Shown here one piece after another: positions 1 to 64,000 of a stretch of DNA of 64,000 nt. Source of the stretch: a virus; IMG/VR virus record IMGVR_UViG_3300042907_001596, positions 32,001-96,000 of that record; one strand, written 5' to 3'. The notes beneath the pieces are model-generated. The model was not told the DNA's origin. It saw only the letters and a list, made by a program, of their open reading frames with translations, and made no database searches. Positions within the stretch are counted from its first letter, which is position 1. Every line of letters starts with the position of its first letter. Position numbers and translations under genes: made by a program.

Positions 1-13
1 TGCTTTCACCTCC

Positions 14-289
14 GTGGGTGGAGAGAGCCGAAGATGTACTCGACCGGGTGGAGGGATGGTAATGGTGGGTAAGCACTCAGCCGCAGCACTGGAGGGTTTC
101 CGGTCGCTGAATCCGGCGCAAATACTGGAGATCGGTCGGTACTGGGATGCCGTCGACAAAATCAAAGAACACATGCGCGACGACGACAACTTCTGCGGTT
201 GCGGCGAGTCGTTCGATGACGACCAGGGGTGGGCCGAACATCTCGCCAACAACCTCTTCCCCCACAAAAGCGTGATCCGCAGTGGCTGA
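14..289 (+). CDS. hypothetical protein (start may lie upstream)
   Basis: ORF with CxC motif, overlaps next gene. Confidence 0.5.
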   Translation: MGGESRRCTRPGGGMVMVGKHSAAALEGFRSLNPAQILEIGRYWDAVDKIKEHMRDDDNFCGCGESFDDDQGWAEHLANNLFPHKSVIRSG

Positions 290-536
290 CCCCGACATTA
301 TCGACACCCAACTCACGTTGCACTTCGGGGCGACGCTGTCGGTCACCGGCGGCAACGGCTACAACGACTGGATCAAGCCCGCCGCCAGCTACTCCATCAA
401 GTGGTCTGGAGTGCCCAGCGAGGAGCAGATCCGGCTGGCCACCACCTTCATTCAAACCCAAGTGCTCTCGCCCATTCTGGAAGAGATCATCGTTACCGCC
501 CAAGACCGGCTGGAAGAAGCACGAAAGGGTCGCTGA
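282..536 (+). CDS. hypothetical protein
   Basis: Coupled ORF, protein-like composition. Confidence 0.6.
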   Translation: MADPDIIDTQLTLHFGATLSVTGGNGYNDWIKPAASYSIKWSGVPSEEQIRLATTFIQTQVLSPILEEIIVTAQDRLEEARKGR

Positions 537-600
537 TGGAGTTCGTCGTCGTTGCCGTCGTCATTGCCGGGATGCTGCTGCACCACAAGTTCATCCGCAA

Positions 601-750
601 ATGACTACGTCGTACATGCTGTCGCACCCCGACCACAAACCCTTTTTGGTGATTATCCTTCAGGACGACGACGAAGTCATCGCCATCATTCAGGACTTCA
701 TCGCGTCCTGCGTTGCTGTCGGTTGGTCTGTCGATCCCCAACTGTTATAG
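601..750 (+). CDS. small hypothetical protein
   Basis: ATG 601 (MTTSYML...) overlapping the upstream stop. Confidence 0.4.
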   Translation: MTTSYMLSHPDHKPFLVIILQDDDEVIAIIQDFIASCVAVGWSVDPQLL

Positions 751-817
751 CCGTCTGTTAGCATGGTTATTGGATGGAGACAATCGCTCCGTCTGGAGGA
801 TCGAAGGAGACGCGATC

Positions 818-1546
818 ATGGCAAAAGATCTGGTGGGATTCCCCGACGGAAACGACCCGCTCAACCGGGTATTTCGGGTGGCTCAGGAGAAGGCGCTGCT
901 GGAACTTGTCGGCAGCAAAGCGGCGGCGCAGAAGTCGGCGCACACCACAGTGGCACAGCGCAAAGATAAGCTGCGCCAGTCTTTGGAGGACTACGACGTA
1001 GACAGGCTGCTGGAACTTCAGCAGAAAATGTCGTCGTTCATCGACATCCTGACCGGCGACAGTATCGCCACCACCAACGGTGGGCGTGTCCTCGACGGCA
1101 CCCGCGCCGCCGACCTGATGAAGCGCTTCCTCGACCAGCGTGACATTGACGAACTGACATCGGTGGTGCGCGACCTCATCAAAGAGACGGTGTACGGGCA
1201 CATCGACGCCCTGCTGGAAGCCAGCGACGTGGAGGATCCTGAAGCCCACAACGGCTCCCTGGAGGTGCCCGAACTGGGCAAGCGGTTTTGCCGGGAAGGT
1301 GCGGGATACAAAGATCCTGAGTTCGACACCGTCCGGCTCAAGGAGCTTCTGGGCGAGCGTGCCGCCGACATCTTCGACACTGAAGAGGTGCCGGAGCAGA
1401 TCATCCCCGCGCACACCGAAGAGGTCTTCTCCATTGAGAAGGCGCTCCGGCTGGGCCAGCGCGACCCTGCCGTGATGGAAATCCTCCGCGACTGCCTCAC
1501 ACCCGGTGCGCTCAAGTCGTCCCGGTTCGTGGTGCGTGACTTATGA
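818..1546 (+). CDS. hypothetical protein
   Basis: GAAGGAGA RBS before ATG 818; long ORF. Confidence 0.7.
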   Translation: MAKDLVGFPDGNDPLNRVFRVAQEKALLELVGSKAAAQKSAHTTVAQRKDKLRQSLEDYDVDRLLELQQKMSSFIDILTGDSIATTNGGRVLDGTRAADLMKRFLDQRDIDELTSVVRDLIKETVYGHIDALLEASDVEDPEAHNGSLEVPELGKRFCREGAGYKDPEFDTVRLKELLGERAADIFDTEEVPEQIIPAHTEEVFSIEKALRLGQRDPAVMEILRDCLTPGALKSSRFVVRDL

Positions 1547-1555
1547 GAGGACATT

Positions 1556-2053
1556 GTGGCCGACGACCTGATGGACGGCGTAGACAAGTTTTACTCCACG
1601 GCGGAGGCTGCTGAGTTCTTCGGACGCAGCAATCAGTGGATGTACTACTGCATGCGCAACGGAAGGTTCACCTACGCGCCGGTGTGGCATGTTCGCAGCA
1701 CCAGCGAAAAAGCTGAGTGGCACCGCTATACCCAGCACCCCTTTGAGGAACTGCGGGGCCGATTCACGTCGGTGACTGAACCCGACCTCACTTTAACGGT
1801 GTTGGGCGAGGCCGAACATCACATGGAGTGGCGCAACGAAGCGGGCACGCTGACGTTCAAATACTTTGCGGATCCGATTGAACCGATTCGCATCGGCCTG
1901 ACCAACCGGCGGCGGTTCACCCTCCCGGTGATCCGCGAAATCGCATTGTCGTGCTACCGGCTGGGCAACTTCAAAGAGGACGAACTCAAGACAGTTTTGA
2001 CGCGGATATTTGTCGCAGAGTTTGGCGAGTCGGCCACGGAGATCCCGACCTGA
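1556..2053 (+). CDS. helix-turn-helix DNA-binding protein (excisionase/MerR-like N-terminus)
   Basis: FYSTAEAAEFFGRSNQWMY HTH pattern; RRRFTL wing. Confidence 0.6.
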   Translation: MADDLMDGVDKFYSTAEAAEFFGRSNQWMYYCMRNGRFTYAPVWHVRSTSEKAEWHRYTQHPFEELRGRFTSVTEPDLTLTVLGEAEHHMEWRNEAGTLTFKYFADPIEPIRIGLTNRRRFTLPVIREIALSCYRLGNFKEDELKTVLTRIFVAEFGESATEIPT

Positions 2054-2062
2054 GCCAGTAAA

Positions 2063-2866
2063 ATGCTGTGTCAGAAGGAGACACCCTTGACACTCAACAG
2101 CATGCTGCTTTCTGACGCCGAACTGCGTCGGCTGCTGGCAGAACACCCCGAGCTTCGCGCCGACCCCGACGAATACTGCCCGACCTGCGCCAAAGTCGGC
2201 ACCTACCGCTGGCAAGGCCAAGAGTATCTGTGCGATTGCGCCACCCAGCTTCGGCTCTACAAGCGATACTTAGCCAGCGGCATCGGCGTCCCGTATCAGC
2301 GGCTGTCGTGGGTTGACATCGACCCCGAAGTCCTCACCCGGCTCGCCCCGATTATGGAGTTTCTGGAGAACCCTGAGCCGTACATCTCGCGGGGAATCGG
2401 GGTGTGGCTGTGGGGGCCACCGGGCACCGGCAAGACGATGGTGGCCACCCTCATCCTCAAAGACCTGATCGGCAAGGGGCACTACGGATTCTCCGCCTCC
2501 CAAGCCTCCACCGTCGAAGCCTTCACCGCCGGGTGGGGTGGGAACACCGACGAGAAAATGTGGTTCCAAGAGAAGTTTCTGCGCAGCCGGGTGCTGCTGC
2601 TGGATGAACTGCGCCCCGGCACCACCCGCCTGGACGAGTCGACATTCGACCATATTCTGCGCACCCGCGTTCACAACGGACGCCCGACGATCATCACCAC
2701 CAACCTCACCCCCAGCGGGCTGGAGAGTGGCTACGGATCCTCCATCTTGTCGCTGCTGGTGGAGCAGTCCGTCACCGTCAACCTGACCGGCTTCAACTTC
2801 CGCAGCCAAGCGCACGACCGGGTGATGGCGGAGATTCGCGCCAAAGAGACAAGGCCGATCGTATGA
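2063..2866 (+). CDS. DnaC/IstB-like AAA+ helicase loader
   Basis: Walker A GPPGTGKT, Walker B LLLDE, TTN sensor, N-terminal Cys motifs; next to helicase. Confidence 0.85.
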   Translation: MLCQKETPLTLNSMLLSDAELRRLLAEHPELRADPDEYCPTCAKVGTYRWQGQEYLCDCATQLRLYKRYLASGIGVPYQRLSWVDIDPEVLTRLAPIMEFLENPEPYISRGIGVWLWGPPGTGKTMVATLILKDLIGKGHYGFSASQASTVEAFTAGWGGNTDEKMWFQEKFLRSRVLLLDELRPGTTRLDESTFDHILRTRVHNGRPTIITTNLTPSGLESGYGSSILSLLVEQSVTVNLTGFNFRSQAHDRVMAEIRAKETRPIV

Positions 2867-4104
2867 GTCTGGAACACCGCCTGCTCTCCCACCTGACTGA
2901 CGCCGCAGAGATAGCGCGGGTCTGGGAGATCGGCGTGCGCTCCGAAGTCTTTGAAGAGCCGCTATGCCAGGCCGCGTACAACTTCATCATCGACTACTGG
3001 CTGTACAACCAGATGGACAAAGCACCGACGACGCTGGTGATCGTCACGGAGTTCCCCGGCCTCAAGCTGACCGACGAACTAGATGAGGCAACCTCGTGGT
3101 TGGCCGAGACACTGATGCGCCGCTACGCCACCAACCGGCTCAACGAAATGCTGACCGAAGCCGCCGTCACCGCGCCGGAAGATCCCGTCGGAACCCTCAA
3201 GTCTCTCCAGTCGGCTACTTACGCCGCGACCGAAGTGGTCACCCCCCGGCATAGCCGTTCTGATATGTCGAACATCCACGAGCGCAGGCAACGCTACGGC
3301 GAGCGGGTCGACCACCACGGTCAGGGCATCACGCTAGGGCTGGCCGAACTCGACGCCCACACCAACGGTCTGCTGCCCGGTGAACTGTGCGCCGTCGGGG
3401 CGTTCAGCAAGGTTGGCAAGACGATGTTCCTCGTCAACGCCGCCGTCGCCGCCCGCCGCTCCGGCCGCACCCCGATCATCTTTACGCTGGAGATGAGTTG
3501 CCGGGAGGTGGAGGACAGGATCGACGCGCTGTACTCCGGCGTCTCGTACAACCGGTTCATCCACGGCGAGTTGTCGCCCGACGAGATCGCACTGCTGCAC
3601 CGTAGCCAAGACGAGATGCAGACGCTAGGCCCGCTGTACGTCGAACGCCCCGAACGCGGCGAGCGCACCGTCGCACTGATGGTCAACCGTGCCCGCCAGC
3701 TAGGGGCCGACTACGTCATCATCGACCAACTCAGCTTCATCGACGGGGAGAAGGACAACTATCGGGGCGACCGGCCGTTGACCCAGAAGCACTCCGACAT
3801 CGTGTTCGCGCTGAAAGATGAGATCAGCCGGGAAAGCCGGGGGGCCATCCCTTGCCTGCTGGCCGTCCAGTTCAACCGGGACTCCCTCAACGAGGTCAGC
3901 CTGAAGTCTTTCGCCAACACCTCCGCGATCGAACAGACGGTCGACCTCGCGCTGGGCTTGAGCCGCACCTCCGATATGCGGGCCAACCGGCTGATGCGCC
4001 TCGACGTGCTGGGTGCCCGCCGCTCCGACATTGCCAGCTATTTGCTGCGGTGGGATCTGAGCCACCAAAGTCGGATCAGTGTGGATGAAGAGATCCACGA
4101 CTAG
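2863..4104 (+). CDS. dnaB: DnaB-like replicative helicase
   Basis: AFSKVGKT, FTLEM, IIDQL, AVQFNR, IEQTVD motifs. Confidence 0.88.
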   Translation: MSLEHRLLSHLTDAAEIARVWEIGVRSEVFEEPLCQAAYNFIIDYWLYNQMDKAPTTLVIVTEFPGLKLTDELDEATSWLAETLMRRYATNRLNEMLTEAAVTAPEDPVGTLKSLQSATYAATEVVTPRHSRSDMSNIHERRQRYGERVDHHGQGITLGLAELDAHTNGLLPGELCAVGAFSKVGKTMFLVNAAVAARRSGRTPIIFTLEMSCREVEDRIDALYSGVSYNRFIHGELSPDEIALLHRSQDEMQTLGPLYVERPERGERTVALMVNRARQLGADYVIIDQLSFIDGEKDNYRGDRPLTQKHSDIVFALKDEISRESRGAIPCLLAVQFNRDSLNEVSLKSFANTSAIEQTVDLALGLSRTSDMRANRLMRLDVLGARRSDIASYLLRWDLSHQSRISVDEEIHD

Positions 4105-4129
4105 AAAGGGTGACACCAAGGAGGTGGCG

Positions 4130-4282
4130 ATGAACAAATACTTCGATGCGGAGCTTTACCACGACGACACCTGGGAGGTGTATGACCCAGGCACAGCCAA
4201 AACCATCGCGCTCTTTTACGACAAAGACCTGGCCGAAGACTATATCCGGTGGCTCAACAAGAAGAAGAAGATCCGGTCGTGA
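4130..4282 (+). CDS. small hypothetical protein
   Basis: AGGAGG RBS before ATG. Confidence 0.6.
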   Translation: MNKYFDAELYHDDTWEVYDPGTAKTIALFYDKDLAEDYIRWLNKKKKIRS

Positions 4283-4554
4283 CTCGCAGAGGAGTCAAGC
4301 TCGCCCCCGCACCCCGCCGCGAACTCCCCATCTACCCTCGTCCCTGCCCCGACGACTGCGGGAAGATGCTGACGAATTGGACGCACGCCTGCTTTCCCGC
4401 CCCTTGGTGGGATCCGCCGGGGCTGCCACCCCGCCCGATGGCCGACCGGTGCGCTGCTCATACGCACTGCTCTTACCGCGACGACGACCCCGGTCGGTGT
4501 TCTCTATGCCACGCCACCCCCACCACCTGCTGCTGCGGGAAGACCGATGAGTGA
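4279..4554 (+). CDS. Cys/His-rich hypothetical protein
   Basis: GTGA overlap; many Cys. Confidence 0.45.
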   Translation: MTRRGVKLAPAPRRELPIYPRPCPDDCGKMLTNWTHACFPAPWWDPPGLPPRPMADRCAAHTHCSYRDDDPGRCSLCHATPTTCCCGKTDE

Positions 4555-4744
4555 AGACGACACCACCAGGATCATCTGCGCGGCGTGCCGGACAGTACTG
4601 GGGTTCGGCTGCGCCAAAGAGGAGATGACCCGCCTGGCCTACGCTCACCACGAAGTCTGCACCGCATCCAAAGAGGATTACGAGCAGGCGGTGTTCGACC
4701 TGAAGTTCAAGGCTATGGTGAGAGACATGCGGGTCGATGATTAG
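4547..4744 (+). CDS. small putative Zn-binding protein, paralog of 19602..19841
   Basis: CAAC...H..C; similar to 19602 ORF. Confidence 0.6.
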   Translation: MSEDDTTRIICAACRTVLGFGCAKEEMTRLAYAHHEVCTASKEDYEQAVFDLKFKAMVRDMRVDD

Positions 4745-5789
4745 TCGGCGGATGTATCAGCAGTATCGTCGCCGCCTCGACGGCAGGCTGCTGCTGGAGC
4801 ATTATGGGGCGCAGAACTGTAGTGAGCAGGCAGGGCCGGACGGCACCACCGAGATCATCCACTCCTGCCTCCTCGACCGGGTGGAGCCGCACCACTCCAA
4901 CGGCGACCAGAACCCGTCGGCCTGCTTGAACGTCGACAAAAAGGTGTACGTTTGCTATTCGCTGGGGTGGGGTGGGGATCTGTTCCGGCTCATTCAAAAG
5001 TTGGAGGATGCGCCCAGCCTGGCCGATGTCACCCCGATGGTCGGGTCGATGCTTACTGGATCCACCCAGGACTCCGATGCGGTGGTAGCCGAAATCAACA
5101 GCTACTTCACCCAGCACGCCCACACCGACGCCCCGCTGCCGACCTACTCCGACCGGATCTTGACGCCGTGGATGGTGTCCCACCCTTACCTGCGGGAGGA
5201 GCGGGGAATCAGCCAAGGTGCCCACGAGATGCTGCGGCTGGGATACGACGCCGACGTGAATCGGGTGGTGTTCCCGCACTTCGTCCACGGCGATCTGGTG
5301 GGGTGGCAAACTCGCGCCATTCCGGCGCGGGACGGCTGGCCGGGAACTGACCCCGACTGGCCAAAATACAAATCGTCGTCGGGCTTCCCGAAAGCGGAAA
5401 CGCTGTACGCGATGGATCTGGCTCAGCGCCACCGCCCCGTCGTGGTGGTGGAGTCCCCGATGAGCGTGGCCAAAGCCTACAGCTTGGGGATCACCAACGT
5501 CGTCGCCACCTTTGGGGCGAAGGTCACCGACACTCAACTTCAGCTTCTGCGCGACTACCCCGGCGTCACCGTGTGGTTCGACGGCGACCCGGCGGGGCGC
5601 TCCGGTGAGCGCAAGCTGGTCGACGGGCTGCACACCCACACCGTAGTGTCCGTCGTGGTGCCCGAAGCCGAACGCGACCTGGGCGACTACAACGACGCCG
5701 ACGAGGTCACCAAAGCCATCGCCGGTGCGGTACCGGCTACCATGATGCGGGCCGAATATGCCCGCGCCGAACGGTACGGAAGGAGCTAG
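4737..5789 (+). CDS. DnaG-like DNA primase
   Basis: Zn-binding region (HSNGDQNPS..YVCY), TOPRIM VVES and FDGDPAG. Confidence 0.88.
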   Translation: MISRRMYQQYRRRLDGRLLLEHYGAQNCSEQAGPDGTTEIIHSCLLDRVEPHHSNGDQNPSACLNVDKKVYVCYSLGWGGDLFRLIQKLEDAPSLADVTPMVGSMLTGSTQDSDAVVAEINSYFTQHAHTDAPLPTYSDRILTPWMVSHPYLREERGISQGAHEMLRLGYDADVNRVVFPHFVHGDLVGWQTRAIPARDGWPGTDPDWPKYKSSSGFPKAETLYAMDLAQRHRPVVVVESPMSVAKAYSLGITNVVATFGAKVTDTQLQLLRDYPGVTVWFDGDPAGRSGERKLVDGLHTHTVVSVVVPEAERDLGDYNDADEVTKAIAGAVPATMMRAEYARAERYGRS

Positions 5790-5791
5790 CG

Positions 5792-6049
5792 GTGGGAAAA
5801 AGCAAAGTCACCATCCGCACGTTGTCGTCGGGGGAAAAGGTGCATCACTACCCGCCGGACGATGATCACCCCGACGGCCGGATGGTGCTGATCCCACACG
5901 ACGAACTGGCCGACAGCATTATGGAGCAGCAGGACGCCAACGCCGCTACGCTGTCCGACCTTCAGGTCTTCCACCACTCGCTGGTGCGGGAAAAGAACGA
6001 GGCTGAAGCCGCCCACCCCGCAGTGCCGCCGGAGAAGCGGTTCGTCTAA
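5792..6049 (+). CDS. hypothetical protein
   Basis: AGGAG RBS; coupled ORF. Confidence 0.6.
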   Translation: MGKSKVTIRTLSSGEKVHHYPPDDDHPDGRMVLIPHDELADSIMEQQDANAATLSDLQVFHHSLVREKNEAEAAHPAVPPEKRFV

Positions 6050-6108
6050 TTCTGTACTCATCCCGCGACCACGTTCCTGGGCTGGGTTATCCAAGTTGCA
6101 ACCGCGCT

Positions 6109-6672
6109 TTGGCGAGGATCCCGCCCAACACTAACGACCCCAACGGCTACTACGCCGAGTTGGGTCTTGCGCCGTGGGCCGACCGCGCCGCCATCCACCG
6201 GACGCTGCGCCGCCAGATGCGCCAATACCACCCCGACGGCACCGACCCCGACCCCCACCTTTACAGCCGGTATGCGGAGATCGCGGAGACGCTATTGCAC
6301 CCCGGCCGCAAAGCTGCTTACGACCGGCTGGCCGACGGTCTGCTGCTGGTGGACTCCCGCGTGCGGGAGAAAGCCGACCAGGCCGGAATCCCGATCAACA
6401 CCATCACCGAACCTGTCTCCACAATGGGAACTCACTACGATTGGTTTGCTTCCCGCCCGCGTGTCACTGACGGAAATGTCGCACAGCGCTGGTACCGTTC
6501 TTTCGTAGCGGTAGCCCCGATGTTCAACTACACCAGGGCAATCCGTGTACTGCTACACGACGAAGGGCCTAAGTGGATCGGGGATGCAGGAATGATGGTC
6601 ATCCCCCGCTCTTGGGAGCCGACAAGCGGTAACGCTTTCGCCCTCTTCGCCGTTGTGGTGCCAACGAAATGA
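6109..6672 (+). CDS. DnaJ (J-domain) protein
   Basis: YYAELGL...YHPD...RKAAYD. Confidence 0.85.
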   Translation: MARIPPNTNDPNGYYAELGLAPWADRAAIHRTLRRQMRQYHPDGTDPDPHLYSRYAEIAETLLHPGRKAAYDRLADGLLLVDSRVREKADQAGIPINTITEPVSTMGTHYDWFASRPRVTDGNVAQRWYRSFVAVAPMFNYTRAIRVLLHDEGPKWIGDAGMMVIPRSWEPTSGNAFALFAVVVPTK

Positions 6673-6690
6673 TGACACAAAGGTGATGAC

Positions 6691-7563
6691 ATGGAATCTG
6701 GAATGGAAGCCCTCCGTAGGGCAATCGACGCAGGCAAAGATCGCGGATCCCGCACTTCGCGTCCGGCTGGTGAGTGGGAGAACCGCCTCAGCTACTTCAG
6801 TTGGAAAGCTGACGACGTTAAGGTGCTGCGCTTTCTGACCGATGACATCAAGATCAACTTGTACGCCGAGTTCGTTCTGTCGATCGACGGCAAGAGCCAG
6901 AACTTCCTGGTCGACCCCGACAACAATCTGGTCAAGAAGTACGGCGGCAAAACCCGCGAGCGCTACATCGACCCAAGCTCCCCGCTGATTGAACCCCCGC
7001 TGCGCGAGCGGGCCGCACTGGTGGCGGTGCTGCGCGAAGAGCGGTCACTAGGCGGCGGGCGCACCGAAGTGGTTGATGCCCTCACCGAACGCAGCAGCAA
7101 CAACCAGCAGCTTCCGGCCCGCACCTTCGGCATCGTCCGGCAGGGCTTGCGGAACTTTTGGCAGCAGGTGATGGAGTACGGCAACCGGTACGGCACCTTC
7201 TGCGACCGCGACTACGTCGTCAAGCGGATCGGCGGCGGGCTGGACACTACCTACTCCATCCTGGCGTGCGAGCCGATCGACGCGCTGCGCAAGCTGGAGG
7301 ATGTCCAAGCTCACTACGGTTACGGTAAGCCGTGGAATCCCGCCGACCCCGAACGCTTCCTGTACTGCCCGCAGACCATTGACGAGTGGGTGGAGTATTA
7401 CGGCGGCGAAGACCGGATCAGGCACTTCCTCGTCGGCAACGACGCCCCGGTGTCGTCGTCCACCACGACCACCACCTACACCGACGAGGCCCAGGCCGCA
7501 CCCCCACCGGGGGGCACCGACTTCGCGTCGCTGCGCGACCGCCTGATTCCTCACGCTAAGTAA
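6691..7563 (+). CDS. putative single-stranded DNA-binding protein
   Basis: LRFL and RDYVVKRIGGGLDTTY gp32-like pattern; upstream of polymerase. Confidence 0.6.
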   Translation: MESGMEALRRAIDAGKDRGSRTSRPAGEWENRLSYFSWKADDVKVLRFLTDDIKINLYAEFVLSIDGKSQNFLVDPDNNLVKKYGGKTRERYIDPSSPLIEPPLRERAALVAVLREERSLGGGRTEVVDALTERSSNNQQLPARTFGIVRQGLRNFWQQVMEYGNRYGTFCDRDYVVKRIGGGLDTTYSILACEPIDALRKLEDVQAHYGYGKPWNPADPERFLYCPQTIDEWVEYYGGEDRIRHFLVGNDAPVSSSTTTTTYTDEAQAAPPPGGTDFASLRDRLIPHAK

Positions 7564-7566
7564 TCC

Positions 7567-7602
7567 GCGCCGGGGGAGGGCAGGAGAACCCTCCCCCGGT
7601 GC
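7567..7602 (+). terminator. GC-rich hairpin between SSB and DnaE genes
   Basis: 14-bp stem gcgccgggggaggg / ccctcccccggtgc, no U-tract. Confidence 0.5.
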
Positions 7603-7623
7603 CATACTCCGCGAGGGGCCGAC

Positions 7624-10600
7624 GTGACTCAAGTTAACTTGCATTGCCATTCCGAACATTCCTTTCTCGACGGCTTCGCCTCCGTCTCCTCCATCGCCCG
7701 CCGGGTGCGCGAAGTCGGCTCCGACGCTGTCGCACTGACCGACCACAACGAGGTCAACGGCCACCTGGCCTTCCAGAAGGCGTGCCGGTCAGAAGGCGTC
7801 CACCCCATTCTGGGCATCGAAGCCGACTGGGTCACCGACATCGGCTGGACGCGGGAGAACCTGAAGTACCCGTCGAACCGCAGTCACATCTGCCTACTCG
7901 CCGCCGACAACACCGGGCTGTCTAATCTGTGGGCGCTGGCGTCGATGGCGTACACCGACAAGTACCGCTACCACAAGCCGCTGCTCGACCCCGACTTGAT
8001 GCGCCAATACAGCAAGGGCCTCTACGCCTCCGACGGCTGCATGATCACCCAGTTCTCCCGGTACATCGAAGCCGGGGACGACACCGGTGCCCGCAATCAG
8101 TTGGGGATCCTGGCCGACATTTACCGCGACAACCTATACGTCGAACTGCACACCTGGCAGTTCATCGACGCCGACACCGATGAGAAGCGCCGCCTTAACG
8201 ATCTGATGGGCCAGATCAACCGGGCGAAGGTGCGCTTTGCCACCGAGATGGGGCTGCCGATGGTGGTGGTCAACGATTCCCACCACGCCTACCCCGACGA
8301 CTGGGACAAAAAGGAGTTGGTCTGGGACTTCAACACCCGCAAGAACCCCGACCAGTCGTCGGAGGACTACGGCCAAAAAGCCGACCACCTGATGGGCGGG
8401 GATGAACTGCACCAGTGGATGAGCCGCCACGGTATCTCTGCGGACATAGTCGATGAAGCCATCACCAACGCCGCCGCCATCGCCGCCCGCTGCACCGCTG
8501 AAATCACCCCCACCCTCACCATGCCCCGGCTGACCAAGACCGACGCCGACGACGTGGCGATGCTCATTGACTTCTGCGAGCAAGGCTTCGCCGCCAAAGT
8601 CGTCAACGCCGGAGTCGACCATCCTGAGCAGTACTATGAGCGGCTGGAGGAGGAGCTTCGGCTGGTCATCGACAAGCGATTCTCCGGCTACTTCCTGACG
8701 GTGCGCGATTACGTTCACGCCGCCAAGACCGGGTCGTGGAGTCAGTACGTCTCCGGCGGTCAGAAGCACCCGATGCTCGTCGGCCCCGGCCGTGGCTCCG
8801 CCGGAGGATCCTTGGTGGCTTACCTGCTGGGCATCACCACCATCGACCCGATCCACTACAAGTTACTCTTCAGTAGGTTTCTGTCGGCCAGCCGCAAAGG
8901 CTACCCCGACATCGACTGCGACTTCCCGCAGAGCCTGCGCCCCGGCATCAAAGACTATCTGGCTGCCCGGTACGGAGCCGACCATGTCTGCGCGATCGGC
9001 ACCCTCACCCGCAGCCAGCCCAAAGCGATCCTCAAAGATCTGGGGCGGGCCATGAAGATCCCGATTGCGGACGTGATCGCGATGGGCAAGATCATCGAAG
9101 GTGTCTCCGCGATCCAAGCCGACGACGGCACCGACGACGATGCGTCGTGGGCGGAGATCGTTGAACGCAAAGGTGGGGCGCTAGCGGAGTGGGCACGCAA
9201 ATATCCCATCCTGTTTGAGCGCATCAACGACATGGCCGGGATCGTTCGCCAAGCCGGGGTGCATCCGTCCGGCGTGGTGGTCAGCAACCTGCCGATCTTG
9301 GGGGCGCTGCCGACGCGGGTCAAGAACGCCACCACCGCGACCCAACTCGACATGAACGAGTGCGAAGAACTGGGCGCGGTCAAGCTCGACCTGCTGGGGC
9401 TGCGCCACCTCGACACCCTGATGGTGGCCCGCGACATGGTGTGGGATCGCCACGGCTTCTGGTTGGACTACGTCGGGGTGGACGACCACAACGAGTCGGG
9501 CACCATCAACTTCGGCCCCGATCAGTACGCCGACCCCGACATCTGGGGGCAGATCGACGCGGGCCAGACCGCCGGGATATTCCAGTTGGAGACACCGGAG
9601 TTGACCCGGCTGTCGATGGAGATGAAGCCGCGCAACGAAGTCGATGTGGCGGCGCTGCTGTCGATCGTGCGCCCCGGCGTGAAAGATGCCCACCTCGACA
9701 AAGCCTATCTGCGCCGCCGCCATGGATTGGATCCCGTCGTCTACGACCACCCGGCGATGCAGCCGATCACCGAAGAGACGTACGGGATCTTGGTGTATCA
9801 GGAGCAGATGATGCAGGCGGCACGCGACCTCGCCGGGTTCTCCGCCGACGACGCCGACGATTTGCGCAAGATGCTGGGCAAGAAAAATGCCGCCGCGATC
9901 ACCGCTTGGGAAGGGAAGTTCGTCGCAGGCTGCTTGGGCAACCCGGCGTTCCGCGACCACTTCGCCTCCGAACCGCAAGCCCGCACCGCGATCAGCCACA
10001 TCTGGTCATCTATCAGTGCCGCCGGACGCTACGCCTTCAACAAGTCCCACGCCGTCGGCTACGCCACCATCTCCTGCTGGGAGATCTGGACGAAGCACTA
10101 TTACCCGCAGGAGTACATCGTCGCCCTGATGGCGACCGACTCCGACAACATCAACCGCTACCTGCGAGAGGCCCGAAAGCGGGGCATCGCCGTGCTGCCG
10201 CCGGACATCAACACCTCCGGCCGCAAGTTCACGTTGGGTGATAACGCGATCCGTTATGGTCTGGACACTATCCGTGGCGTCGGCAACTCTGCCGTCTCCG
10301 AAATCCTGGCCCGCCGCCCCTTCGCGAGCTTCGATGACTTCCTGAGTCGGGTACGCACCAATGCGTGCGGAAAAACCCAGATAGAAGCCCTCATCAAGAT
10401 TGGGGCCTTCGACGCCTTCGGGGATCGCACTGCACTGATGACGGCGTACCACGACCGGCGGATCCTCGACAAAATGGCACCGGGCAAGCTCGCCAAGATG
10501 GACGCCGACGAGCAGGTCATCCACGTCGCCACCTGGCGGGCTAAGCACGCCGGGGAAGAGTCCTACGTTAAAGAGTTCGCCGTCCCCGACTTTGCCGACG

Positions 10601-11013
10601 ACGACGTGGTGTACACGATCGAACAAGAACTGGTCGGCAACTACGTCACCATCGACCCGATGATGCGGTACCTGGACGCTTTGGAGGCGACCGGCGCGGT
10701 GCGCTCCCCGGCGGAGATGGAAGAGATCCAGACTGGCGATGACTTCGTCATCGGTGGGCAGTTGACCAAAATCCGCACCCACACCATCCAGAAGGCGGGC
10801 CGGTACAAAGGCAAGACGATGGCGTTCCTCACGGTGTTTTGGAACGAAGAAGAGTTTGAAGTCACCGCATTTCCCGAAGTGTGGCTGGGTGTCAAAACCG
10901 TCCTCAAGGAGGGCAAGCCGGTAGCGTGCCATGTAGTGCGCGACGACCGTGGGGCGCACCTGCGCACCGTAGAACGACTGGATCTGTTGTTCGATGAAAT
11001 GAGGAGCCGCTAG
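7624..11013 (+). CDS. dnaE: DNA polymerase III alpha subunit
   Basis: PHP motifs LHCHSEHS, TDH, NDSH; GRGSAGGS; PDIDCDF; KLDLLGL; FNKSHA. Confidence 0.96.
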   Translation: MTQVNLHCHSEHSFLDGFASVSSIARRVREVGSDAVALTDHNEVNGHLAFQKACRSEGVHPILGIEADWVTDIGWTRENLKYPSNRSHICLLAADNTGLSNLWALASMAYTDKYRYHKPLLDPDLMRQYSKGLYASDGCMITQFSRYIEAGDDTGARNQLGILADIYRDNLYVELHTWQFIDADTDEKRRLNDLMGQINRAKVRFATEMGLPMVVVNDSHHAYPDDWDKKELVWDFNTRKNPDQSSEDYGQKADHLMGGDELHQWMSRHGISADIVDEAITNAAAIAARCTAEITPTLTMPRLTKTDADDVAMLIDFCEQGFAAKVVNAGVDHPEQYYERLEEELRLVIDKRFSGYFLTVRDYVHAAKTGSWSQYVSGGQKHPMLVGPGRGSAGGSLVAYLLGITTIDPIHYKLLFSRFLSASRKGYPDIDCDFPQSLRPGIKDYLAARYGADHVCAIGTLTRSQPKAILKDLGRAMKIPIADVIAMGKIIEGVSAIQADDGTDDDASWAEIVERKGGALAEWARKYPILFERINDMAGIVRQAGVHPSGVVVSNLPILGALPTRVKNATTATQLDMNECEELGAVKLDLLGLRHLDTLMVARDMVWDRHGFWLDYVGVDDHNESGTINFGPDQYADPDIWGQIDAGQTAGIFQLETPELTRLSMEMKPRNEVDVAALLSIVRPGVKDAHLDKAYLRRRHGLDPVVYDHPAMQPITEETYGILVYQEQMMQAARDLAGFSADDADDLRKMLGKKNAAAITAWEGKFVAGCLGNPAFRDHFASEPQARTAISHIWSSISAAGRYAFNKSHAVGYATISCWEIWTKHYYPQEYIVALMATDSDNINRYLREARKRGIAVLPPDINTSGRKFTLGDNAIRYGLDTIRGVGNSAVSEILARRPFASFDDFLSRVRTNACGKTQIEALIKIGAFDAFGDRTALMTAYHDRRILDKMAPGKLAKMDADEQVIHVATWRAKHAGEESYVKEFAVPDFADDDVVYTIEQELVGNYVTIDPMMRYLDALEATGAVRSPAEMEEIQTGDDFVIGGQLTKIRTHTIQKAGRYKGKTMAFLTVFWNEEEFEVTAFPEVWLGVKTVLKEGKPVACHVVRDDRGAHLRTVERLDLLFDEMRSR

Positions 11014-12104
11014 TGGCCAACCCGAAGCTGACCAAGCTGGTCGGTGACCTCCGCACCAAGTTCGGTGAAGACTCCGTGATGTTCGCCGCCGACATCAAGC
11101 TCAACGCGCCGGTGTCCTCCGGCAGCCTCGCGCTGGACTTCGCGATCGGCCACGGCGGCTTCCCGTCGGATCGGGTCATCGAACTGGCCGGGGAGGAAGG
11201 CTGCGGCAAAACCACCCTCAGCCTGCTGGCCACCACCCGCTTCCTCGACTCCCAGCCCGACCGGGGTGCGCTGATCATGGATCTGGAGCACAAGCTCTCA
11301 CCGGACTGGGTGGCTTCGCTGGTGGGCGAAGAGCGGATGGACAGGATCATCTACATCCAGCCCGACCACATCGAACAGGCCACCAACATCTACCGCCAAG
11401 CCGTCACGTCCGGCCAGATCAGCATCGCCGTCCTCGACAGCATCGGGGGATCCCCGACGGTGCGGCGCAACGACAACGCGGAAGTGGCCTCTTACGGCGG
11501 CAACAGCCAGGGCGTCGGGGAGTTCGCCCGCACCGCTGCGGCGCTGTCCGCGAAATACCGCACCCTCACCATCGGCATCAACCAGACCCGCGCTGACATG
11601 GACGGCTACCACCGGATGCTCACCCCCGGTGGCAAAGCCTGGAAGCACGCGGTGATCCTGCGGATCCAACTCAAGAAGTCGACGCGGGAAACCGTGGAGC
11701 ATGCCGTTAACGGCGAGAAGATCACTATCGGCCATGCCGTCTACGCCAAAGTGGTGAAGAATCAACTCGCCGCCCCCGGCCGCACGGCGATGTGGTGGTT
11801 CTACAACGTGCCGACCGACGATTACGGCTTCGGTGTGGACACACTGGATGAGATCGTTCGGCTGGGCATCCTCACCAGGGTGATTCACCAGACCGGCGGG
11901 TGGTACACCCATCCGGCGCTGCCCGCCGACAAAAAGGGCGACCACAAAGTCAACGGCCTGGCCGGGTTGAAGAAGCTGATCTACGCCGACGAGTCGCTGA
12001 AGCAGACGCTGGTGTCGGAGATCCTGGCCAACCTGGAGGAGCACGCCGCCGAAGTCGCCCCCATCTCCGACCCCGACGCCCCGATCGAAGAGGCGATGGC
12101 ATGA
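11013..12104 (+). CDS. recA: RecA-like recombinase
   Basis: SSGSLALD, GEEGCGKTT, DLEH, VLDS, INQ, TPGGKA, VVKN. Confidence 0.95.
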   Translation: MANPKLTKLVGDLRTKFGEDSVMFAADIKLNAPVSSGSLALDFAIGHGGFPSDRVIELAGEEGCGKTTLSLLATTRFLDSQPDRGALIMDLEHKLSPDWVASLVGEERMDRIIYIQPDHIEQATNIYRQAVTSGQISIAVLDSIGGSPTVRRNDNAEVASYGGNSQGVGEFARTAAALSAKYRTLTIGINQTRADMDGYHRMLTPGGKAWKHAVILRIQLKKSTRETVEHAVNGEKITIGHAVYAKVVKNQLAAPGRTAMWWFYNVPTDDYGFGVDTLDEIVRLGILTRVIHQTGGWYTHPALPADKKGDHKVNGLAGLKKLIYADESLKQTLVSEILANLEEHAAEVAPISDPDAPIEEAMA

Positions 12105-12484
12105 AGACCGGGTGGGAAGCCTACGAACATTACATTCAGAAGCTGCTGGGGCTGGACTCCACCGCCGCGTCCGGCGCGAAGTTCCACGACATCGGGGACG
12201 CCGTCGACCGTCGCCATCCCAGCGAGTCGGACTTCCGGCTGCTGGCGGACGCGAAGTTCACCGAAAAGGGTTCCTACTCCATGAACCTGAAGTTCCTCCG
12301 CCAGATGAGCGACAAAGCGGTGGCGCTGGGCAAGCGCTTCATCCTGCCCGTCCGGCTGTGGCCGACCGGGGAAGATTTGCCCCACGACTACGTCGTCATC
12401 GGACTGGATGACTTCGCGGAAATCTTGGAGAAGTCCCGCGCTTGGGACGAACTCGTCGGAAGCAAAGGAATCTCAGTCGAATGA
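12101..12484 (+). CDS. PD-(D/E)xK nuclease, Holliday junction resolvase-like
   Basis: E...SGA...GD...DAK pattern; ATGA overlap with recA. Confidence 0.65.
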   Translation: MKTGWEAYEHYIQKLLGLDSTAASGAKFHDIGDAVDRRHPSESDFRLLADAKFTEKGSYSMNLKFLRQMSDKAVALGKRFILPVRLWPTGEDLPHDYVVIGLDDFAEILEKSRAWDELVGSKGISVE

Positions 12485-13236
12485 CTACGGCTTACAGCGG
12501 TGTTTTGCGCAGCCTCATCAAGAAGGAGATGCTGCTGCCCTACCTGGAGAACCAGATCCTGTCGGAGACGTGGCCGGATTCCTACACCGTCACCATCGAC
12601 TCCCGGCCGTACTACGGCAAAGGTGATGGCTACTTCCACCCCAGCACCCACCCGCTGATGGGCGAGCGGCTGCTCTACTATATGTTCCACCCCGACCACC
12701 GCGACCAGATGATCCGCGAAAAGTCCTCCCTCAAGCGGGAGGTGACGCTGTCGGTGGGATCCTCCATCCACGCCGTCGTCCAAACCCAGTTCCAGATGGC
12801 GGGGCTGGTGACGCCGGAGAACATCGAAGTCGAATACATCAACACCGACCATCATGTGCGCGGCAAGATCGACTTCATCGTGGATCACCCGACCGGCCAG
12901 ACCATCCCGGTGGAACTCAAGACGATGTCGGCACGGATATTCGGCAAGCAGGACAAGATCAAGCCGGAGTGGGACGCCCAACTGTCGCTGGCACTCGACG
13001 CCGTCGGCCAGGACACCGGAATCTTGCTGTTGCTGGAGGTGGGCTATCCGTACGGCATCAAAGAGTTCATCGTGCCGCGCAACGACACGTTGCTGTCGGA
13101 GATCTACGGCAAGTTCGACCGGGTACGCGAAGCCATCGCCCTGAACACCCCGCCGACGCACTGCTGCGCCCCCGGCTCCTCGACCGTCGCTAGCTGTCCG
13201 GCCCGCTTTGAGTGCTGGATGAAAGATGAGCGGTAA
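12481..13236 (+). CDS. Cas4/RecB-family exonuclease
   Basis: FHPS, GSSIH, GKID, ELKT, Q motif, C-terminal Cys cluster. Confidence 0.8.
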   Translation: MTTAYSGVLRSLIKKEMLLPYLENQILSETWPDSYTVTIDSRPYYGKGDGYFHPSTHPLMGERLLYYMFHPDHRDQMIREKSSLKREVTLSVGSSIHAVVQTQFQMAGLVTPENIEVEYINTDHHVRGKIDFIVDHPTGQTIPVELKTMSARIFGKQDKIKPEWDAQLSLALDAVGQDTGILLLLEVGYPYGIKEFIVPRNDTLLSEIYGKFDRVREAIALNTPPTHCCAPGSSTVASCPARFECWMKDER

Positions 13237-13663
13237 GCCCTGCAAGGACTGTGTGGCCGACGGGATCACCACCGGCCGTCCGGCTCCTCACCCCGGCCCC
13301 CGGTGCGTCACGCACCACCGGGCCATCAAGAAGGAGCGCAAAAAGCGTGCCCACGCCCGCCGGGTGGACATCTTCTACGGCATCACCGCCGCGCAGTACC
13401 AGATGCTGTACCGCCATCAAGGTGGGACGTGCTACATCTGCCGCAAAGCCACCGGGGCGACCCGCAATCTTGCCGTCGATCACGACCACAACCTCTGCAA
13501 CACCCATCCTGCCGATCGGGGCTGCCCGCAGTGCGTTCGCGGACTGTTGTGCTCAATCTGTAACCGTGTGGTCATCGGCCGCTATGACGAAGACAGTTTG
13601 TTGCGGGCCGTGTCGTATCTGCGACACCCCCCAGCGCGAACGATCCTGCGCCCAGGTTACTAA
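13226..13663 (+). CDS. endonuclease VII-like protein
   Basis: CYIC...AVDHDH...VRGLLCSICN. Confidence 0.88.
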   Translation: MSGKPCKDCVADGITTGRPAPHPGPRCVTHHRAIKKERKKRAHARRVDIFYGITAAQYQMLYRHQGGTCYICRKATGATRNLAVDHDHNLCNTHPADRGCPQCVRGLLCSICNRVVIGRYDEDSLLRAVSYLRHPPARTILRPGY

Positions 13664-13716
13664 CAACCGTGTTATCTTGACGGCAGCAAGATTATTCCCC
13701 AAACTGGGAGAGGTGT

Positions 13717-14424
13717 ATGGGGAACAGACCCCTAGGAGATCTGGCGGAGTCGGTAGCTGAACAGCTAGCGACCGAGAGCTTCGCCCCGCTGACTGAGGAA
13801 ATCCTCACCGAAGAGGACGCCATCGAATCCCAGCGGGCCAGCATCTTCTCTAAGATTCGCTTCTCGTGGCGACCCGAAGACCGTGCCATCCTCGACCGTA
13901 TCCGGCTGGCGTCGGACTCTATGGTGGAGGAAGCCTTCGGGGAAGCCATTTCCACTATCGACCGCTTTTACGAGCAGCTTCGGATACCGGAGACGACGTG
14001 GGTCGACAACCATGAGGTGGTGCGGCGAGGGCCGGACGGCCGGGTGGTGTGGAAGCGGTCGGACGAAGGAAAGATCATCGAACGGTGGGATCAACTCACC
14101 GGGCCGGACATTGAGATGACCATCGCGGATCTGCTCCGGCTCAAAATGCTTATCGCCCCCCAAGTCAACCAACTCCTCAACGAAGCCATCTACGCTAAGC
14201 ACGTTGCGTCCGACGCTTACGACGACGCTTGGGGCACCGTCATCCAAGGCACCCAAGGCGACCGCACTGCCAAAGCCAACCGGCAAAGCCGCCAAGACCG
14301 CTACCACGCCCACTTCCGCTACGTTCTCTACTCCACCGCCAACACTTTGGTGCGCGAAATCGTGGTGTTTATCAACCGGCTCGCAGACATCCGCGAGTGG
14401 CAGATCCGAAGCCAGCCACGGTAG
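13717..14424 (+). CDS. hypothetical protein
   Basis: GGAGAGG RBS; 235 aa. Confidence 0.7.
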   Translation: MGNRPLGDLAESVAEQLATESFAPLTEEILTEEDAIESQRASIFSKIRFSWRPEDRAILDRIRLASDSMVEEAFGEAISTIDRFYEQLRIPETTWVDNHEVVRRGPDGRVVWKRSDEGKIIERWDQLTGPDIEMTIADLLRLKMLIAPQVNQLLNEAIYAKHVASDAYDDAWGTVIQGTQGDRTAKANRQSRQDRYHAHFRYVLYSTANTLVREIVVFINRLADIREWQIRSQPR

Positions 14425-14428
14425 TGCT

Positions 14429-14902
14429 ATGGCCCGCCGCCTCCCCGACGACCCGGTCAAACGCCGCCTCCAACACTTCAAGAGGCTCTACCAACACTTA
14501 GAGCACTGGAAAGTGTTGCTGGAAACCGGCGACATGAGTCACCTCATCACCGTGCCCGAAACCGGTGAGGAAATCTATCTTCTCGACCTGATGGTCGGCA
14601 TCGACTCGCTGCCACCCCGCCAGCGCGAAGCCTTTGAGTTGATCTGCCTACTGGGGTACACCGAAACCGATGCCACCCGCAAAATGTTGCCCCACTCCCG
14701 ATGGTCGACCCCGATACAGCAGTACGCCGATACCGCACTGGCCCGCATGGTGGCCGCATACGACGCCGCCCAAAGCGGCAGCTACACCCACACCGTCTAC
14801 ATCAAAAAAGGGGCCAAGCCTGTCGAGGGAGCTTGCCCCACTTCACCAGGAGAGCACGATGAAGAACGAGATCCCCGAAGCAAAGCTGATGCCCCTACTT
14901 AG
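14429..14902 (+). CDS. sigma-70 region 4-like HTH protein
   Basis: IDSLPPRQREAFELICLLGYTETDATRKM. Confidence 0.65.
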   Translation: MARRLPDDPVKRRLQHFKRLYQHLEHWKVLLETGDMSHLITVPETGEEIYLLDLMVGIDSLPPRQREAFELICLLGYTETDATRKMLPHSRWSTPIQQYADTALARMVAAYDAAQSGSYTHTVYIKKGAKPVEGACPTSPGEHDEERDPRSKADAPT

Positions 14903-15146
14903 CGGAGTCAACTATTCCGTTGAAGACGAAGCCGACCGGCTGCTGGCCGACGGCCGACGCGGCACCACCAAGCTGGCCGACAAGACCGACTACCTGTCTC
15001 CCGAGCAGTTAGCATTGAGGAAGAGCAAAGAGGTGTTGAATCACCACGGCGTTCCCGACTCCCGGCTGTTCAGCGGCATGTATCGCAGAGCCTTTAACCC
15101 AGAGGCAGGACAGCGGCCGGTGCGGCTGCGCTCGCACGACGACTAA
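14859..15146 (+). CDS. hypothetical protein
   Basis: AGGAG RBS before ATG 14859. Confidence 0.6.
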   Translation: MKNEIPEAKLMPLLSGVNYSVEDEADRLLADGRRGTTKLADKTDYLSPEQLALRKSKEVLNHHGVPDSRLFSGMYRRAFNPEAGQRPVRLRSHDD

Positions 15147-15158
15147 AAAGGGGGAGGC

Positions 15159-15851
15159 ATGACCGACGGTCTTGACGATGCCATCGCCGCACAAATCGAC
15201 CAGATGCGGGCCAATGGGGAGCTTGAGGTGCGCCCCGAACCCCGCTGCCGGGTCTGTCGAGACGAACAGTCGCGCCTCCTGGTCAACAAGCTGCTGGCGC
15301 ACGGATTGACGCTGCGCGACATTGAGGATGTCATCAAGCCACTCAACCGCAACCGGCCGCAGCGGGACAGGATCAACCTCAACAACCTCCGCGAACACCG
15401 CCGCCGACACTTCGACATTCAATCCCCGGCTAATGCCGTCTACCGGCGTATCGTTGAGCAGCGTGCCGCAGAAGCCAACATCGACCTGGAGAACGGCGTC
15501 GGCACCGCTGTTACCTACCTGGCCTACCTGGACACCATGATGGCGAAAGGGTTCGCCACCTTGATGGCGGAGGACACTGTGGTGAGCTACCGGGACGGCG
15601 CGGACGCTGGCCGGATGCTCAACGACCTCACCCGCAAGGACGCCGGGGCGACCCAGCAGGCCCAGATGATGGCCGAAATGGACAGGGTCATCTCCGTCGT
15701 TAAAGAGGTTTGCACGCCCGAGCAACTGTCGCTGATGAGCGCGAAGCTCAACGGCACCCCCGACGCGCCCACCCCGGTGGCGGCACGCCGGGTAACGGAG
15801 CCGTTCGACCCGTCTGAAGACCACGACGAGTACGACGAGTTTGAGGACTGA
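15159..15851 (+). CDS. hypothetical protein with CxxC/HxxxH and HTH-like region (possible small terminase-like)
   Basis: PRCRVC...EHRRRH; GGAGG RBS; function is a guess. Confidence 0.55.
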   Translation: MTDGLDDAIAAQIDQMRANGELEVRPEPRCRVCRDEQSRLLVNKLLAHGLTLRDIEDVIKPLNRNRPQRDRINLNNLREHRRRHFDIQSPANAVYRRIVEQRAAEANIDLENGVGTAVTYLAYLDTMMAKGFATLMAEDTVVSYRDGADAGRMLNDLTRKDAGATQQAQMMAEMDRVISVVKEVCTPEQLSLMSAKLNGTPDAPTPVAARRVTEPFDPSEDHDEYDEFED

Positions 15852-17296
15852 TGCTCCAGATCTCCGAAACGGCCGTCGATATGTTCGGCGTGAGTACCGC
15901 CACCGCCACCCCGTCGGGCACCGACAGTCGGGCAGGAAGCATCTACCAGCCTGCCACCCTCGCCGCCTGCACCCCGGTGTACATCACCTCGCTGGAGTTC
16001 GACACCTACCTGATGGTGTTCTCCCGGCGCTGGCTGGCCGCGACTCAATCCAGCACTCAACCCGGCCACTACACTGACTACACTGCGTCACCGGCACCAG
16101 GGTGGGTGAGCTTCAACGGGACGCACGGAAGTGTCGTCAGCCCCGTCGAAGACATCCCGATGGCGACGGCGCACGACTCCGTTCTCCTCACCGCTGCCTG
16201 CGCCCGACCGCCCTACACTTATCTGCTCAACACCGTTACGTCCGGCTCGTCGGTGACGGCGGTGGTGCAGCACATCATGTTCAACCAGCCGATGAAAACA
16301 CTCAGCGTCCTCAAAGAGGAAACCGTCCCGAACGCCGCGCTGCTCGACTTCCCGGTCGATGTGGTCTACAACCTTCCCAGTGGTGCGGAAATCGTGTTGA
16401 CCCCCGACGTGCTGGCCCGAATCTTCTCCGGTTCGATCTACCAGTGGACGGATCCGGCGATTTTGGATTTGAACCCCGGCGTCGACCTTCCGTCCTCCAC
16501 CCTCATCCAAGTCATCTACGATCTGGATGCTTCTGCCGACACCGCCGCGTTTCAGTCCTACCTGGAGGCGGAGTCCCCATATTGGGACTCCGGCACCTCG
16601 ACCAGCTACACAGGCTTCGGGGTGGGTGCGATCGACGTAGCCACTTCCGTCGCCGCGACATCCGCGTCGATCGGCTTCGTCGGAAAGGGGACGGCCGTCA
16701 ACGCGGCGACCGTCGTCACCCCGGTGCGTTTCGATCGGGGCCTCTACATTTCCGGCCAGAACCTTGTGGTATTCGGGGCGTCGTATTCGGGCAGGGTGTG
16801 CGTTGCCCGCAAGAACTGGGGCCGGATCGGATTCCCGACGACGGCGTGGGAGTACTTCGACGGAGCCGGGTGGAGCTTCGACCTGACCGCTGTGTCGCCA
16901 CTTCAGACGACGACCGGCACCGCCTTGACGACCGCTGGCCCGGTGAGTGTCGCGACGTACGACCGGCAGGTCTTTTTGTCTGCGGTGGTCACCTTCGGGG
17001 ATGACCGCTCCGCCCAGGTGTATCTTCAGAACGCCGTCAGCCAGTGGCAGCCGGTGGGGGATCAGATCTTTTTGGGGTCGGTGGCTGATGACACCTACAC
17101 CGGCGGCACCCTCCAGTTCCAGCCGCAGCTTTCTGCCATCGACTATCTGGTAGATGTGCCCAATGCGGTCGGTGCCATCCCAGTGTGCGTCACCATGGAG
17201 CAGTCGATCACCGAAGAGACGGTCACCGACATCTTCGTGACTTCGTCGGCGCTCGACGTGGCGTGGGGCTTGTGGCAAGTTGACCGCAATTTTTAA
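15851..17296 (+). CDS. putative structural protein with inserted PstS-like domain
   Basis: T/S/V-rich beta-type sequence; internal YNLP...LARIFSGSIYQWTDPAILDLNPGVDLP. Confidence 0.6.
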   Translation: MLQISETAVDMFGVSTATATPSGTDSRAGSIYQPATLAACTPVYITSLEFDTYLMVFSRRWLAATQSSTQPGHYTDYTASPAPGWVSFNGTHGSVVSPVEDIPMATAHDSVLLTAACARPPYTYLLNTVTSGSSVTAVVQHIMFNQPMKTLSVLKEETVPNAALLDFPVDVVYNLPSGAEIVLTPDVLARIFSGSIYQWTDPAILDLNPGVDLPSSTLIQVIYDLDASADTAAFQSYLEAESPYWDSGTSTSYTGFGVGAIDVATSVAATSASIGFVGKGTAVNAATVVTPVRFDRGLYISGQNLVVFGASYSGRVCVARKNWGRIGFPTTAWEYFDGAGWSFDLTAVSPLQTTTGTALTTAGPVSVATYDRQVFLSAVVTFGDDRSAQVYLQNAVSQWQPVGDQIFLGSVADDTYTGGTLQFQPQLSAIDYLVDVPNAVGAIPVCVTMEQSITEETVTDIFVTSSALDVAWGLWQVDRNF

Positions 17297-17348
17297 CAAG
17301 TGGGTGTTAGACTTTCTACACAGTCATTACACAACCTAGGGAGCCGCT

Positions 17349-18335
17349 GTGAAGATCGCTGAATTAGAGTCCATCCTCGCTAACCGCCAGGAAGATCGGG
17401 TCGTCGCCAAAGTGGGCGAGATGAGCATCACCGACGATGCCGGAATCCTGTCCATCGGTAGCGACACCTTCCTGATGGACGAAGGGGTGGAGCGCACGCT
17501 GGCGTCCTATCTCAAGATCCCCCCGGCTTACTTGTCGGCGTGCCCTCCCGACTTCAAGGCAACCACGCTGCGCTTCTGGATGGGCGAGCACTCCGACGCC
17601 GACGCCGTAACGGAACTGATCAACGGTGCGGTGGTATCCATTCATTCCCCCGACCAACTGATGATCCCGGTGCGCCAGGTCGTCCAGGTAGCGGAGCGGG
17701 TCTTCAGCCCCGACGCTGAAGTGCGGCACAACTATCTGGATGACGAGCGTGTGCATCTCGACATCACTACATCAGAGCATCAAGTCGATGTGCAGTCCCC
17801 GGTGTACCGCCAAGTTGGGGACATTACCGAAGCGGGCTTGCGCTTCCTGGCCTACCCCACCCAAACCAAAGCCCCCAGCGTGGGGGCTTACCTGGAGCGG
17901 CTGGCCTGCACCAACGGTATGACCACCACGGAGCGGGCCGGACAGATCAGCCTGCGCGGCCGTACCGTCGATGAAGTCATCGAAGAGATGGAGCAGGCTG
18001 CCCGCATGATGCTCAGCACCCTCGACAATCGGTTGGAGCGCTATGCCGCCACCGCCCGCCAGCCCATCCCCGGCTCCCGGCAGGCGTTCGCCCACCAACT
18101 TGCCCGCGAAGCCAACCTGCCCCGGTCGGTGCTGGATTCGGTGATGGAGCTAGTCAACCAGCTTCCCGACAACGCGACGGTCTACGACATCAACCAGGCG
18201 TTCACTTCTGTGGCTAACACCGACGTGAACTACGCCACCCGCATGCGCCTCCAGGCGCTGGGCGGATCCATGGCTTTTGAAGCGGAGCGGATCCTAGCCC
18301 GCTGCGGAACGTGTCAACATCCCTTGGAGGTTTGA
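17349..18335 (+). CDS. DUF932-like protein
   Basis: RLACTNGM signature. Confidence 0.65.
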   Translation: MKIAELESILANRQEDRVVAKVGEMSITDDAGILSIGSDTFLMDEGVERTLASYLKIPPAYLSACPPDFKATTLRFWMGEHSDADAVTELINGAVVSIHSPDQLMIPVRQVVQVAERVFSPDAEVRHNYLDDERVHLDITTSEHQVDVQSPVYRQVGDITEAGLRFLAYPTQTKAPSVGAYLERLACTNGMTTTERAGQISLRGRTVDEVIEEMEQAARMMLSTLDNRLERYAATARQPIPGSRQAFAHQLAREANLPRSVLDSVMELVNQLPDNATVYDINQAFTSVANTDVNYATRMRLQALGGSMAFEAERILARCGTCQHPLEV

Positions 18336-18515
18336 GTGAAAACTACCCTGACATTGGCGTCCGTCGCCATGAAAAAGGCTTTGGATGCTTACCACCCGAC
18401 ACAAAAAGCCCAACTGATCAACGAGTCCATCGCGTTGAGCTTGGTGTCGATTGCCGAAAATCTCAACAGGCTGGGGCGGCAGCCTCCTCCGAAAGCGAAC
18501 CTAGGTAGCGAGTAA
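18336..18515 (+). CDS. small hypothetical protein
   Basis: GGAGG RBS, GTG directly after upstream stop; 59 aa. Confidence 0.45.
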   Translation: MKTTLTLASVAMKKALDAYHPTQKAQLINESIALSLVSIAENLNRLGRQPPPKANLGSE

Positions 18516-18660
18516 GAGGTGTAAGCCGACGTGATTCCCGACGTATTCGGGGACGTGCGGCCCCGCCACCCCAGCAACGGGGTATAGTTCTCGTGGGCCG
18601 GTGGGCGTATACGGGTGTCTCCTTCCGTCCACCGGCCTACCTTCTTGTGAGGAGGGCCAG

Positions 18661-19128
18661 ATGGCCATCGACATGACCAACGCCAATGAGGGCGTCAGCG
18701 ATCTGTACGACAGTGAGCGCAAAGCCATCATCGGGATCCGTGCCCAGATGATGAGCAAATACTCCTTCAAAGCGATCGACTCCTTCAAGGCCGAAGACGA
18801 CATGAAGAACAAGATCTCCCAAGAGATCCGCCAGCGGTGCGCCGAGATCGGCTTCGTCGTAGAGGTGGAGTGGGAGTGGGAGAAGTTCGATGAGAAGACC
18901 GGCGAACTCGTTGACTTCAGCCCCACCGTGTCCTCCAACCCCAACGACCGTGCGATGTACTGGGTGCCCAACGTCGTGGCAACAGGCCGCACCGACAAGA
19001 CCGTCACGGAGTTCGACCACGACCGGCAAAAGCACGAGATTCGCTCCGGCCTGCTCGACGGCAAGGTGGGCGTGATCAACCCCAACACCGGGCAGATCAC
19101 CGAACCGAAGAAGAAGAACATCTACTGA
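18661..19128 (+). CDS. hypothetical protein
   Basis: GAGGAGG RBS before ATG 18661. Confidence 0.7.
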   Translation: MAIDMTNANEGVSDLYDSERKAIIGIRAQMMSKYSFKAIDSFKAEDDMKNKISQEIRQRCAEIGFVVEVEWEWEKFDEKTGELVDFSPTVSSNPNDRAMYWVPNVVATGRTDKTVTEFDHDRQKHEIRSGLLDGKVGVINPNTGQITEPKKKNIY

Positions 19129-19130
19129 AG

Positions 19131-19164
19131 CTGTAAAGTCTCGCGGCCCTGACGGGAAAGGGTG
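19131..19164 (+). promoter_or_regulatory. putative late promoter CTGT-N21-GAA
   Basis: CTGT 19131, gaaagggtg 19156; same spacing at 4 other sites. Confidence 0.5.
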
Positions 19165-19188
19165 AAGCACCTACCCGCCGGAGGGCCA

Positions 19189-19356
19189 ATGAGAATCGCC
19201 GCAGTTGTCGCCCTGGTGTTTCTCACCGGCTGCGCTCCCAGCGATGAGCTTGATCAGATCATGGGCCGCACCGACGGCACACCGACGACGAGCACGCAGC
19301 GCATCGACTGTGACTTGATCTTCCCCGCCCCAAGCAAAGACACCCTCGCGCCATGA
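19189..19356 (+). CDS. small lipoprotein
   Basis: MRIAAVVALVFLTG-C signal and lipobox. Confidence 0.65.
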   Translation: MRIAAVVALVFLTGCAPSDELDQIMGRTDGTPTTSTQRIDCDLIFPAPSKDTLAP

Positions 19357-19481
19357 AGTGGGTTGTGGCTGGCTGCGCCGTCGTCTTCGTTGCCGCCTAT
19401 ACGTTCGTGTACACAGCGGTGAAGTCATTGCTGGATGAAGACTGGCAGCCCGACTGGGACTTACTGGAAAGAGAGAGATAA
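19353..19481 (+). CDS. small membrane protein
   Basis: ATGA overlap; hydrophobic N-terminus. Confidence 0.45.
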   Translation: MKWVVAGCAVVFVAAYTFVYTAVKSLLDEDWQPDWDLLERER

Positions 19482-19601
19482 TGACCGACAAGAAGAAACC
19501 ATCCGTCGATTGCCGGGGCGCTGAGTTGTTCCCAATCGGAAACAGCGGCTTCCTGGGCAAGATCATCTCCTTCTTTCTGGGCAGGAAGCGGCGGTAAAGC
19601 G

Positions 19602-19841
19602 GTGGGGGAGAATCCGCCGATTCCTCCAGCGGTGATCGCAGACCTGCGGGTGTACAACGTCGTCTGTCCGGCCTGCTTCACCGCGCTGGGGCGGGCGACG
19701 TTCCGCGACTCCGACGCCCTCGCTCTCGCTCACGACTGTCCGGCTTCGCCAGAAGAGCAAGAGCAGGCGATCATCAACGTCGAGTTTGCCGCTCTGACCG
19801 GCGACACCACCGCGTTGCTCGCCCGCAACCAGGACAAATGA
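19602..19841 (+). CDS. small putative Zn-binding protein, paralog of 4547..4744
   Basis: VCPAC...HDC.AS.EE.EQA. Confidence 0.6.
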   Translation: MGENPPIPPAVIADLRVYNVVCPACFTALGRATFRDSDALALAHDCPASPEEQEQAIINVEFAALTGDTTALLARNQDK

Positions 19842-20034
19842 TGGTTTGCTCCGGCTGCTGCTGCGGCGAATCTCGTTGTGCCCCAGTGTCAACCCCCCAA
19901 TTATCGGCGGAACACGACCTGGGCATACCCTCTCAGCTACCCCCAAATATGGCCTCTAGCAGCGATGATGAGGAAGGCCGCTAAGTATAATTGAAGGTGA
20001 GGCCACAGAGTGTGGCCGGAAGGAGACACCTTCG

Positions 20035-20247
20035 ATGTCCAAACCCAAACGGTGCCGCTGCGGTCAGATACTGCAAGGCCGTCAACGTATCCACTGCGCC
20101 CAGTGCTACCTCAAGCGCCACCCCGGCTCCAGCCAGTGCCCCCGCTGCTTCCAGTGGTACATGAGCCACGGCGGCAAGGCGTACGCCTCCATCGTGAAGC
20201 TGCACGCCACCGGCAAGTGCAAGAAGCAGGAGGCGGTGGCGGCATGA
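20035..20247 (+). CDS. Cys-rich small protein
   Basis: GAAGGAG RBS; CRCG, CAQC, CPRC; TATAAT at 19986 upstream. Confidence 0.6.
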   Translation: MSKPKRCRCGQILQGRQRIHCAQCYLKRHPGSSQCPRCFQWYMSHGGKAYASIVKLHATGKCKKQEAVAA

Positions 20248-20426
20248 CCTACGTCGACAGTTCCTGGGCCTTCAAGCGCGGCGACCTCGTGCGCGTCGAT
20301 GACTCCACCCTGGTCGGGGTGGTACTGGAGGTGGCCAACCCCGGCATCGTCCGCGTCCGCTGGGGCACCGATGACTACTCCGGCTGGTACTCCTCCAACG
20401 ACCTCTACCGGGTGAAGCTGAAGTAG
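20244..20426 (+). CDS. small SH3/KOW-like protein
   Basis: FKRGDLVRV...GVV..VRVRW. Confidence 0.55.
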   Translation: MTYVDSSWAFKRGDLVRVDDSTLVGVVLEVANPGIVRVRWGTDDYSGWYSSNDLYRVKLK

Positions 20427-20501
20427 AGCGTGTCGCACTCCCCCGGTAATAACAAAGCTGTAATCTAGGTGGCAGTGCTGGCAGGATAGAGGAGGAGGGC
20501 G

Positions 20502-20912
20502 GTGTCCGACATCGTCAACGCGATCGACGCTCTCATCGAAGAGCAGCTATCGCAGGGGGAGCCGGAGAGAGGCTTCGACGCTGGTGATCCAGACTTCCCC
20601 ACCTGCCCGCACTGCGACCGGGACTGGCATGGGTTCCCATTGACCGAGCGGGTCGCGGCGATGCACCGCCGTGGCTCGTTTGATGAGGGGTACAGCGTCA
20701 AGGCAGACGAATCCCCTGTGTTATGTCCCGGTTCCAACTTCATCGGCCCTATCAAGGCCAGCGCCGTCGCCGTGCAACGACGAGTATCGTGCCTCGACAT
20801 CCTCACCGCCATCCTGGGGGAGATAGAGGATGACGACACCCCTCGCGGCTACTTGGTGTTCGACTACGCCCCACCGTCATCGTGGCTGTGCCGGGAAATC
20901 TCCGACCAGTGA
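20502..20912 (+). CDS. hypothetical protein
   Basis: GAGGAGG RBS; CPHCDRDWHG. Confidence 0.6.
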   Translation: MSDIVNAIDALIEEQLSQGEPERGFDAGDPDFPTCPHCDRDWHGFPLTERVAAMHRRGSFDEGYSVKADESPVLCPGSNFIGPIKASAVAVQRRVSCLDILTAILGEIEDDDTPRGYLVFDYAPPSSWLCREISDQ

Positions 20913-21054
20913 GCTACGGCGAGAAGCGACGATCCGCAGCCTCCTGCCGGTGGCCGGGGTGCGAAGACACCGGGACGGCGCTGGCCCTCGACCACACCGG
21001 CAAGCCGCAATGGTTCTGCCCTAGCCACCACGCCCACCTGAAGGGGAAGAAGCC

Positions 21055-21777
21055 GTGAAGTGGAGGAGCAAGCCGACCCCGCCGCCGATCGGGATCGCCG
21101 TCACCACCCTCAACCGGCGACGCCTGCTGAAGCGCACGCTGCGCAAGATCGCCCGCTACACCCCTGCCGGGGTGCCGGTCGTTGTGGTCGATGACGGATC
21201 CGACCGGCCGTACCGCCACGCCGACCACTACAACACTCTCCCGAAAGGGGTGGCCAACGCGAAGAATCACTGCCTTCGCCTGCTGATGGCCAACCCCGCC
21301 GTGGAGCATCTGTTCCTTTTTGATGACGACTGCCACCCGACCCGGCGGGGCTGGTGGAAACCGTATGTCGACTCCCCCGAACAGCACCTGGCGTACCTGC
21401 ACTCCAACCTCGACCCGGCTGCTCACACTGTGGTGTACGACGACGGCCAGATGATCGCCACCGAGCGGGGCACCGCTTGCATGCTCTACTTCACCCGCGC
21501 TGCCATTTATGCCGTCGGCGGCTTCCGGCCCGAATACGGCCGGTGGTCATACGAACACGACGACCTCACCTACCGGCTGATGAACACCGGGGTGACTCGC
21601 TTCCCCTACCAGGGGCTGAAAGACAACCGGGGCATCTGGAATCTGGACGAACACATCCACGGCCGTTCCTCCATCCCTTCCGAAGAGCGCCGTTCGATGC
21701 GTGACGCCAACCGGCTGCTCTTTGAGAAGTATCGGTGGAACACCGACTACGTCCCGTACGACGACAGGAGTGTGTAG
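21055..21777 (+). CDS. glycosyltransferase, GT2-like
   Basis: TTLNR, VVVDDGS, GVANAKN, FLFDDD, EHDDL. Confidence 0.85.
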   Translation: MKWRSKPTPPPIGIAVTTLNRRRLLKRTLRKIARYTPAGVPVVVVDDGSDRPYRHADHYNTLPKGVANAKNHCLRLLMANPAVEHLFLFDDDCHPTRRGWWKPYVDSPEQHLAYLHSNLDPAAHTVVYDDGQMIATERGTACMLYFTRAAIYAVGGFRPEYGRWSYEHDDLTYRLMNTGVTRFPYQGLKDNRGIWNLDEHIHGRSSIPSEERRSMRDANRLLFEKYRWNTDYVPYDDRSV

Positions 21778-21898
21778 TGGCTAAACACCGATGGAAAGGC
21801 GCGGCGAAGCGCAACGCTTACGCCGTGATCCTCACCCCCAAGATGGGCTGGGTGCGGTGCTTTCACTGCGGCCACGAAGACATCCGGTTGATGCCGCT

Positions 21899-22543
21899 GT
21901 GAGCGCCACCGTGTGCTTCCCCTGGCGGGCGCAGCCCGACCGCCTCGCCGCCCACGATCGCTGCAAAGCGTACTGGGAAGAGGCGGGCTTCCCGGTGGTT
22001 GAAGCCGACAGCGACCCATCCCGGCCGTTTGTGTGCAACGAAGCCCGCAACAATGCCGCCGCGCTGGCCGACACCGACATCCTGATCATCGCGGACGCCG
22101 ACACCCTGCCCGACCACCTCGACCAGATCACCGCCGCGATCAAACTCATCGAAGACGATCGTGCCGACATCGTGTGGCCGTTCACGCTGTACCGCTACAT
22201 TCCCAACGGTTGGGACTCCGCCTTCTCCGAAGCGGCCATCGTGGGGGAAACCTACCTCAGCCCCGGCGGCATCGTGGTGGCTGGACGCGACCCGTTCTGG
22301 CGGATCGGTGGATACGACCCGCGCTTCATCCCCGGTGCGTCCGGCTTCGATGACACCGCCTTCCTTAAGGCGGCGCAGACCCTCACCAGGGTCACCCGCA
22401 TTTACGGCACCGTCTGGTCGTGGGATCACCCGATGTCGGTGGAGCGCCAGTACGACGAAGACAATCCGAACTATCCGCGCTTCCGGCTGTACGAGTATGC
22501 CGACGGTGACCAGGAGTTGATGGTTGAGGTGGTGCGGCGATGA
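21899..22543 (+). CDS. glycosyltransferase, GT-A fold
   Basis: FPWR, NEARN, IADAD, IGGYDPRF, GFDD. Confidence 0.8.
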   Translation: MSATVCFPWRAQPDRLAAHDRCKAYWEEAGFPVVEADSDPSRPFVCNEARNNAAALADTDILIIADADTLPDHLDQITAAIKLIEDDRADIVWPFTLYRYIPNGWDSAFSEAAIVGETYLSPGGIVVAGRDPFWRIGGYDPRFIPGASGFDDTAFLKAAQTLTRVTRIYGTVWSWDHPMSVERQYDEDNPNYPRFRLYEYADGDQELMVEVVRR

Positions 22544-22743
22544 AGAGTGAGCGCCAATTTTCCGCATTGGATCACTACAATTCCGCTGCTGCCAGCCTCC
22601 AGCAGATCGCGGAAAAGCATGACGAGCCTGACTTCGGCGTGGCCGACGCTGCCCTGCTCCTCAACGTCGCGACCACCCATGCCCTGCTGGGGCTGCTGAA
22701 GCTGGGTATCACCGACGCCCGCTTCGCTGGGCGGATGGAGTGA
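22540..22743 (+). CDS. hypothetical protein
   Basis: ATGA overlap. Confidence 0.55.
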   Translation: MKSERQFSALDHYNSAAASLQQIAEKHDEPDFGVADAALLLNVATTHALLGLLKLGITDARFAGRME

Positions 22744-22744
22744 G

Positions 22745-22954
22745 GTGTTGAGGACTCCCGGCCAGGAGTACACCGCTGAGTGCGATGACACGACTTCGCC
22801 GGAATGTGAACACACCACCAAGATCAGCGCCATCAACGACGCCACCGCGCTGTATCTGCTGAGCCGGAAAGGGTGGCTCACCACGGTGGTGTACGGGGCG
22901 GAAATCCGTAACGAACTGACCTGCCCTGCCTGCGCGTTGCGCCGCAATGATTGA
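22745..22954 (+). CDS. small Cys-containing protein
   Basis: CD...C...GW...CPAC. Confidence 0.55.
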   Translation: MLRTPGQEYTAECDDTTSPECEHTTKISAINDATALYLLSRKGWLTTVVYGAEIRNELTCPACALRRND

Positions 22955-23186
22955 CAGTGTGGGTGTTAAAGTTATCCCACAGCACGAATCCCAGGAGGAC
23001 ACGGTGAAGCAAGGGTATTGGGAGACGAGGGCTGCCCAGTTGGTGCAGCAGTCCTCCGACCACTCACCGCTGCTGAACCAATGGATTGAGCGGCTGGGTA
23101 AGTCTCACGACAGCCTCATCCAGTTGTTCATCCATTCCATAGGTGGAGACAATCCAAGTCGACACAACAACTCAAGGGAGCAGTAG
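22947..23186 (+). CDS. hypothetical protein (start may be GTG after AGGAGG near 23003)
   Basis: ORF in gene run. Confidence 0.4.
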   Translation: MIDSVGVKVIPQHESQEDTVKQGYWETRAAQLVQQSSDHSPLLNQWIERLGKSHDSLIQLFIHSIGGDNPSRHNNSREQ

Positions 23187-23354
23187 ATGCTTCAGATCAT
23201 CATAGGAGTCACCCCACTACTCGCCGGGATCTGGCTGCTGTACCGCCACGACGAAGACACCCACATGCTGGCGTTAGGCATCATCGCATCGGTCATCCTG
23301 ATCGGGTGCGTTCTACTGCTCCTGAGCGGGGTAGGAAAGGTTCTGCAACCATGA
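23187..23354 (+). CDS. small two-TM membrane protein
   Basis: MLQIIIGVTPLLAGIWLLY...MLALGIIASVILIGCVLLLLSG; not in ORF track. Confidence 0.55.
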   Translation: MLQIIIGVTPLLAGIWLLYRHDEDTHMLALGIIASVILIGCVLLLLSGVGKVLQP

Positions 23355-24049
23355 CACGCACCTTCGGTCGATTCGTTGAACACGACCCCCGCAGCCGGAT
23401 GTTCGCCGCCCCCACCCCCCCGACGAAGCGGTCGGTGTTGTGGGCGCACCACGGCCCAGTACTGGATCAAGGGGAGATGGGATCCTGCACCGGCAGTGCC
23501 GCCGCGCAACTGATCAACACCGATCTGTTCGCCGCCGTACGCCCGAAGGGATACCTCACCCAAAACGACGCCATCAAGCTGTACGCCAGAGCGACGATGC
23601 TGGACGACGCCCCCGGCACCTTCCCGCCGGACGACACCGGCTCCTCCGGTTTAGCGGTCGCTAAAGCCGGGGTGCAGATGAAGTACTTCGGCGCGTACAA
23701 GCACGCCTTCGGGTTCGACAAGTTCTGCGCCGTCCTGCAAACCAGCCCGCTGCTGGTAGGGACGAATTGGTACACGTCGATGAACAAAACCTCCACCACC
23801 GGGCTGGTGACTGTGCGCGGCCAACTGGAAGGGGGACACCAGTGGCTGGCAATAGGGGTGGACTACGAGCGCCAGCAGATCACCGGCCTCAACAGTTGGG
23901 GGCCGACGTGGGGAAAGAACGGCCGCTTCTTCCTGAGCTTCACCACGATGCGCAGGCTGCTGGCCGAACAAGGCGACGCTGTCGCCCCCACCCCGGCGGT
24001 GAAGCGCACCCTGCTTTCCTTCATCCTGCCGAAAAAGGTGACGCCATGA
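23351..24049 (+). CDS. papain-like (C1) cysteine protease
   Basis: DQGEMGSCTG, GGH, NSWG..WG.NG. Confidence 0.88.
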   Translation: MTRTFGRFVEHDPRSRMFAAPTPPTKRSVLWAHHGPVLDQGEMGSCTGSAAAQLINTDLFAAVRPKGYLTQNDAIKLYARATMLDDAPGTFPPDDTGSSGLAVAKAGVQMKYFGAYKHAFGFDKFCAVLQTSPLLVGTNWYTSMNKTSTTGLVTVRGQLEGGHQWLAIGVDYERQQITGLNSWGPTWGKNGRFFLSFTTMRRLLAEQGDAVAPTPAVKRTLLSFILPKKVTP

Positions 24050-24447
24050 TCCGCAATGAACTGCTGTCGATGCTGGCCGATGACCGCATCACCATCCCGA
24101 CCGACCGGCTGCTGGAGCTACTGGGGGACATGAACTTCTTCGCGGACTGCCCCCCGCCGGAACTGGTCGCCATGACCGGCGACGACACCATGCGGGAACT
24201 GCTCAGTGCGATGTGGTCGGCCGGATACCGCGACGCCATGAAGGCGGTGATGACGCTAATCCCCAGGACGGAGCCGCAGAGCCGAGCCGAACTGATGGCC
24301 AAGCTCACCGACGCCCTCACGTCGTGGGAGAAGCACCCGAAGTACGGCGACAACGTGCCTCGCGGGGATGTCATCCAGGCTGCCGACGAACTGGCCACCC
24401 TCGCCGCCGAGATGCTGGACAAGCTCAAAGCCCCGATGGGAGAGTGA
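24046..24447 (+). CDS. hypothetical protein
   Basis: ATGA overlap. Confidence 0.6.
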   Translation: MIRNELLSMLADDRITIPTDRLLELLGDMNFFADCPPPELVAMTGDDTMRELLSAMWSAGYRDAMKAVMTLIPRTEPQSRAELMAKLTDALTSWEKHPKYGDNVPRGDVIQAADELATLAAEMLDKLKAPMGE

Positions 24448-24448
24448 G

Positions 24449-24586
24449 ATGGAAGATCGCAAGCCGCAAACCGCTGACCATCTGGTCGACCAGATCCGCA
24501 CCGTAGTCGACCAAGACATCACCGCCCCCAACGAGTGGTACAAGATCATCCTGGCGGTGCGCGACCTCGTCGGGGTGACCCGATGA
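24449..24586 (+). CDS. small hypothetical protein
   Basis: GGAG RBS; coupled. Confidence 0.5.
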   Translation: MEDRKPQTADHLVDQIRTVVDQDITAPNEWYKIILAVRDLVGVTR

Positions 24587-24846
24587 GCGAGCCGACCTTC
24601 CAGTACGCCGTCGATGTTGATGTCGACCTCGACCTGACGGCGTGCTGCTCGCTGAAGCACATCGTCAACCGCCGCCCATTCTGTAGCCGACCGGCGGAGT
24701 GGATCGTGATGCTTGGCTGCTGCGGCTACCGCAAGCTGGTGTGCAGTCACCACCGCAATGTGTCGGACAGTGTCTTCCCGCTGATGTTCCTCTGTACCCG
24801 CTGCCACGCTCAGTACCCGCCGACGGCGGCGGCGTGGAGGGTGTAG
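24583..24846 (+). CDS. Cys-rich small protein
   Basis: ATGA overlap; multiple Cys. Confidence 0.55.
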   Translation: MSEPTFQYAVDVDVDLDLTACCSLKHIVNRRPFCSRPAEWIVMLGCCGYRKLVCSHHRNVSDSVFPLMFLCTRCHAQYPPTAAAWRV

Positions 24847-25025
24847 AGGGCGATGACCTCACCACTTTGGAGGTGAGGTTGAGCCGGTACATCACCGCCG
24901 ACGGAAAGATGGCGTTCCGCATGGTCACCCCCGACAAATACAACGTGGTGGAGATGCTGGGGCTGCTGGAGGCGGCGAAGTTCACGATCTTCCACGAGAT
25001 GTCCCCGAAGGATGACGATGACTGA
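24834..25025 (+). CDS. hypothetical protein
   Basis: Fills gap; start uncertain. Confidence 0.45.
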   Translation: MEGVEGDDLTTLEVRLSRYITADGKMAFRMVTPDKYNVVEMLGLLEAAKFTIFHEMSPKDDDD

Positions 25026-25368
25026 CCTACGCACCCGTATCGCCGCCGCGTGCAGCGACTACTTCGCCATGCTCCGGCGGGATGACTACGTCGTTGACGG
25101 CGTCAACCCGCAGGAGGTGGCCGACATTGCGCTCCTGGCCGTGGACTTCGACGCCTGGCTGCGCTACGGCATAGAGCAGGGCTGGTGTGGCCCGCCGTGC
25201 TGCGTCCCGCACGACGGCATCGGCATCACCACAGCCGAAGAGGCTGAGTACGACGACGGCGGCGACCCTTGCTACCACGTCCTGCGGCTATACGCCGACG
25301 CCGACACCAAAGCGGCGGTGGAGGACAACCACGCTCCGTCCATCTGGCGGGCCACCAACCTGGCGTAG
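25012..25368 (+). CDS. hypothetical protein
   Basis: GWCGPPCC.HDG...GDPC motif. Confidence 0.6.
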   Translation: MTMTDLRTRIAAACSDYFAMLRRDDYVVDGVNPQEVADIALLAVDFDAWLRYGIEQGWCGPPCCVPHDGIGITTAEEAEYDDGGDPCYHVLRLYADADTKAAVEDNHAPSIWRATNLA

Positions 25369-25393
25369 GAATATCTCCGGCCTTCCTGGCGTT
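25368..25393 (+). promoter_or_regulatory. ECF-type promoter GGAAT-N17-CGTT (copy 1)
   Basis: Exact motif, then GTGGAGGGG hairpin and RBS. Confidence 0.75.
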
Positions 25394-25436
25394 ATAGCTA
25401 GTGGAGGGGCGAAGTGCCCCGCCGGGAAGGATCACC

Positions 25437-25847
25437 GTGGCTCCAAGCCTCGCGCACATCGACGCCATGTCAGCCAAGGCGAAGGCTGCCTTGCTGCGCC
25501 AAGACGGCGTGGAAGCCCTCAGTGCCCGGTTCATCGACTTCAAGGGTGAACCCGTACTGATCAAGCGCAGCGACGGCGTGACTGTCGTTCACTACAGGGA
25601 ACGCTACGCAGGCCAGTACATCGTCCTGTATGGCGAGAAGGATGGCCGCGTCGGTGTCACCCTCGCCACCTACAAGGTGAAGGTGACCCCCGGCCCCGCC
25701 AAGCCGGAGCGCACCGCCGACGGCGGCGTGATCTTCATGGTCAACTCCCTGTCGGTCGGCGTGAAGCGCATCAAGCGGCTGCCGCCGGGATTCCAAGGTG
25801 CGCTCAACGACGCGCAGCACGACTACGAAAGGGCGATGGAATCGTGA
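25437..25847 (+). CDS. hypothetical protein
   Basis: GAAGGA RBS after promoter. Confidence 0.6.
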   Translation: MAPSLAHIDAMSAKAKAALLRQDGVEALSARFIDFKGEPVLIKRSDGVTVVHYRERYAGQYIVLYGEKDGRVGVTLATYKVKVTPGPAKPERTADGGVIFMVNSLSVGVKRIKRLPPGFQGALNDAQHDYERAMES

Positions 25848-26005
25848 GAATCGGAAAAGCGGTCATCGGTAAGTGGGGTCGCATCGGCCTCGTCACCGAC
25901 CTGTACGGCCTGGAAGAGTTCGGCCGGATCTTTGAGTACGCCACCGTCACCTACGCCGAAGGTGACAGCGACGAGTTCCCGGTGGATGGGCTGGAGGTGT
26001 ACTGA
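25844..26005 (+). CDS. small hypothetical protein
   Basis: GTGA/TGATG coupling on both sides. Confidence 0.5.
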   Translation: MRIGKAVIGKWGRIGLVTDLYGLEEFGRIFEYATVTYAEGDSDEFPVDGLEVY

Positions 26006-26307
26006 TGACCAAGCAGAATAGGCACAAGCACACCGGCCGCTACGCCCCGATCTACGAGCGCGGCTACCTAGCCTCGCTGGGCAATACCTACTTCCCCAAG
26101 CGCGACAAGTTCGGGTCGCCAGCGTGGATGGCAAAACTGCACATATACGGCACCACAGCCCCCACCAATCTCAGCGTGGATGACCTCACCCAGCGAATGG
26201 GCAAGCAAGCAGCGCAGGCTTTTGAAGACGGTTGGTTCGATGCCCTAGAGGACAACGTGAGCTACGAGGAGAGCTACGACGAATGTCGAGCAGTGGACAC
26301 CGCATGA
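26005..26307 (+). CDS. hypothetical protein
   Basis: Coupled ORF. Confidence 0.55.
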   Translation: MTKQNRHKHTGRYAPIYERGYLASLGNTYFPKRDKFGSPAWMAKLHIYGTTAPTNLSVDDLTQRMGKQAAQAFEDGWFDALEDNVSYEESYDECRAVDTA

Positions 26308-26561
26308 TGGTGCAACTGGAAGTCCAGTTCAAGACCGCACGGCCAATCGGCCAAGAGGTTGGGATGGAGATGTGGCTTCTTGGCGACTACTTCGTATCGA
26401 CCGGGGCCTGCGCCTACATGCTTCAGGCAAAGGGTGAGGCGGAATCCCTCACCGATGCCGTCGAGGGGCTGGTGGCTCAGATTGGCGAGGTTATTGGATC
26501 CCCCGGTGGCTGGGATGTGGTGGTTACGAAAACCAAGGCAGAGATGGTAGAACAATGCTAG
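26304..26561 (+). CDS. hypothetical protein
   Basis: ATGA overlap. Confidence 0.5.
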   Translation: MMVQLEVQFKTARPIGQEVGMEMWLLGDYFVSTGACAYMLQAKGEAESLTDAVEGLVAQIGEVIGSPGGWDVVVTKTKAEMVEQC

Positions 26562-26779
26562 GCCGCGCCATCGCCGCTCTGCGGATAGAGCGCGGGATGA
26601 GTCGCAAAGACCTCGTTCGTGCCGCCGGGATCTCCTATCCCTACCTGGCCGAAGTGGAGAAGAGCATCAAGCTGCCCTCGTCGGCCATGCTGGGCAAGCT
26701 GGCTGCGGCACTTCACGTCATGCCCTCCGAACTCTTAGAGCGGGCAGAGCAGATTGCCGCCGACCCCAGGAATGTCTGA
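26555..26779 (+). CDS. XRE-family HTH regulator
   Basis: LRIERGMSRKDL..AAGISYPYLAEVEK..KLPS. Confidence 0.85.
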   Translation: MLGRAIAALRIERGMSRKDLVRAAGISYPYLAEVEKSIKLPSSAMLGKLAAALHVMPSELLERAEQIAADPRNV

Positions 26780-26790
26780 AAGGAAACGCC

Positions 26791-26997
26791 ATGATCACCC
26801 TCACCATCACCCACGCCGATGACCGTAAGACCCGGCGGGTCACCGACCATGCCACCGCCGAAGAGGCGCAGGCCGTCCTGGTTGCCTGGGCCGACGGCGA
26901 GAAGATCAGCCCCACCAGCCCAACGACGGGAACGGTCGGGGAACGAGAAGATCGCTCGTTCTGGTATTACTCCATCGCGGAATATCAGAGCGCCTGA
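26791..26997 (+). CDS. hypothetical protein
   Basis: AAGGA RBS. Confidence 0.6.
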   Translation: MITLTITHADDRKTRRVTDHATAEEAQAVLVAWADGEKISPTSPTTGTVGEREDRSFWYYSIAEYQSA

Positions 26998-27004
26998 CGG
27001 CGTT
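26979..27004 (+). promoter_or_regulatory. ECF-type promoter (copy 2)
   Basis: GGAAT-N17-CGTT. Confidence 0.7.
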
Positions 27005-27044
27005 GTAACAAGTGGCGGGATCATCCGCCTGGAAGGAGACACCC

Positions 27045-27296
27045 ATGGAGTATCGCGTCGTTGGCCACGAGGTGTGGCTGTTCTACGCCGACGGTGGCGA
27101 GGAACGCTTCGCTGTACTGGAAGGCCCGAACGGTGCTGCGTTGGTAGCACGGCTGCTCAACAAAAACCTGGCTGAGATCGCCGCAGAGAAGTTGTCTGCC
27201 GAACAACTCGCCCTCGACCGCGCCCGCTACGAAGAGATGCGGGCTGAAATCGTGCGGCGCGAACGGCGTGAACGCTATGGGGTGAAGTCGGAATGA
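27045..27296 (+). CDS. hypothetical protein
   Basis: GAAGGAG RBS. Confidence 0.6.
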   Translation: MEYRVVGHEVWLFYADGGEERFAVLEGPNGAALVARLLNKNLAEIAAEKLSAEQLALDRARYEEMRAEIVRRERRERYGVKSE

Positions 27297-27457
27297 CCTC
27301 CACCATCCCTATCACCCACCTCAAGCCCTACGAGCGGCTGTCCAACGGACGCCTCGTCGTCGCCGTTACGGTCGAGCGCGACACCGTCACTGTGACCCTC
27401 AAGGGCGGCAAGCCCATCGCCTACCCCGCCGACTACGAAGTGGATGTGAGGATATGA
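27293..27457 (+). CDS. small hypothetical protein
   Basis: ATGA overlaps at both ends. Confidence 0.5.
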   Translation: MTSTIPITHLKPYERLSNGRLVVAVTVERDTVTVTLKGGKPIAYPADYEVDVRI

Positions 27458-27813
27458 CCAAGCCAATGGGCGTCTGCCCCGCCTGCGAGGGCAGCACCCG
27501 CCGCCCGGTGCCGGAGGCTTCCCGGCGCTACATCAAGCACAACGCCAAGTGGGGCCATTGGGGTACCGCCGGATACCTGCCCCCCGGCCCCGGCCCGTAC
27601 GTCCAAGGACAAGGCTGGGAAGAGGGCGGCACGTTCCCTTGCAACAACTGCGGCGGGCAGACGATGTTCTCCAAAGCCACCGGCGAGGTGCCGCTGCGCC
27701 CCGACGGCACACCGTGCCTGCACGAGTACACCCACAAGACGACCCGCAACTGCTATCACGAATCGACGTGCAAGCACTGCGGCTTCCACTACGCCATCGA
27801 CAGCGGCGACTGA
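27454..27813 (+). CDS. Zn-finger protein
   Basis: CPACEG, CNNCGG, CKHCG. Confidence 0.65.
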   Translation: MTKPMGVCPACEGSTRRPVPEASRRYIKHNAKWGHWGTAGYLPPGPGPYVQGQGWEEGGTFPCNNCGGQTMFSKATGEVPLRPDGTPCLHEYTHKTTRNCYHESTCKHCGFHYAIDSGD

Positions 27814-27934
27814 CCCAGGTTTAGCAAGGGATGTAACGCAAATGCTAAGAAGACCCGGCAGCAGGCCGGGAACGAGGTTGGCGGGCCAACGCCTCCGTAA
27901 CCAGTCGGAGTGTTCCCACCCGTCATCCCAGAAC

Positions 27935-27960
27935 GGAATAATCACCCCTGATCTGGCGTT
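27935..27960 (+). promoter_or_regulatory. ECF-type promoter (copy 3)
   Basis: GGAAT-N17-CGTT. Confidence 0.75.
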
Positions 27961-28004
27961 ATAGCTAATGGAGGGGCCGGGTGGCCCCGCCGGGAAGGGT
28001 TCTC

Positions 28005-28160
28005 ATGCAGAAGCCATGGCAGCAGATGCACGTTCGCAACGGCGTGCGTTTCCAGCCCAAGTGCCCTTGTGGCTGGCAGGGTCGTCCGGTGGCCGATCGG
28101 GCGAGGGCGGAGCGCGAAGCCGACCGCCACGGCCCCGGTTGCGGTTGGGGTGATGAGTGA
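28005..28160 (+). CDS. small protein with CxCGW motif
   Basis: After promoter and GAAGGG; TGATG coupling. Confidence 0.5.
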   Translation: MQKPWQQMHVRNGVRFQPKCPCGWQGRPVADRARAEREADRHGPGCGWGDE

Positions 28161-28384
28161 TGGCTGACCCCAACGCCAAGTACGAAGCGGAGCTTCGGGA
28201 GCAGCTAGCCGAAGCCATCGACTACGTCGCAAAGTCGGCTCTCGCCCTGGAAGAGGCCAAAGGCCACCTGGAGCGCGACCTCGACCGCCTGGAGAAGATC
28301 AAGAGGAAGCTGGACGGCCTCGCCGCCCTGAAGGCCCGAGAGGACGCCTACTGGGCTGAGGTCGACGCCAAGGAAGGAGCCTGA
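28160..28384 (+). CDS. coiled-coil hypothetical protein
   Basis: Coupled ORF. Confidence 0.6.
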   Translation: MADPNAKYEAELREQLAEAIDYVAKSALALEEAKGHLERDLDRLEKIKRKLDGLAALKAREDAYWAEVDAKEGA

Positions 28385-28385
28385 G

Positions 28386-28778
28386 ATGGCGCGGAAGATG
28401 ACCCGGCACGGCGTCACCGTGGTCGGTGGTGGCGGCTTCTACGTCACACTTGACGGCCGGTTTGAGGTTGTTAAGGTTGACGACTTTGAGACATCCTGCG
28501 ACGAACCGCACCCTGTGAAGCTGCCGCGTGAGAAGTGGTTCATGGACGGCGACTACGACAGCCGTGGCCGGTGGGTCACCAAGCTCAAGAAGGGGTACCG
28601 CTGCGAAGGCGGCGGGACGCACTTCTATGTGGCCTGGCACATCTGGGATCGCCAGAACGGCTGGGACGGCGAGTATGCAGAGGGCACCGGGCCGGGTGAG
28701 TTCGACACCTTCGATGAAGCCATGCGCGACCTGGCCGACATCCTCAAGCGCGAGGCAGCCAAGCACGCGGTGGAATAA
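28386..28778 (+). CDS. hypothetical protein
   Basis: GAAGGAG RBS; stop within next promoter. Confidence 0.65.
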   Translation: MARKMTRHGVTVVGGGGFYVTLDGRFEVVKVDDFETSCDEPHPVKLPREKWFMDGDYDSRGRWVTKLKKGYRCEGGGTHFYVAWHIWDRQNGWDGEYAEGTGPGEFDTFDEAMRDLADILKREAAKHAVE

Positions 28779-28797
28779 TCCGCCCCGCCTCAGCGTT
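28772..28797 (+). promoter_or_regulatory. ECF-type promoter (copy 4)
   Basis: GGAAT-N17-CGTT. Confidence 0.75.
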
Positions 28798-28839
28798 CTA
28801 CTAGATGGAGGGGGCAACCCTCCATGAAAGGAGATTCTG

Positions 28840-29157
28840 ATGCCTGAGCGCGTAAAGGTCGTCGCGGAAGCCCACCACGACGGTCGCAAGACCAAGGGTA
28901 CGGCCGAACTGTTGGTCAGCCCCGGCTACAAGGCTGAGCCTGACTACGGCATCGTGCTGTCGGTGCGCAGCGAGCAGGGCTATGCCCCCGGCGCTCGCGG
29001 CTACTCCCATGGCGGGGTGTCCAAGTTCTCCCCCGCTGAGGCGCGAGAGATCGCCGCCGCCCTACTGGCAGCCGCCGACGAAGTCGAGGCGCTGTCGGGC
29101 CACGACCCCGTCAAGGTGGCACTGAGGAAGCTGGGCGTCTTGAAAGGAGACGAGTAA
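28840..29157 (+). CDS. hypothetical protein
   Basis: AAGGAG RBS. Confidence 0.65.
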   Translation: MPERVKVVAEAHHDGRKTKGTAELLVSPGYKAEPDYGIVLSVRSEQGYAPGARGYSHGGVSKFSPAEAREIAAALLAAADEVEALSGHDPVKVALRKLGVLKGDE

Positions 29158-29450
29158 TGACTGACTTCAAGGTAAAGATCCAACTGGATTGGATCGACAC
29201 CGACGACATCCCACAACTGCGCGAGCAGGTAGAAGAGTTCGTCGCGCTGTTCGGCCACGACGGTCTGCACACCGGCGGGATCTCCATCGAAGGTGCGGAA
29301 GGGCCAGCCGACGACGGCACACTCGTGCTGGACTTCGACTGGATCGACCTGGACGACGTGCCGGAACTGCTGGTCGCAATCGAAGACCGCTTGGTGCTGT
29401 CCGGCGATGCCACCGGCACGGTATCCATCGACTCCATAGAGTTCGTCTAG
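29157..29450 (+). CDS. acidic protein with internal duplication
   Basis: LDWIDTDDIPQL / FDWIDLDDVPEL. Confidence 0.65.
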   Translation: MTDFKVKIQLDWIDTDDIPQLREQVEEFVALFGHDGLHTGGISIEGAEGPADDGTLVLDFDWIDLDDVPELLVAIEDRLVLSGDATGTVSIDSIEFV

Positions 29451-29495
29451 GCGTGTCGCCCCGTTCTCCCGCACGACCTGCGGGAGAATACGGGC

Positions 29496-29711
29496 ATGTC
29501 TGCCGAACGCATCGTCGTATTGCAAAACAGCATCCGTGCCCGTCAGGTGGAGATCCGCCGGTTGACCGAAGCGAACCGCGAGAACGCCCGCGAACTCAAA
29601 ACGCTGGTCGACATTCCGACGTGGTTGATCTTCATGTCCACCCTGGAGGGCACCCCGGCCGAGTTTGAAGATCCCGACTACCTGGCCAACCTCGACCTCA
29701 AAGCCCGATGA
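29496..29711 (+). CDS. hypothetical protein
   Basis: GGAG RBS inside upstream hairpin. Confidence 0.5.
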   Translation: MSAERIVVLQNSIRARQVEIRRLTEANRENARELKTLVDIPTWLIFMSTLEGTPAEFEDPDYLANLDLKAR

Positions 29712-30427
29712 GGAGCCACCTCAACACCCACGGCCCGCACCCGATGGCGCTGAGCACCGTCGCGGTAGTCGCCCACCCGGCGCGTACGTCGATGGCCAAC
29801 GTCGTCGCCTTTGAGTCCGGTGCCGATGCGGTGTGCTGGGACACCGGCGGCATCGGCTGCGAAGCCAACCACATGCAAGCCTGGCGGTGGCTCACCGAAT
29901 CCGCCCAGCCGTGGTCGGTCGTGCTGGAAGACGACGTGGCATTGGTCGGGCAGTTCACCCACCAACTGGGGCAGGTGCTGGCCGCAGCGCCCTCCCCGGT
30001 TGTGTCCCTCTACTTAGGCCGGGGGCACCCACACGGCGGCACCTTCGACTGGCAGAATCGGATCTCCGCGAAGATCACCGCCGACGTGTGCTGGCTGACG
30101 GCCGAGTCGCTGCTGTCGGCGCAAGGCTGCGCGATCCGCACCCACCTCGTCCCCGACATGCTCGCCCTGGTGGAGCCGCTGACGAAGGACGGCATGCCGG
30201 TGGACGAAGCGATCAGCGTGTGGTGCCAAGAGCGCGGGTACCTCGTGGCGCACTGCCGACCCAGCATTGTCGACCACCTGGATCCGCCGCCGCTGATCAC
30301 TAAGCGGGCCGACGGGCAGCCCAGGACGGCCAAAAGAACGGCCTGGCTCTTCGATGGACGGACTTTTTGGGACTCCTCGACTGCTCACCTCACCAACCTG
30401 CGTTCGGCGGCGATACCGGAAGCGTGA
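29708..30427 (+). CDS. glycosyltransferase, GT25-like
   Basis: GCEANHMQAW, VVLEDD, LYLG, PVDE, PSIVDH. Confidence 0.75.
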   Translation: MRSHLNTHGPHPMALSTVAVVAHPARTSMANVVAFESGADAVCWDTGGIGCEANHMQAWRWLTESAQPWSVVLEDDVALVGQFTHQLGQVLAAAPSPVVSLYLGRGHPHGGTFDWQNRISAKITADVCWLTAESLLSAQGCAIRTHLVPDMLALVEPLTKDGMPVDEAISVWCQERGYLVAHCRPSIVDHLDPPPLITKRADGQPRTAKRTAWLFDGRTFWDSSTAHLTNLRSAAIPEA

Positions 30428-30527
30428 GACACCCGCCGATAAACTGAAGGTTCACAGCCCCGGCTAGCTTGCCAGAGCGAAAAGCGGACGTTGCTGCACT
30501 TACTCCGTTCGCACCCGCCTGCCGGGG

Positions 30528-30561
30528 CTGTGTGCATCCCCCCTTCGACCAGGAAGGGGTG
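30528..30561 (+). promoter_or_regulatory. putative late promoter CTGT-N21-GAA
   Basis: CTGT 30528, gaaggggtg 30553. Confidence 0.55.
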
Positions 30562-30575
30562 GAGGGTATGGGCAG

Positions 30576-33500
30576 ATGACACGGCGGATTCAGCGGCAAC
30601 GGGAGGCGTTTGCCTATCGGGTCGCTGAGGTTGAGGGCTACCCCCGCGACTACAGCTTGACGACGTGGACGCCGGAAGAGGAAGCCCTCGCCGCCGAACT
30701 AGGCGAACGCCTCCAGCAGAAGGGCATCAGCGGCTTCGGTGCCGACACCATGACCCAAGCGTTGCAGGAACTGATCCTGATGCGCCGGGAGCGCGAGGAA
30801 GCACCGTGGTCGGAAGACTACGACAAAGCGTACAACGACTGGGAAGCCGGACACGAAAGCGACAAGCTGGCCCGCCGGATCGCCACGCGGGCGCTGATGG
30901 CGGTAGTCCCGATGAACGCCCCCGACGGCTATGACCCGGCCGACTACGACCCCCACGACCTCTACGCAGGCAATCCCCCGCACGAAGCTCTGCTCTCCCG
31001 CCTGGAGAAGAAGTTCATGGGCTGGTACGAACAGCACGGCCAGGAGCATCTGAACTACGCCGGACGAGGCCCGCTAGGTAACTGGCACCAGATCGAACAG
31101 TTCCTCAAGATGCACTACCCCGAAGCGCACCGGGGGCTGAACACCGGCTTTGAGGGCGCGATGCCGCTGATTGACTACGGCGACCAACCCGGCCGCGACC
31201 GACGCAAGGTCTTCACTGAAGAAAAGCTCAACAACCTCCCTGGATACGCCACCGGGCCGGAGGCAGTGGCTCAGCACGGTTATGACCCCAAAGAGGTCGC
31301 GGCGGGCATGCTGCTTCTGCACAACCGCACTCACGACCACCGGGGCGGGGACATTGAGCAGGCGGGCATCGACCGGCTGTACGACATTGCCCAGAAGCGT
31401 TTTGAGATGCAGCGGGCGTATGAGCAGCGCCAGAAGACGGCGTACTACGGCGATGGCCTCCGCACCAACCCCAACTCCCCCACCGGCCTGCCCCTGCTGG
31501 GAGATCCCACCCCCGAACTGACCGGCGAGGAAAGCCAGGAGCTTTACGACCAGATCTCTCAGGCCGACGTGCTGGGCCGGGTGAACCAAGAGTTCCACGA
31601 CTGGGCGTACGAGAACAACAAAGAAAACCCGTACGACGAAGAAGGCTCCCTTGGCTGGCACGGCGAGGCGCGAGGCCCGATCGGCTACTGGCCGCACGTC
31701 GAAGACTTCCTCAAGGAGAAATATCCGGCAGCCCACCGGGGCTTGTCGTTGGGCATGGAGGACGCTGGGTATCTGCTCGACGTACTTCCGACCGGCAAGG
31801 GGTGGGACAAGCCCAGCGTTAGAGGCAAGGATCCGTACGAGACGGGCATCGACGCTGTCGCCCAGCATGGGTACGACCCGAAGGAGATCGTCGCCGCCCT
31901 CATGCTGCTGCACAACGACACCTCGCTGTTGCGCCGCAACAAGCAGGGCATCCAAGACGAGGATCTAGAGCGGCTGCACGACATCGCCGCCCGTCGCTAC
32001 AAGATGCAGCGGCAGTACGAAGAGGCCAACGGTGGCCGACGCTCTCCGCGTGACGACGGCGGCGGCATGACAATTCCCCGGCCGACAATCCAGCAGCCGT
32101 GCGTGTGGTGCGGCGAAGAGGCGAAGGGTCACAGCAGCGAGGGGCTGTGCAAGCAGTGCCTGAGTGAAGCGGGCAAGACGGCCCGCACCGCCATGCCGGT
32201 GCCCCGCAGCGTGCCGTCCGGCCCCGGCACCTGGCAGAGGCAGCGCGACAAGCTCAACGAGAAGGCGCAGAAGGCCGGGGTGCCGGTCGAACTGACACCC
32301 AACTTCTCAATGGATCAGGACGACTTCGATGCCCAGGCGTTCCAGCACGAAGAGGAGGGCCGACCCAACGGCTGGTACAACACGCCCGTCGAGTACGAAG
32401 GCAAAGGCGTGCCGGGAGGGATCTCGCACCGCTACCTGGAGGTTGGCAACGCCAAGATCCCGGTGAACTATCTGCTGCACCACGGCGACGACGGCCGCAT
32501 CAACGGCATCTTGTCGCACTTCCCCAAGGGCACCCCGTTTGAGAAGCCGGGGTCGGTCACCGTTACCGTGCATCCGCACCACCGGGATAAAGGTGTCGGG
32601 TCGAAGTTGCTCAACACTGCCGTGGACAAGTTCGGTGTCGACCTCGACCAGCAGGAGTACACCCCGCTGGGCTACGAGCTTTATCGCAACGTCAAGCACC
32701 AGCAGGGCGAGACGGTGCCCAACATCTTCAACGAGCCTGAGCCTCAGCCCAAACCGGCATTGTCTTCGGCCGAGATAGACGCAGAGTATGTCCGGCAGTG
32801 GGCAAAAGGGATAAGGCCGAAGGTCACGAACAACGGCGTGCGGGAAGCTGCCCTCACGCCCGAAGACTATGCCGAAGCCAAGCGGCTATCGGCGTCGGGC
32901 ATCGACCTTCCCGGCCTGAAAGCTCACCACGCCAACTGGGTGCTGAAGGAGAAGCCGATCAACCCGGCTACAGGCCAGCCTCACACACCGGAGTCAGCGC
33001 GAGGCCACTTCGGGTCAGGCATCTTCCCGTACCTGGCGGCGTTCTATCCCAATGCCACCCAGCAGCGGATGTTTGTGGATATTCCGGCGCACCAGCGCAC
33101 CCGCGACGAAGTTGTCAACGACCTCATCATGGACGACGGCAACATGGACAGGATGACGGCCGGGATGACGGCGCTGCATGCCGAACAGAACGATCAGCCC
33201 CACCTGGCCAACATGATCATGCGGATGCACAAATCTCTGGAGTTCCAACAGGACAAGTCTTCCCCTGAGCTACAGAAAATCATGGACGATGCTAGCTTCC
33301 TGCGGAAAGACATCCAGAAGAACGGGCCTGCGTTTGCCGAACAAATGGGCTACAGCTTTGCCCCCGACCCTGGCATGCCGGTCATGCCCGCCCCTGCCAT
33401 TCAGCCGCAACGCGCCCCGATGACGCCGCCGCGCCCGATGGCCCAACCGTTCGCCACCACCCCGATGCCCACCCCGATGCCGCAGCGCAACCCGATGCCG

Positions 33501-33785
33501 CAGCAGCCGCCGATGTCGGAGTCCGACGCGATCCGCCTGGAGATCCAGCGGGGACGAGCGGCCAGCGCCCACGAGCGCGACGAAGTGCGAACCCCGCCGG
33601 AGGACTACGTCGGTGAGCATCGCAAGCCGGAGAAGTCGCTGCCGAAGAAACTGCAAGACCGCTACGAGAAGTTTCGGACGGAAGACTTCTTCGACTTCCT
33701 CTACAACATCTCCGCCGCCCCCATTCCTGGGGTCACCGCGTCGCGCCTCACCATCGCCGCCGCCCTGGAGTCTTTGGCGGAATAA
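30576..33785 (+). CDS. large polyvalent protein A (2 novel repeat domains, GNAT)
   Basis: N-tag RRIQRQREAFAYRVA; two HGYDP..LLHN domains; VHPHHRDKGVGSKLL. Confidence 0.85.
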   Translation: MTRRIQRQREAFAYRVAEVEGYPRDYSLTTWTPEEEALAAELGERLQQKGISGFGADTMTQALQELILMRREREEAPWSEDYDKAYNDWEAGHESDKLARRIATRALMAVVPMNAPDGYDPADYDPHDLYAGNPPHEALLSRLEKKFMGWYEQHGQEHLNYAGRGPLGNWHQIEQFLKMHYPEAHRGLNTGFEGAMPLIDYGDQPGRDRRKVFTEEKLNNLPGYATGPEAVAQHGYDPKEVAAGMLLLHNRTHDHRGGDIEQAGIDRLYDIAQKRFEMQRAYEQRQKTAYYGDGLRTNPNSPTGLPLLGDPTPELTGEESQELYDQISQADVLGRVNQEFHDWAYENNKENPYDEEGSLGWHGEARGPIGYWPHVEDFLKEKYPAAHRGLSLGMEDAGYLLDVLPTGKGWDKPSVRGKDPYETGIDAVAQHGYDPKEIVAALMLLHNDTSLLRRNKQGIQDEDLERLHDIAARRYKMQRQYEEANGGRRSPRDDGGGMTIPRPTIQQPCVWCGEEAKGHSSEGLCKQCLSEAGKTARTAMPVPRSVPSGPGTWQRQRDKLNEKAQKAGVPVELTPNFSMDQDDFDAQAFQHEEEGRPNGWYNTPVEYEGKGVPGGISHRYLEVGNAKIPVNYLLHHGDDGRINGILSHFPKGTPFEKPGSVTVTVHPHHRDKGVGSKLLNTAVDKFGVDLDQQEYTPLGYELYRNVKHQQGETVPNIFNEPEPQPKPALSSAEIDAEYVRQWAKGIRPKVTNNGVREAALTPEDYAEAKRLSASGIDLPGLKAHHANWVLKEKPINPATGQPHTPESARGHFGSGIFPYLAAFYPNATQQRMFVDIPAHQRTRDEVVNDLIMDDGNMDRMTAGMTALHAEQNDQPHLANMIMRMHKSLEFQQDKSSPELQKIMDDASFLRKDIQKNGPAFAEQMGYSFAPDPGMPVMPAPAIQPQRAPMTPPRPMAQPFATTPMPTPMPQRNPMPQQPPMSESDAIRLEIQRGRAASAHERDEVRTPPEDYVGEHRKPEKSLPKKLQDRYEKFRTEDFFDFLYNISAAPIPGVTASRLTIAAALESLAE

Positions 33786-33804
33786 TCCCACCCCCACCTG
33801 CGTT
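33779..33804 (+). promoter_or_regulatory. ECF-type promoter (copy 5)
   Basis: GGAAT-N17-CGTT. Confidence 0.75.
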
Positions 33805-33846
33805 GTAACAGGTGGAGGGGATCCTCCCCTTCGGGAAGGGGATCTA

Positions 33847-34188
33847 ATGCCCGACTACGCAGGGCACTGGCGCATCCTCGACGCCGCCGCCAGGAAAGGT
33901 GGCTGGCCGCAACCGGGCAGTCATCCCGGTGGCTACGGCAACCCTGCCGTGTATGAGTACTGGTCGCGTGAAGCGGGCCTGAACCACCTCAACGGCGACA
34001 GCCGTCAAGGCCCGGTGCTGGAGGTCTTCTACAACGCTGGCGGCTACTGCATCGGCGTGGACTTCAAGCACGGCGTGTGCGGCAAGGTCATCGCCTCGAC
34101 CGGCGACCTCAAGGCGCTGAAGGCCAAAGAGCGCCTGGCCATCGCAGAGAAGTTCATCCTCGACCACCCGCTCGCGGAAGGAGCCTGA
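33847..34188 (+). CDS. hypothetical protein
   Basis: GAAGGGG RBS after promoter. Confidence 0.6.
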   Translation: MPDYAGHWRILDAAARKGGWPQPGSHPGGYGNPAVYEYWSREAGLNHLNGDSRQGPVLEVFYNAGGYCIGVDFKHGVCGKVIASTGDLKALKAKERLAIAEKFILDHPLAEGA

Positions 34189-34189
34189 C

Positions 34190-34378
34190 ATGGCACGGAA
34201 ACGCGAAGCCCCGTATGGCTTCAAGTACGTTCTCCCCACTCTTGAGGAGCAGCAGGAGCGATACGACAAAGGCCGCAAGGGCTACCGCATAGAGTGCCTA
34301 GGCTGCGGCAAGCGCATCTGGGGAGTCGGTTTGGCGATCGGCTCGCACCGTGGTGCCTGCAAGGGCAGGCCGGAATAA
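34190..34378 (+). CDS. small Zn-finger-like protein
   Basis: CLGCG...H...C; GAAGGAG RBS. Confidence 0.6.
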   Translation: MARKREAPYGFKYVLPTLEEQQERYDKGRKGYRIECLGCGKRIWGVGLAIGSHRGACKGRPE

Positions 34379-34397
34379 TCACTGCTCATCCCGCGTT
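34372..34397 (+). promoter_or_regulatory. ECF-type promoter (copy 6)
   Basis: GGAAT-N17-CGTT. Confidence 0.75.
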
Positions 34398-34441
34398 ATA
34401 GCTAGTGGAGGGGGCACCCGCCCTCTTCGGGAAGGAGACTC

Positions 34442-34609
34442 GTGAAGGATCTTGTCAAGCGAGCCGCCGCACGCGGCATCTTCGCTCGCCCTGAACGCGA
34501 CCTGGAGCGCGACGACCTGTTCTTCGTCCAGATCTGGGACGCCGGGTTCACCGGCATCGTCCCGGCCGACTACCTCGTCGGCCTCGTGGAAGCGGCGGAA
34601 GCGAAATGA
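34442..34609 (+). CDS. small hypothetical protein
   Basis: GAAGGAG RBS, GTG start; not in ORF track. Confidence 0.55.
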   Translation: MKDLVKRAAARGIFARPERDLERDDLFFVQIWDAGFTGIVPADYLVGLVEAAEAK

Positions 34610-34842
34610 AGAAGCAGTTCCAGTTCAAGATCACCGACCCCCGCATGACCGAAGCGCCCATGGCCTTCCCCGACGAGGAAGCCCGCGACGGCATGCTCGC
34701 CTACCTGGAGGCGGAGTACGGCATCGCGCTGGACGACATCGCCCAGATCGTCTTCACCAGCGTCGATGAGGACGGAAAAGTGACCATCGACAAAGCCCTT
34801 CAGCGGGGCGAAGACGTGACCGCCCGCGCCCGGTTCGCTTAA
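34606..34842 (+). CDS. hypothetical protein
   Basis: ATGA overlap. Confidence 0.6.
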   Translation: MKKQFQFKITDPRMTEAPMAFPDEEARDGMLAYLEAEYGIALDDIAQIVFTSVDEDGKVTIDKALQRGEDVTARARFA

Positions 34843-34854
34843 AGGAGGACGACA

Positions 34855-35286
34855 ATGACCATCCGCGACAAAGTTCGCATCGACATTGAGTGCATCGACG
34901 GGGTGCGGACAGAAGACCGAACACCCGTCCGCGAGGTCACCCTGACCCACGCCGACGTGCCCGACCTGCCCGCCCTCGTGGAGTGGCGCGACAAGCGGTT
35001 CACCCCCGACACGGTGACCATCCGCTACCGCCCCAGCCGGGGGAACGTCGACAAGCTGGGCTTTGAGGAGGTCACCATCTCCGGCACCACCATCCGCAAG
35101 GACGGCAAGCCCGGTACCGGCAGGACGGGATGCGGCCACTGGATGCGCCCCGAAGGACTGGACGAAGACCGCCTCGACCGGATTGGGGAGTACATCGTCC
35201 CGGCCTGGCTGCTGCCCTACATCGACAAGTACGACCCGATCGACGGAGAGTTCCCCTTCTCCGCGAAGGAAGAGGTGCCCGCATGA
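34855..35286 (+). CDS. hypothetical protein
   Basis: AGGAGG RBS; RKDGKPG motif. Confidence 0.65.
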   Translation: MTIRDKVRIDIECIDGVRTEDRTPVREVTLTHADVPDLPALVEWRDKRFTPDTVTIRYRPSRGNVDKLGFEEVTISGTTIRKDGKPGTGRTGCGHWMRPEGLDEDRLDRIGEYIVPAWLLPYIDKYDPIDGEFPFSAKEEVPA

Positions 35287-35459
35287 TCTTCACCCACGAC
35301 GGCACCCTGCTGTGCTGGTGCGGCAACACCCCCAGCAGTTCAGGGTTCGACCCTTGCACTGCGACCGGCACCATCGACTACACCCTACTGGACGCCAACA
35401 GCCCACCGGGGCTGCACTACATCTGCAACCGCTGCGGGCTGATCGGCCCGACGGAATAA
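35283..35459 (+). CDS. small Zn-ribbon protein
   Basis: CWCGN..GFDPC..CNRCG. Confidence 0.6.
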   Translation: MIFTHDGTLLCWCGNTPSSSGFDPCTATGTIDYTLLDANSPPGLHYICNRCGLIGPTE

Positions 35460-35478
35460 CCTCGCCCGCCAGGGCGTT
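35453..35478 (+). promoter_or_regulatory. ECF-type promoter (copy 7)
   Basis: GGAAT-N17-CGTT. Confidence 0.75.
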
Positions 35479-35520
35479 ATAGCTAATGGAGGGGGCATCC
35501 CTCCGGTAAGGAGACACCGA

Positions 35521-35724
35521 ATGGCTGAGTTGACACCGGCCCAGCAGATCTTCATGGCCGCGCTGATCGACGCCGCACCTTACGGTGCGGGAGTGGGCAA
35601 CGGTCGCGCCCTGCGCCTCGACACCGCTCGTGCGCTGCACCGTAAAGGGCTGATCGTGCTTACGGCATATCCCAGCATGCTCACTGGTCGCTTGACCTAC
35701 GACTACCGCGCTGCGCTCGCCTGA
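35521..35724 (+). CDS. small hypothetical protein
   Basis: AAGGAG RBS. Confidence 0.6.
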   Translation: MAELTPAQQIFMAALIDAAPYGAGVGNGRALRLDTARALHRKGLIVLTAYPSMLTGRLTYDYRAALA

Positions 35725-35728
35725 CGCG

Positions 35729-35754
35729 GAAATAATGCGCCCCGCCGGGGCGTT
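35729..35754 (+). promoter_or_regulatory. ECF-type promoter variant (copy 8)
   Basis: GAAAT-N17-CGTT. Confidence 0.65.
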
Positions 35755-35796
35755 ACACCAAGTGGAGGGGACGATCCCCTTCGGTAAGGAGACACC

Positions 35797-35988
35797 ATGC
35801 ACGACATCAGCATCCGCGTCGGTGACGCAGAGGTCATCCTGTACATCGCGGAGTTCACCAACAAGCACGAGATGGCTTCGCGTGTCGCCCGCGCCAAGCT
35901 CACCTCCGGCGAAGCCTTCGCCCTCGCGGCGAAGCTCGTTCAGGCCGGTGCCGATCTACTGGAGAAGGAACTGGAGGCGGCAGGATGA
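35797..35988 (+). CDS. hypothetical protein
   Basis: AAGGAG RBS. Confidence 0.6.
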   Translation: MHDISIRVGDAEVILYIAEFTNKHEMASRVARAKLTSGEAFALAAKLVQAGADLLEKELEAAG

Positions 35989-36224
35989 CCAAGACCGCCA
36001 GTTCCTCCGCCCTGCGGATCTACGCCCTCGCCCACGACTACGCCGTCAAGGCCGTCGGCAAGGACGTGTTCAACTTCCAGAACGACCGGGTGAAGCACGC
36101 CCTGGTGGCCGTGCAGATCATCTACCTCGTCGGTGCTCAAGACGAAGACTCCCCCGCTGAAAAGCGGCTCGACCTGCTATTCCAACTGCAATGCCTCAAC
36201 GGCGAGCAGTACGGACTCGCGTAA
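35985..36224 (+). CDS. hypothetical protein
   Basis: ATGA overlap. Confidence 0.55.
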   Translation: MTKTASSSALRIYALAHDYAVKAVGKDVFNFQNDRVKHALVAVQIIYLVGAQDEDSPAEKRLDLLFQLQCLNGEQYGLA

Positions 36225-36249
36225 ACCCTCAACCCCAGAAGGAGACACC

Positions 36250-36414
36250 ATGTACGTCGCAGACGTGACAGACATCAAAGAGCTTGAGCAGCTTCTGAGC
36301 GAGGCTCAGGTTTTTCTCGCAGATTCCCGTAGCGAGGCTGGCCGCGAGCAGGCCGCGTGGGACATCGAAGACATCACCGCTCGCATCGAAGAGTTAGAGG
36401 CGGGTGGCTCGTGA
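36250..36414 (+). CDS. hypothetical protein
   Basis: GAAGGAG RBS. Confidence 0.6.
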   Translation: MYVADVTDIKELEQLLSEAQVFLADSRSEAGREQAAWDIEDITARIEELEAGGS

Positions 36415-36593
36415 CCCTGCACACCCGCACCTGGACTGTCCAGCCCTTCGGGGCGCACTGGAATGTCATCCAGCGGCTCTTCGATGAGGACAAAGGCGAC
36501 TTCATCGAAGCCACCACAGAGTGGGTGGCGACCGTGAAGGACGAAGCCGCCGCCCGCACCCTGGCCGAACTGCTCGCAGAAGGAGACACATGA
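36411..36593 (+). CDS. hypothetical protein
   Basis: GTGA overlap. Confidence 0.55.
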   Translation: MTLHTRTWTVQPFGAHWNVIQRLFDEDKGDFIEATTEWVATVKDEAAARTLAELLAEGDT

Positions 36594-36745
36594 CCTACGA
36601 CGACGCCATCGCCGCCTACGAGGAGGCGAAGAAAAAGGCCGACGCCGCCTACCAGGAGTTCCTGTACCTGGAGGCGAAGGCGCGGGATCTGATAGACGAA
36701 GCGGAGCGAGTCGCTGAGGCCGACTGGAAAGCGGCCGGATACTGA
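36590..36745 (+). CDS. hypothetical protein
   Basis: GAAGGAG RBS. Confidence 0.6.
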   Translation: MTYDDAIAAYEEAKKKADAAYQEFLYLEAKARDLIDEAERVAEADWKAAGY

Positions 36746-36927
36746 TGGACTTCATGGACATTTTGGTGTCACAGGTCGCCGCGCTGGGAATCATTGTGGA
36801 CACCTTGCTTGAGGTTGAGCAGGAGACGTACGCCGACATGACCGGCCGGTACGAAAAGCTGGATCAGATGATCGCCATGCTGGATTCCGTGAAGGAGCAG
36901 CTAGTCAAAGAGAGGGGACGAGTGTAA
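36745..36927 (+). CDS. hypothetical protein
   Basis: TGATG coupling. Confidence 0.55.
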   Translation: MDFMDILVSQVAALGIIVDTLLEVEQETYADMTGRYEKLDQMIAMLDSVKEQLVKERGRV

Positions 36928-37145
36928 TGGAAGTCGTCCGCATGATTGACGACCGCGTCGTTACCTCCGGCGAGTGGGATCTGACCTACCAGACCAACGC
37001 CGTCACGCTGCGAGCCGCCTGCAAAGGCGAAGGGCTGGCCGTGTCGGGCACCAACGCCCAACGGGCACGCCGGTTGCTCGACGCCGGACTGACCTACGAG
37101 GATGTGATCGCCAAGTATGGCTGGAAGGCCCGTAGGGGCCTGTAG
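36927..37145 (+). CDS. small SAP-like DNA-binding protein
   Basis: LRAACKGEGLAVSGTNAQRARRL resembles SAP motif. Confidence 0.55.
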   Translation: MEVVRMIDDRVVTSGEWDLTYQTNAVTLRAACKGEGLAVSGTNAQRARRLLDAGLTYEDVIAKYGWKARRGL

Positions 37146-37173
37146 ATGCCCCGCTGGCTGGCGGGAAGAGGTG
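37140..37173 (+). promoter_or_regulatory. putative late promoter CTGT-N21-GAA
   Basis: CTGT 37140, gaagaggtg 37165. Confidence 0.55.
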
Positions 37174-37199
37174 AAGGGTGCAACGACCAAGGAGAACCC

Positions 37200-37499
37200 A
37201 TGAACAACTTCCTGATCGGCCTGATGCTGGCCGCGCTGAAGAATGAAAAGGTGCAGCAGGAGATCGGCAACTTCACCAGCCGCATCGTGACCGACAAGCT
37301 CCTGCCGCTGCTGCCCCTCGTCGCCGCCGCCGCCGCCAAAGCCGTGACCGATCAGATCCCCCAGTTGGCCACCATCACCACCGACGTAGCCAAGATGGCC
37401 GACGACCTGCGCGATAACCTCAACGACGCCATCCCCGACTTCGACTTCGGGATCCCCGCACTGGATGACCTGCTCGACATCTGGCGACCCAAGAAATAG
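37200..37499 (+). CDS. hypothetical protein
   Basis: AAGGAG RBS. Confidence 0.65.
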   Translation: MNNFLIGLMLAALKNEKVQQEIGNFTSRIVTDKLLPLLPLVAAAAAKAVTDQIPQLATITTDVAKMADDLRDNLNDAIPDFDFGIPALDDLLDIWRPKK

Positions 37500-37507
37500 G
37501 GAGCATA

Positions 37508-37855
37508 ATGCCTGGCGACCGCACCGAAGGCACCGACGGCGTTCACCCGTTGCAGCACCTCATCAACAAGTCTGTTCGTCCCCCCGACTATGAAGAGGAC
37601 TCCAAAGGCTGGTGGGCCGACAAGCTGGCTTTGGGGGAGATCACCAACGAAGAGTTCCTGAAGCGTTGGCCGAAAAAAGACCCCGTCAAAGAGGCCGTCG
37701 CCGCCATCAAAGAAGCCCAAGCCATCCTCGCCTACGACCCGCCGGAGCAGCAGCCTAGCTGGCGGGATATGGGCATTGAGGTCGAAGACGCCGACGAAGC
37801 CGACGCCCGCCGACGCGGAAAGCCGAAGCTGCGCCCGCCGGTTCAGCGCGACTGA
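37508..37855 (+). CDS. hypothetical protein
   Basis: GGGAG RBS. Confidence 0.55.
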   Translation: MPGDRTEGTDGVHPLQHLINKSVRPPDYEEDSKGWWADKLALGEITNEEFLKRWPKKDPVKEAVAAIKEAQAILAYDPPEQQPSWRDMGIEVEDADEADARRRGKPKLRPPVQRD

Positions 37856-37856
37856 C

Positions 37857-37890
37857 CTGTAGCCTCGCCCGCCCCCATCCTGAATAAGTG
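37857..37890 (+). promoter_or_regulatory. putative late promoter CTGT-N21-GAA
   Basis: CTGT 37857, gaataagtg 37882. Confidence 0.55.
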
Positions 37891-37897
37891 GAGGTGG

Positions 37898-40800
37898 GTG
37901 GTGATCAGACGGATCCAACGGCAGGCTGAGGCGTTCGCCTACCGGCTGGCTTTCCTGCCGTCGCACACCGACAGTGACGCGCCCTTCTGGCTCCAAACCA
38001 CGGAGATTCCTTCCCTCAACGAGTTCGACCACCCGGCGGTCAAGGAGTTCCAAGAGTTTTTAGATGCCGGTCTGGTGCCCCCCGACCCGAAGGAAGCCGT
38101 CGCGGAGTATCTGAACCATCTGCGCCCCGACAACCGAATCCACTACAACCTGCTGCGCAGATACGTCGGGGAGCCGGAACTGGACTCCTACCCGTACACG
38201 ATGACGCGGCCCCCCGCCCCCACTCTGCCCCACGAGCCGTACGCGGAAGTCACCTACCCTCAAGGGTACGAACTCGACTACGACGACCCCGAGCCTGGCG
38301 CTCACTACGCTGGGAGCCGCCACCCTTTTGACCGTGCGCTCGCCGCCGCCCGCTTCACCTTGGCGATGGCCGATACGACGATGTGGCACCCACGCATTGA
38401 GCAGGATCATCGGGACGGCCACGCCGGATGGCACGAAGGCACCTACCGCATCAAAGGGGACGACGGCAAAACCATCGGGGCTATGCAGTACAGCATGGTG
38501 CCCGAAATCGAACACCGGCCCGTCGACCGCCGCCCGCCGAAGAGCATCATCATCGACAAGGTGTTCGTCCACCCGCAGCATCGCGGGAAAGGCATCGCCC
38601 AGTCGTTCGTAGAGCGGTTACACAACGACTTCCCCGACTACAAGATCGACCCCGGCGCGACCACCACCCACGGCAACGGCTTCGCGGAGCATCTGCGCAA
38701 GATCCTCCCCGACGCGGAGCATGCACTGATTCCCGACTACACCCCGAACGTCATGGACGACCGGGCTTCGGACTTCTACGACCGCACCCAGCGCGGCTAT
38801 TACCGGGCTTATTCCGGCGACGAAGACAACGAAGAAATGGAGGAGCTAGAGGCCAACACCGCCCCCGAAGACGACATCGAAGACGACTACGACGCTCCGG
38901 CGCGGGAGATCACTCCCCCCGAAACCGAAGATCAGCTTCTTCAGCGCCTGCGCAACCAGTGGCCCGACGGGGTGATCCAGCATGCCGCCAGCGTTTTGCG
39001 CTACGCCGCCGCCCTCGTGGTGGATCCGCCCACCTTGGAGTGCAACCACCGCACGCCCTGCGCCCCCGGCACCTGCCCGCAGCGCGACATCGCCGCCGAC
39101 CCCGACTTCTACGCCGAGTTCCCCGACCCGGCCGACAAAGAGCGCGAGTTCCAAGACCTCTACCGGCTCCAGTACGAAGACGACGCCGCCGACGCCCGCG
39201 CCACCAACCGGCCCTCAGCGGTGGAGAAAGCGGAGATCCTGCCGCCCGCCCAGCCCGCCCGCGACATCCTCACCGAGTTCGTCAAAGAGCGCGGCCGACG
39301 TAATCGCCGCCCGATCGTCATCACCTGCCCCGACTGCAAGGGGCACCGCTACGAGACGATCCAGCCGGGACAATTGCGGGCTGACGATTGCCGAACCTGC
39401 AAAGGTGAGGGCAGTTTCGTCAAGCCTAGCGTGGAAGAAAAGCTGCGCCCTTGGGCGGAGCGCCTGGAGAACGCCCTTTACAACGAGTTCATGGAGTGGT
39501 GGCCGCAATCGGAAGCCTCGCGGATCCGCAAGCCCGAAGGGTCTGGCACCAAGTGGGAAGACCGCCCCAAAGAGCCGGTCACGCACTGGCTGAACGTGGA
39601 GGACTTCCTCAAGGAGCGGTATCCCGACGCCGCTACGGGGGCGAACTACGGCGGCGAAGAAGCACAGAACCTGCTGGAGCGGGCCATCCAAGAAAGGCCC
39701 GACCCGAAGTGGCTGGAGGAGCGCGGCTACGTCGGTTACGGAAACCCCGTCACCCAAGCCATGCTGACGTTGCACAACCGGTTCAATCTACGTCCTTGGC
39801 GCAACAAAGAGGATCGCCGCCGGTATTACGAACTGATGCTGCGCCACGTCGGGCCGGGAGCCGCCCAGCGGCAAAAGGTGGCAGCGTCAAGTGAGCATTA
39901 CGAACCGATGGACGACGACTTTCTGGACGGTCTGCGAAAGCAATTTGACGAGTGGGCGGCAACCAGCCCCGACGTTGTCAATCCCGATCCCGACGGTCAG
40001 CCTCGCGGCCCGGTCGGTCATTGGCCGAATATCGAAAAGTTCTTCCAAGAGAAATACCCGGCAGCCTATAAAGGCTTGAGCCGTGGCTTGGAGAGTGCCG
40101 TCCCCGCTTTGGACAGTGACGCCGGAGATTACTGCCCACACTGCACCGGCGAGGGGTACTTGCTAAACGAGAACCCGCACCCCGCTGACCTTCCGAGAAA
40201 ATGCCTCAGTTGTAGCGGCACCGGGAAGATCAACGACGATCTGGTGTACGAAACCGGCCCCGACGCCGAAGCCAAGTATGGCTACGACCCGAAGGCTGTC
40301 GCCGCCGGTCTGCTGTATCTGCATAGCGAGTCCCATCCGTATCGGTTCCACATGCGGCAAGAAGACCACAACCGGCTCACCGACATCTTCCAGAAACGCA
40401 TGAAGATGCAACGCCAGTACGAGCAGCGCACCGCCGCCCCGAACCGCACCGAGCCGCTGTCTTCCTCGCCGGACACCGACAGCATCATTTACGGCCTCAG
40501 CAGCGAGTTCGATGAGTGGGCGAAAGCGAACAACAAAGGCAACCCGTACGACCACCGCGTCCTCACCACGCCGAGGGATCTGGTACCCAAGAACTGGAAG
40601 CCTCGCGGCCCGGTGGGCTACTGGCCCAACATCGAAGAGTTTATGAAGGAAAGGTATCCGGCCGCGCACCGTGGGTTGTCAATGGGCTTTGAGGACGCCG
40701 ACCCGCTGCTGGATAGCGGTGGGAAGCACGAGGACGGCACCGACCTGGAGTGGCTCGTCGGCAAGGATCCGTACGAGACGGGGCCGGAGGCTGTCGCTAA

Positions 40801-41962
40801 ACACGGCTACGACCCGCGTGAGATCGCGGCCACCCTGCTGCTGTTGCACAACGACACCCACCCCGGCCGGGAGAATTACCTCAAGAGCGACCAGGCCCGT
40901 CTGCTCGACATCGCCCAGAAGCGACACCAGATGCAGCAGGCGTATGAGGAGAAGCAGAAGGTCGCTGCCTTTCCCTACACCCCTGTGAGGGGCCGTCAAA
41001 ACTTCAGTCACCCGCTGGTCGACACGATCGGCAAAGAGTTCGATGACTGGGCCACCGCTAACGGTGCGGAAAACCCCAACGATCACCCTGACTCCCTAGG
41101 ATATTGGGGCAAGCCTCGCGGGGCCATCGGCTATTGGCCCAACGTCGAAGAGTTCCTAGAAGAGAACTACCCCGAAGCCCACCGGGGCTTGGAGATGGGC
41201 CTGGAGGGGGCCGGATCCCTGCGGGACTACGGTGCGCCGTCCGGCATGGTGCTGGCCCCCGATGACTATGAGCCGCCCGAAGATCTCATGGACTACGCGC
41301 CCTACCCTCCCGAATACGCCGAATACGAGACGGGCGCGTGGGCCGAAGCCCAACACGGCTACGACCCCAAAGAGGTCGTGACGGCACTGCTGCTGCTGCA
41401 CAATCAGACCCACCCGCACCGGTGGGAGCAAGTCAACGCCGACCAAGACGTGCTGATGGACATCGCGCAGAAACGCCACAAAATGCAGAAGGCGTACGAC
41501 GAGCGCATGAAGACCGCCGCCCAACGCACTTGGCACCAACACCTCGCCTCCATCAACCGGCTGGGTGCCGAACTGTCCGACGCCGACGCCGCCATGCTCT
41601 ACGACCACATGCAGAAGCTGTTCCAGCCCATCAAGCCCTCCGGCAAGTGGTACCACGTCTCCCCGCACGCGCTGGCCGACGGCACCGACCTGATCCCCGG
41701 CGGCGGAGACTCCCCCTCCCAATCCTTCTACGACGACGGCTGGGGTGAGGACACCGGCACCCTCACCGACATGGGCCAGGGACGCACCGGCCATGTGTGG
41801 TTGACGCCGGATTTGGACGACGCCCACTTCTGGTCGGCAGCCCTGAGCGCCCCGCACATCTACGAAGTGGATCCGCACGAGGATCCCCGGCCGTGGAACG
41901 GCACCGGTGCCGACGGCTGGGTCGTCCCCGGCGCGAAGATCCGCCGCAAGGTCATCGAATGA
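37898..41962 (+). CDS. large polyvalent protein B (GNAT, Zn fingers, 4 novel repeat domains, Arr-like ART)
   Basis: N-tag RRIQRQAEAFAYRLA; VHPQHRGKGIA; WYHVS..VWLT..IYEVDP. Confidence 0.85.
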   Translation: MVIRRIQRQAEAFAYRLAFLPSHTDSDAPFWLQTTEIPSLNEFDHPAVKEFQEFLDAGLVPPDPKEAVAEYLNHLRPDNRIHYNLLRRYVGEPELDSYPYTMTRPPAPTLPHEPYAEVTYPQGYELDYDDPEPGAHYAGSRHPFDRALAAARFTLAMADTTMWHPRIEQDHRDGHAGWHEGTYRIKGDDGKTIGAMQYSMVPEIEHRPVDRRPPKSIIIDKVFVHPQHRGKGIAQSFVERLHNDFPDYKIDPGATTTHGNGFAEHLRKILPDAEHALIPDYTPNVMDDRASDFYDRTQRGYYRAYSGDEDNEEMEELEANTAPEDDIEDDYDAPAREITPPETEDQLLQRLRNQWPDGVIQHAASVLRYAAALVVDPPTLECNHRTPCAPGTCPQRDIAADPDFYAEFPDPADKEREFQDLYRLQYEDDAADARATNRPSAVEKAEILPPAQPARDILTEFVKERGRRNRRPIVITCPDCKGHRYETIQPGQLRADDCRTCKGEGSFVKPSVEEKLRPWAERLENALYNEFMEWWPQSEASRIRKPEGSGTKWEDRPKEPVTHWLNVEDFLKERYPDAATGANYGGEEAQNLLERAIQERPDPKWLEERGYVGYGNPVTQAMLTLHNRFNLRPWRNKEDRRRYYELMLRHVGPGAAQRQKVAASSEHYEPMDDDFLDGLRKQFDEWAATSPDVVNPDPDGQPRGPVGHWPNIEKFFQEKYPAAYKGLSRGLESAVPALDSDAGDYCPHCTGEGYLLNENPHPADLPRKCLSCSGTGKINDDLVYETGPDAEAKYGYDPKAVAAGLLYLHSESHPYRFHMRQEDHNRLTDIFQKRMKMQRQYEQRTAAPNRTEPLSSSPDTDSIIYGLSSEFDEWAKANNKGNPYDHRVLTTPRDLVPKNWKPRGPVGYWPNIEEFMKERYPAAHRGLSMGFEDADPLLDSGGKHEDGTDLEWLVGKDPYETGPEAVAKHGYDPREIAATLLLLHNDTHPGRENYLKSDQARLLDIAQKRHQMQQAYEEKQKVAAFPYTPVRGRQNFSHPLVDTIGKEFDDWATANGAENPNDHPDSLGYWGKPRGAIGYWPNVEEFLEENYPEAHRGLEMGLEGAGSLRDYGAPSGMVLAPDDYEPPEDLMDYAPYPPEYAEYETGAWAEAQHGYDPKEVVTALLLLHNQTHPHRWEQVNADQDVLMDIAQKRHKMQKAYDERMKTAAQRTWHQHLASINRLGAELSDADAAMLYDHMQKLFQPIKPSGKWYHVSPHALADGTDLIPGGGDSPSQSFYDDGWGEDTGTLTDMGQGRTGHVWLTPDLDDAHFWSAALSAPHIYEVDPHEDPRPWNGTGADGWVVPGAKIRRKVIE

Positions 41963-44900
41963 GGCCCATCCTCCGCCAGCGCGACACCTTCGCGTATCGC
42001 ATTGCCGCGCCGGTCAACCAGAACGTCGTCACCCGACTGAATGACGAGTTCCACCAATGGTGGAAGGACAGCGGCTACACCTGGGATCCGTACGAGCGTG
42101 GTACGGCGAGTGAGGACTACGAGCGCGGCCCGATGGGGGACTGGCCGACCATTGAGGAGTTCCTTGAGGAACGCTATCCCGCCGCCCACCGTGGACTGAT
42201 GATGGGGCAAGAGATCGCCCGCCCCCTCCTCGACGGTGTCGGGCGGGACGAGGAAGCCTTGGGACGATGGGACTCTAATCCGCAGACTCAGCGCAACTTC
42301 AACATGCTCCAGGTGACCCACGGCGACAACGTCCCGCCGTACGAGACGGGGCCGGAAGCGCAAGCCCAGCACGGCTACGACCCCCGCGAGGTGGCGGCAG
42401 CTTTCCTGCTGCTGCACAACAAGACGCACCCGCTGCGCGGCTATCGGGCCGGGGAAGACCAAGCCCGCCTGGACGAGATCGCCCAGGCCCGCAACGCCGA
42501 GTTCGACAACGCCGACATCGACGTGCTGCACGACATCGCGCAAAAGCGGACGAAGATGCAACGCGCCGCCATGCCAGCCGAAGACGCCTACGACAACGCC
42601 TACAAGAGCCAGGGGCACGTTCCACGACCTGTTTCGGTTCAGGGGCCGTGGTATCACGGCACCAGGGAGGATCTGCCGGACGGCACCATCCTTGTTCCTA
42701 GCCCAGACAAAAGCCTGTGGAGGTACTTCGATCGGCCAGGAAAAGAAAACCGTGCCGACTGGGTCTGGATGGACACCGACGCCCACATCGCTAAACAGTT
42801 CAGTAAAGGCGGTCACGTCTATGAGGTAGAGCCGCTGGACGAAGGGCCGTGGGAGTGGAACGGCGGCATGTTACCCGCTGGTTACGCTTCGCCTCGCGCA
42901 CGGATCATCCGAAAAGTGCATACCTATGTGCCGCAGTTGCAGGCCGACGAAGATGGTCAGTTCGGGTGGAAGCGCATCGCCATGCCCGCCCCGGCCCCCA
43001 AGGGTCTGCGCTTTGAGTATGACCCCAACTTCATCCACCCTCACGCCGACTACCTAGGCCGAGTCCAGGCTTACGTCGATGACCATCCGGTCGGCCACCT
43101 GGAGTGGCTGAAAGAAGGCAACCCCCTCAGCATGGTCACCGACCGCAAGCCCGGTGAGGTCAGCTTCATCTACGTCCACCCTAATTACCGCCGCCAGTCC
43201 ATCGCCAGCGAGATGTTCGACTGGGCTAAGGAGAACGCCGCGCCGGATTTGCACCACTCGCAGCGCCGTACGGACTTGGGTGACAAATGGGTCGGCTACG
43301 AGCAGCAGCGTGTCGCCGCCGTAGCCGACGACACCATCGACCGCCTGCGCGGAGAGTTCCACGACTGGTGGAACACCGACGGAACTTCCCCGAAAAAGGG
43401 TCAACCCCTTTGGACTCCCGTCTCCTCCAGAGAAGCCATGGGCTACTGGGGAAATATGGAGCGGTTCCTGTCGGCCCGGTATCCGGCGGCGTCCCGCGAC
43501 AGCCTGTATATGGGCATGGAGCAGGTGGAGCCGCTGCTGCATCAGCGCGACGGCCAGTGGGGTGGTGTGCCCCGCAATGCTGACCCTTACGAGACGGGCC
43601 GGAAGGCTGTCGAAAAGCACGGCTACGACCCGGCGGAGATCGCCGCCGGGATGCTGTATCTCCACAATGATGGTCGTCCCGGCCGGGAGCAATTCCAGCA
43701 CGTCAACCGCAACCTCATCTTAAAGATCATCCGCAACCGGCGCAAAATGCAGAAGGAATACGACAGCAAGCCCCGCCAGCTTGAGCTTCCATTGGACGAC
43801 ACCCTCGACAAGGCTGCCGCCGTCTTAGACTTCGCCTCCCGGCTGGCTATGCCCGCCGAAGACGCCTACGACGGCAACTGGAAGAACCGCAAGACCAGCC
43901 CGCCGGTCGTCGGGCCGTTCTACCACTCATCCGATCACGACCTACCGGACGGCACCATCCTCCTCCCCAACCAGGGGGAGTCGAAGTTCACCGACGACTA
44001 CGAGCGGCGTCCCGGCTGGAAAGAGCGCACCAAGTGGGTGTGGATGGAGCTTGACCCCTCCGGCGGGTGGGGTGAGCACACCTACGAGGTAGAGCCGATG
44101 GATGAAGGGCCGTGGCCGTGGAATGGTGACGGTCGGGCTAACGGCTACACCTCTCCTCGCGCCCGCATCATCCGCAAGATGACGCCCGAAGATCAGCAAG
44201 AACTGATGGACGCTTTTGTCGACCGGATGCACGAAGAGAATCGTCAACGAAGTCAAAACAGACCACGGCAAGTTCGCCTCTACACCCGCACCGCCATGCC
44301 CGCCCCTCTACCGGAGGGCATCACCTTCCACTATCACCCCGACGACAGCACCATTCCGGCGGAACACTACGACGACTTTTATGCACCTGCGATTGAGGCC
44401 CGCCACCACGGCAACTACGTCGGGCACCTGAGTTGGACTGACGGCAGCCCCGAAGACGGTGGCAGGCCGGTGGGCGAAATCAACGGCATTATGGTCAAGC
44501 CCGAATATCGACGCCACAGTGTGGCGACGGCGATGTTCGATTACGTCCGGCAACAGCACGAGCCTGCGATCCACCATTCGGGATTCCTAAGCGCAGATGG
44601 CCGATCGTGGCGTGACTATGAAGAATCTCGCCATAAGACGGCGATGCCCGCCCCTCTGCCGGACGATGTCACCTTCAAGTACCACCACACCAACGACTCC
44701 ATCCCCGAGGGATACAACGGCGTCAACCAAGGCGGATCCCACACCTTCCTCGCCCCCGCCGTCGCCGCGTATAAAAACGACAAGCCGGTCGCGTACGTCG
44801 AATGGTGGCCGACCGACAAGTACCCCAACGCCGCCAAGCACTACCGCTTCATGGACAAAGGCAAGCCGGGGGAGGTGTACTACATCTACGTCCACCCCAA

Positions 44901-45891
44901 CCATCGCCGCAACTCCATCGCCAGCGAGATGTTCCGGTGGGCGAAAGACAACGTCGAACCGGATCTGCACCACTCCCCGAAGAAGAGCGAGCTAGGCACG
45001 AAGTGGGTGAGCTACGAGGAGTCCACGCCGGAGCTTGCCCGCGCCGCCGCCGTGATCCGCTACGCCCAGCAGGTGGTGGCGATGCCGCTCAATCACATCC
45101 CGCCGATGAACCACTTCGATGACCGGCTGTTCAAGAAGCAACTGGACAACCTGCACTACTACGGCGACGAGATCACCGGGAAGCCGGATCGTGCCAATCT
45201 CATTCGCAGCCAGGGCGGCAGCACCATCAACACCGCCGGGGAGCATGCAGTCTTCGTGTCGTTTATCCACCACGACGAGAACGGTGCCCCCACCGGGATC
45301 CTGCACTACTTCCCGACCGGCAGCCGGTCGGCTAAGGAAAAGCCCGGTGGGATTCAGGTGCTGGTGCATCCCGCCCACCAAGGCAAGGGTATCGGCTCCA
45401 AGCTCCTCGACGCCGCAATGGCGGAGTACGGCCCCGAAGCGGAAGGATTCGGTGACTACGTCCCCATCGACCTGGACAACCAGAATGTCACCCCCGGCGG
45501 CAACGCACTGATCCAGCGGTACCTCAAGCGCACCGCGATGCCCGCTGTCGACGCCTACGACAGCAACATCCCCCGCAAGAAGCGCATCAGCGATCCATAC
45601 ATCCCTAACGGGCCGTGGTATCACGGCACCGACCATGACCTTCCAGAGGGAACCGTTCTGACTCCCGGCGGTGGACACTCCAGGTACACCGACACCCTCT
45701 ACAAGCGGTGGCCGCACAAGAATCGGGCGAAATGGGTGTGGTTAGCCCCCAGTCCCGACCTCGCCAAGCGGTGGGGGGAGCACATCTACGAGGTGGAGCC
45801 GGAAGTCGAAGGCCCGTTCCCTTGGAATGGGGACGGCGATATGTTCACCGAGTTCGCCACCCCTCGTGCTCGCATTGTGCGCAAGCTCTGA
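41959..45891 (+). CDS. large polyvalent protein C (2 novel repeat domains, 3 Arr-like ART, 4 GNAT)
   Basis: ATGA overlap with B; N-tag RPILRQRDTFAYRIA; GPWYHGT..YEVEP; VHPxxR motifs. Confidence 0.85.
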   Translation: MRPILRQRDTFAYRIAAPVNQNVVTRLNDEFHQWWKDSGYTWDPYERGTASEDYERGPMGDWPTIEEFLEERYPAAHRGLMMGQEIARPLLDGVGRDEEALGRWDSNPQTQRNFNMLQVTHGDNVPPYETGPEAQAQHGYDPREVAAAFLLLHNKTHPLRGYRAGEDQARLDEIAQARNAEFDNADIDVLHDIAQKRTKMQRAAMPAEDAYDNAYKSQGHVPRPVSVQGPWYHGTREDLPDGTILVPSPDKSLWRYFDRPGKENRADWVWMDTDAHIAKQFSKGGHVYEVEPLDEGPWEWNGGMLPAGYASPRARIIRKVHTYVPQLQADEDGQFGWKRIAMPAPAPKGLRFEYDPNFIHPHADYLGRVQAYVDDHPVGHLEWLKEGNPLSMVTDRKPGEVSFIYVHPNYRRQSIASEMFDWAKENAAPDLHHSQRRTDLGDKWVGYEQQRVAAVADDTIDRLRGEFHDWWNTDGTSPKKGQPLWTPVSSREAMGYWGNMERFLSARYPAASRDSLYMGMEQVEPLLHQRDGQWGGVPRNADPYETGRKAVEKHGYDPAEIAAGMLYLHNDGRPGREQFQHVNRNLILKIIRNRRKMQKEYDSKPRQLELPLDDTLDKAAAVLDFASRLAMPAEDAYDGNWKNRKTSPPVVGPFYHSSDHDLPDGTILLPNQGESKFTDDYERRPGWKERTKWVWMELDPSGGWGEHTYEVEPMDEGPWPWNGDGRANGYTSPRARIIRKMTPEDQQELMDAFVDRMHEENRQRSQNRPRQVRLYTRTAMPAPLPEGITFHYHPDDSTIPAEHYDDFYAPAIEARHHGNYVGHLSWTDGSPEDGGRPVGEINGIMVKPEYRRHSVATAMFDYVRQQHEPAIHHSGFLSADGRSWRDYEESRHKTAMPAPLPDDVTFKYHHTNDSIPEGYNGVNQGGSHTFLAPAVAAYKNDKPVAYVEWWPTDKYPNAAKHYRFMDKGKPGEVYYIYVHPNHRRNSIASEMFRWAKDNVEPDLHHSPKKSELGTKWVSYEESTPELARAAAVIRYAQQVVAMPLNHIPPMNHFDDRLFKKQLDNLHYYGDEITGKPDRANLIRSQGGSTINTAGEHAVFVSFIHHDENGAPTGILHYFPTGSRSAKEKPGGIQVLVHPAHQGKGIGSKLLDAAMAEYGPEAEGFGDYVPIDLDNQNVTPGGNALIQRYLKRTAMPAVDAYDSNIPRKKRISDPYIPNGPWYHGTDHDLPEGTVLTPGGGHSRYTDTLYKRWPHKNRAKWVWLAPSPDLAKRWGEHIYEVEPEVEGPFPWNGDGDMFTEFATPRARIVRKL

Positions 45892-45892
45892 C

Positions 45893-45918
45893 GGAATAGT
45901 CACTCCCTCCTCCGCGTT
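45893..45918 (+). promoter_or_regulatory. ECF-type promoter (copy 9)
   Basis: GGAAT-N17-CGTT. Confidence 0.75.
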
Positions 45919-45941
45919 GTACTAGATGGAGGAGGTGCCCC

Positions 45942-46385
45942 ATGACCCGGCGCAAAGCTGTCATCGTAGACGTAGACGGCACCCTCGCGGACGTGCGCGG
46001 GATCCGCCACCACGTCACCACCAAGCCCAAAGACTTCGACGCTTTCCACGCCGCCTCCGCTGATGTTCCCCCGAACCAGCAGGCGATCGACTTCGTGCAG
46101 CGCCACCACGACGCCGGACACGTCATCGTGGTCGTCACCGCCCGCCGCCAGCAGTGGTTGGGCGTGACGCAAGCGTGGCTCGACCAGCATGTGCCGGTGC
46201 CCTTCGACGGCCCCTTCCACCGGGCCGACGACGACTTCCGGCCCGACGTGCAGGTGAAGCGGGACATCCACCGCTACCTCGCCCGCCACTTCGACATCCG
46301 TGGTGCGATAGACGACAACCCCAACGTCATCGCGTTGTGGGACAGCATCGGCATCCCGGTGGAGGTCGTGCCGGGGTGGGAATAG
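45942..46385 (+). CDS. HAD-family phosphatase (PNKP phosphatase-domain-like)
   Basis: DVDGTL, VTAR, R..DD.RPD..VK, IDDN. Confidence 0.85.
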   Translation: MTRRKAVIVDVDGTLADVRGIRHHVTTKPKDFDAFHAASADVPPNQQAIDFVQRHHDAGHVIVVVTARRQQWLGVTQAWLDQHVPVPFDGPFHRADDDFRPDVQVKRDIHRYLARHFDIRGAIDDNPNVIALWDSIGIPVEVVPGWE

Positions 46386-46404
46386 CCCCCTGCGGTTTCG
46401 CGTT
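46379..46404 (+). promoter_or_regulatory. ECF-type promoter (copy 10)
   Basis: GGAAT-N17-CGTT. Confidence 0.75.
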
Positions 46405-46430
46405 GTAATAAGTGGAGGGAAAGGAGCGAA

Positions 46431-46583
46431 ATGGCCAAGATGCTGGCTCACGCCCAACACATCCGCCAGGGCTACGAAACCTGCGGGTGCGGGCGACCCC
46501 AATGCCGAAAAAAGCGCATAGACGATCGGCGCACTCAGCGCCGGGTGGAAAAAGCCGCGTGGCGGAAAGAGGTAGCGCAATGA
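46431..46583 (+). CDS. small basic protein
   Basis: AAGGAG RBS; CGCG..C; ATGA overlap. Confidence 0.6.
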   Translation: MAKMLAHAQHIRQGYETCGCGRPQCRKKRIDDRRTQRRVEKAAWRKEVAQ

Positions 46584-46993
46584 GAGACTTCATCCCCTTC
46601 AAGGGCCGCAAGCTCGTCCAGGGCGCACCCCACAAGGTGTACTGGAACCTGCACAAAGACGTGTGGTCGCTGGTGGCCCAGGACGGCCCCGACAAAGGCC
46701 GCGTGGTCGGCCACGTCCCCCAACTGGGGCTGCACGACGTGAAGTTCGTCGTGTCCCAAGCCGGACGGGCGCGGGTGATCCGCGAGGAGAAGAAGAACGT
46801 CCACGCCTTCGCCGTCGGCATCCCGGTCAGCCCCTGGCAGATCCATTCGCTGGCTGCTGGCCCGCTGCGGCAACTGAGCTACAACCCCTACAAGGCGGGC
46901 CACTTCGTGGTGCGCGACACCGGCGCGAAGATCGACGCCGCCGGACTGGTGGTGTTCAACGACGCCGGGAAAGCCTTCGCGGACGCGGAATAA
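46580..46993 (+). CDS. phage hypothetical protein (VYxNLH...KNVHAF type)
   Basis: VYWNLHK, SQAGRARV.REEKKNVHAF. Confidence 0.7.
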   Translation: MRDFIPFKGRKLVQGAPHKVYWNLHKDVWSLVAQDGPDKGRVVGHVPQLGLHDVKFVVSQAGRARVIREEKKNVHAFAVGIPVSPWQIHSLAAGPLRQLSYNPYKAGHFVVRDTGAKIDAAGLVVFNDAGKAFADAE

Positions 46994-47012
46994 TCCCGAC
47001 CACCCTGGCGTT
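46987..47012 (+). promoter_or_regulatory. ECF-type promoter (copy 11), upstream of ncRNA
   Basis: GGAAT-N17-CGTT. Confidence 0.75.
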
Positions 47013-47051
47013 ACATCTAGTGGAGGGGCCAGGAAACTTCCCCCCGGTGAT

Positions 47052-47396
47052 GTTTGAGAACTGAAGAGAGATTCCAGACCTGCGAGGTACCTTGCAAGTA
47101 ACTCAGAAGCGGCGCTGACGGTTAACGACCACGACTCTGATGCAGCAACATCAGCACCTGCCCAGGACAGACACCTTTGGTGGTGCGTCCCCTGGAGAGC
47201 GATCCCTGAACGAACGCCGAGCCTCTTGAGTGAGGGAGTCACCCGCGAGGGTGGCACGGAGAGCGAAATCTGCCGAGAGAGAAGCAGGAGAACGACGGAG
47301 GCACAAAGTAGTCGAGAGTAGCCGGGGCGTGGCCACAATCCGGTGAGGGTAGACCAAATGAGAACGTCGGCTGGAATCTCCCTTCAGTTCTTGAAC
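47052..47396 (+). ncRNA. putative ~345-nt structured ncRNA, family unknown
   Basis: 26-bp closing stem with 2 G-U and 1 mismatch; several internal hairpins; own promoter; no credible ORF. Confidence 0.7.
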
Positions 47397-47410
47397 GGAG
47401 AGGAGTCCCG

Positions 47411-47503
47411 ATGACGCAGGCTGAGCTTCAACTCTTAGCCCTCATCGCCGCTACCGACGAGGTGCGGCAGAAGATCCTCGACGCCTTCCAGGCAGAGGAA
47501 TAG
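47411..47503 (+). CDS. 30-aa peptide
   Basis: GAGGAG RBS; ends GAA-TAG in next promoter. Confidence 0.5.
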   Translation: MTQAELQLLALIAATDEVRQKILDAFQAEE

Positions 47504-47522
47504 TCCCTGCCCGCTGGGCGTT
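47497..47522 (+). promoter_or_regulatory. ECF-type promoter (copy 12)
   Basis: GGAAT-N17-CGTT. Confidence 0.75.
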
Positions 47523-47564
47523 GTAATAATTGGAGGGGCGCACGCCCCCCAGGAAAGGAGTGCC

Positions 47565-47951
47565 ATGAGCGCACCCACCACGGTCGACTTCGCCGCGTTG
47601 CGCGAGCGTGCCCACGAAGCCGGGATGGCGGCTGGGCTGGCCGCACGGCCCGCCCCGATGGTCGTCGTCCAGCATGAGAACCCGTTCGATGAGACTAGCC
47701 CGATCGTCCGGCAGTACGCCCCCATCATGGACGGCGTCTGCGGCTTCGCGTGGGTCAACGTCAAAGGCAACACCGCCTTCGGCCGGTATCTGCGCAAACA
47801 GGGCTACACCACCGCTTACGGCGGCGGCTATAACATCCGGTGCCACGAGTTCGGCCAGAGCTACGAGCGCAAGTACGCCTACGCGGCTGCCTACGCCGGA
47901 GTGCTTAAAGAGGCCGGAATCGCCGCCTACCCCGAAGGAAGGTTGGACTGA
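47565..47951 (+). CDS. phage hypothetical protein
   Basis: AAGGAG RBS; GVCGFAWV..QSYERK.AYA. Confidence 0.7.
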   Translation: MSAPTTVDFAALRERAHEAGMAAGLAARPAPMVVVQHENPFDETSPIVRQYAPIMDGVCGFAWVNVKGNTAFGRYLRKQGYTTAYGGGYNIRCHEFGQSYERKYAYAAAYAGVLKEAGIAAYPEGRLD

Positions 47952-47952
47952 C

Positions 47953-48150
47953 ATGCGCTATCGACGCGGCAACAGCAGAGAGCCGGACGACGACTCGTTG
48001 GCCAACGTGCAACGCCACGCTGTGGCGCGGGAACTATTCACCGCCTGGACGGGCGTCGATGACCCCGACACCGCCGGTGCGCTCTGGTACAACCTGAGCG
48101 ACAGCGACCGCAAGTACTGGCTCGACCTGGCGAACGAGCGCAAGGAATAG
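47953..48150 (+). CDS. hypothetical protein
   Basis: GAAGG RBS; W..LS..DRKYW. Confidence 0.55.
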   Translation: MRYRRGNSREPDDDSLANVQRHAVARELFTAWTGVDDPDTAGALWYNLSDSDRKYWLDLANERKE

Positions 48151-48169
48151 CCACGCCCTGCTGGGCGTT
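48144..48169 (+). promoter_or_regulatory. ECF-type promoter (copy 13)
   Basis: GGAAT-N17-CGTT. Confidence 0.7.
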
Positions 48170-48192
48170 GCAGTAACCGAAGGAGACATCGC

Positions 48193-48474
48193 ATGAAACT
48201 GATCAAAACCGAATATGCCAAGCTGACCCGCACCGCACTGGAACATCTGCTGTCAGCGGCCACCGTGCCGGGATCGCGCAATGCGGCCGAACACCTCAGC
48301 CGTGCGGAGTTCTACTTGGACGCCGCCGCAGAGGAAGCAAAGCTGGAAGGCGAACGCGACCTACTGGCCCGGTTGACCTACGCCTGCTGCGAACTGGTCG
48401 ACCGCAACAACGAAGCGCTGGCGCTGTTCTCCCGCTTGGAGACTGCCCTGGCCGAAGAGGAGGAAGCGGCATGA
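48193..48474 (+). CDS. hypothetical protein
   Basis: GAAGGAG RBS. Confidence 0.6.
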   Translation: MKLIKTEYAKLTRTALEHLLSAATVPGSRNAAEHLSRAEFYLDAAAEEAKLEGERDLLARLTYACCELVDRNNEALALFSRLETALAEEEEAA

Positions 48475-48806
48475 CACTCGACCCGCAGAGCATGTTGATC
48501 GACATCGAAGCCACCATTGAGGAGTTCGTCGCGGACGCCGAACCCGACGACACGGTGGCCGACTGCGCCAAAGCGGTCATCGCGATGCTCACGAAGTTCT
48601 ACGCCACCCCGAAGCGGCGTCGGCCCGACCACGGCGGCAGCCTCGCCCCCAGCAAGCTGGGCGACCTGCTGCTGTCGGCGGCGCACGTCCAGCGCCTCGC
48701 TGATCTAGGGGAAAAGGGCCGTGCCGACGGCAGCGTCGAAGACGCGCTGGGCATCGACGCCGACGACGCCAAAGCGATCCTCGCCCACCTTTTGCGGGAG
48801 GAATAA
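48471..48806 (+). CDS. hypothetical protein
   Basis: ATGA overlap. Confidence 0.6.
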   Translation: MTLDPQSMLIDIEATIEEFVADAEPDDTVADCAKAVIAMLTKFYATPKRRRPDHGGSLAPSKLGDLLLSAAHVQRLADLGEKGRADGSVEDALGIDADDAKAILAHLLREE

Positions 48807-48825
48807 TCCCCCGCCCGCAGGCGTT
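48800..48825 (+). promoter_or_regulatory. ECF-type promoter (copy 14)
   Basis: GGAAT-N17-CGTT. Confidence 0.75.
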
Positions 48826-48872
48826 CTACTAAGTGGAGGGGCGAGTATCGCCCCCCAGGAAGGAGACACGTT

Positions 48873-49664
48873 ATGCGGGCACTGAAGTCCACAACCATCA
48901 GCTTCGGCCTGGTATCCGTGCCGGTCAAGCTCTACAAGTCGGTGGACTCCCACGACGTGGCGTTCAAGCAGCACCACGGCGGCTGCGGCGGCTCCATCAA
49001 GATGGAGCGGTACTGCGAAGGCTGCGAGGTCAAGCCGGTGCCGTTCGGTGATGTTGTCAAAGGCATCGACCACGACGGCACGCTGGTGCTGCTCGCGCCG
49101 GAGGAACTGAAGGATCTGGAAGGCGAAACCCCGTCGGCCATTGAGGTCATCCAGTTCGTGGAGGCCGACGAGATCGACCCGCTCACCTACGAAGCGGGCT
49201 ACTTCGCCGCGCCGGACAAGACCAGCGTGAAGGGCTACAAGCTGCTCCACAAGGTGCTGACCGAAACGGGTCGGGTCGGAGTGGTGCGGTTCTCGCTCCG
49301 CGCCGGACGCCTGAGCCTGGGTGTCCTGCGGGCCTCCGGTGACCTGCTCATCGTCCACACGGTGGCCTGGCCGGACGAAGTCCGCACGCCGGAGTTCCCG
49401 ATCCTCGACAAAGAGGTCGAACTGGAGCCTGCTGTCCTCGACGCCGCCCGCATCCTGGTGGAGTCGATGACCGGCAGCTTCAAGCCGGAGGACTTCGTGG
49501 ACACCTACACCGGGCGGGTCAAGGAGTTCATCGCGGCCCGCGCCGACGGCGGAGAGTTCATCCCTGCCCCGGCCGAAACCGCTGAGGACATCTCCGACCT
49601 GCTGGCGGCGCTGGAAGCCTCCGTCATCAAGCGGAAGAAGAAGGCCGCAAAGAAGGCGGCGTAA
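48873..49664 (+). CDS. ku: Ku-like DNA end-binding protein
   Basis: ISFGLVSVPVKLY, VVKG, FVEADEIDP, WPDEVR, DLLAALEAS. Confidence 0.92.
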   Translation: MRALKSTTISFGLVSVPVKLYKSVDSHDVAFKQHHGGCGGSIKMERYCEGCEVKPVPFGDVVKGIDHDGTLVLLAPEELKDLEGETPSAIEVIQFVEADEIDPLTYEAGYFAAPDKTSVKGYKLLHKVLTETGRVGVVRFSLRAGRLSLGVLRASGDLLIVHTVAWPDEVRTPEFPILDKEVELEPAVLDAARILVESMTGSFKPEDFVDTYTGRVKEFIAARADGGEFIPAPAETAEDISDLLAALEASVIKRKKKAAKKAA

Positions 49665-49670
49665 CGGGAC

Positions 49671-49688
49671 GGGGCGGGCAACCGCCCC
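49671..49688 (+). terminator. hairpin after ku
   Basis: ggggcgg-gcaa-ccgcccc (GNRA loop). Confidence 0.45.
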
Positions 49689-49705
49689 TCCTAGAAGGAG
49701 GAAAA

Positions 49706-49798
49706 ATGAACTGCCCAGCCTGCACAGACCCCAATCACACCCGGTACTCCGACGATGTCGGATGCCTCGACTGCGCCGACGCCGATTACAAAGCGTAG
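49706..49798 (+). CDS. 30-aa Cys peptide
   Basis: GAAGGAGG RBS; CPAC..CLDC. Confidence 0.5.
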   Translation: MNCPACTDPNHTRYSDDVGCLDCADADYKA

Positions 49799-49823
49799 GA
49801 ATAATCCTGCGCCGCACGGCGTT
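49798..49823 (+). promoter_or_regulatory. ECF-type promoter (copy 15)
   Basis: GGAAT-N17-CGTT. Confidence 0.75.
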
Positions 49824-49847
49824 GCACAAGATGGAGAGGAGACAACC

Positions 49848-50168
49848 ATGATGATCATCGGCGGAGTCCACGTTCCCTTCGTGGTGTCGATCAGCCTCGA
49901 CGCCGACGGCGGGGAGGTATCCCACCGCGAAGAGTTCGACACCTTCGGTGCCGCCCGCGAGGCGCTGGAGGACTTCATCATCGACCACGACGACGATGTT
50001 CACGACTACCGCATCGACCTGGAGCGCATCGGCCTGCGGGGCGGAGATCTCGTCCGCTTCGACATCGAACTGCGCGAAGCACCCGGCCGCGAACCCCGCG
50101 AAGTCAGTGTGCCGCGAGTCTGCGGCGCATGGTCAATCAGTTGGGCGCAACCCGCCCTCACCCGATAG
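49848..50168 (+). CDS. hypothetical protein
   Basis: GAGGAG RBS. Confidence 0.6.
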   Translation: MMIIGGVHVPFVVSISLDADGGEVSHREEFDTFGAAREALEDFIIDHDDDVHDYRIDLERIGLRGGDLVRFDIELREAPGREPREVSVPRVCGAWSISWAQPALTR

Positions 50169-50178
50169 GAGACACATC

Positions 50179-50598
50179 ATGTTGAGAGGTTTACGACTCA
50201 GCGTCTACCGCGCCGTCGATTTCCCCGACTGCACCAACGGCGGCATCAGCGGCAAGCATGCCCGCGTCACCGTGGTCGGCCGACTGGTCGGTGACACGGT
50301 GGTACCGCTGCCTGATGGGTGCTGCATCTCTGAGGCCGACGACGACGCCCCGGCCGTGGTGCTGGTGGAGTCGCGCTGCCCCGGCTACGACCCTACCCCG
50401 CACCTTGTCCCGCTGGAGTTCGTCCACGGCACCCCGGTCGACTGCGTCGGCCCGATGTCCGGCGGCAACTACGCCGGGACGACCGATAGCCGGTGGGGCC
50501 AACTGGGCAAGCTCTACGAGGGCTTGCGGCACCTGGACGCGGTGGCCATCCACGACCGCATCGAAACCTACGCCCAATACCGGGCACTGAGCCACTAA
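50179..50598 (+). CDS. phage hypothetical protein
   Basis: AGGAG RBS; DCTNGGIS..MSGGNY..DSR..IHDR. Confidence 0.7.
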   Translation: MLRGLRLSVYRAVDFPDCTNGGISGKHARVTVVGRLVGDTVVPLPDGCCISEADDDAPAVVLVESRCPGYDPTPHLVPLEFVHGTPVDCVGPMSGGNYAGTTDSRWGQLGKLYEGLRHLDAVAIHDRIETYAQYRALSH

Positions 50599-50607
50599 GG
50601 AGGAGAC

Positions 50608-50952
50608 ATGGCGGAGCTACCACCGCCGCGCACCGATCTGCCCCAGGACAAACGTGCTTTGCGGCAGAACAAGATCGCCGCCAAGGTTCGGAAGATGTTT
50701 CCGCGAGGAGCCAGGGTGGAGTCCACGGTGATCTTCAGCGAGCCTGGTCTGGAGATCTTCGGCACCATCGTCGGGCACATCCCCGGCATGAGTGAGGACG
50801 GCGGGCGGCTGATCGTCCTGTGGGACAAACCGAACCCCTTCGGCGGTGGCCCGCACATCACCAACAAAGCGTGGGCCGGTGGCCTGCTGATCGTTGACCC
50901 CGACACCGGGCGCGGGATTGTTCGTCCCGGCTTTAAGGAGAAGAAGAAGTGA
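50608..50952 (+). CDS. hypothetical protein
   Basis: AGGAGG RBS. Confidence 0.65.
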   Translation: MAELPPPRTDLPQDKRALRQNKIAAKVRKMFPRGARVESTVIFSEPGLEIFGTIVGHIPGMSEDGGRLIVLWDKPNPFGGGPHITNKAWAGGLLIVDPDTGRGIVRPGFKEKKK

Positions 50953-51335
50953 GCGACTACATCGAAATCCCCGACCTGCTGCTGCGCGAGATCGGGGAGG
51001 AACTGGTGGCCCTGTCGGGGCCTGTCGGCTCTACCGGGCGCGGCGACGTGCCGAAAGAGTTGATCGGCGTGCTGATCGACTACCTGGGCGAGGATCTGGG
51101 GTGTGATCACTCCGTCGGGATCTGCTGCTGCGGCACCGCCGCACTGGTGGCCGAACTGAGGCTTGCCCTCGACGGCAAGCAGTCCTGCGTCGCCTGCGGC
51201 GGGGACGGCACCGGCTGGGATGAAGCCAAGTACGAAGCGGCGAAGACAGCCGCGAGCGCCGAAGGTTTGTTCGTCAGCGACTTCGACGGGATGATCCAAT
51301 GCCCCGGCTGCGACGGCACCGGCGTTACGGAATAA
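50949..51335 (+). CDS. protein with CxxCxGxG Zn-finger repeats
   Basis: CDHSVGICCC; CVACGGDG; CPGCDGTG. Confidence 0.65.
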   Translation: MSDYIEIPDLLLREIGEELVALSGPVGSTGRGDVPKELIGVLIDYLGEDLGCDHSVGICCCGTAALVAELRLALDGKQSCVACGGDGTGWDEAKYEAAKTAASAEGLFVSDFDGMIQCPGCDGTGVTE

Positions 51336-51354
51336 CCGCCGCGCCCCCCGCGTT
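51329..51354 (+). promoter_or_regulatory. ECF-type promoter (copy 16)
   Basis: GGAAT-N17-CGTT. Confidence 0.7.
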
Positions 51355-51397
51355 ATACCCAGTGACAGAGTTCCACCCAACAGAAGGAGACAAGAAC

Positions 51398-51604
51398 GTG
51401 AAACGCATCTACACGGTGTTCTATCACGAGAAAGGCGAGGACTACGGGCTGTACAGCCACCCCTCGCTGGTGGTGAAAGCCACCGACGTGGGCCGCGCTA
51501 TCGTGGCGGCGAAGAAGATCATCGACCTGCCTGCCCGCAGCATCGTGGTGGACGAGGTGTGCCTCGACATCCCCGGTGCCGAAGATCGGCTGGAGGTGGT
51601 CTGA
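51398..51604 (+). CDS. hypothetical protein
   Basis: GAAGGAG RBS, GTG start. Confidence 0.6.
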   Translation: MKRIYTVFYHEKGEDYGLYSHPSLVVKATDVGRAIVAAKKIIDLPARSIVVDEVCLDIPGAEDRLEVV

Positions 51605-51865
51605 ATGGCAACGAAGCCCATCTACGCGGACTTCCCCACCCGCTTCTCGACGTTGGAGGCCGACGCCAAAAGGGTCATTGCCTACACCAAGATCCTCAAC
51701 GACGAAGACTTGGATGAGGAAACCAGGAACATCTTCTCGTTCAAGACCACCCTGCGCCTGCTGAAGATGGAGAAGGAGCTTGGCCGCATCAAGAAGTTCC
51801 TTGAACTCACCCTCGACGCCGACGTTGCTGCGGACATCTCCGATGCGGTCGGTGAAGGAGAGTAA
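51605..51865 (+). CDS. hypothetical protein
   Basis: GGAGG RBS. Confidence 0.6.
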   Translation: MATKPIYADFPTRFSTLEADAKRVIAYTKILNDEDLDEETRNIFSFKTTLRLLKMEKELGRIKKFLELTLDADVAADISDAVGEGE

Positions 51866-52185
51866 TGGCCAACGCCAAAGAGGTCGCAGACTCCCTCGAC
51901 GGCCTGGACGAGGTGTGGTACGTCATCAACCATTTCCTCAACCGGCTGCCCGTCGAGGAGAGGCTGCGGTTCCGACGGACGCTGATCCGCCGGTTGCGCC
52001 ACCCCGAAGTGGCCGACATCCCGTCCGTCCGCGACCGGTTCTTCGCCGCCCTGGACGGCCCCAGGAAGCGCCCCAGCTTCGACGCTCCGCTGTGCCTGTG
52101 CGGGTACGCGGCCGACAAACACGATTTGCTCACCGGCGAGTACGCCGAGTCGGGCTGTGAAGGTTTCACCGAAGTTCCCTCGTAA
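51865..52185 (+). CDS. hypothetical protein
   Basis: TAATG coupling; CLCG..H..C. Confidence 0.6.
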   Translation: MANAKEVADSLDGLDEVWYVINHFLNRLPVEERLRFRRTLIRRLRHPEVADIPSVRDRFFAALDGPRKRPSFDAPLCLCGYAADKHDLLTGEYAESGCEGFTEVPS

Positions 52186-52199
52186 ACAAAGGACAGAGC

Positions 52200-52439
52200 A
52201 TGGCTGGTAAAAAGCAGATCCCTGCGGCGGAGTACAAGCAGTACCCGCTGCACTATTTCCGCGACAAGTGCGGGAATCTCTACTACGTCCACATGGACAT
52301 CCACGACCAGGATGGCCCGGTGTACATCAAGCAGGTGGCCGACCACGTCCGCATCGACAAGGTGACTTCGGAGCAGTGGGGGAACGCCATTCTCAATCAC
52401 GGCATGTACGAGGAAGGAACGGACAAATGGGTGAACTGA
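52200..52439 (+). CDS. hypothetical protein
   Basis: AAGGA RBS. Confidence 0.6.
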   Translation: MAGKKQIPAAEYKQYPLHYFRDKCGNLYYVHMDIHDQDGPVYIKQVADHVRIDKVTSEQWGNAILNHGMYEEGTDKWVN

Positions 52440-52831
52440 CGACCGACTACGACTGGTTTGTGCTGGCTGCGCCGGTGTTTGAGTTCGCGCTCATCCTGAA
52501 GGCGGCAGAACTGGATCCGCCCGACATCCTCGACTACTTTGAGAAGCCGTGGAAGTGGGTGCCGGAACGCCGCGCCTGGGTCAACGCCGGACGCCCGCAG
52601 CCGCCGGACGGCGGCGAAACCTCACTGCCGTGGGAGAAGTTCCTGCGCGGGTGGGAACGGTTCCTGCGCGGAGAGGTATGCCTGGGAGACGGCGGTTTTT
52701 ACCTCGTTGATAGCGATGACGACCCGAAGACCCTTGCGGAGGCCCTGGATGCCACGCAGACGGGCGAGGAGTTCGCCCAGGTGCTGGCGGGCCTGTTCAC
52801 CACGTTAGAGAGGCAGCGCGACGATGAGTAA
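52427..52831 (+). CDS. hypothetical protein
   Basis: GAAGGA RBS; YFEKPWKW. Confidence 0.6.
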   Translation: MGELTTDYDWFVLAAPVFEFALILKAAELDPPDILDYFEKPWKWVPERRAWVNAGRPQPPDGGETSLPWEKFLRGWERFLRGEVCLGDGGFYLVDSDDDPKTLAEALDATQTGEEFAQVLAGLFTTLERQRDDE

Positions 52832-53153
52832 AGCCCGCGAGCAGATCCGCGCCGTAGTGCGCTCGTCGGCCGGGTTCGACCCGACCGGCACGGTGCGTCG
52901 GTGCATCACCAACTGGGGCTTCGCCCACTACATCAAGCTGTCCCAGTCGCCGGGGGAGCCGTGCTGGATGTGCTACGACTGCTACGGGCCGACCGACGAC
53001 ATCCTGCCCGACAGCAGCTTCCTCACCGACGTTCAGATGGACGAGCGCAACGACACCGAAGTGGTGTACGTCCCGATGGACGACAAGACGTGGGCGAGGA
53101 TCCACGGCCTCAATCCCGAACCGGCGATCGACGCCCACGACGAGATCGCCTGA
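52824..53153 (+). CDS. hypothetical protein
   Basis: Overlapping coupled ORF. Confidence 0.55.
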   Translation: MSKAREQIRAVVRSSAGFDPTGTVRRCITNWGFAHYIKLSQSPGEPCWMCYDCYGPTDDILPDSSFLTDVQMDERNDTEVVYVPMDDKTWARIHGLNPEPAIDAHDEIA

Positions 53154-53197
53154 TATACGTTCGGGAAACTGATCTTTTCTGCGCTGTGCGGAACGGG

Positions 53198-53223
53198 GGA
53201 ATAATCCGAACCGCTGTGGCGTT
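53198..53223 (+). promoter_or_regulatory. ECF-type promoter (copy 17)
   Basis: GGAAT-N17-CGTT. Confidence 0.75.
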
Positions 53224-53267
53224 CTATTAAGTGGAGAGGGGAAACGCCCCGACCAGGAGGGAACGTC

Positions 53268-53384
53268 ATGGCCACCGCCATCGCCGCCGGGAGTTTCGGC
53301 TTCGCTGGGATTCACGCTGTTGCTATCGCCTTGCTCGCCAAGGTGTCCTTCAAGAAGGCGAAGAAGGAGGCGGAGGCGGAGTAA
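53268..53384 (+). CDS. 38-aa membrane peptide
   Basis: AGGAGG RBS; hydrophobic stretch then KKAKK. Confidence 0.55.
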   Translation: MATAIAAGSFGFAGIHAVAIALLAKVSFKKAKKEAEAE

Positions 53385-53393
53385 TCCCCTTCG

Positions 53394-53419
53394 GGAATAA
53401 TCGTCTGCCCGGTGCTGTT
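53394..53419 (+). promoter_or_regulatory. ECF-type promoter variant (copy 18)
   Basis: GGAAT-N17-TGTT. Confidence 0.6.
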
Positions 53420-53451
53420 GTACCGGGCAGATCGCTAGAGAAGGAGACATC

Positions 53452-54585
53452 GTGAGCGACACCGGCAACGCCATCAAGTCGGCGGAGGCCATGCTGCGGC
53501 ACTGCGCCGTCGACCAGCAGCTAGCCCCCGCCATCCTGGCCGGGACAGCCCCCAAAGGGGTGTATCAAGACCTGTCGGTGTCGTGGCGGGCCAACATCGT
53601 GCGCGGCAACGCCGCCACCAAGCTGTGGCGGGCCGAAGGCCGTCAGACGTTGGCGATCCACCCCGAAGTCGTGCGCGAAGTCAGCAAGGCATCGTCGTCT
53701 AAGTTCCCGGCCGAGATCCTGCGGGCCATCCCGTACATCAACCCGATGGTCGTCTTCTCCGACCCGCCGATTCTCAAGACGTGGCGGGAGCGCACCCAGG
53801 CCAGCCGTCTGATGCCGTACGCCGCGAAAGAGGACGGACTGCGCCTCGTCGGATTCTTTGTGTACGGGCAGAAGCACGGGGTTGTCGCTACGCCGGAGTC
53901 CGACGCGCACGAACACATCGCCATGAAGAAGATGGCCGGAATCGTCACCTCCACCCACGCCCCCGACGCCCAGACGATCGGGATGACGGCGATCTTTGAG
54001 GTGCTAGACGCCGCAGGCAAACGCCTCGACATGGAGGCTGCCAGCTTCTCCGTGCCCCTCCAGGGCGACTACACCCTCGCCCAACTGGTGGACGATCAGG
54101 TGGAGCGGTTTACGTTCGCCGTCGGATCCGCCACCGAACTGAAAAGGGCGTGGGTCACGGAGGTCTACAAGATCTTGGTGGGCACGATGCTCTACCTCTG
54201 CTCGACGGTGCTGGACGCCGAACGGGTGCCGACGGTAACCACCAAGCACCTGGCGAAGACCATCGCCCGCAAGCCGCTCAGTTTCTACCGGGTGGGCTGG
54301 ACGCTGGGTGCGGCGCTGACGAAGTACCGCCAGGCCCAGAGCCGGGGTGAAGGTAGCCAGCAGGGCGACCTCGCCCACCAGCAGGATCCGCAGCACCGCA
54401 AGTGCCACTTCCGCATGCAATGGTACGGCCCGCGCTCCGCGCACGCCTGCGAACTGATGCGCAACACCTGCGACTGCGACGGCCGACACCGCGAATGGAT
54501 CTTCATCGCCCCGTACTGGACGCACCGCGAACGGTTGGGTGTCGCCGGAATCAACACGGTGCGCCGTGTCCCCAAAACGGCGTGA
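53452..54585 (+). CDS. hypothetical protein with C-terminal PxHRxxH..QWYG motif
   Basis: GAAGGAG RBS; PQHRKCHFRMQWYGP...WIFIAPYW. Confidence 0.7.
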   Translation: MSDTGNAIKSAEAMLRHCAVDQQLAPAILAGTAPKGVYQDLSVSWRANIVRGNAATKLWRAEGRQTLAIHPEVVREVSKASSSKFPAEILRAIPYINPMVVFSDPPILKTWRERTQASRLMPYAAKEDGLRLVGFFVYGQKHGVVATPESDAHEHIAMKKMAGIVTSTHAPDAQTIGMTAIFEVLDAAGKRLDMEAASFSVPLQGDYTLAQLVDDQVERFTFAVGSATELKRAWVTEVYKILVGTMLYLCSTVLDAERVPTVTTKHLAKTIARKPLSFYRVGWTLGAALTKYRQAQSRGEGSQQGDLAHQQDPQHRKCHFRMQWYGPRSAHACELMRNTCDCDGRHREWIFIAPYWTHRERLGVAGINTVRRVPKTA

Positions 54586-54608
54586 GGCAAGGCAAAATAG
54601 TGGCTGTG

Positions 54609-54926
54609 ATGAAAGGCCCTTACTCCCGCGCCAAAGTGTTGCGGAACGCCCTAACCATGCTGGACGAAGACCGGCTACATGCCCAACCGGACGGCACCAT
54701 CATCGTCGCCGGAATTAAAGAGCACGCCGGAGTCTTCACCCTCGTCAAGAACGGCCCTTTCTGGTTCAGCTTCATCATCGACGGCGACACCTTGGAACTG
54801 GAGATGATGTGTACCCCAGAGCCTCCCGGCTTGCTGGTGCTGTACGGCGACGAAGACGACGAAGATATGTACGAGCCGTTCGCCCCCATCCTGGCGCTCC
54901 TCCCCGGCGGCAAAGACGAGGAATAA
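54609..54926 (+). CDS. hypothetical protein
   Basis: ORF ends GAA-TAA in promoter. Confidence 0.55.
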   Translation: MKGPYSRAKVLRNALTMLDEDRLHAQPDGTIIVAGIKEHAGVFTLVKNGPFWFSFIIDGDTLELEMMCTPEPPGLLVLYGDEDDEDMYEPFAPILALLPGGKDEE

Positions 54927-54945
54927 CCACCCCCTCCCCGGCGTT
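54920..54945 (+). promoter_or_regulatory. ECF-type promoter (copy 19)
   Basis: GGAAT-N17-CGTT. Confidence 0.75.
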
Positions 54946-54987
54946 GTACAAGATGGAGGGAGCGGTTCCCTCCAGAGGGGAGTTCCC

Positions 54988-55224
54988 ATGACAGACCTGG
55001 GCCTTCGGATGGACAGAGCCGTCGTAGTCGGCACCAAGTGGACGAAGTACGAAGACGGCTTCTACGCCGACGTGCGCGGCCTGGAGTGCCGCGTCACCGG
55101 CGGCGGCGGCTCCTGGTGGACGGCTTACGTCGGAGAAGGATTCGACGGCAGCATCGGTGCCTACCCCACAGCGGCGGAAGCCAAGAAGGCAATCATCGAC
55201 TTAGCACTGGAAGGGATGGAGTAA
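54988..55224 (+). CDS. hypothetical protein
   Basis: GGGGAG RBS. Confidence 0.6.
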   Translation: MTDLGLRMDRAVVVGTKWTKYEDGFYADVRGLECRVTGGGGSWWTAYVGEGFDGSIGAYPTAAEAKKAIIDLALEGME

Positions 55225-55455
55225 ATGAGCTACCACGACTGCCTGGACGGCCCCAAGGGCTGCGAAGGCGAAACCTTTGAGCGACTGACCCGCAGCGGGT
55301 CGGGGATGCGATTCCCGCGCTGCGAGAAGCACTACGTCGAGTACGCCGAACGGATGGACGCTGTCCACGCCGAAACCCGGCGGCGCTACCCCCGGTCGGC
55401 CCCCGCCGACTTCGACCCGGCCTACGCCGGGGAGCGGTGGGACGACGACTACTGA
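55225..55455 (+). CDS. hypothetical protein
   Basis: CLD..C..RCEKH..FDPAYAGERWD. Confidence 0.65.
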   Translation: MSYHDCLDGPKGCEGETFERLTRSGSGMRFPRCEKHYVEYAERMDAVHAETRRRYPRSAPADFDPAYAGERWDDDY

Positions 55456-55638
55456 GCCACCCATATGCAGGGCTGGGCGTCAAACCAGTACGGGCCACAT
55501 ACCCATCTCCCTGGCAAGCCTAGCTCACGACCCTGACCCCCTTTCTGAAGGAGAGGTTAGTGCTGCGCCCCGCCCTGCCCCCCCCAACTCTCAGAAACTT
55601 CTTATCTTCGGTGATGAGGCAGCGAATCGCACGCTTAG

Positions 55639-56351
<713 letters not shown>

Positions 56352-56357
56352 GAGTCC

Positions 56358-56391
56358 CTGTACCCCTCCCTGCCAGCAGCCAGAAGAGATA
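56358..56391 (+). promoter_or_regulatory. putative late promoter CTGT-N21-GAA
   Basis: CTGT 56358, gaagagata 56383. Confidence 0.5.
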
Positions 56392-56416
56392 GAGAGCTTG
56401 CTGACCGGAGGATTGC

Positions 56417-59400
56417 ATGCCGCCGACAATCTTGAAACGGAACCTGGAGTTCCACTTTCCGCGAGCGGTGTCGGCTGTCGGCCAACTTCCGCAGACGCTG
56501 GAGGTGGTCGTCGTTCCGCTGTCCGACCCTTCGGGGCCGGATCAGGGCACCTACGTTGGTGGACTACAGCGGCAGACGGTGCTGCTGGACGACGACGATA
56601 ACGTCCTCGTCTTCTCCCTCGTCCCTACCGCTTCGCCGCAACTGCTCGCCCCCGTCAGGTATCGGGTGGCCTGGCGCGACGGCGGCGTCGTCGGGCGCAC
56701 CTACACCTACGACTTCGCTATGCCGGATGCTGATACCCGGTTTGACGAACTAGGCGACCTGGGCCAGATCATCGGTGGGGAAGCCTACCTCCAGCAGACC
56801 GACCTGGGTGTCCCCGGCCGGGTGGCCCGCCTCAACTCCTCCGGTATCCCGATCACCTCCACCGGTGTCGCCTTGGCGACTTCGGCGTCGGTCACCTCGC
56901 TGTCTACCAGCCTGACGGCTGAAACCACCGCCCGCACTTCCGGCGACACCAACACCTTGGCGACGGCCAACGCCTACACCAACCAGCAGACCAGCGCACT
57001 GTCCTCGACGCTCACCGCCAGCCAAAGCGCTTTATCGACCTCGCTGAACACAGCGATCACCAACGAAAGTGCCGCCCGCGCCACCGCCGTCGCCGCCGAA
57101 ATCACCGCCCGCACCGCCGCCGACACCGCGCTGGGGTACCGCATTGACGCGCTGGACGCCACCATCACCGGCGACACCTCCACCCTCGACAACAAAGCCG
57201 ACCTGGACGCTTCCGGCCGTGTCCCGATCAGCCAGATCCCCCGCGAAGCCATCACCAGCGCCGTCAGTGTGGCCAACCAAGCGGAGATGCTGGCGCTGAC
57301 CACCGAGCAGGTGCAGCCCGGTGACCTTGCGGTGCGCCCCGACGGTGTGTACGGGCTGTTCTCCACCAACCCGGCGGTGCTCAGCAACTGGGTGCCGCTG
57401 AGCAAAATCAGTTCCGTCAACGGTTACCAAGGCGAGATCAACCTGACCGCCGCCGACGTAGGGGCTATCCCCATCGGATCGTCCATTCCCGTCAGTCAAG
57501 TCATCGGACTCCAGACGGCGCTAGATGCGAAGGCGTCCACGACACAACTGTCGTCGCTGACTACGACCGTCAACGCATTGCAGAACGACTCCACCGTCGT
57601 CCGCACCGTCAGCGGCACCATCCCGCCGACGCTGCTGGGCACGACGGTGGCGTACATTGACGGCAGCAACAACGTCGTCAACAAAGCCGGAACGATCATT
57701 GCGGCCGGAACCGGCAACGTCGCGTCCGTCAACGGCCTCACCGGTGCGATCACGCTGACGGCCACGAACGTCGGGGCCATCGCCACCGGCTCCGCCCTGC
57801 CGATCAGTCAGATCACCGGCCTTCAGACCGCGTTGGACGCCAAAGTCGGCACCTCCGACTCCCGGCTGACCAACAGCCGCACCCCGACGGCCCACGCCGC
57901 CAGCCACGCCTCCGGCGGCTCCGACGCCCTCACGCTGGCCGTTACCCAGATCACCGGCCTCCAGACCGCGTTGGACGCCAAGACCGCCGCCACCGCGACC
58001 ACCGCCCTCACCAACCGGGTGTCGACACTGGAAACGCAGGTGACCAACCTGACCTCCGGCGGCGGCGGATCCCCGGTCAGCAAGGACGTGTGGTGGGATT
58101 CCGCCAGCATCGTGTCCGGCCAGACCACCGCCCCGGCGTTCAAAACCGCCGGGGTGCGACTGAAGTCGCCGTTCGGCAAAGCCGCCAGCGGACAGTTCTA
58201 CATCGACCCGGCCGGGGCGGCGGAGAACGAAACCCTCTGGCCGTACATCACCCCGATGGGCCACCTGGAGCTACGCAAGTGGGATGAGACGGCCGGGGCG
58301 GATGTCGTCTACGCCCCGCAGGCCGCGCTGGACGCCACTAACACCACCGTTAACCTCAAAGCCAGCAAGGTCGACCTGGCGCTGGTCGACACCGCCGTCC
58401 GCGCCAAAGCCAACCAGGCCGACCTGGAGGCGATGCAGGCCGCGCTGGCAGCCAAAGCGACCGTCATTTCCGTCAACGCTCTGTCTACCGCAATCACCGG
58501 CCTGGCGACCCAGGCTTCCGTCAACGCTTTGACGACGACCGTCACGAACAAAGCCAGCACCGCCGAGGTCAACACTTTGACAACCACGGTGGCCACCAAG
58601 GCGTCGCAAGCCGAACTGGACACGGCGAAGGCCGCGATCGTCACCCTCAACACCGCGCTCACCAACAAAGCCGACCTGATCACCGTCGGTGTGGACAAGA
58701 AGATCCCGCTAGCCCAGATCCCCATCGGCATCCCGGTGTCGTCCGTCAACGGTCTTACTGAAGCCCTCGTCGCCAAGGCATCGCTGGTGAGCGGCAAAAT
58801 CTTGGTCGACCAGATCCCCACTTTGCCGATCAGCCAGATCACCGATTTGCAAACCACCCTCGACGGCAAAGCCTCGCTGGTCAACGGCAAGCTGGCGAGC
58901 AGCCAGATCCCGGCCATCGCGACCCACGAGACGTTCGCGGTGGCCTCCAGGGCAGCCATGATGGGCCTCAGTAGCTCGCAGGTGCAGATCGGTGACCAGT
59001 GCATCATCACCAGCGGCACCGACGCGGGAACCTACACCCTTATCGCGAGTGACCCGTCGCAGTTCGGCAACTGGCTGTACAACACGGTGCGCGGCACGGT
59101 GTCGTCGGTCAACACCCAGACCGGTGCCGTCAACCTGACCGCCGACAACGTCAACGCCTGGTCGAAAGACAGCCTCATCCCGATTGCCAGCATCAACGGG
59201 CTGACCGGGCGACTCGACGGCTTGGCGACGACCAGCGCACTGACCACCGGCCTGGCCGACAAGCAGTCAGCCGAAGGGGTGCGCAGCATCATTTCCGGCA
59301 GCCCGCAGATCAAGCAGGCAGCCGATTACGTCGCTACCACCGCCGTCGGAACCCTCAGCGGTGCGCAGACCATCGACGGCGTCTCCACCGTTCCCGGTAA

Positions 59401-59965
59401 GGTTGTCTTGCTGACCGCCCAGGTCGACCCGATCGCTAACGGGGTGTATGTCACCGGCACCAGTGCGTGGACGCGGGCCACCGATATGTCGACCGGATCC
59501 TATCTGGTGCGCGGCACCATCGTGAACGTCACCGGCGGGTCGGTGTTCGCCAACACCGTCTGGCAAGTCACCTCCGCGTCCGGTGTGGTCGGCACGAACG
59601 TCACCAACTGGGTCAAGGTGCTTCAGTCCGGCACCGGCGGGGCGTACACCGCCGGGAATGGTGTAGCACTGACTGCCGGAGCTTTCTCCGCCAAACCCGA
59701 CCGGGGCATCACTGTCGGGCCGTCGGGCATCGCCACCAACCCGGCCGTCGTCGCCCACAAGTTCATCGGGGACATCCCCGGCGGCTCGACGGTCTGTTCG
59801 GTCAACCATGGACTGAACACCCAATGGCCGCTAGTGCAGGTGATCTCCGTAGCCTCCGGTGCCGCCGTTCTCGTCGGGTGGACAGTCACCGGCCCCAACA
59901 CCGTCTCCTTTGAGTTCGCCACCACGCCGCAGTCCGGCCAGTGGAAGGTCGTCGTCCTTGGCTAG
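56417..59965 (+). CDS. long tail fibre / virion structural protein
   Basis: T/A/S-rich; repeats QITGLQTALDAK, SVNGxTGxxxLTA, KAxLVxGK; C-terminal HGLNT. Confidence 0.75.
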   Translation: MPPTILKRNLEFHFPRAVSAVGQLPQTLEVVVVPLSDPSGPDQGTYVGGLQRQTVLLDDDDNVLVFSLVPTASPQLLAPVRYRVAWRDGGVVGRTYTYDFAMPDADTRFDELGDLGQIIGGEAYLQQTDLGVPGRVARLNSSGIPITSTGVALATSASVTSLSTSLTAETTARTSGDTNTLATANAYTNQQTSALSSTLTASQSALSTSLNTAITNESAARATAVAAEITARTAADTALGYRIDALDATITGDTSTLDNKADLDASGRVPISQIPREAITSAVSVANQAEMLALTTEQVQPGDLAVRPDGVYGLFSTNPAVLSNWVPLSKISSVNGYQGEINLTAADVGAIPIGSSIPVSQVIGLQTALDAKASTTQLSSLTTTVNALQNDSTVVRTVSGTIPPTLLGTTVAYIDGSNNVVNKAGTIIAAGTGNVASVNGLTGAITLTATNVGAIATGSALPISQITGLQTALDAKVGTSDSRLTNSRTPTAHAASHASGGSDALTLAVTQITGLQTALDAKTAATATTALTNRVSTLETQVTNLTSGGGGSPVSKDVWWDSASIVSGQTTAPAFKTAGVRLKSPFGKAASGQFYIDPAGAAENETLWPYITPMGHLELRKWDETAGADVVYAPQAALDATNTTVNLKASKVDLALVDTAVRAKANQADLEAMQAALAAKATVISVNALSTAITGLATQASVNALTTTVTNKASTAEVNTLTTTVATKASQAELDTAKAAIVTLNTALTNKADLITVGVDKKIPLAQIPIGIPVSSVNGLTEALVAKASLVSGKILVDQIPTLPISQITDLQTTLDGKASLVNGKLASSQIPAIATHETFAVASRAAMMGLSSSQVQIGDQCIITSGTDAGTYTLIASDPSQFGNWLYNTVRGTVSSVNTQTGAVNLTADNVNAWSKDSLIPIASINGLTGRLDGLATTSALTTGLADKQSAEGVRSIISGSPQIKQAADYVATTAVGTLSGAQTIDGVSTVPGKVVLLTAQVDPIANGVYVTGTSAWTRATDMSTGSYLVRGTIVNVTGGSVFANTVWQVTSASGVVGTNVTNWVKVLQSGTGGAYTAGNGVALTAGAFSAKPDRGITVGPSGIATNPAVVAHKFIGDIPGGSTVCSVNHGLNTQWPLVQVISVASGAAVLVGWTVTGPNTVSFEFATTPQSGQWKVVVLG

Positions 59966-61292
59966 CTACACTGCCGCCGCCACGCTGGCTGTCACGGCGG
60001 GCAGGATCACCGACACCTATCCCACCGCGAAGATCGCGGTACGTTCCGCCAACCCCGCGCTGGCGGTGACAGCAACGCCGACCGCTATCGACGTGTCGAC
60101 GGCAAACATCTTGCGATTCGTCGGGCCGTCGGCATCCGGCGATAACGATCTGATCACGCAAGGAAACTTGCTGGCTTTGCTGCCCGACACCGTCGATGTG
60201 CCGCAAGCGCAGACACTGATCAACGCCGCTTTGGCGACGTACGCCGACGACACTTACGTCGACACCCGCGATGCGCTGCTGGCCACCTCCGAATACATCG
60301 ACACCGCCGACGCCACCCGACTGGCCAAAGCTAACCTCAACAAGCCGGGTTTTCCGTTCACACTGGACTCCGCCGGGAAAGTACCGGCATCACTGGCTGC
60401 AAGCCTGCAACGCTATCCCCGCACTGCGATGATTGCCACCACCGGCTCCGGCTCCACCACGTCGGAGACGACGATCGGCAGCCTCATCCCCATCCCCGAC
60501 CCCGGCTACAACTACAAGCTGATGGTCACCGGCACAGTGCATGCCCAGATCAACCGGGACAACGGGGAGTACCCGAAGATCGTGGCCGTCCGCGCCGACA
60601 ACACTGTCGTCGGCATCGGCTACGGCATCGCGGAAGGCTACCAAACCCCAGTACCAGACGGTCAATCCAGCCAGATCTACCTGGCCACCGCCGTCACGCT
60701 GGACGCCAACAACACCTGGACAAACCTTCCGAACTGGACTCCGGTCAGCACCGGGATCTACACCGCCTCCCTCAGCGGCAACGGCATTTTGGTGAACAAA
60801 ACCATGAAAGCTGCGACAATCTCCGCGTCGCTGGCCTTTACCGGCGCGGCAGCCCCGCTGGGCGGAGCGACTGCCTCGCAGATCCGCATCGTCAACGTGT
60901 CTACCCAAACCATCGTGGCGACCTCCGCCGCCGTTACCGCCGCCAGCGGCACCGCCACGGTCACTGCGACTATCGCCCCCCTCGCCGGACAGGTGTACGT
61001 CGTGCAGGCGTTGACCAGAAACTCCGGCACGCTCTACAACCCCACCCTCAACGCCGGGAGCCTAGCCACCTGGACGGCAGGCTCGACAAGAACCCTGACC
61101 ATCACTGCCGCCACCGCGACCGGGCAGACCTCCTCCGATATCCCGATCATCCCGCAGATCACCAACCAGTCCACGATCGCCGCCGGAACCTCCACGACCG
61201 TGTCGCTGCGCATCCAGAACCCCGCCTCCGGCGGCACCGTGTCCACCGTCAACTACAGCCCGTATCTGTGGGTTGTCCCGATTCCGGCATAG
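59958..61292 (+). CDS. minor tail / structural protein
   Basis: TTG overlapping upstream stop; T/A-rich beta sequence. Confidence 0.65.
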   Translation: MASYTAAATLAVTAGRITDTYPTAKIAVRSANPALAVTATPTAIDVSTANILRFVGPSASGDNDLITQGNLLALLPDTVDVPQAQTLINAALATYADDTYVDTRDALLATSEYIDTADATRLAKANLNKPGFPFTLDSAGKVPASLAASLQRYPRTAMIATTGSGSTTSETTIGSLIPIPDPGYNYKLMVTGTVHAQINRDNGEYPKIVAVRADNTVVGIGYGIAEGYQTPVPDGQSSQIYLATAVTLDANNTWTNLPNWTPVSTGIYTASLSGNGILVNKTMKAATISASLAFTGAAAPLGGATASQIRIVNVSTQTIVATSAAVTAASGTATVTATIAPLAGQVYVVQALTRNSGTLYNPTLNAGSLATWTAGSTRTLTITAATATGQTSSDIPIIPQITNQSTIAAGTSTTVSLRIQNPASGGTVSTVNYSPYLWVVPIPA

Positions 61293-61295
61293 ACC

Positions 61296-63530
61296 ATGGA
61301 CGCACCGACAAGGAAGATGTACCGGGGGCTGAGGCTGAACAACCTCCCGCCGGAACTGCTGGAACACGTTAAGCGGCACACGCGCATGCCGTACGACGAG
61401 TCTGAGGTCGGCCAGCACTTCAAGATCGGCCCCGTCCTGCTCGACCACATTGAGAACAGCCACCACGACCCCGAACTCAGCCTGGGTCAGAACTGGACGA
61501 TCAACAGGGACTTCGCGGGGAAAGCCGGATGCTCGCAGACCGGCCCCTGCCAGCTAGGCGTGGTACTAGAAGCTGACATCCCGACCGACGAGCACAGCTT
61601 CGACCCCAAGAATAGGGGGCAGAACCCCGGCACAATGCAGTCAGAGCAGCAGGTCACCATCCTGCCGGATGTGCCGCTGAACATCACCGGACTCAAGCTG
61701 GTGGGGTATGGCAACGGTGGCCCCGGCGGACACGATCTAGAAGTCCTCAACGACCCCCGCTATGTCACCCGCCAAAAAGAGTTCCCCAGTGTCGCCCAGT
61801 TCCATTCCGGCCCGCAGATTCGGATCGCCTACCTCCGCAACAAGACCGCTGCACGCGGCGTCCCCGGCTACAACCTGGACGACTGCGAGCCGTCCGGTCG
61901 CTACCTGACCGCCGACACCATCCCCAACCAGCCCGCCCCCGCCGGGTGGGAGCGCGGCACCGTATCTTTCGTCAACCCGCTGCGCTTAGAGCATCTGCAC
62001 GGCGGCTGGCGGCAGGCGCTGTCGGCGCACTACGACGGGCGCACCGGGAAGGAACTCACCGCCAGCCTGGTGGCCGACGGCTACGACGGCATCATCACCG
62101 CCGACCATCACGGCTACGGCGAGATCGTCGCGTTCAGCCCGCCGACCTACAAGAAGCTGGATCTGAAGATCCGCTACCCCGAAACCATCAGGGATCCGCA
62201 GAAGGACACCAGCGACTACAACTTCACCGGCAGCCCCGAAACGCAGTACCACCACCGGGCGCTGGACGACGACGACTTAGAAGACATCGACACCCGCAAA
62301 GACAGCGCAGATGACTGGTATGCCGAGATGGCGACCCGCCGCGCCCAAGGGCTGCCGGAGATCGACTGGAACACCTGGATCAACAAGCGGATCTCGTATC
62401 GTCTCGCCATGGCGTGGGATGAGTGGGCACCGAAGGTTAAAGGCGGCTGTCTGCTGGACGGTTGCTACTGGGACAAAAATGGTGGCAACGACAGTCGCTA
62501 CACCATCCCCCAGGCCGGTGCGTTCCTCCATTACAGTCACGGACAGCGGTGGGGCAAGCCTGCACTGAACGTCATCGGCATCTACACCCACCCCGACAAC
62601 CGCAACGACGGCGTAGCCGAAGCGTTGATGCGGCGGCTCGCCGAAGACCATCCCGGCGTCCACATCGACACCGGCTACATGACACCCGACGGCCAACGCT
62701 TCCACGACCGTGTGCTGGAGAAGGAGCCGTCTGCGCGGGAACTCGTGACAGCCGTGCGGTTGGCCATGGCCTGGGATGAGTGGAAAGACAAGATTCAGCA
62801 CCATGAATATGGCGATGACTTTCTTCAAGGAACAGACAACACTGGAACGTACAAGATTGACCACGGCCCAGACCCCGATGAGCCAGACTTTACGCATGAG
62901 TCATGGCTCAATTACGGATGGGGCCGGGACGACAATGGAGAGCCAGTATTAGATATTCACGATTTAGGTACTGCCGCGCCATTTCGTAATCGTGGAGTAG
63001 CTGAAGCACTGATGCGAAGGCTACATCAAGATAACCCAGGTATCCGAATTAACCCCGGCGGCATGACCGATATGGGCCAAGCCTTCCATGACCGGATGCT
63101 GGAGAAGGAACCCGACGCCCGCGCTTTGGTCACCGCCGCTTCCCTGCTCGTCGGGCCGTATGACGCTTACGACGAAAACGACTGGTTCCAACGCCATATG
63201 GATCATCCGCCCCTGGAGAACCCCGACACCGCCGACTGGTACCACGTCTCGCCGCACCGCATGCAGGTCGGCACCATCCTGGCCCCGATGCGCGGCGAAA
63301 CACCGTGGGATGACGAACCGTACGACAACGGCTTGCAGAACCGGGCCAACTGGGTGTGGATCGAATACGACGAGCGCAAAGCCCGCGAGTGGCAGCAGTG
63401 GGTTCTCAAGCACCAGCCGCAATGCCACCTCTACCGGGTGCAACCCCACCTTGGCCCGTTCGCCTGGAACGGTACCGCCGACGAAGGCTGGGTCACCGAC
63501 TGGGCCGAGATCCTTGAGGAAATGACCTGA
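61296..63530 (+). CDS. polyvalent protein D (ART-like modules, 2 GNAT, Arr-like ART)
   Basis: YRG..WT..E; GYDGII..EIV; two RNxGVAEALMRRL; WYHVS..WVW..LYRVQP..WNG. Confidence 0.8.
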   Translation: MDAPTRKMYRGLRLNNLPPELLEHVKRHTRMPYDESEVGQHFKIGPVLLDHIENSHHDPELSLGQNWTINRDFAGKAGCSQTGPCQLGVVLEADIPTDEHSFDPKNRGQNPGTMQSEQQVTILPDVPLNITGLKLVGYGNGGPGGHDLEVLNDPRYVTRQKEFPSVAQFHSGPQIRIAYLRNKTAARGVPGYNLDDCEPSGRYLTADTIPNQPAPAGWERGTVSFVNPLRLEHLHGGWRQALSAHYDGRTGKELTASLVADGYDGIITADHHGYGEIVAFSPPTYKKLDLKIRYPETIRDPQKDTSDYNFTGSPETQYHHRALDDDDLEDIDTRKDSADDWYAEMATRRAQGLPEIDWNTWINKRISYRLAMAWDEWAPKVKGGCLLDGCYWDKNGGNDSRYTIPQAGAFLHYSHGQRWGKPALNVIGIYTHPDNRNDGVAEALMRRLAEDHPGVHIDTGYMTPDGQRFHDRVLEKEPSARELVTAVRLAMAWDEWKDKIQHHEYGDDFLQGTDNTGTYKIDHGPDPDEPDFTHESWLNYGWGRDDNGEPVLDIHDLGTAAPFRNRGVAEALMRRLHQDNPGIRINPGGMTDMGQAFHDRMLEKEPDARALVTAASLLVGPYDAYDENDWFQRHMDHPPLENPDTADWYHVSPHRMQVGTILAPMRGETPWDDEPYDNGLQNRANWVWIEYDERKAREWQQWVLKHQPQCHLYRVQPHLGPFAWNGTADEGWVTDWAEILEEMT

Positions 63531-63531
63531 C

Positions 63532-64000
63532 ATGGCCGTCACTTACGATTCGGTCGGCGGCGGAGTCGCAACCACCAGGGGCGTCACCTCCACGTCGTGG
63601 CAGCACGTCATGGGCGTCTCCGCGACCGCACTCATCGTTGCCGTCAACTTCTCCGGCTCCAGCAACGTCAACAACTCTTTGACTCGCACCGTGAAGGTTG
63701 GCACGAAAACCTTGACCCCACTAGGGTCGATCATCAACCGCTACAACCTCTTCTTCGCCCCGGTGGGCTGGATTGAACTGTTCGGCATCATCGGCCCGCC
63801 GACGGGAGTGCAGAGTATCTTCGTCACCTGCTCCGCTTCCGAGCAGATCACCGCGAACTCCGTTGCCTACAACGGCGCATCAGCGTTCGGTGCTTTTGCC
63901 GGAGGCGTCAACCTGGCGGGCACTGGACAGACGTTGCCGTCCGTCACCGGCCCCACTAAGGGCATGGTGGTAGCGGCGTTCGGGGTGACTTCCAATAGGA
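63532..64000 (+). CDS. minor tail protein-like (partial, runs off window)
   Basis: ATG 63532 MAVTYDSVGGG...; no stop seen before the end. Confidence 0.6.
   Translation, partial: MAVTYDSVGGGVATTRGVTSTSWQHVMGVSATALIVAVNFSGSSNVNNSLTRTVKVGTKTLTPLGSIINRYNLFFAPVGWIELFGIIGPPTGVQSIFVTCSASEQITANSVAYNGASAFGAFAGGVNLAGTGQTLPSVTGPTKGMVVAAFGVTSNR

Follow-up and report, generated by a model that had tools for sequence, protein, structure and literature searches.

A gene-free stretch of a 150,440-bp lake phage contains the gene for a structured, multi-helix non-coding RNA of ~345 nt that belongs to a widespread phage RNA family absent from Rfam 15; members of this family are also present in over 200 sequenced mycobacteriophage genomes. 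The RNA is closed by a 26-bp helix, its 5' strand carries a 13-mer that is identical to an actinobacterial motif located just upstream of 23S rRNA, and a hairpin loop holds an 8-nt palindrome that changes in sequence while often remaining self-complementary, suggesting RNA-RNA dimers. The existence of the structured RNA rests on comparative data; its transcription, processing, and function are inferred from sequence alone.

The element and its genomic context

The window analyzed is a 64,000-nt stretch (positions 32001–96000) of IMG/VR virus record IMGVR_UViG_3300042907_001596; all coordinates refer to this window. The phage genome has 63% G+C, and near-identical DNA occurs in many lake-water metagenomes. 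The phage encodes a DnaE-type polymerase, RecA, a DnaB-like helicase, and a primase; its polymerase is closest to those of large actinobacteriophages (Phrappuccino, 53%; Pupper, 46%; cluster C phages, 45–46%). The gene upstream of the element encodes an L5 gp82-like protein, and a PNKP-type phosphatase lies before that.

The element was first noticed in a sequence-only reading, which described a long non-coding stretch behind a promoter copy, closed by a 26-bp stem with two G-U pairs and one mismatch; this observation is confirmed. The two arms pair over 26 positions with 23 Watson-Crick pairs, 2 G-U pairs, and 1 A/C mismatch. The arm occurs only at these two places in the window (none is expected, from 100 shuffles), and the 371-bp stretch containing the element (47040–47410) is single-copy in the genome. 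No start-codon ORF longer than 38 aa lies on the + strand between 46994 and 47410; a + frame that is open for about 88 codons has no start codon and is broken by 2-nt indels in relatives, so coding was rejected. The genome contains 14 + strand copies of a roughly 42-nt repeated motif, GGAATAAT-N-GCGTTAYAnnTAGTGGAGGGG; the copy in front of the element is the only one that is not followed by a ribosome-binding site and start codon within about 45 nt.

No Rfam 15 family matches the element, even at E = 10, and no rRNA or tRNA lies inside it. The fold energy of the single sequence is weak on the + strand (z = −2.4) and better on the − strand (z = −5.3), so the case for structure and for the + strand rests on comparison with relatives, not on folding energy. 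The features are collected in Table 1.

Table 1. Features of the element and its flanks, with the observations that support each.
Position	Strand	Feature	Supporting observations
46987–47028	+	Copy of the repeated promoter-like motif (GGAATAAT..GCGTTACATCTAGTGGAGGGG); overlaps the TAA stop (46991–46993) of the gp82-like gene	Its TAYAnn element resembles the TATAGT/TACAAT −10 boxes upstream of homologues
47025–47043	+	Leader hairpin (GGGG..CCCC) of the promoter module, not of the RNA element	Shared with L020, which lacks the element; other promoter copies carry a similar hairpin
47051–47063	+	TGTTTGAGAACTG, boxA-like 13-mer identical to the actinobacterial rrn spacer motif	TTTGAGAAC occurs once in the phage genome
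47056–47068	+	Family motif GAGAACTGAAGAG	Motif in 24 of 78 members, 1 of 3900 shuffles
47052–47077	+	P1, 5' strand of the 26-bp closing (leader-trailer-like) helix	All 25 modelled pairs covary across 27 homologues
47078–47099	+	P2 hairpin (GACCUGCGAGG-UACC-UUGCAAGU)	Invariant G-U pair
47110–47114	+	P3, 5' strand (CGGCG); encloses the core and the variable domain	100% of cells paired and 5 of 5 pairs covary in 27 sequences
47115–47135	+	Near-invariant core strand 1, CUGACGGUUAACGACCACGAC	Almost identical in all homologues aligned
47132–47138 with 47196–47201	+	P4	Covaries (CUCU/AGAG, CCUC/GAGG, CCUG/CAGG)
47139–47195	+	Variable domain closed by P4	Wholly replaced in L017; much longer in Bxz1 and ScoobyDoobyDoo
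47199–47214	+	Near-invariant core strand 2, GCGAUCCCUGAACGAA	
47215–47219	+	P3, 3' strand (CGCCG)	As for the 5' strand
47222–47255	+	Two hairpins: CCUC/GAGG, and CACCC-GCGA-GGGUG with a GNRA loop at 47245–47248	Absent from Bxz1; in only about 5 of 27 aligned members
47257–47272	+	Hairpin CGGA-GAGCGAAA-UCUG	Conserved in Bxz1 and many contigs; all four pairs change on both sides across 27 sequences; the GA-repeat loop tolerates a 2-nt indel
to 47289	+	Purine-rich strand GAGAGAGAAG following this hairpin	
47293–47369	+	3' domain closed by CGACG (47293–47297) with CGUCG (47365–47369), with inner helices	Helices 15–18 of the model covary
47321–47344	+	Hairpin with the palindrome GUGGCCAC in its loop (47329–47336)	Palindrome in the same frame in 48 of 78 members
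47371–47396	+	P1, 3' strand	Last 19 nt remain as a deletion scar in X8
47397–47405	+	Ribosome-binding site GGAGAGGAG, directly behind P1	
47411–47503	+	ORF of 30 aa, co-oriented	Different genes follow the RNA in relatives

Variants in lake phages

Contigs from other lakes include two informative forms. A relative in sequencing run X8 joins 47040 directly to 47378, that is, it has lost 337 nt (47041–47377) but keeps the last 19 nt of the 3' arm. Run X3 contains a divergent second copy with a different upstream flank containing TACAAT; in this copy, 63 nt of the interior (47136–47198) are replaced by a 21-nt hairpin. We then examined loci encoding members of the gp82-like protein cluster (designated by L numbers) and found three further versions of the element: L017/L018 and L023/L024, whose aligned regions are about 90% identical to the window, and L025/L026, identical within the element. 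L020 and L022 are relatives without the element, and no element was found within 3 kb in relatives whose gp82-like proteins are 55–59% identical (L005–L016). The stretch between the gp82-like gene and a 128-aa gene is a mosaic hot spot in which modules begin and end at the repeated promoter motif. L020 shares the sequence up to 47050 and then continues into its own ribosome-binding site and gene; this sets the left edge of the element at 47051–47053.

Almost every difference among the three lake variants lies in a loop or is compensated. A 2-nt insertion in the 5' arm of P1 in L017 is matched by one in the 3' arm; T-A becomes C-G in P1 of L023; GGCG/CGCC in P3 becomes GTCC/GGAC in L017 and L023; in L023, two swaps occur in the CCUC/GAGG hairpin and one (C-G to G-C) in the hairpin under the GNRA loop, which reads GCGA, GUGA, and GCGA in the three variants; and further swaps occur in the 3' domain. 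One P1 pair, however, changes from A-U to A/C in L017. On this alignment 98% of cells pair and 14 pairs change on both sides, compared with 0–2 when the partners are slid. The 2-nt indels between variants exclude coding.

The internal hairpins listed in the sequence-only reading exist, and those formed by tgcgagg/ccttgca and around the GNRA loop are kept in relatives; however, ctgatg/catcag and ccagg/cctgg lie in a lineage-specific variable domain. The pairing of gctgacg with cgtcggc that was also proposed is not supported, because CTGACG belongs to an invariant core strand and CGTCG pairs with CGACG at 47293–47297.

The possibility that the arms are the terminal repeats of a MITE-like insertion or an invertible segment, with an incidental RNA fold, was considered because the ends are inverted repeats and presence varies among close relatives at one site. 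A match to a MITE with target-site duplication had been named in advance as a refuting outcome; we found no duplication (the flanks are GGTGAT and GGAGAG) and one copy per genome. The forms without the element are explained by exchange of whole modules at the promoter motif (L020, L022) and by the deletion in X8, no contig aligned to the region showed a strand switch, and compensatory changes occur in many internal helices with G-U pairs far outnumbering A/C; thus, this explanation is largely refuted and very unlikely, and the MITE reading is rejected.

A family shared with cluster C mycobacteriophages

blastn (distant mode) of the element and of the neighboring 4-kb gene against 50,697 phage records gave no match; exact-pattern scans of IMG/VR with the arm, the GNRA hairpin, and the P2 hairpin gave nothing; protein-anchored searches of IMG/VR with the two flanking genes gave one distant locus and none, respectively; and a metagenome scan with a translated pseudo-protein of the − strand frame gave 599 pattern matches, none of which was confirmed. 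The element shares 3 of the 148 short words looked up with an RNA of cluster C mycobacteriophages (Ceeclamvirinae), so we tested this link with a covariance model built only from the lake copies (R1). R1 matches Bxz1 22198–22610 (70 bits, E 2e-24), Myrna 3218–3611 (83 bits), and ScoobyDoobyDoo 4084–4496 (81 bits), each over the full length (model positions 1–354). blastn with the Bxz1 copy finds 203 GenBank phage records, 200 of which are at least 99% identical; in these records the RNA is unannotated or overlapped by 'hypothetical protein' calls. R1 finds no member in Mycobacterium phage Phrappuccino or in Gordonia phages Pupper and Skog, although their DNA polymerases are the closest to that of the lake phage.

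The family has two near-invariant core strands (CUGACGGYUAACGACCACGAC and GCGAYCCCUGAAYGAAGG) enclosed by the covarying P3; the alignment revealed the first, a 21-nt strand. Using it as a 19-mer probe, we retrieved 32 IMG/VR contigs, 31 of which were confirmed by R1, and at least 120 metagenome contigs; R1 gave 88 matches in the first 100 of these. Together these searches yielded 78 distinct copies of at least about 230 nt. On 27 distinct sequences, 92.2% of cells pair and 70 of 99 pairs show compensatory change, in 406 cells compared with 46–75 when the partners are slid; the alignment was fitted to a model derived from the lake sequences, which inflates these counts somewhat, but the margin is large. 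G-U cells outnumber A/C cells by 159 to 49; this, the GNRA loop kept on the + strand, and the −10-like boxes upstream of many members identify the + strand as the RNA, and a − strand RNA was rejected despite its better z-score. No Rfam family matches five homologues up to E = 1. Literature searches for the rrn-like motif and for the core strand found nothing relevant, and keyword searches found no description of this RNA; a 2023 catalogue of viral structured-RNA candidates reports only motifs of 29–151 nt, although we could not check whether any of these overlaps the family.

The palindromic loop was overlooked in the sequence-only reading, as was the invariant core. In the same frame of the loop, 44 of 78 members have a perfect Watson-Crick palindrome and 4 more have one with a G-U pair, whereas only 12 of 1560 shuffles give a palindrome; the forms seen are GUGCGCAC, GUGGCCAC, GCUGCAGC, GCGGCCGC, and, with a G-U pair, GGUGCAUC, and GUUGCAAC is seen in one further contig. 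The remaining 30 members had no palindrome in the regular-expression frame used. An 8-nt palindrome cannot fold on itself, so this points to pairing between two RNA molecules; we consider such self-pairing likely, although it is inferred only from the palindromes.

Likeness to rRNA leaders and spacers

The sequence-only reading likened TGTTTGAGAACT in the 5' arm to the actinobacterial rrn boxA within RNase III processing stems, and this likeness is real at the sequence level. A scan of one genome per prokaryotic species with GNTGTTTGAGAACTG gave at least 120 hits, among them Actinobacteria (Streptomyces, Kitasatospora, Nocardia, Rhodococcus, Amycolatopsis, Sinomonas, and Tersicoccus). In seven of these loci, in Streptomyces, Nocardia, Rhodococcus, Amycolatopsis, and others, Rfam placed the motif 25–40 nt upstream of the 5' end of 23S rRNA, where it forms the 5' strand of a 26-bp leader-trailer helix whose partner lies just after 23S. 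The 13-mer matches the E. coli boxA consensus less well. The 16S leader carries the sister motif TTTGAGAACTCAATAGTG, also inside a 27-bp leader-trailer helix; GAGAACTCAAYAGTG occurs at 1–4 copies in 25 of 81 sampled genomes of the host order, with no control hits. These comparisons are with actinobacterial rrn sequences generally, not with the rrn of the lake phage's own host.

In the phage family, 24 of 78 members carry the related pre-16S-type motif, GA[ACG]AAYYNAANAG, in the 5' strand of P1, against 1 of 3900 shuffles. ScoobyDoobyDoo has AACTCAATAGTG, a 12-mer identical to the host leader, and cluster C copies keep the host's U-G wobble at AAC-U and the trailer-like UUGGGU on the 3' strand. 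Host helices and phage P1 helices are both 26–27 bp. However, the full boxA-like 5' half (TGTTT) is specific to this lake lineage; the family shares only the GAnAACUnAAnAG part, about two thirds of members lack even that motif, and the divergent X3 copy reads AAATTGAGAAC at the same place. Recruitment of Nus factors therefore cannot be a family-wide requirement.

Published work supports each step of the analogy. The mycobacterial CL2 leader motif is described as the putative BoxA (PMC10218544); Mycobacterium tuberculosis NusA binds boxC specifically and with high affinity (PMC2724277); and, in E. coli, boxA is sufficient to form the rrn antitermination complex, the RNase III site overlaps boxC, and the pre-23S helix is 27 bp (PMC10250234).

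Transcription context and neighboring genes

Many homologues, Bxz1 among them, have a TATAGT, TACAAT, or TATACT box 8–30 nt upstream of P1, and Myrna has a full TTGCAA-17-TACAAT promoter ending 8 nt before P1. The lake motif, which ends about 24 nt upstream of P1, has TACATC, TATAGA, or TATAGC at the matching place, although a strict sigma-70 consensus scan does not score it. No terminator-like site follows the element, and genes continue on the same strand; a discrete RNA would therefore need processing, and P1 is the obvious substrate.

This arrangement also fits a cis-acting leader, that is, a large 5' untranslated regulator (riboswitch-like or protein-binding) controlling translation or read-through of the genes behind it: the element lies between a promoter-like motif and co-oriented genes, the ribosome-binding site starts 1 nt after P1, and a gene follows on the same strand in Bxz1 and ScoobyDoobyDoo. 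However, the downstream genes differ between near-identical copies (30 aa in the window, 36 + 76 aa in L025, 81 + 76 aa in L017, and 76 aa in L023), and the same small gene works without the element in L022 and in X8. A conserved partner gene was sought and not found; the largest gene cluster covers 5 of 78 loci. The ribosome-binding site is not part of any conserved helix, and a palindromic loop has no obvious role in cis. We consider a cis-regulatory role unlikely though not excluded; the lack of a constant neighbor argues for a stand-alone, trans-acting product.

Interpretation

That the element is a structured RNA of this family is shown by our analysis, and we hold this with high confidence; the remainder of our explanation is inference, and as a whole we consider it only slightly more likely than not. 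In this view, the RNA is transcribed from the repeated phage promoter just upstream as the first part of a transcript that runs on into small genes. Its closing helix would imitate the leader-trailer helix of the host's pre-rRNA, with a boxA-like sequence in the 5' strand in this lineage and the adjacent boxC-type motif across a third of the family. Host Nus factors would then load on RNA polymerase and hold the 5' arm until the 3' arm is made, and RNase III would cut the helix, releasing a ~300-nt RNA and a downstream mRNA with a short leader. The released RNA would keep its invariant two-strand core, pair with a second copy through GUGGCCAC, and act in trans as an RNA-only or RNA-protein particle. 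The rRNA-style biogenesis, including Nus binding and RNase III cleavage, is plausible for this lineage and for the third of the family that carries the motif, but remains tentative.

The interpretation offered in the sequence-only reading is thus partly supported. A structured non-coding RNA on the + strand behind a promoter-like repeat, the covarying closing stem, the absence of an Rfam match, and the rrn likeness all hold; transcription, early timing, excision, and a decoy, scaffold, or ribozyme activity remain suppositions; and the RNA is not a one-off but a member of a widespread family.

A decoy, in which the RNA would mainly soak up host factors that recognize pre-rRNA leaders (NusB-S10, NusA, RNase III, or another rRNA-processing factor) and so damp host rRNA synthesis or maturation during infection, with the folded body mainly providing stability, is suggested by the match of the P1 5' strand to rrn motifs, by the high-affinity binding of boxC by M. 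tuberculosis NusA (PMC2724277), and by a promoter of its own without a fixed neighboring gene. However, in the folded RNA the motif is buried in the 26-bp helix, and most of it would be lost after RNase III cutting; two thirds of the family lack the motif; and the most conserved parts are the core strands and the palindromic loop, not P1. We therefore regard a pure decoy as unlikely, although it is not excluded.

A more speculative possibility, which we consider unlikely on present evidence but cannot exclude, is that phages of actinobacteria make a 'pseudo-pre-rRNA': the closing helix would copy both strands of the host's pre-16S or pre-23S leader-trailer helix so that the host's rRNA transcription and processing machinery (Nus-modified polymerase, RNase III) builds and releases a foreign RNA, which would assemble into RNA-only dimers or larger particles that act on ribosome biogenesis or translation.

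The family matters because a large RNA with strong comparative support is unannotated, or mis-called as 'hypothetical protein', in more than 200 of the best-studied mycobacteriophages and in many environmental phages. It adds a mid-sized member to the small set of 'ornate' RNAs whose loops appear built for RNA-RNA assembly, and it occurs in phages that can be grown and engineered in M. smegmatis, so its function can be tested directly. The likeness to the pre-rRNA helix suggests that phages borrow the rRNA production line for their own RNAs; if so, boxA and leader-trailer signals are a portable packaging device rather than an rRNA-only feature.

Comparison with known systems

The closest relative is the ~380–410-nt RNA of the cluster C mycobacteriophages, which matches the lake RNA over its full length and shares the closing helix length, the two core strands, the hairpin with a palindromic loop, and a promoter or promoter-like motif directly upstream. 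The sequences are too divergent for blastn to detect. The lake copy is shorter because its variable domain is small; it has two extra hairpins (47222–47255), lacks the 60–75-nt insertion of cluster C, and has GUGGCCAC rather than GUGCGCAC as its palindrome; and its P1 resembles the pre-23S helix, with a boxA-like half, rather than the pre-16S helix.

The leader-trailer helices of bacterial rrn operons with boxB-boxA-boxC also lie just behind a promoter and a hairpin and have a boxA sequence and a 26–27-bp helix joining the two ends of the product (a helix of over 17 bp is required; PMC10250234); the phage sequence is identical or near-identical to the host-type motif. In the phage, the helix encloses a ~290-nt RNA and not an rRNA or tRNA, the boxA half is present only in this lineage, and Nus binding and RNase III cutting are assumed by analogy; the element thus resembles an rrn-type leader without being one. 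In lambda-type nut sites (boxA plus boxB on early transcripts), a phage early-type transcript likewise carries a boxA-like signal behind its promoter; however, in the lake phage the hairpin lies before boxA, which is the rrn order, no N-like protein has been identified, and the signal is part of a long helix that closes a large RNA.

Like the large ornate RNAs GOLLD, ROOL, and OLE (Kretsch et al., 2025; PMC12286853), the lake RNA is a phage-associated, multi-domain RNA without a known protein partner. Intermolecular contacts kept by covariation, including kissing loops, are documented for those RNAs; the covariation of the palindrome in the phage family fits a kissing dimer, as judged from sequence alone. 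The lake RNA has no sequence or covariance-model match to these families, is about half their size or less, and is not found beside tRNA genes here.

Genomic context of the RNA

Two proteins encoded on either side of the RNA region, a PNKP-type HAD phosphatase and a Ku-like protein (PF02735 on the identical gene in the L003 locus), have RNA/DNA end-repair functions and lie close to a putatively processed RNA. The only Rfam hit at gathering score in the whole window is int-alpA RNA (RF02996), with 38 bits against a cutoff of 35.8. In Bxz1, the annotated start of gp66 lies inside the RNA; however, a ribosome-binding site (GAAAGGAGG) and an in-frame ATG are located about 35 nt after the 3' end of the RNA, so the gene is probably called 53 codons too long. 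Many cluster C records place one or two 'hypothetical protein' genes over the RNA.

Positions of the repeated motif and of other features (window coordinates unless stated)
Feature	Position	Strand
Repeated motif, within the window	25403, 27970, 28807, 33814, 34407, 35488, 35764, 47022, 47532, 48835	
Repeated motif, further copies outside the window	genome 23022, 105007, 105933, 108674	
int-alpA RNA (RF02996)	30457-30529	+
1364-aa ORF made of several GNAT acetyltransferase modules (polyprotein-like)	41797-45891	+
PNKP-type HAD phosphatase and Ku-like protein	45942-46385 and 48873-49664	
Single A/C mismatch in P1	47067 with 47381	
Extra sequence in the run X8 contig	47496/47497	
Bxz1 gene 66, as annotated	Bxz1 (AY129337) 22486-22875	
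In-frame ATG of Bxz1 gene 66	Bxz1 about 22645	

Mismatch in the closing helix

In the closing helix (P1) of the window, Bxz1, and ScoobyDoobyDoo, a single A/C mismatch (AAG-A-GAG opposite CUC-C-CUU) is kept at the same place in the lake and Bxz1 copies and one step away in others. This mismatch may be a recognition or cleavage mark; host pre-rRNA helices also have one or two fixed mismatches.

Module exchange at a repeated motif

The repeated motif is about 42 nt long (GGAATAAT-N11-GCGTTAYAnnTAGTGGAGGGG); its first bases supply the TAA stop of the preceding gene, and it is followed by a short hairpin, a ribosome-binding site, and a start codon. Three copies on the - strand form palindromic, possibly bidirectional, versions. 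The relative that lost the RNA (the run X8 contig, from another lake) carries 406 extra nt at the end of the small ORF; according to the gene calls for the P0090-type contig, these are two further small genes (55 and 76 aa), another sign of rapid module turnover at this spot. Gene modules between relatives are exchanged exactly at the repeated motifs, which recalls the promoter-stem-loop cassettes that shuffle genes in T4-type phages.
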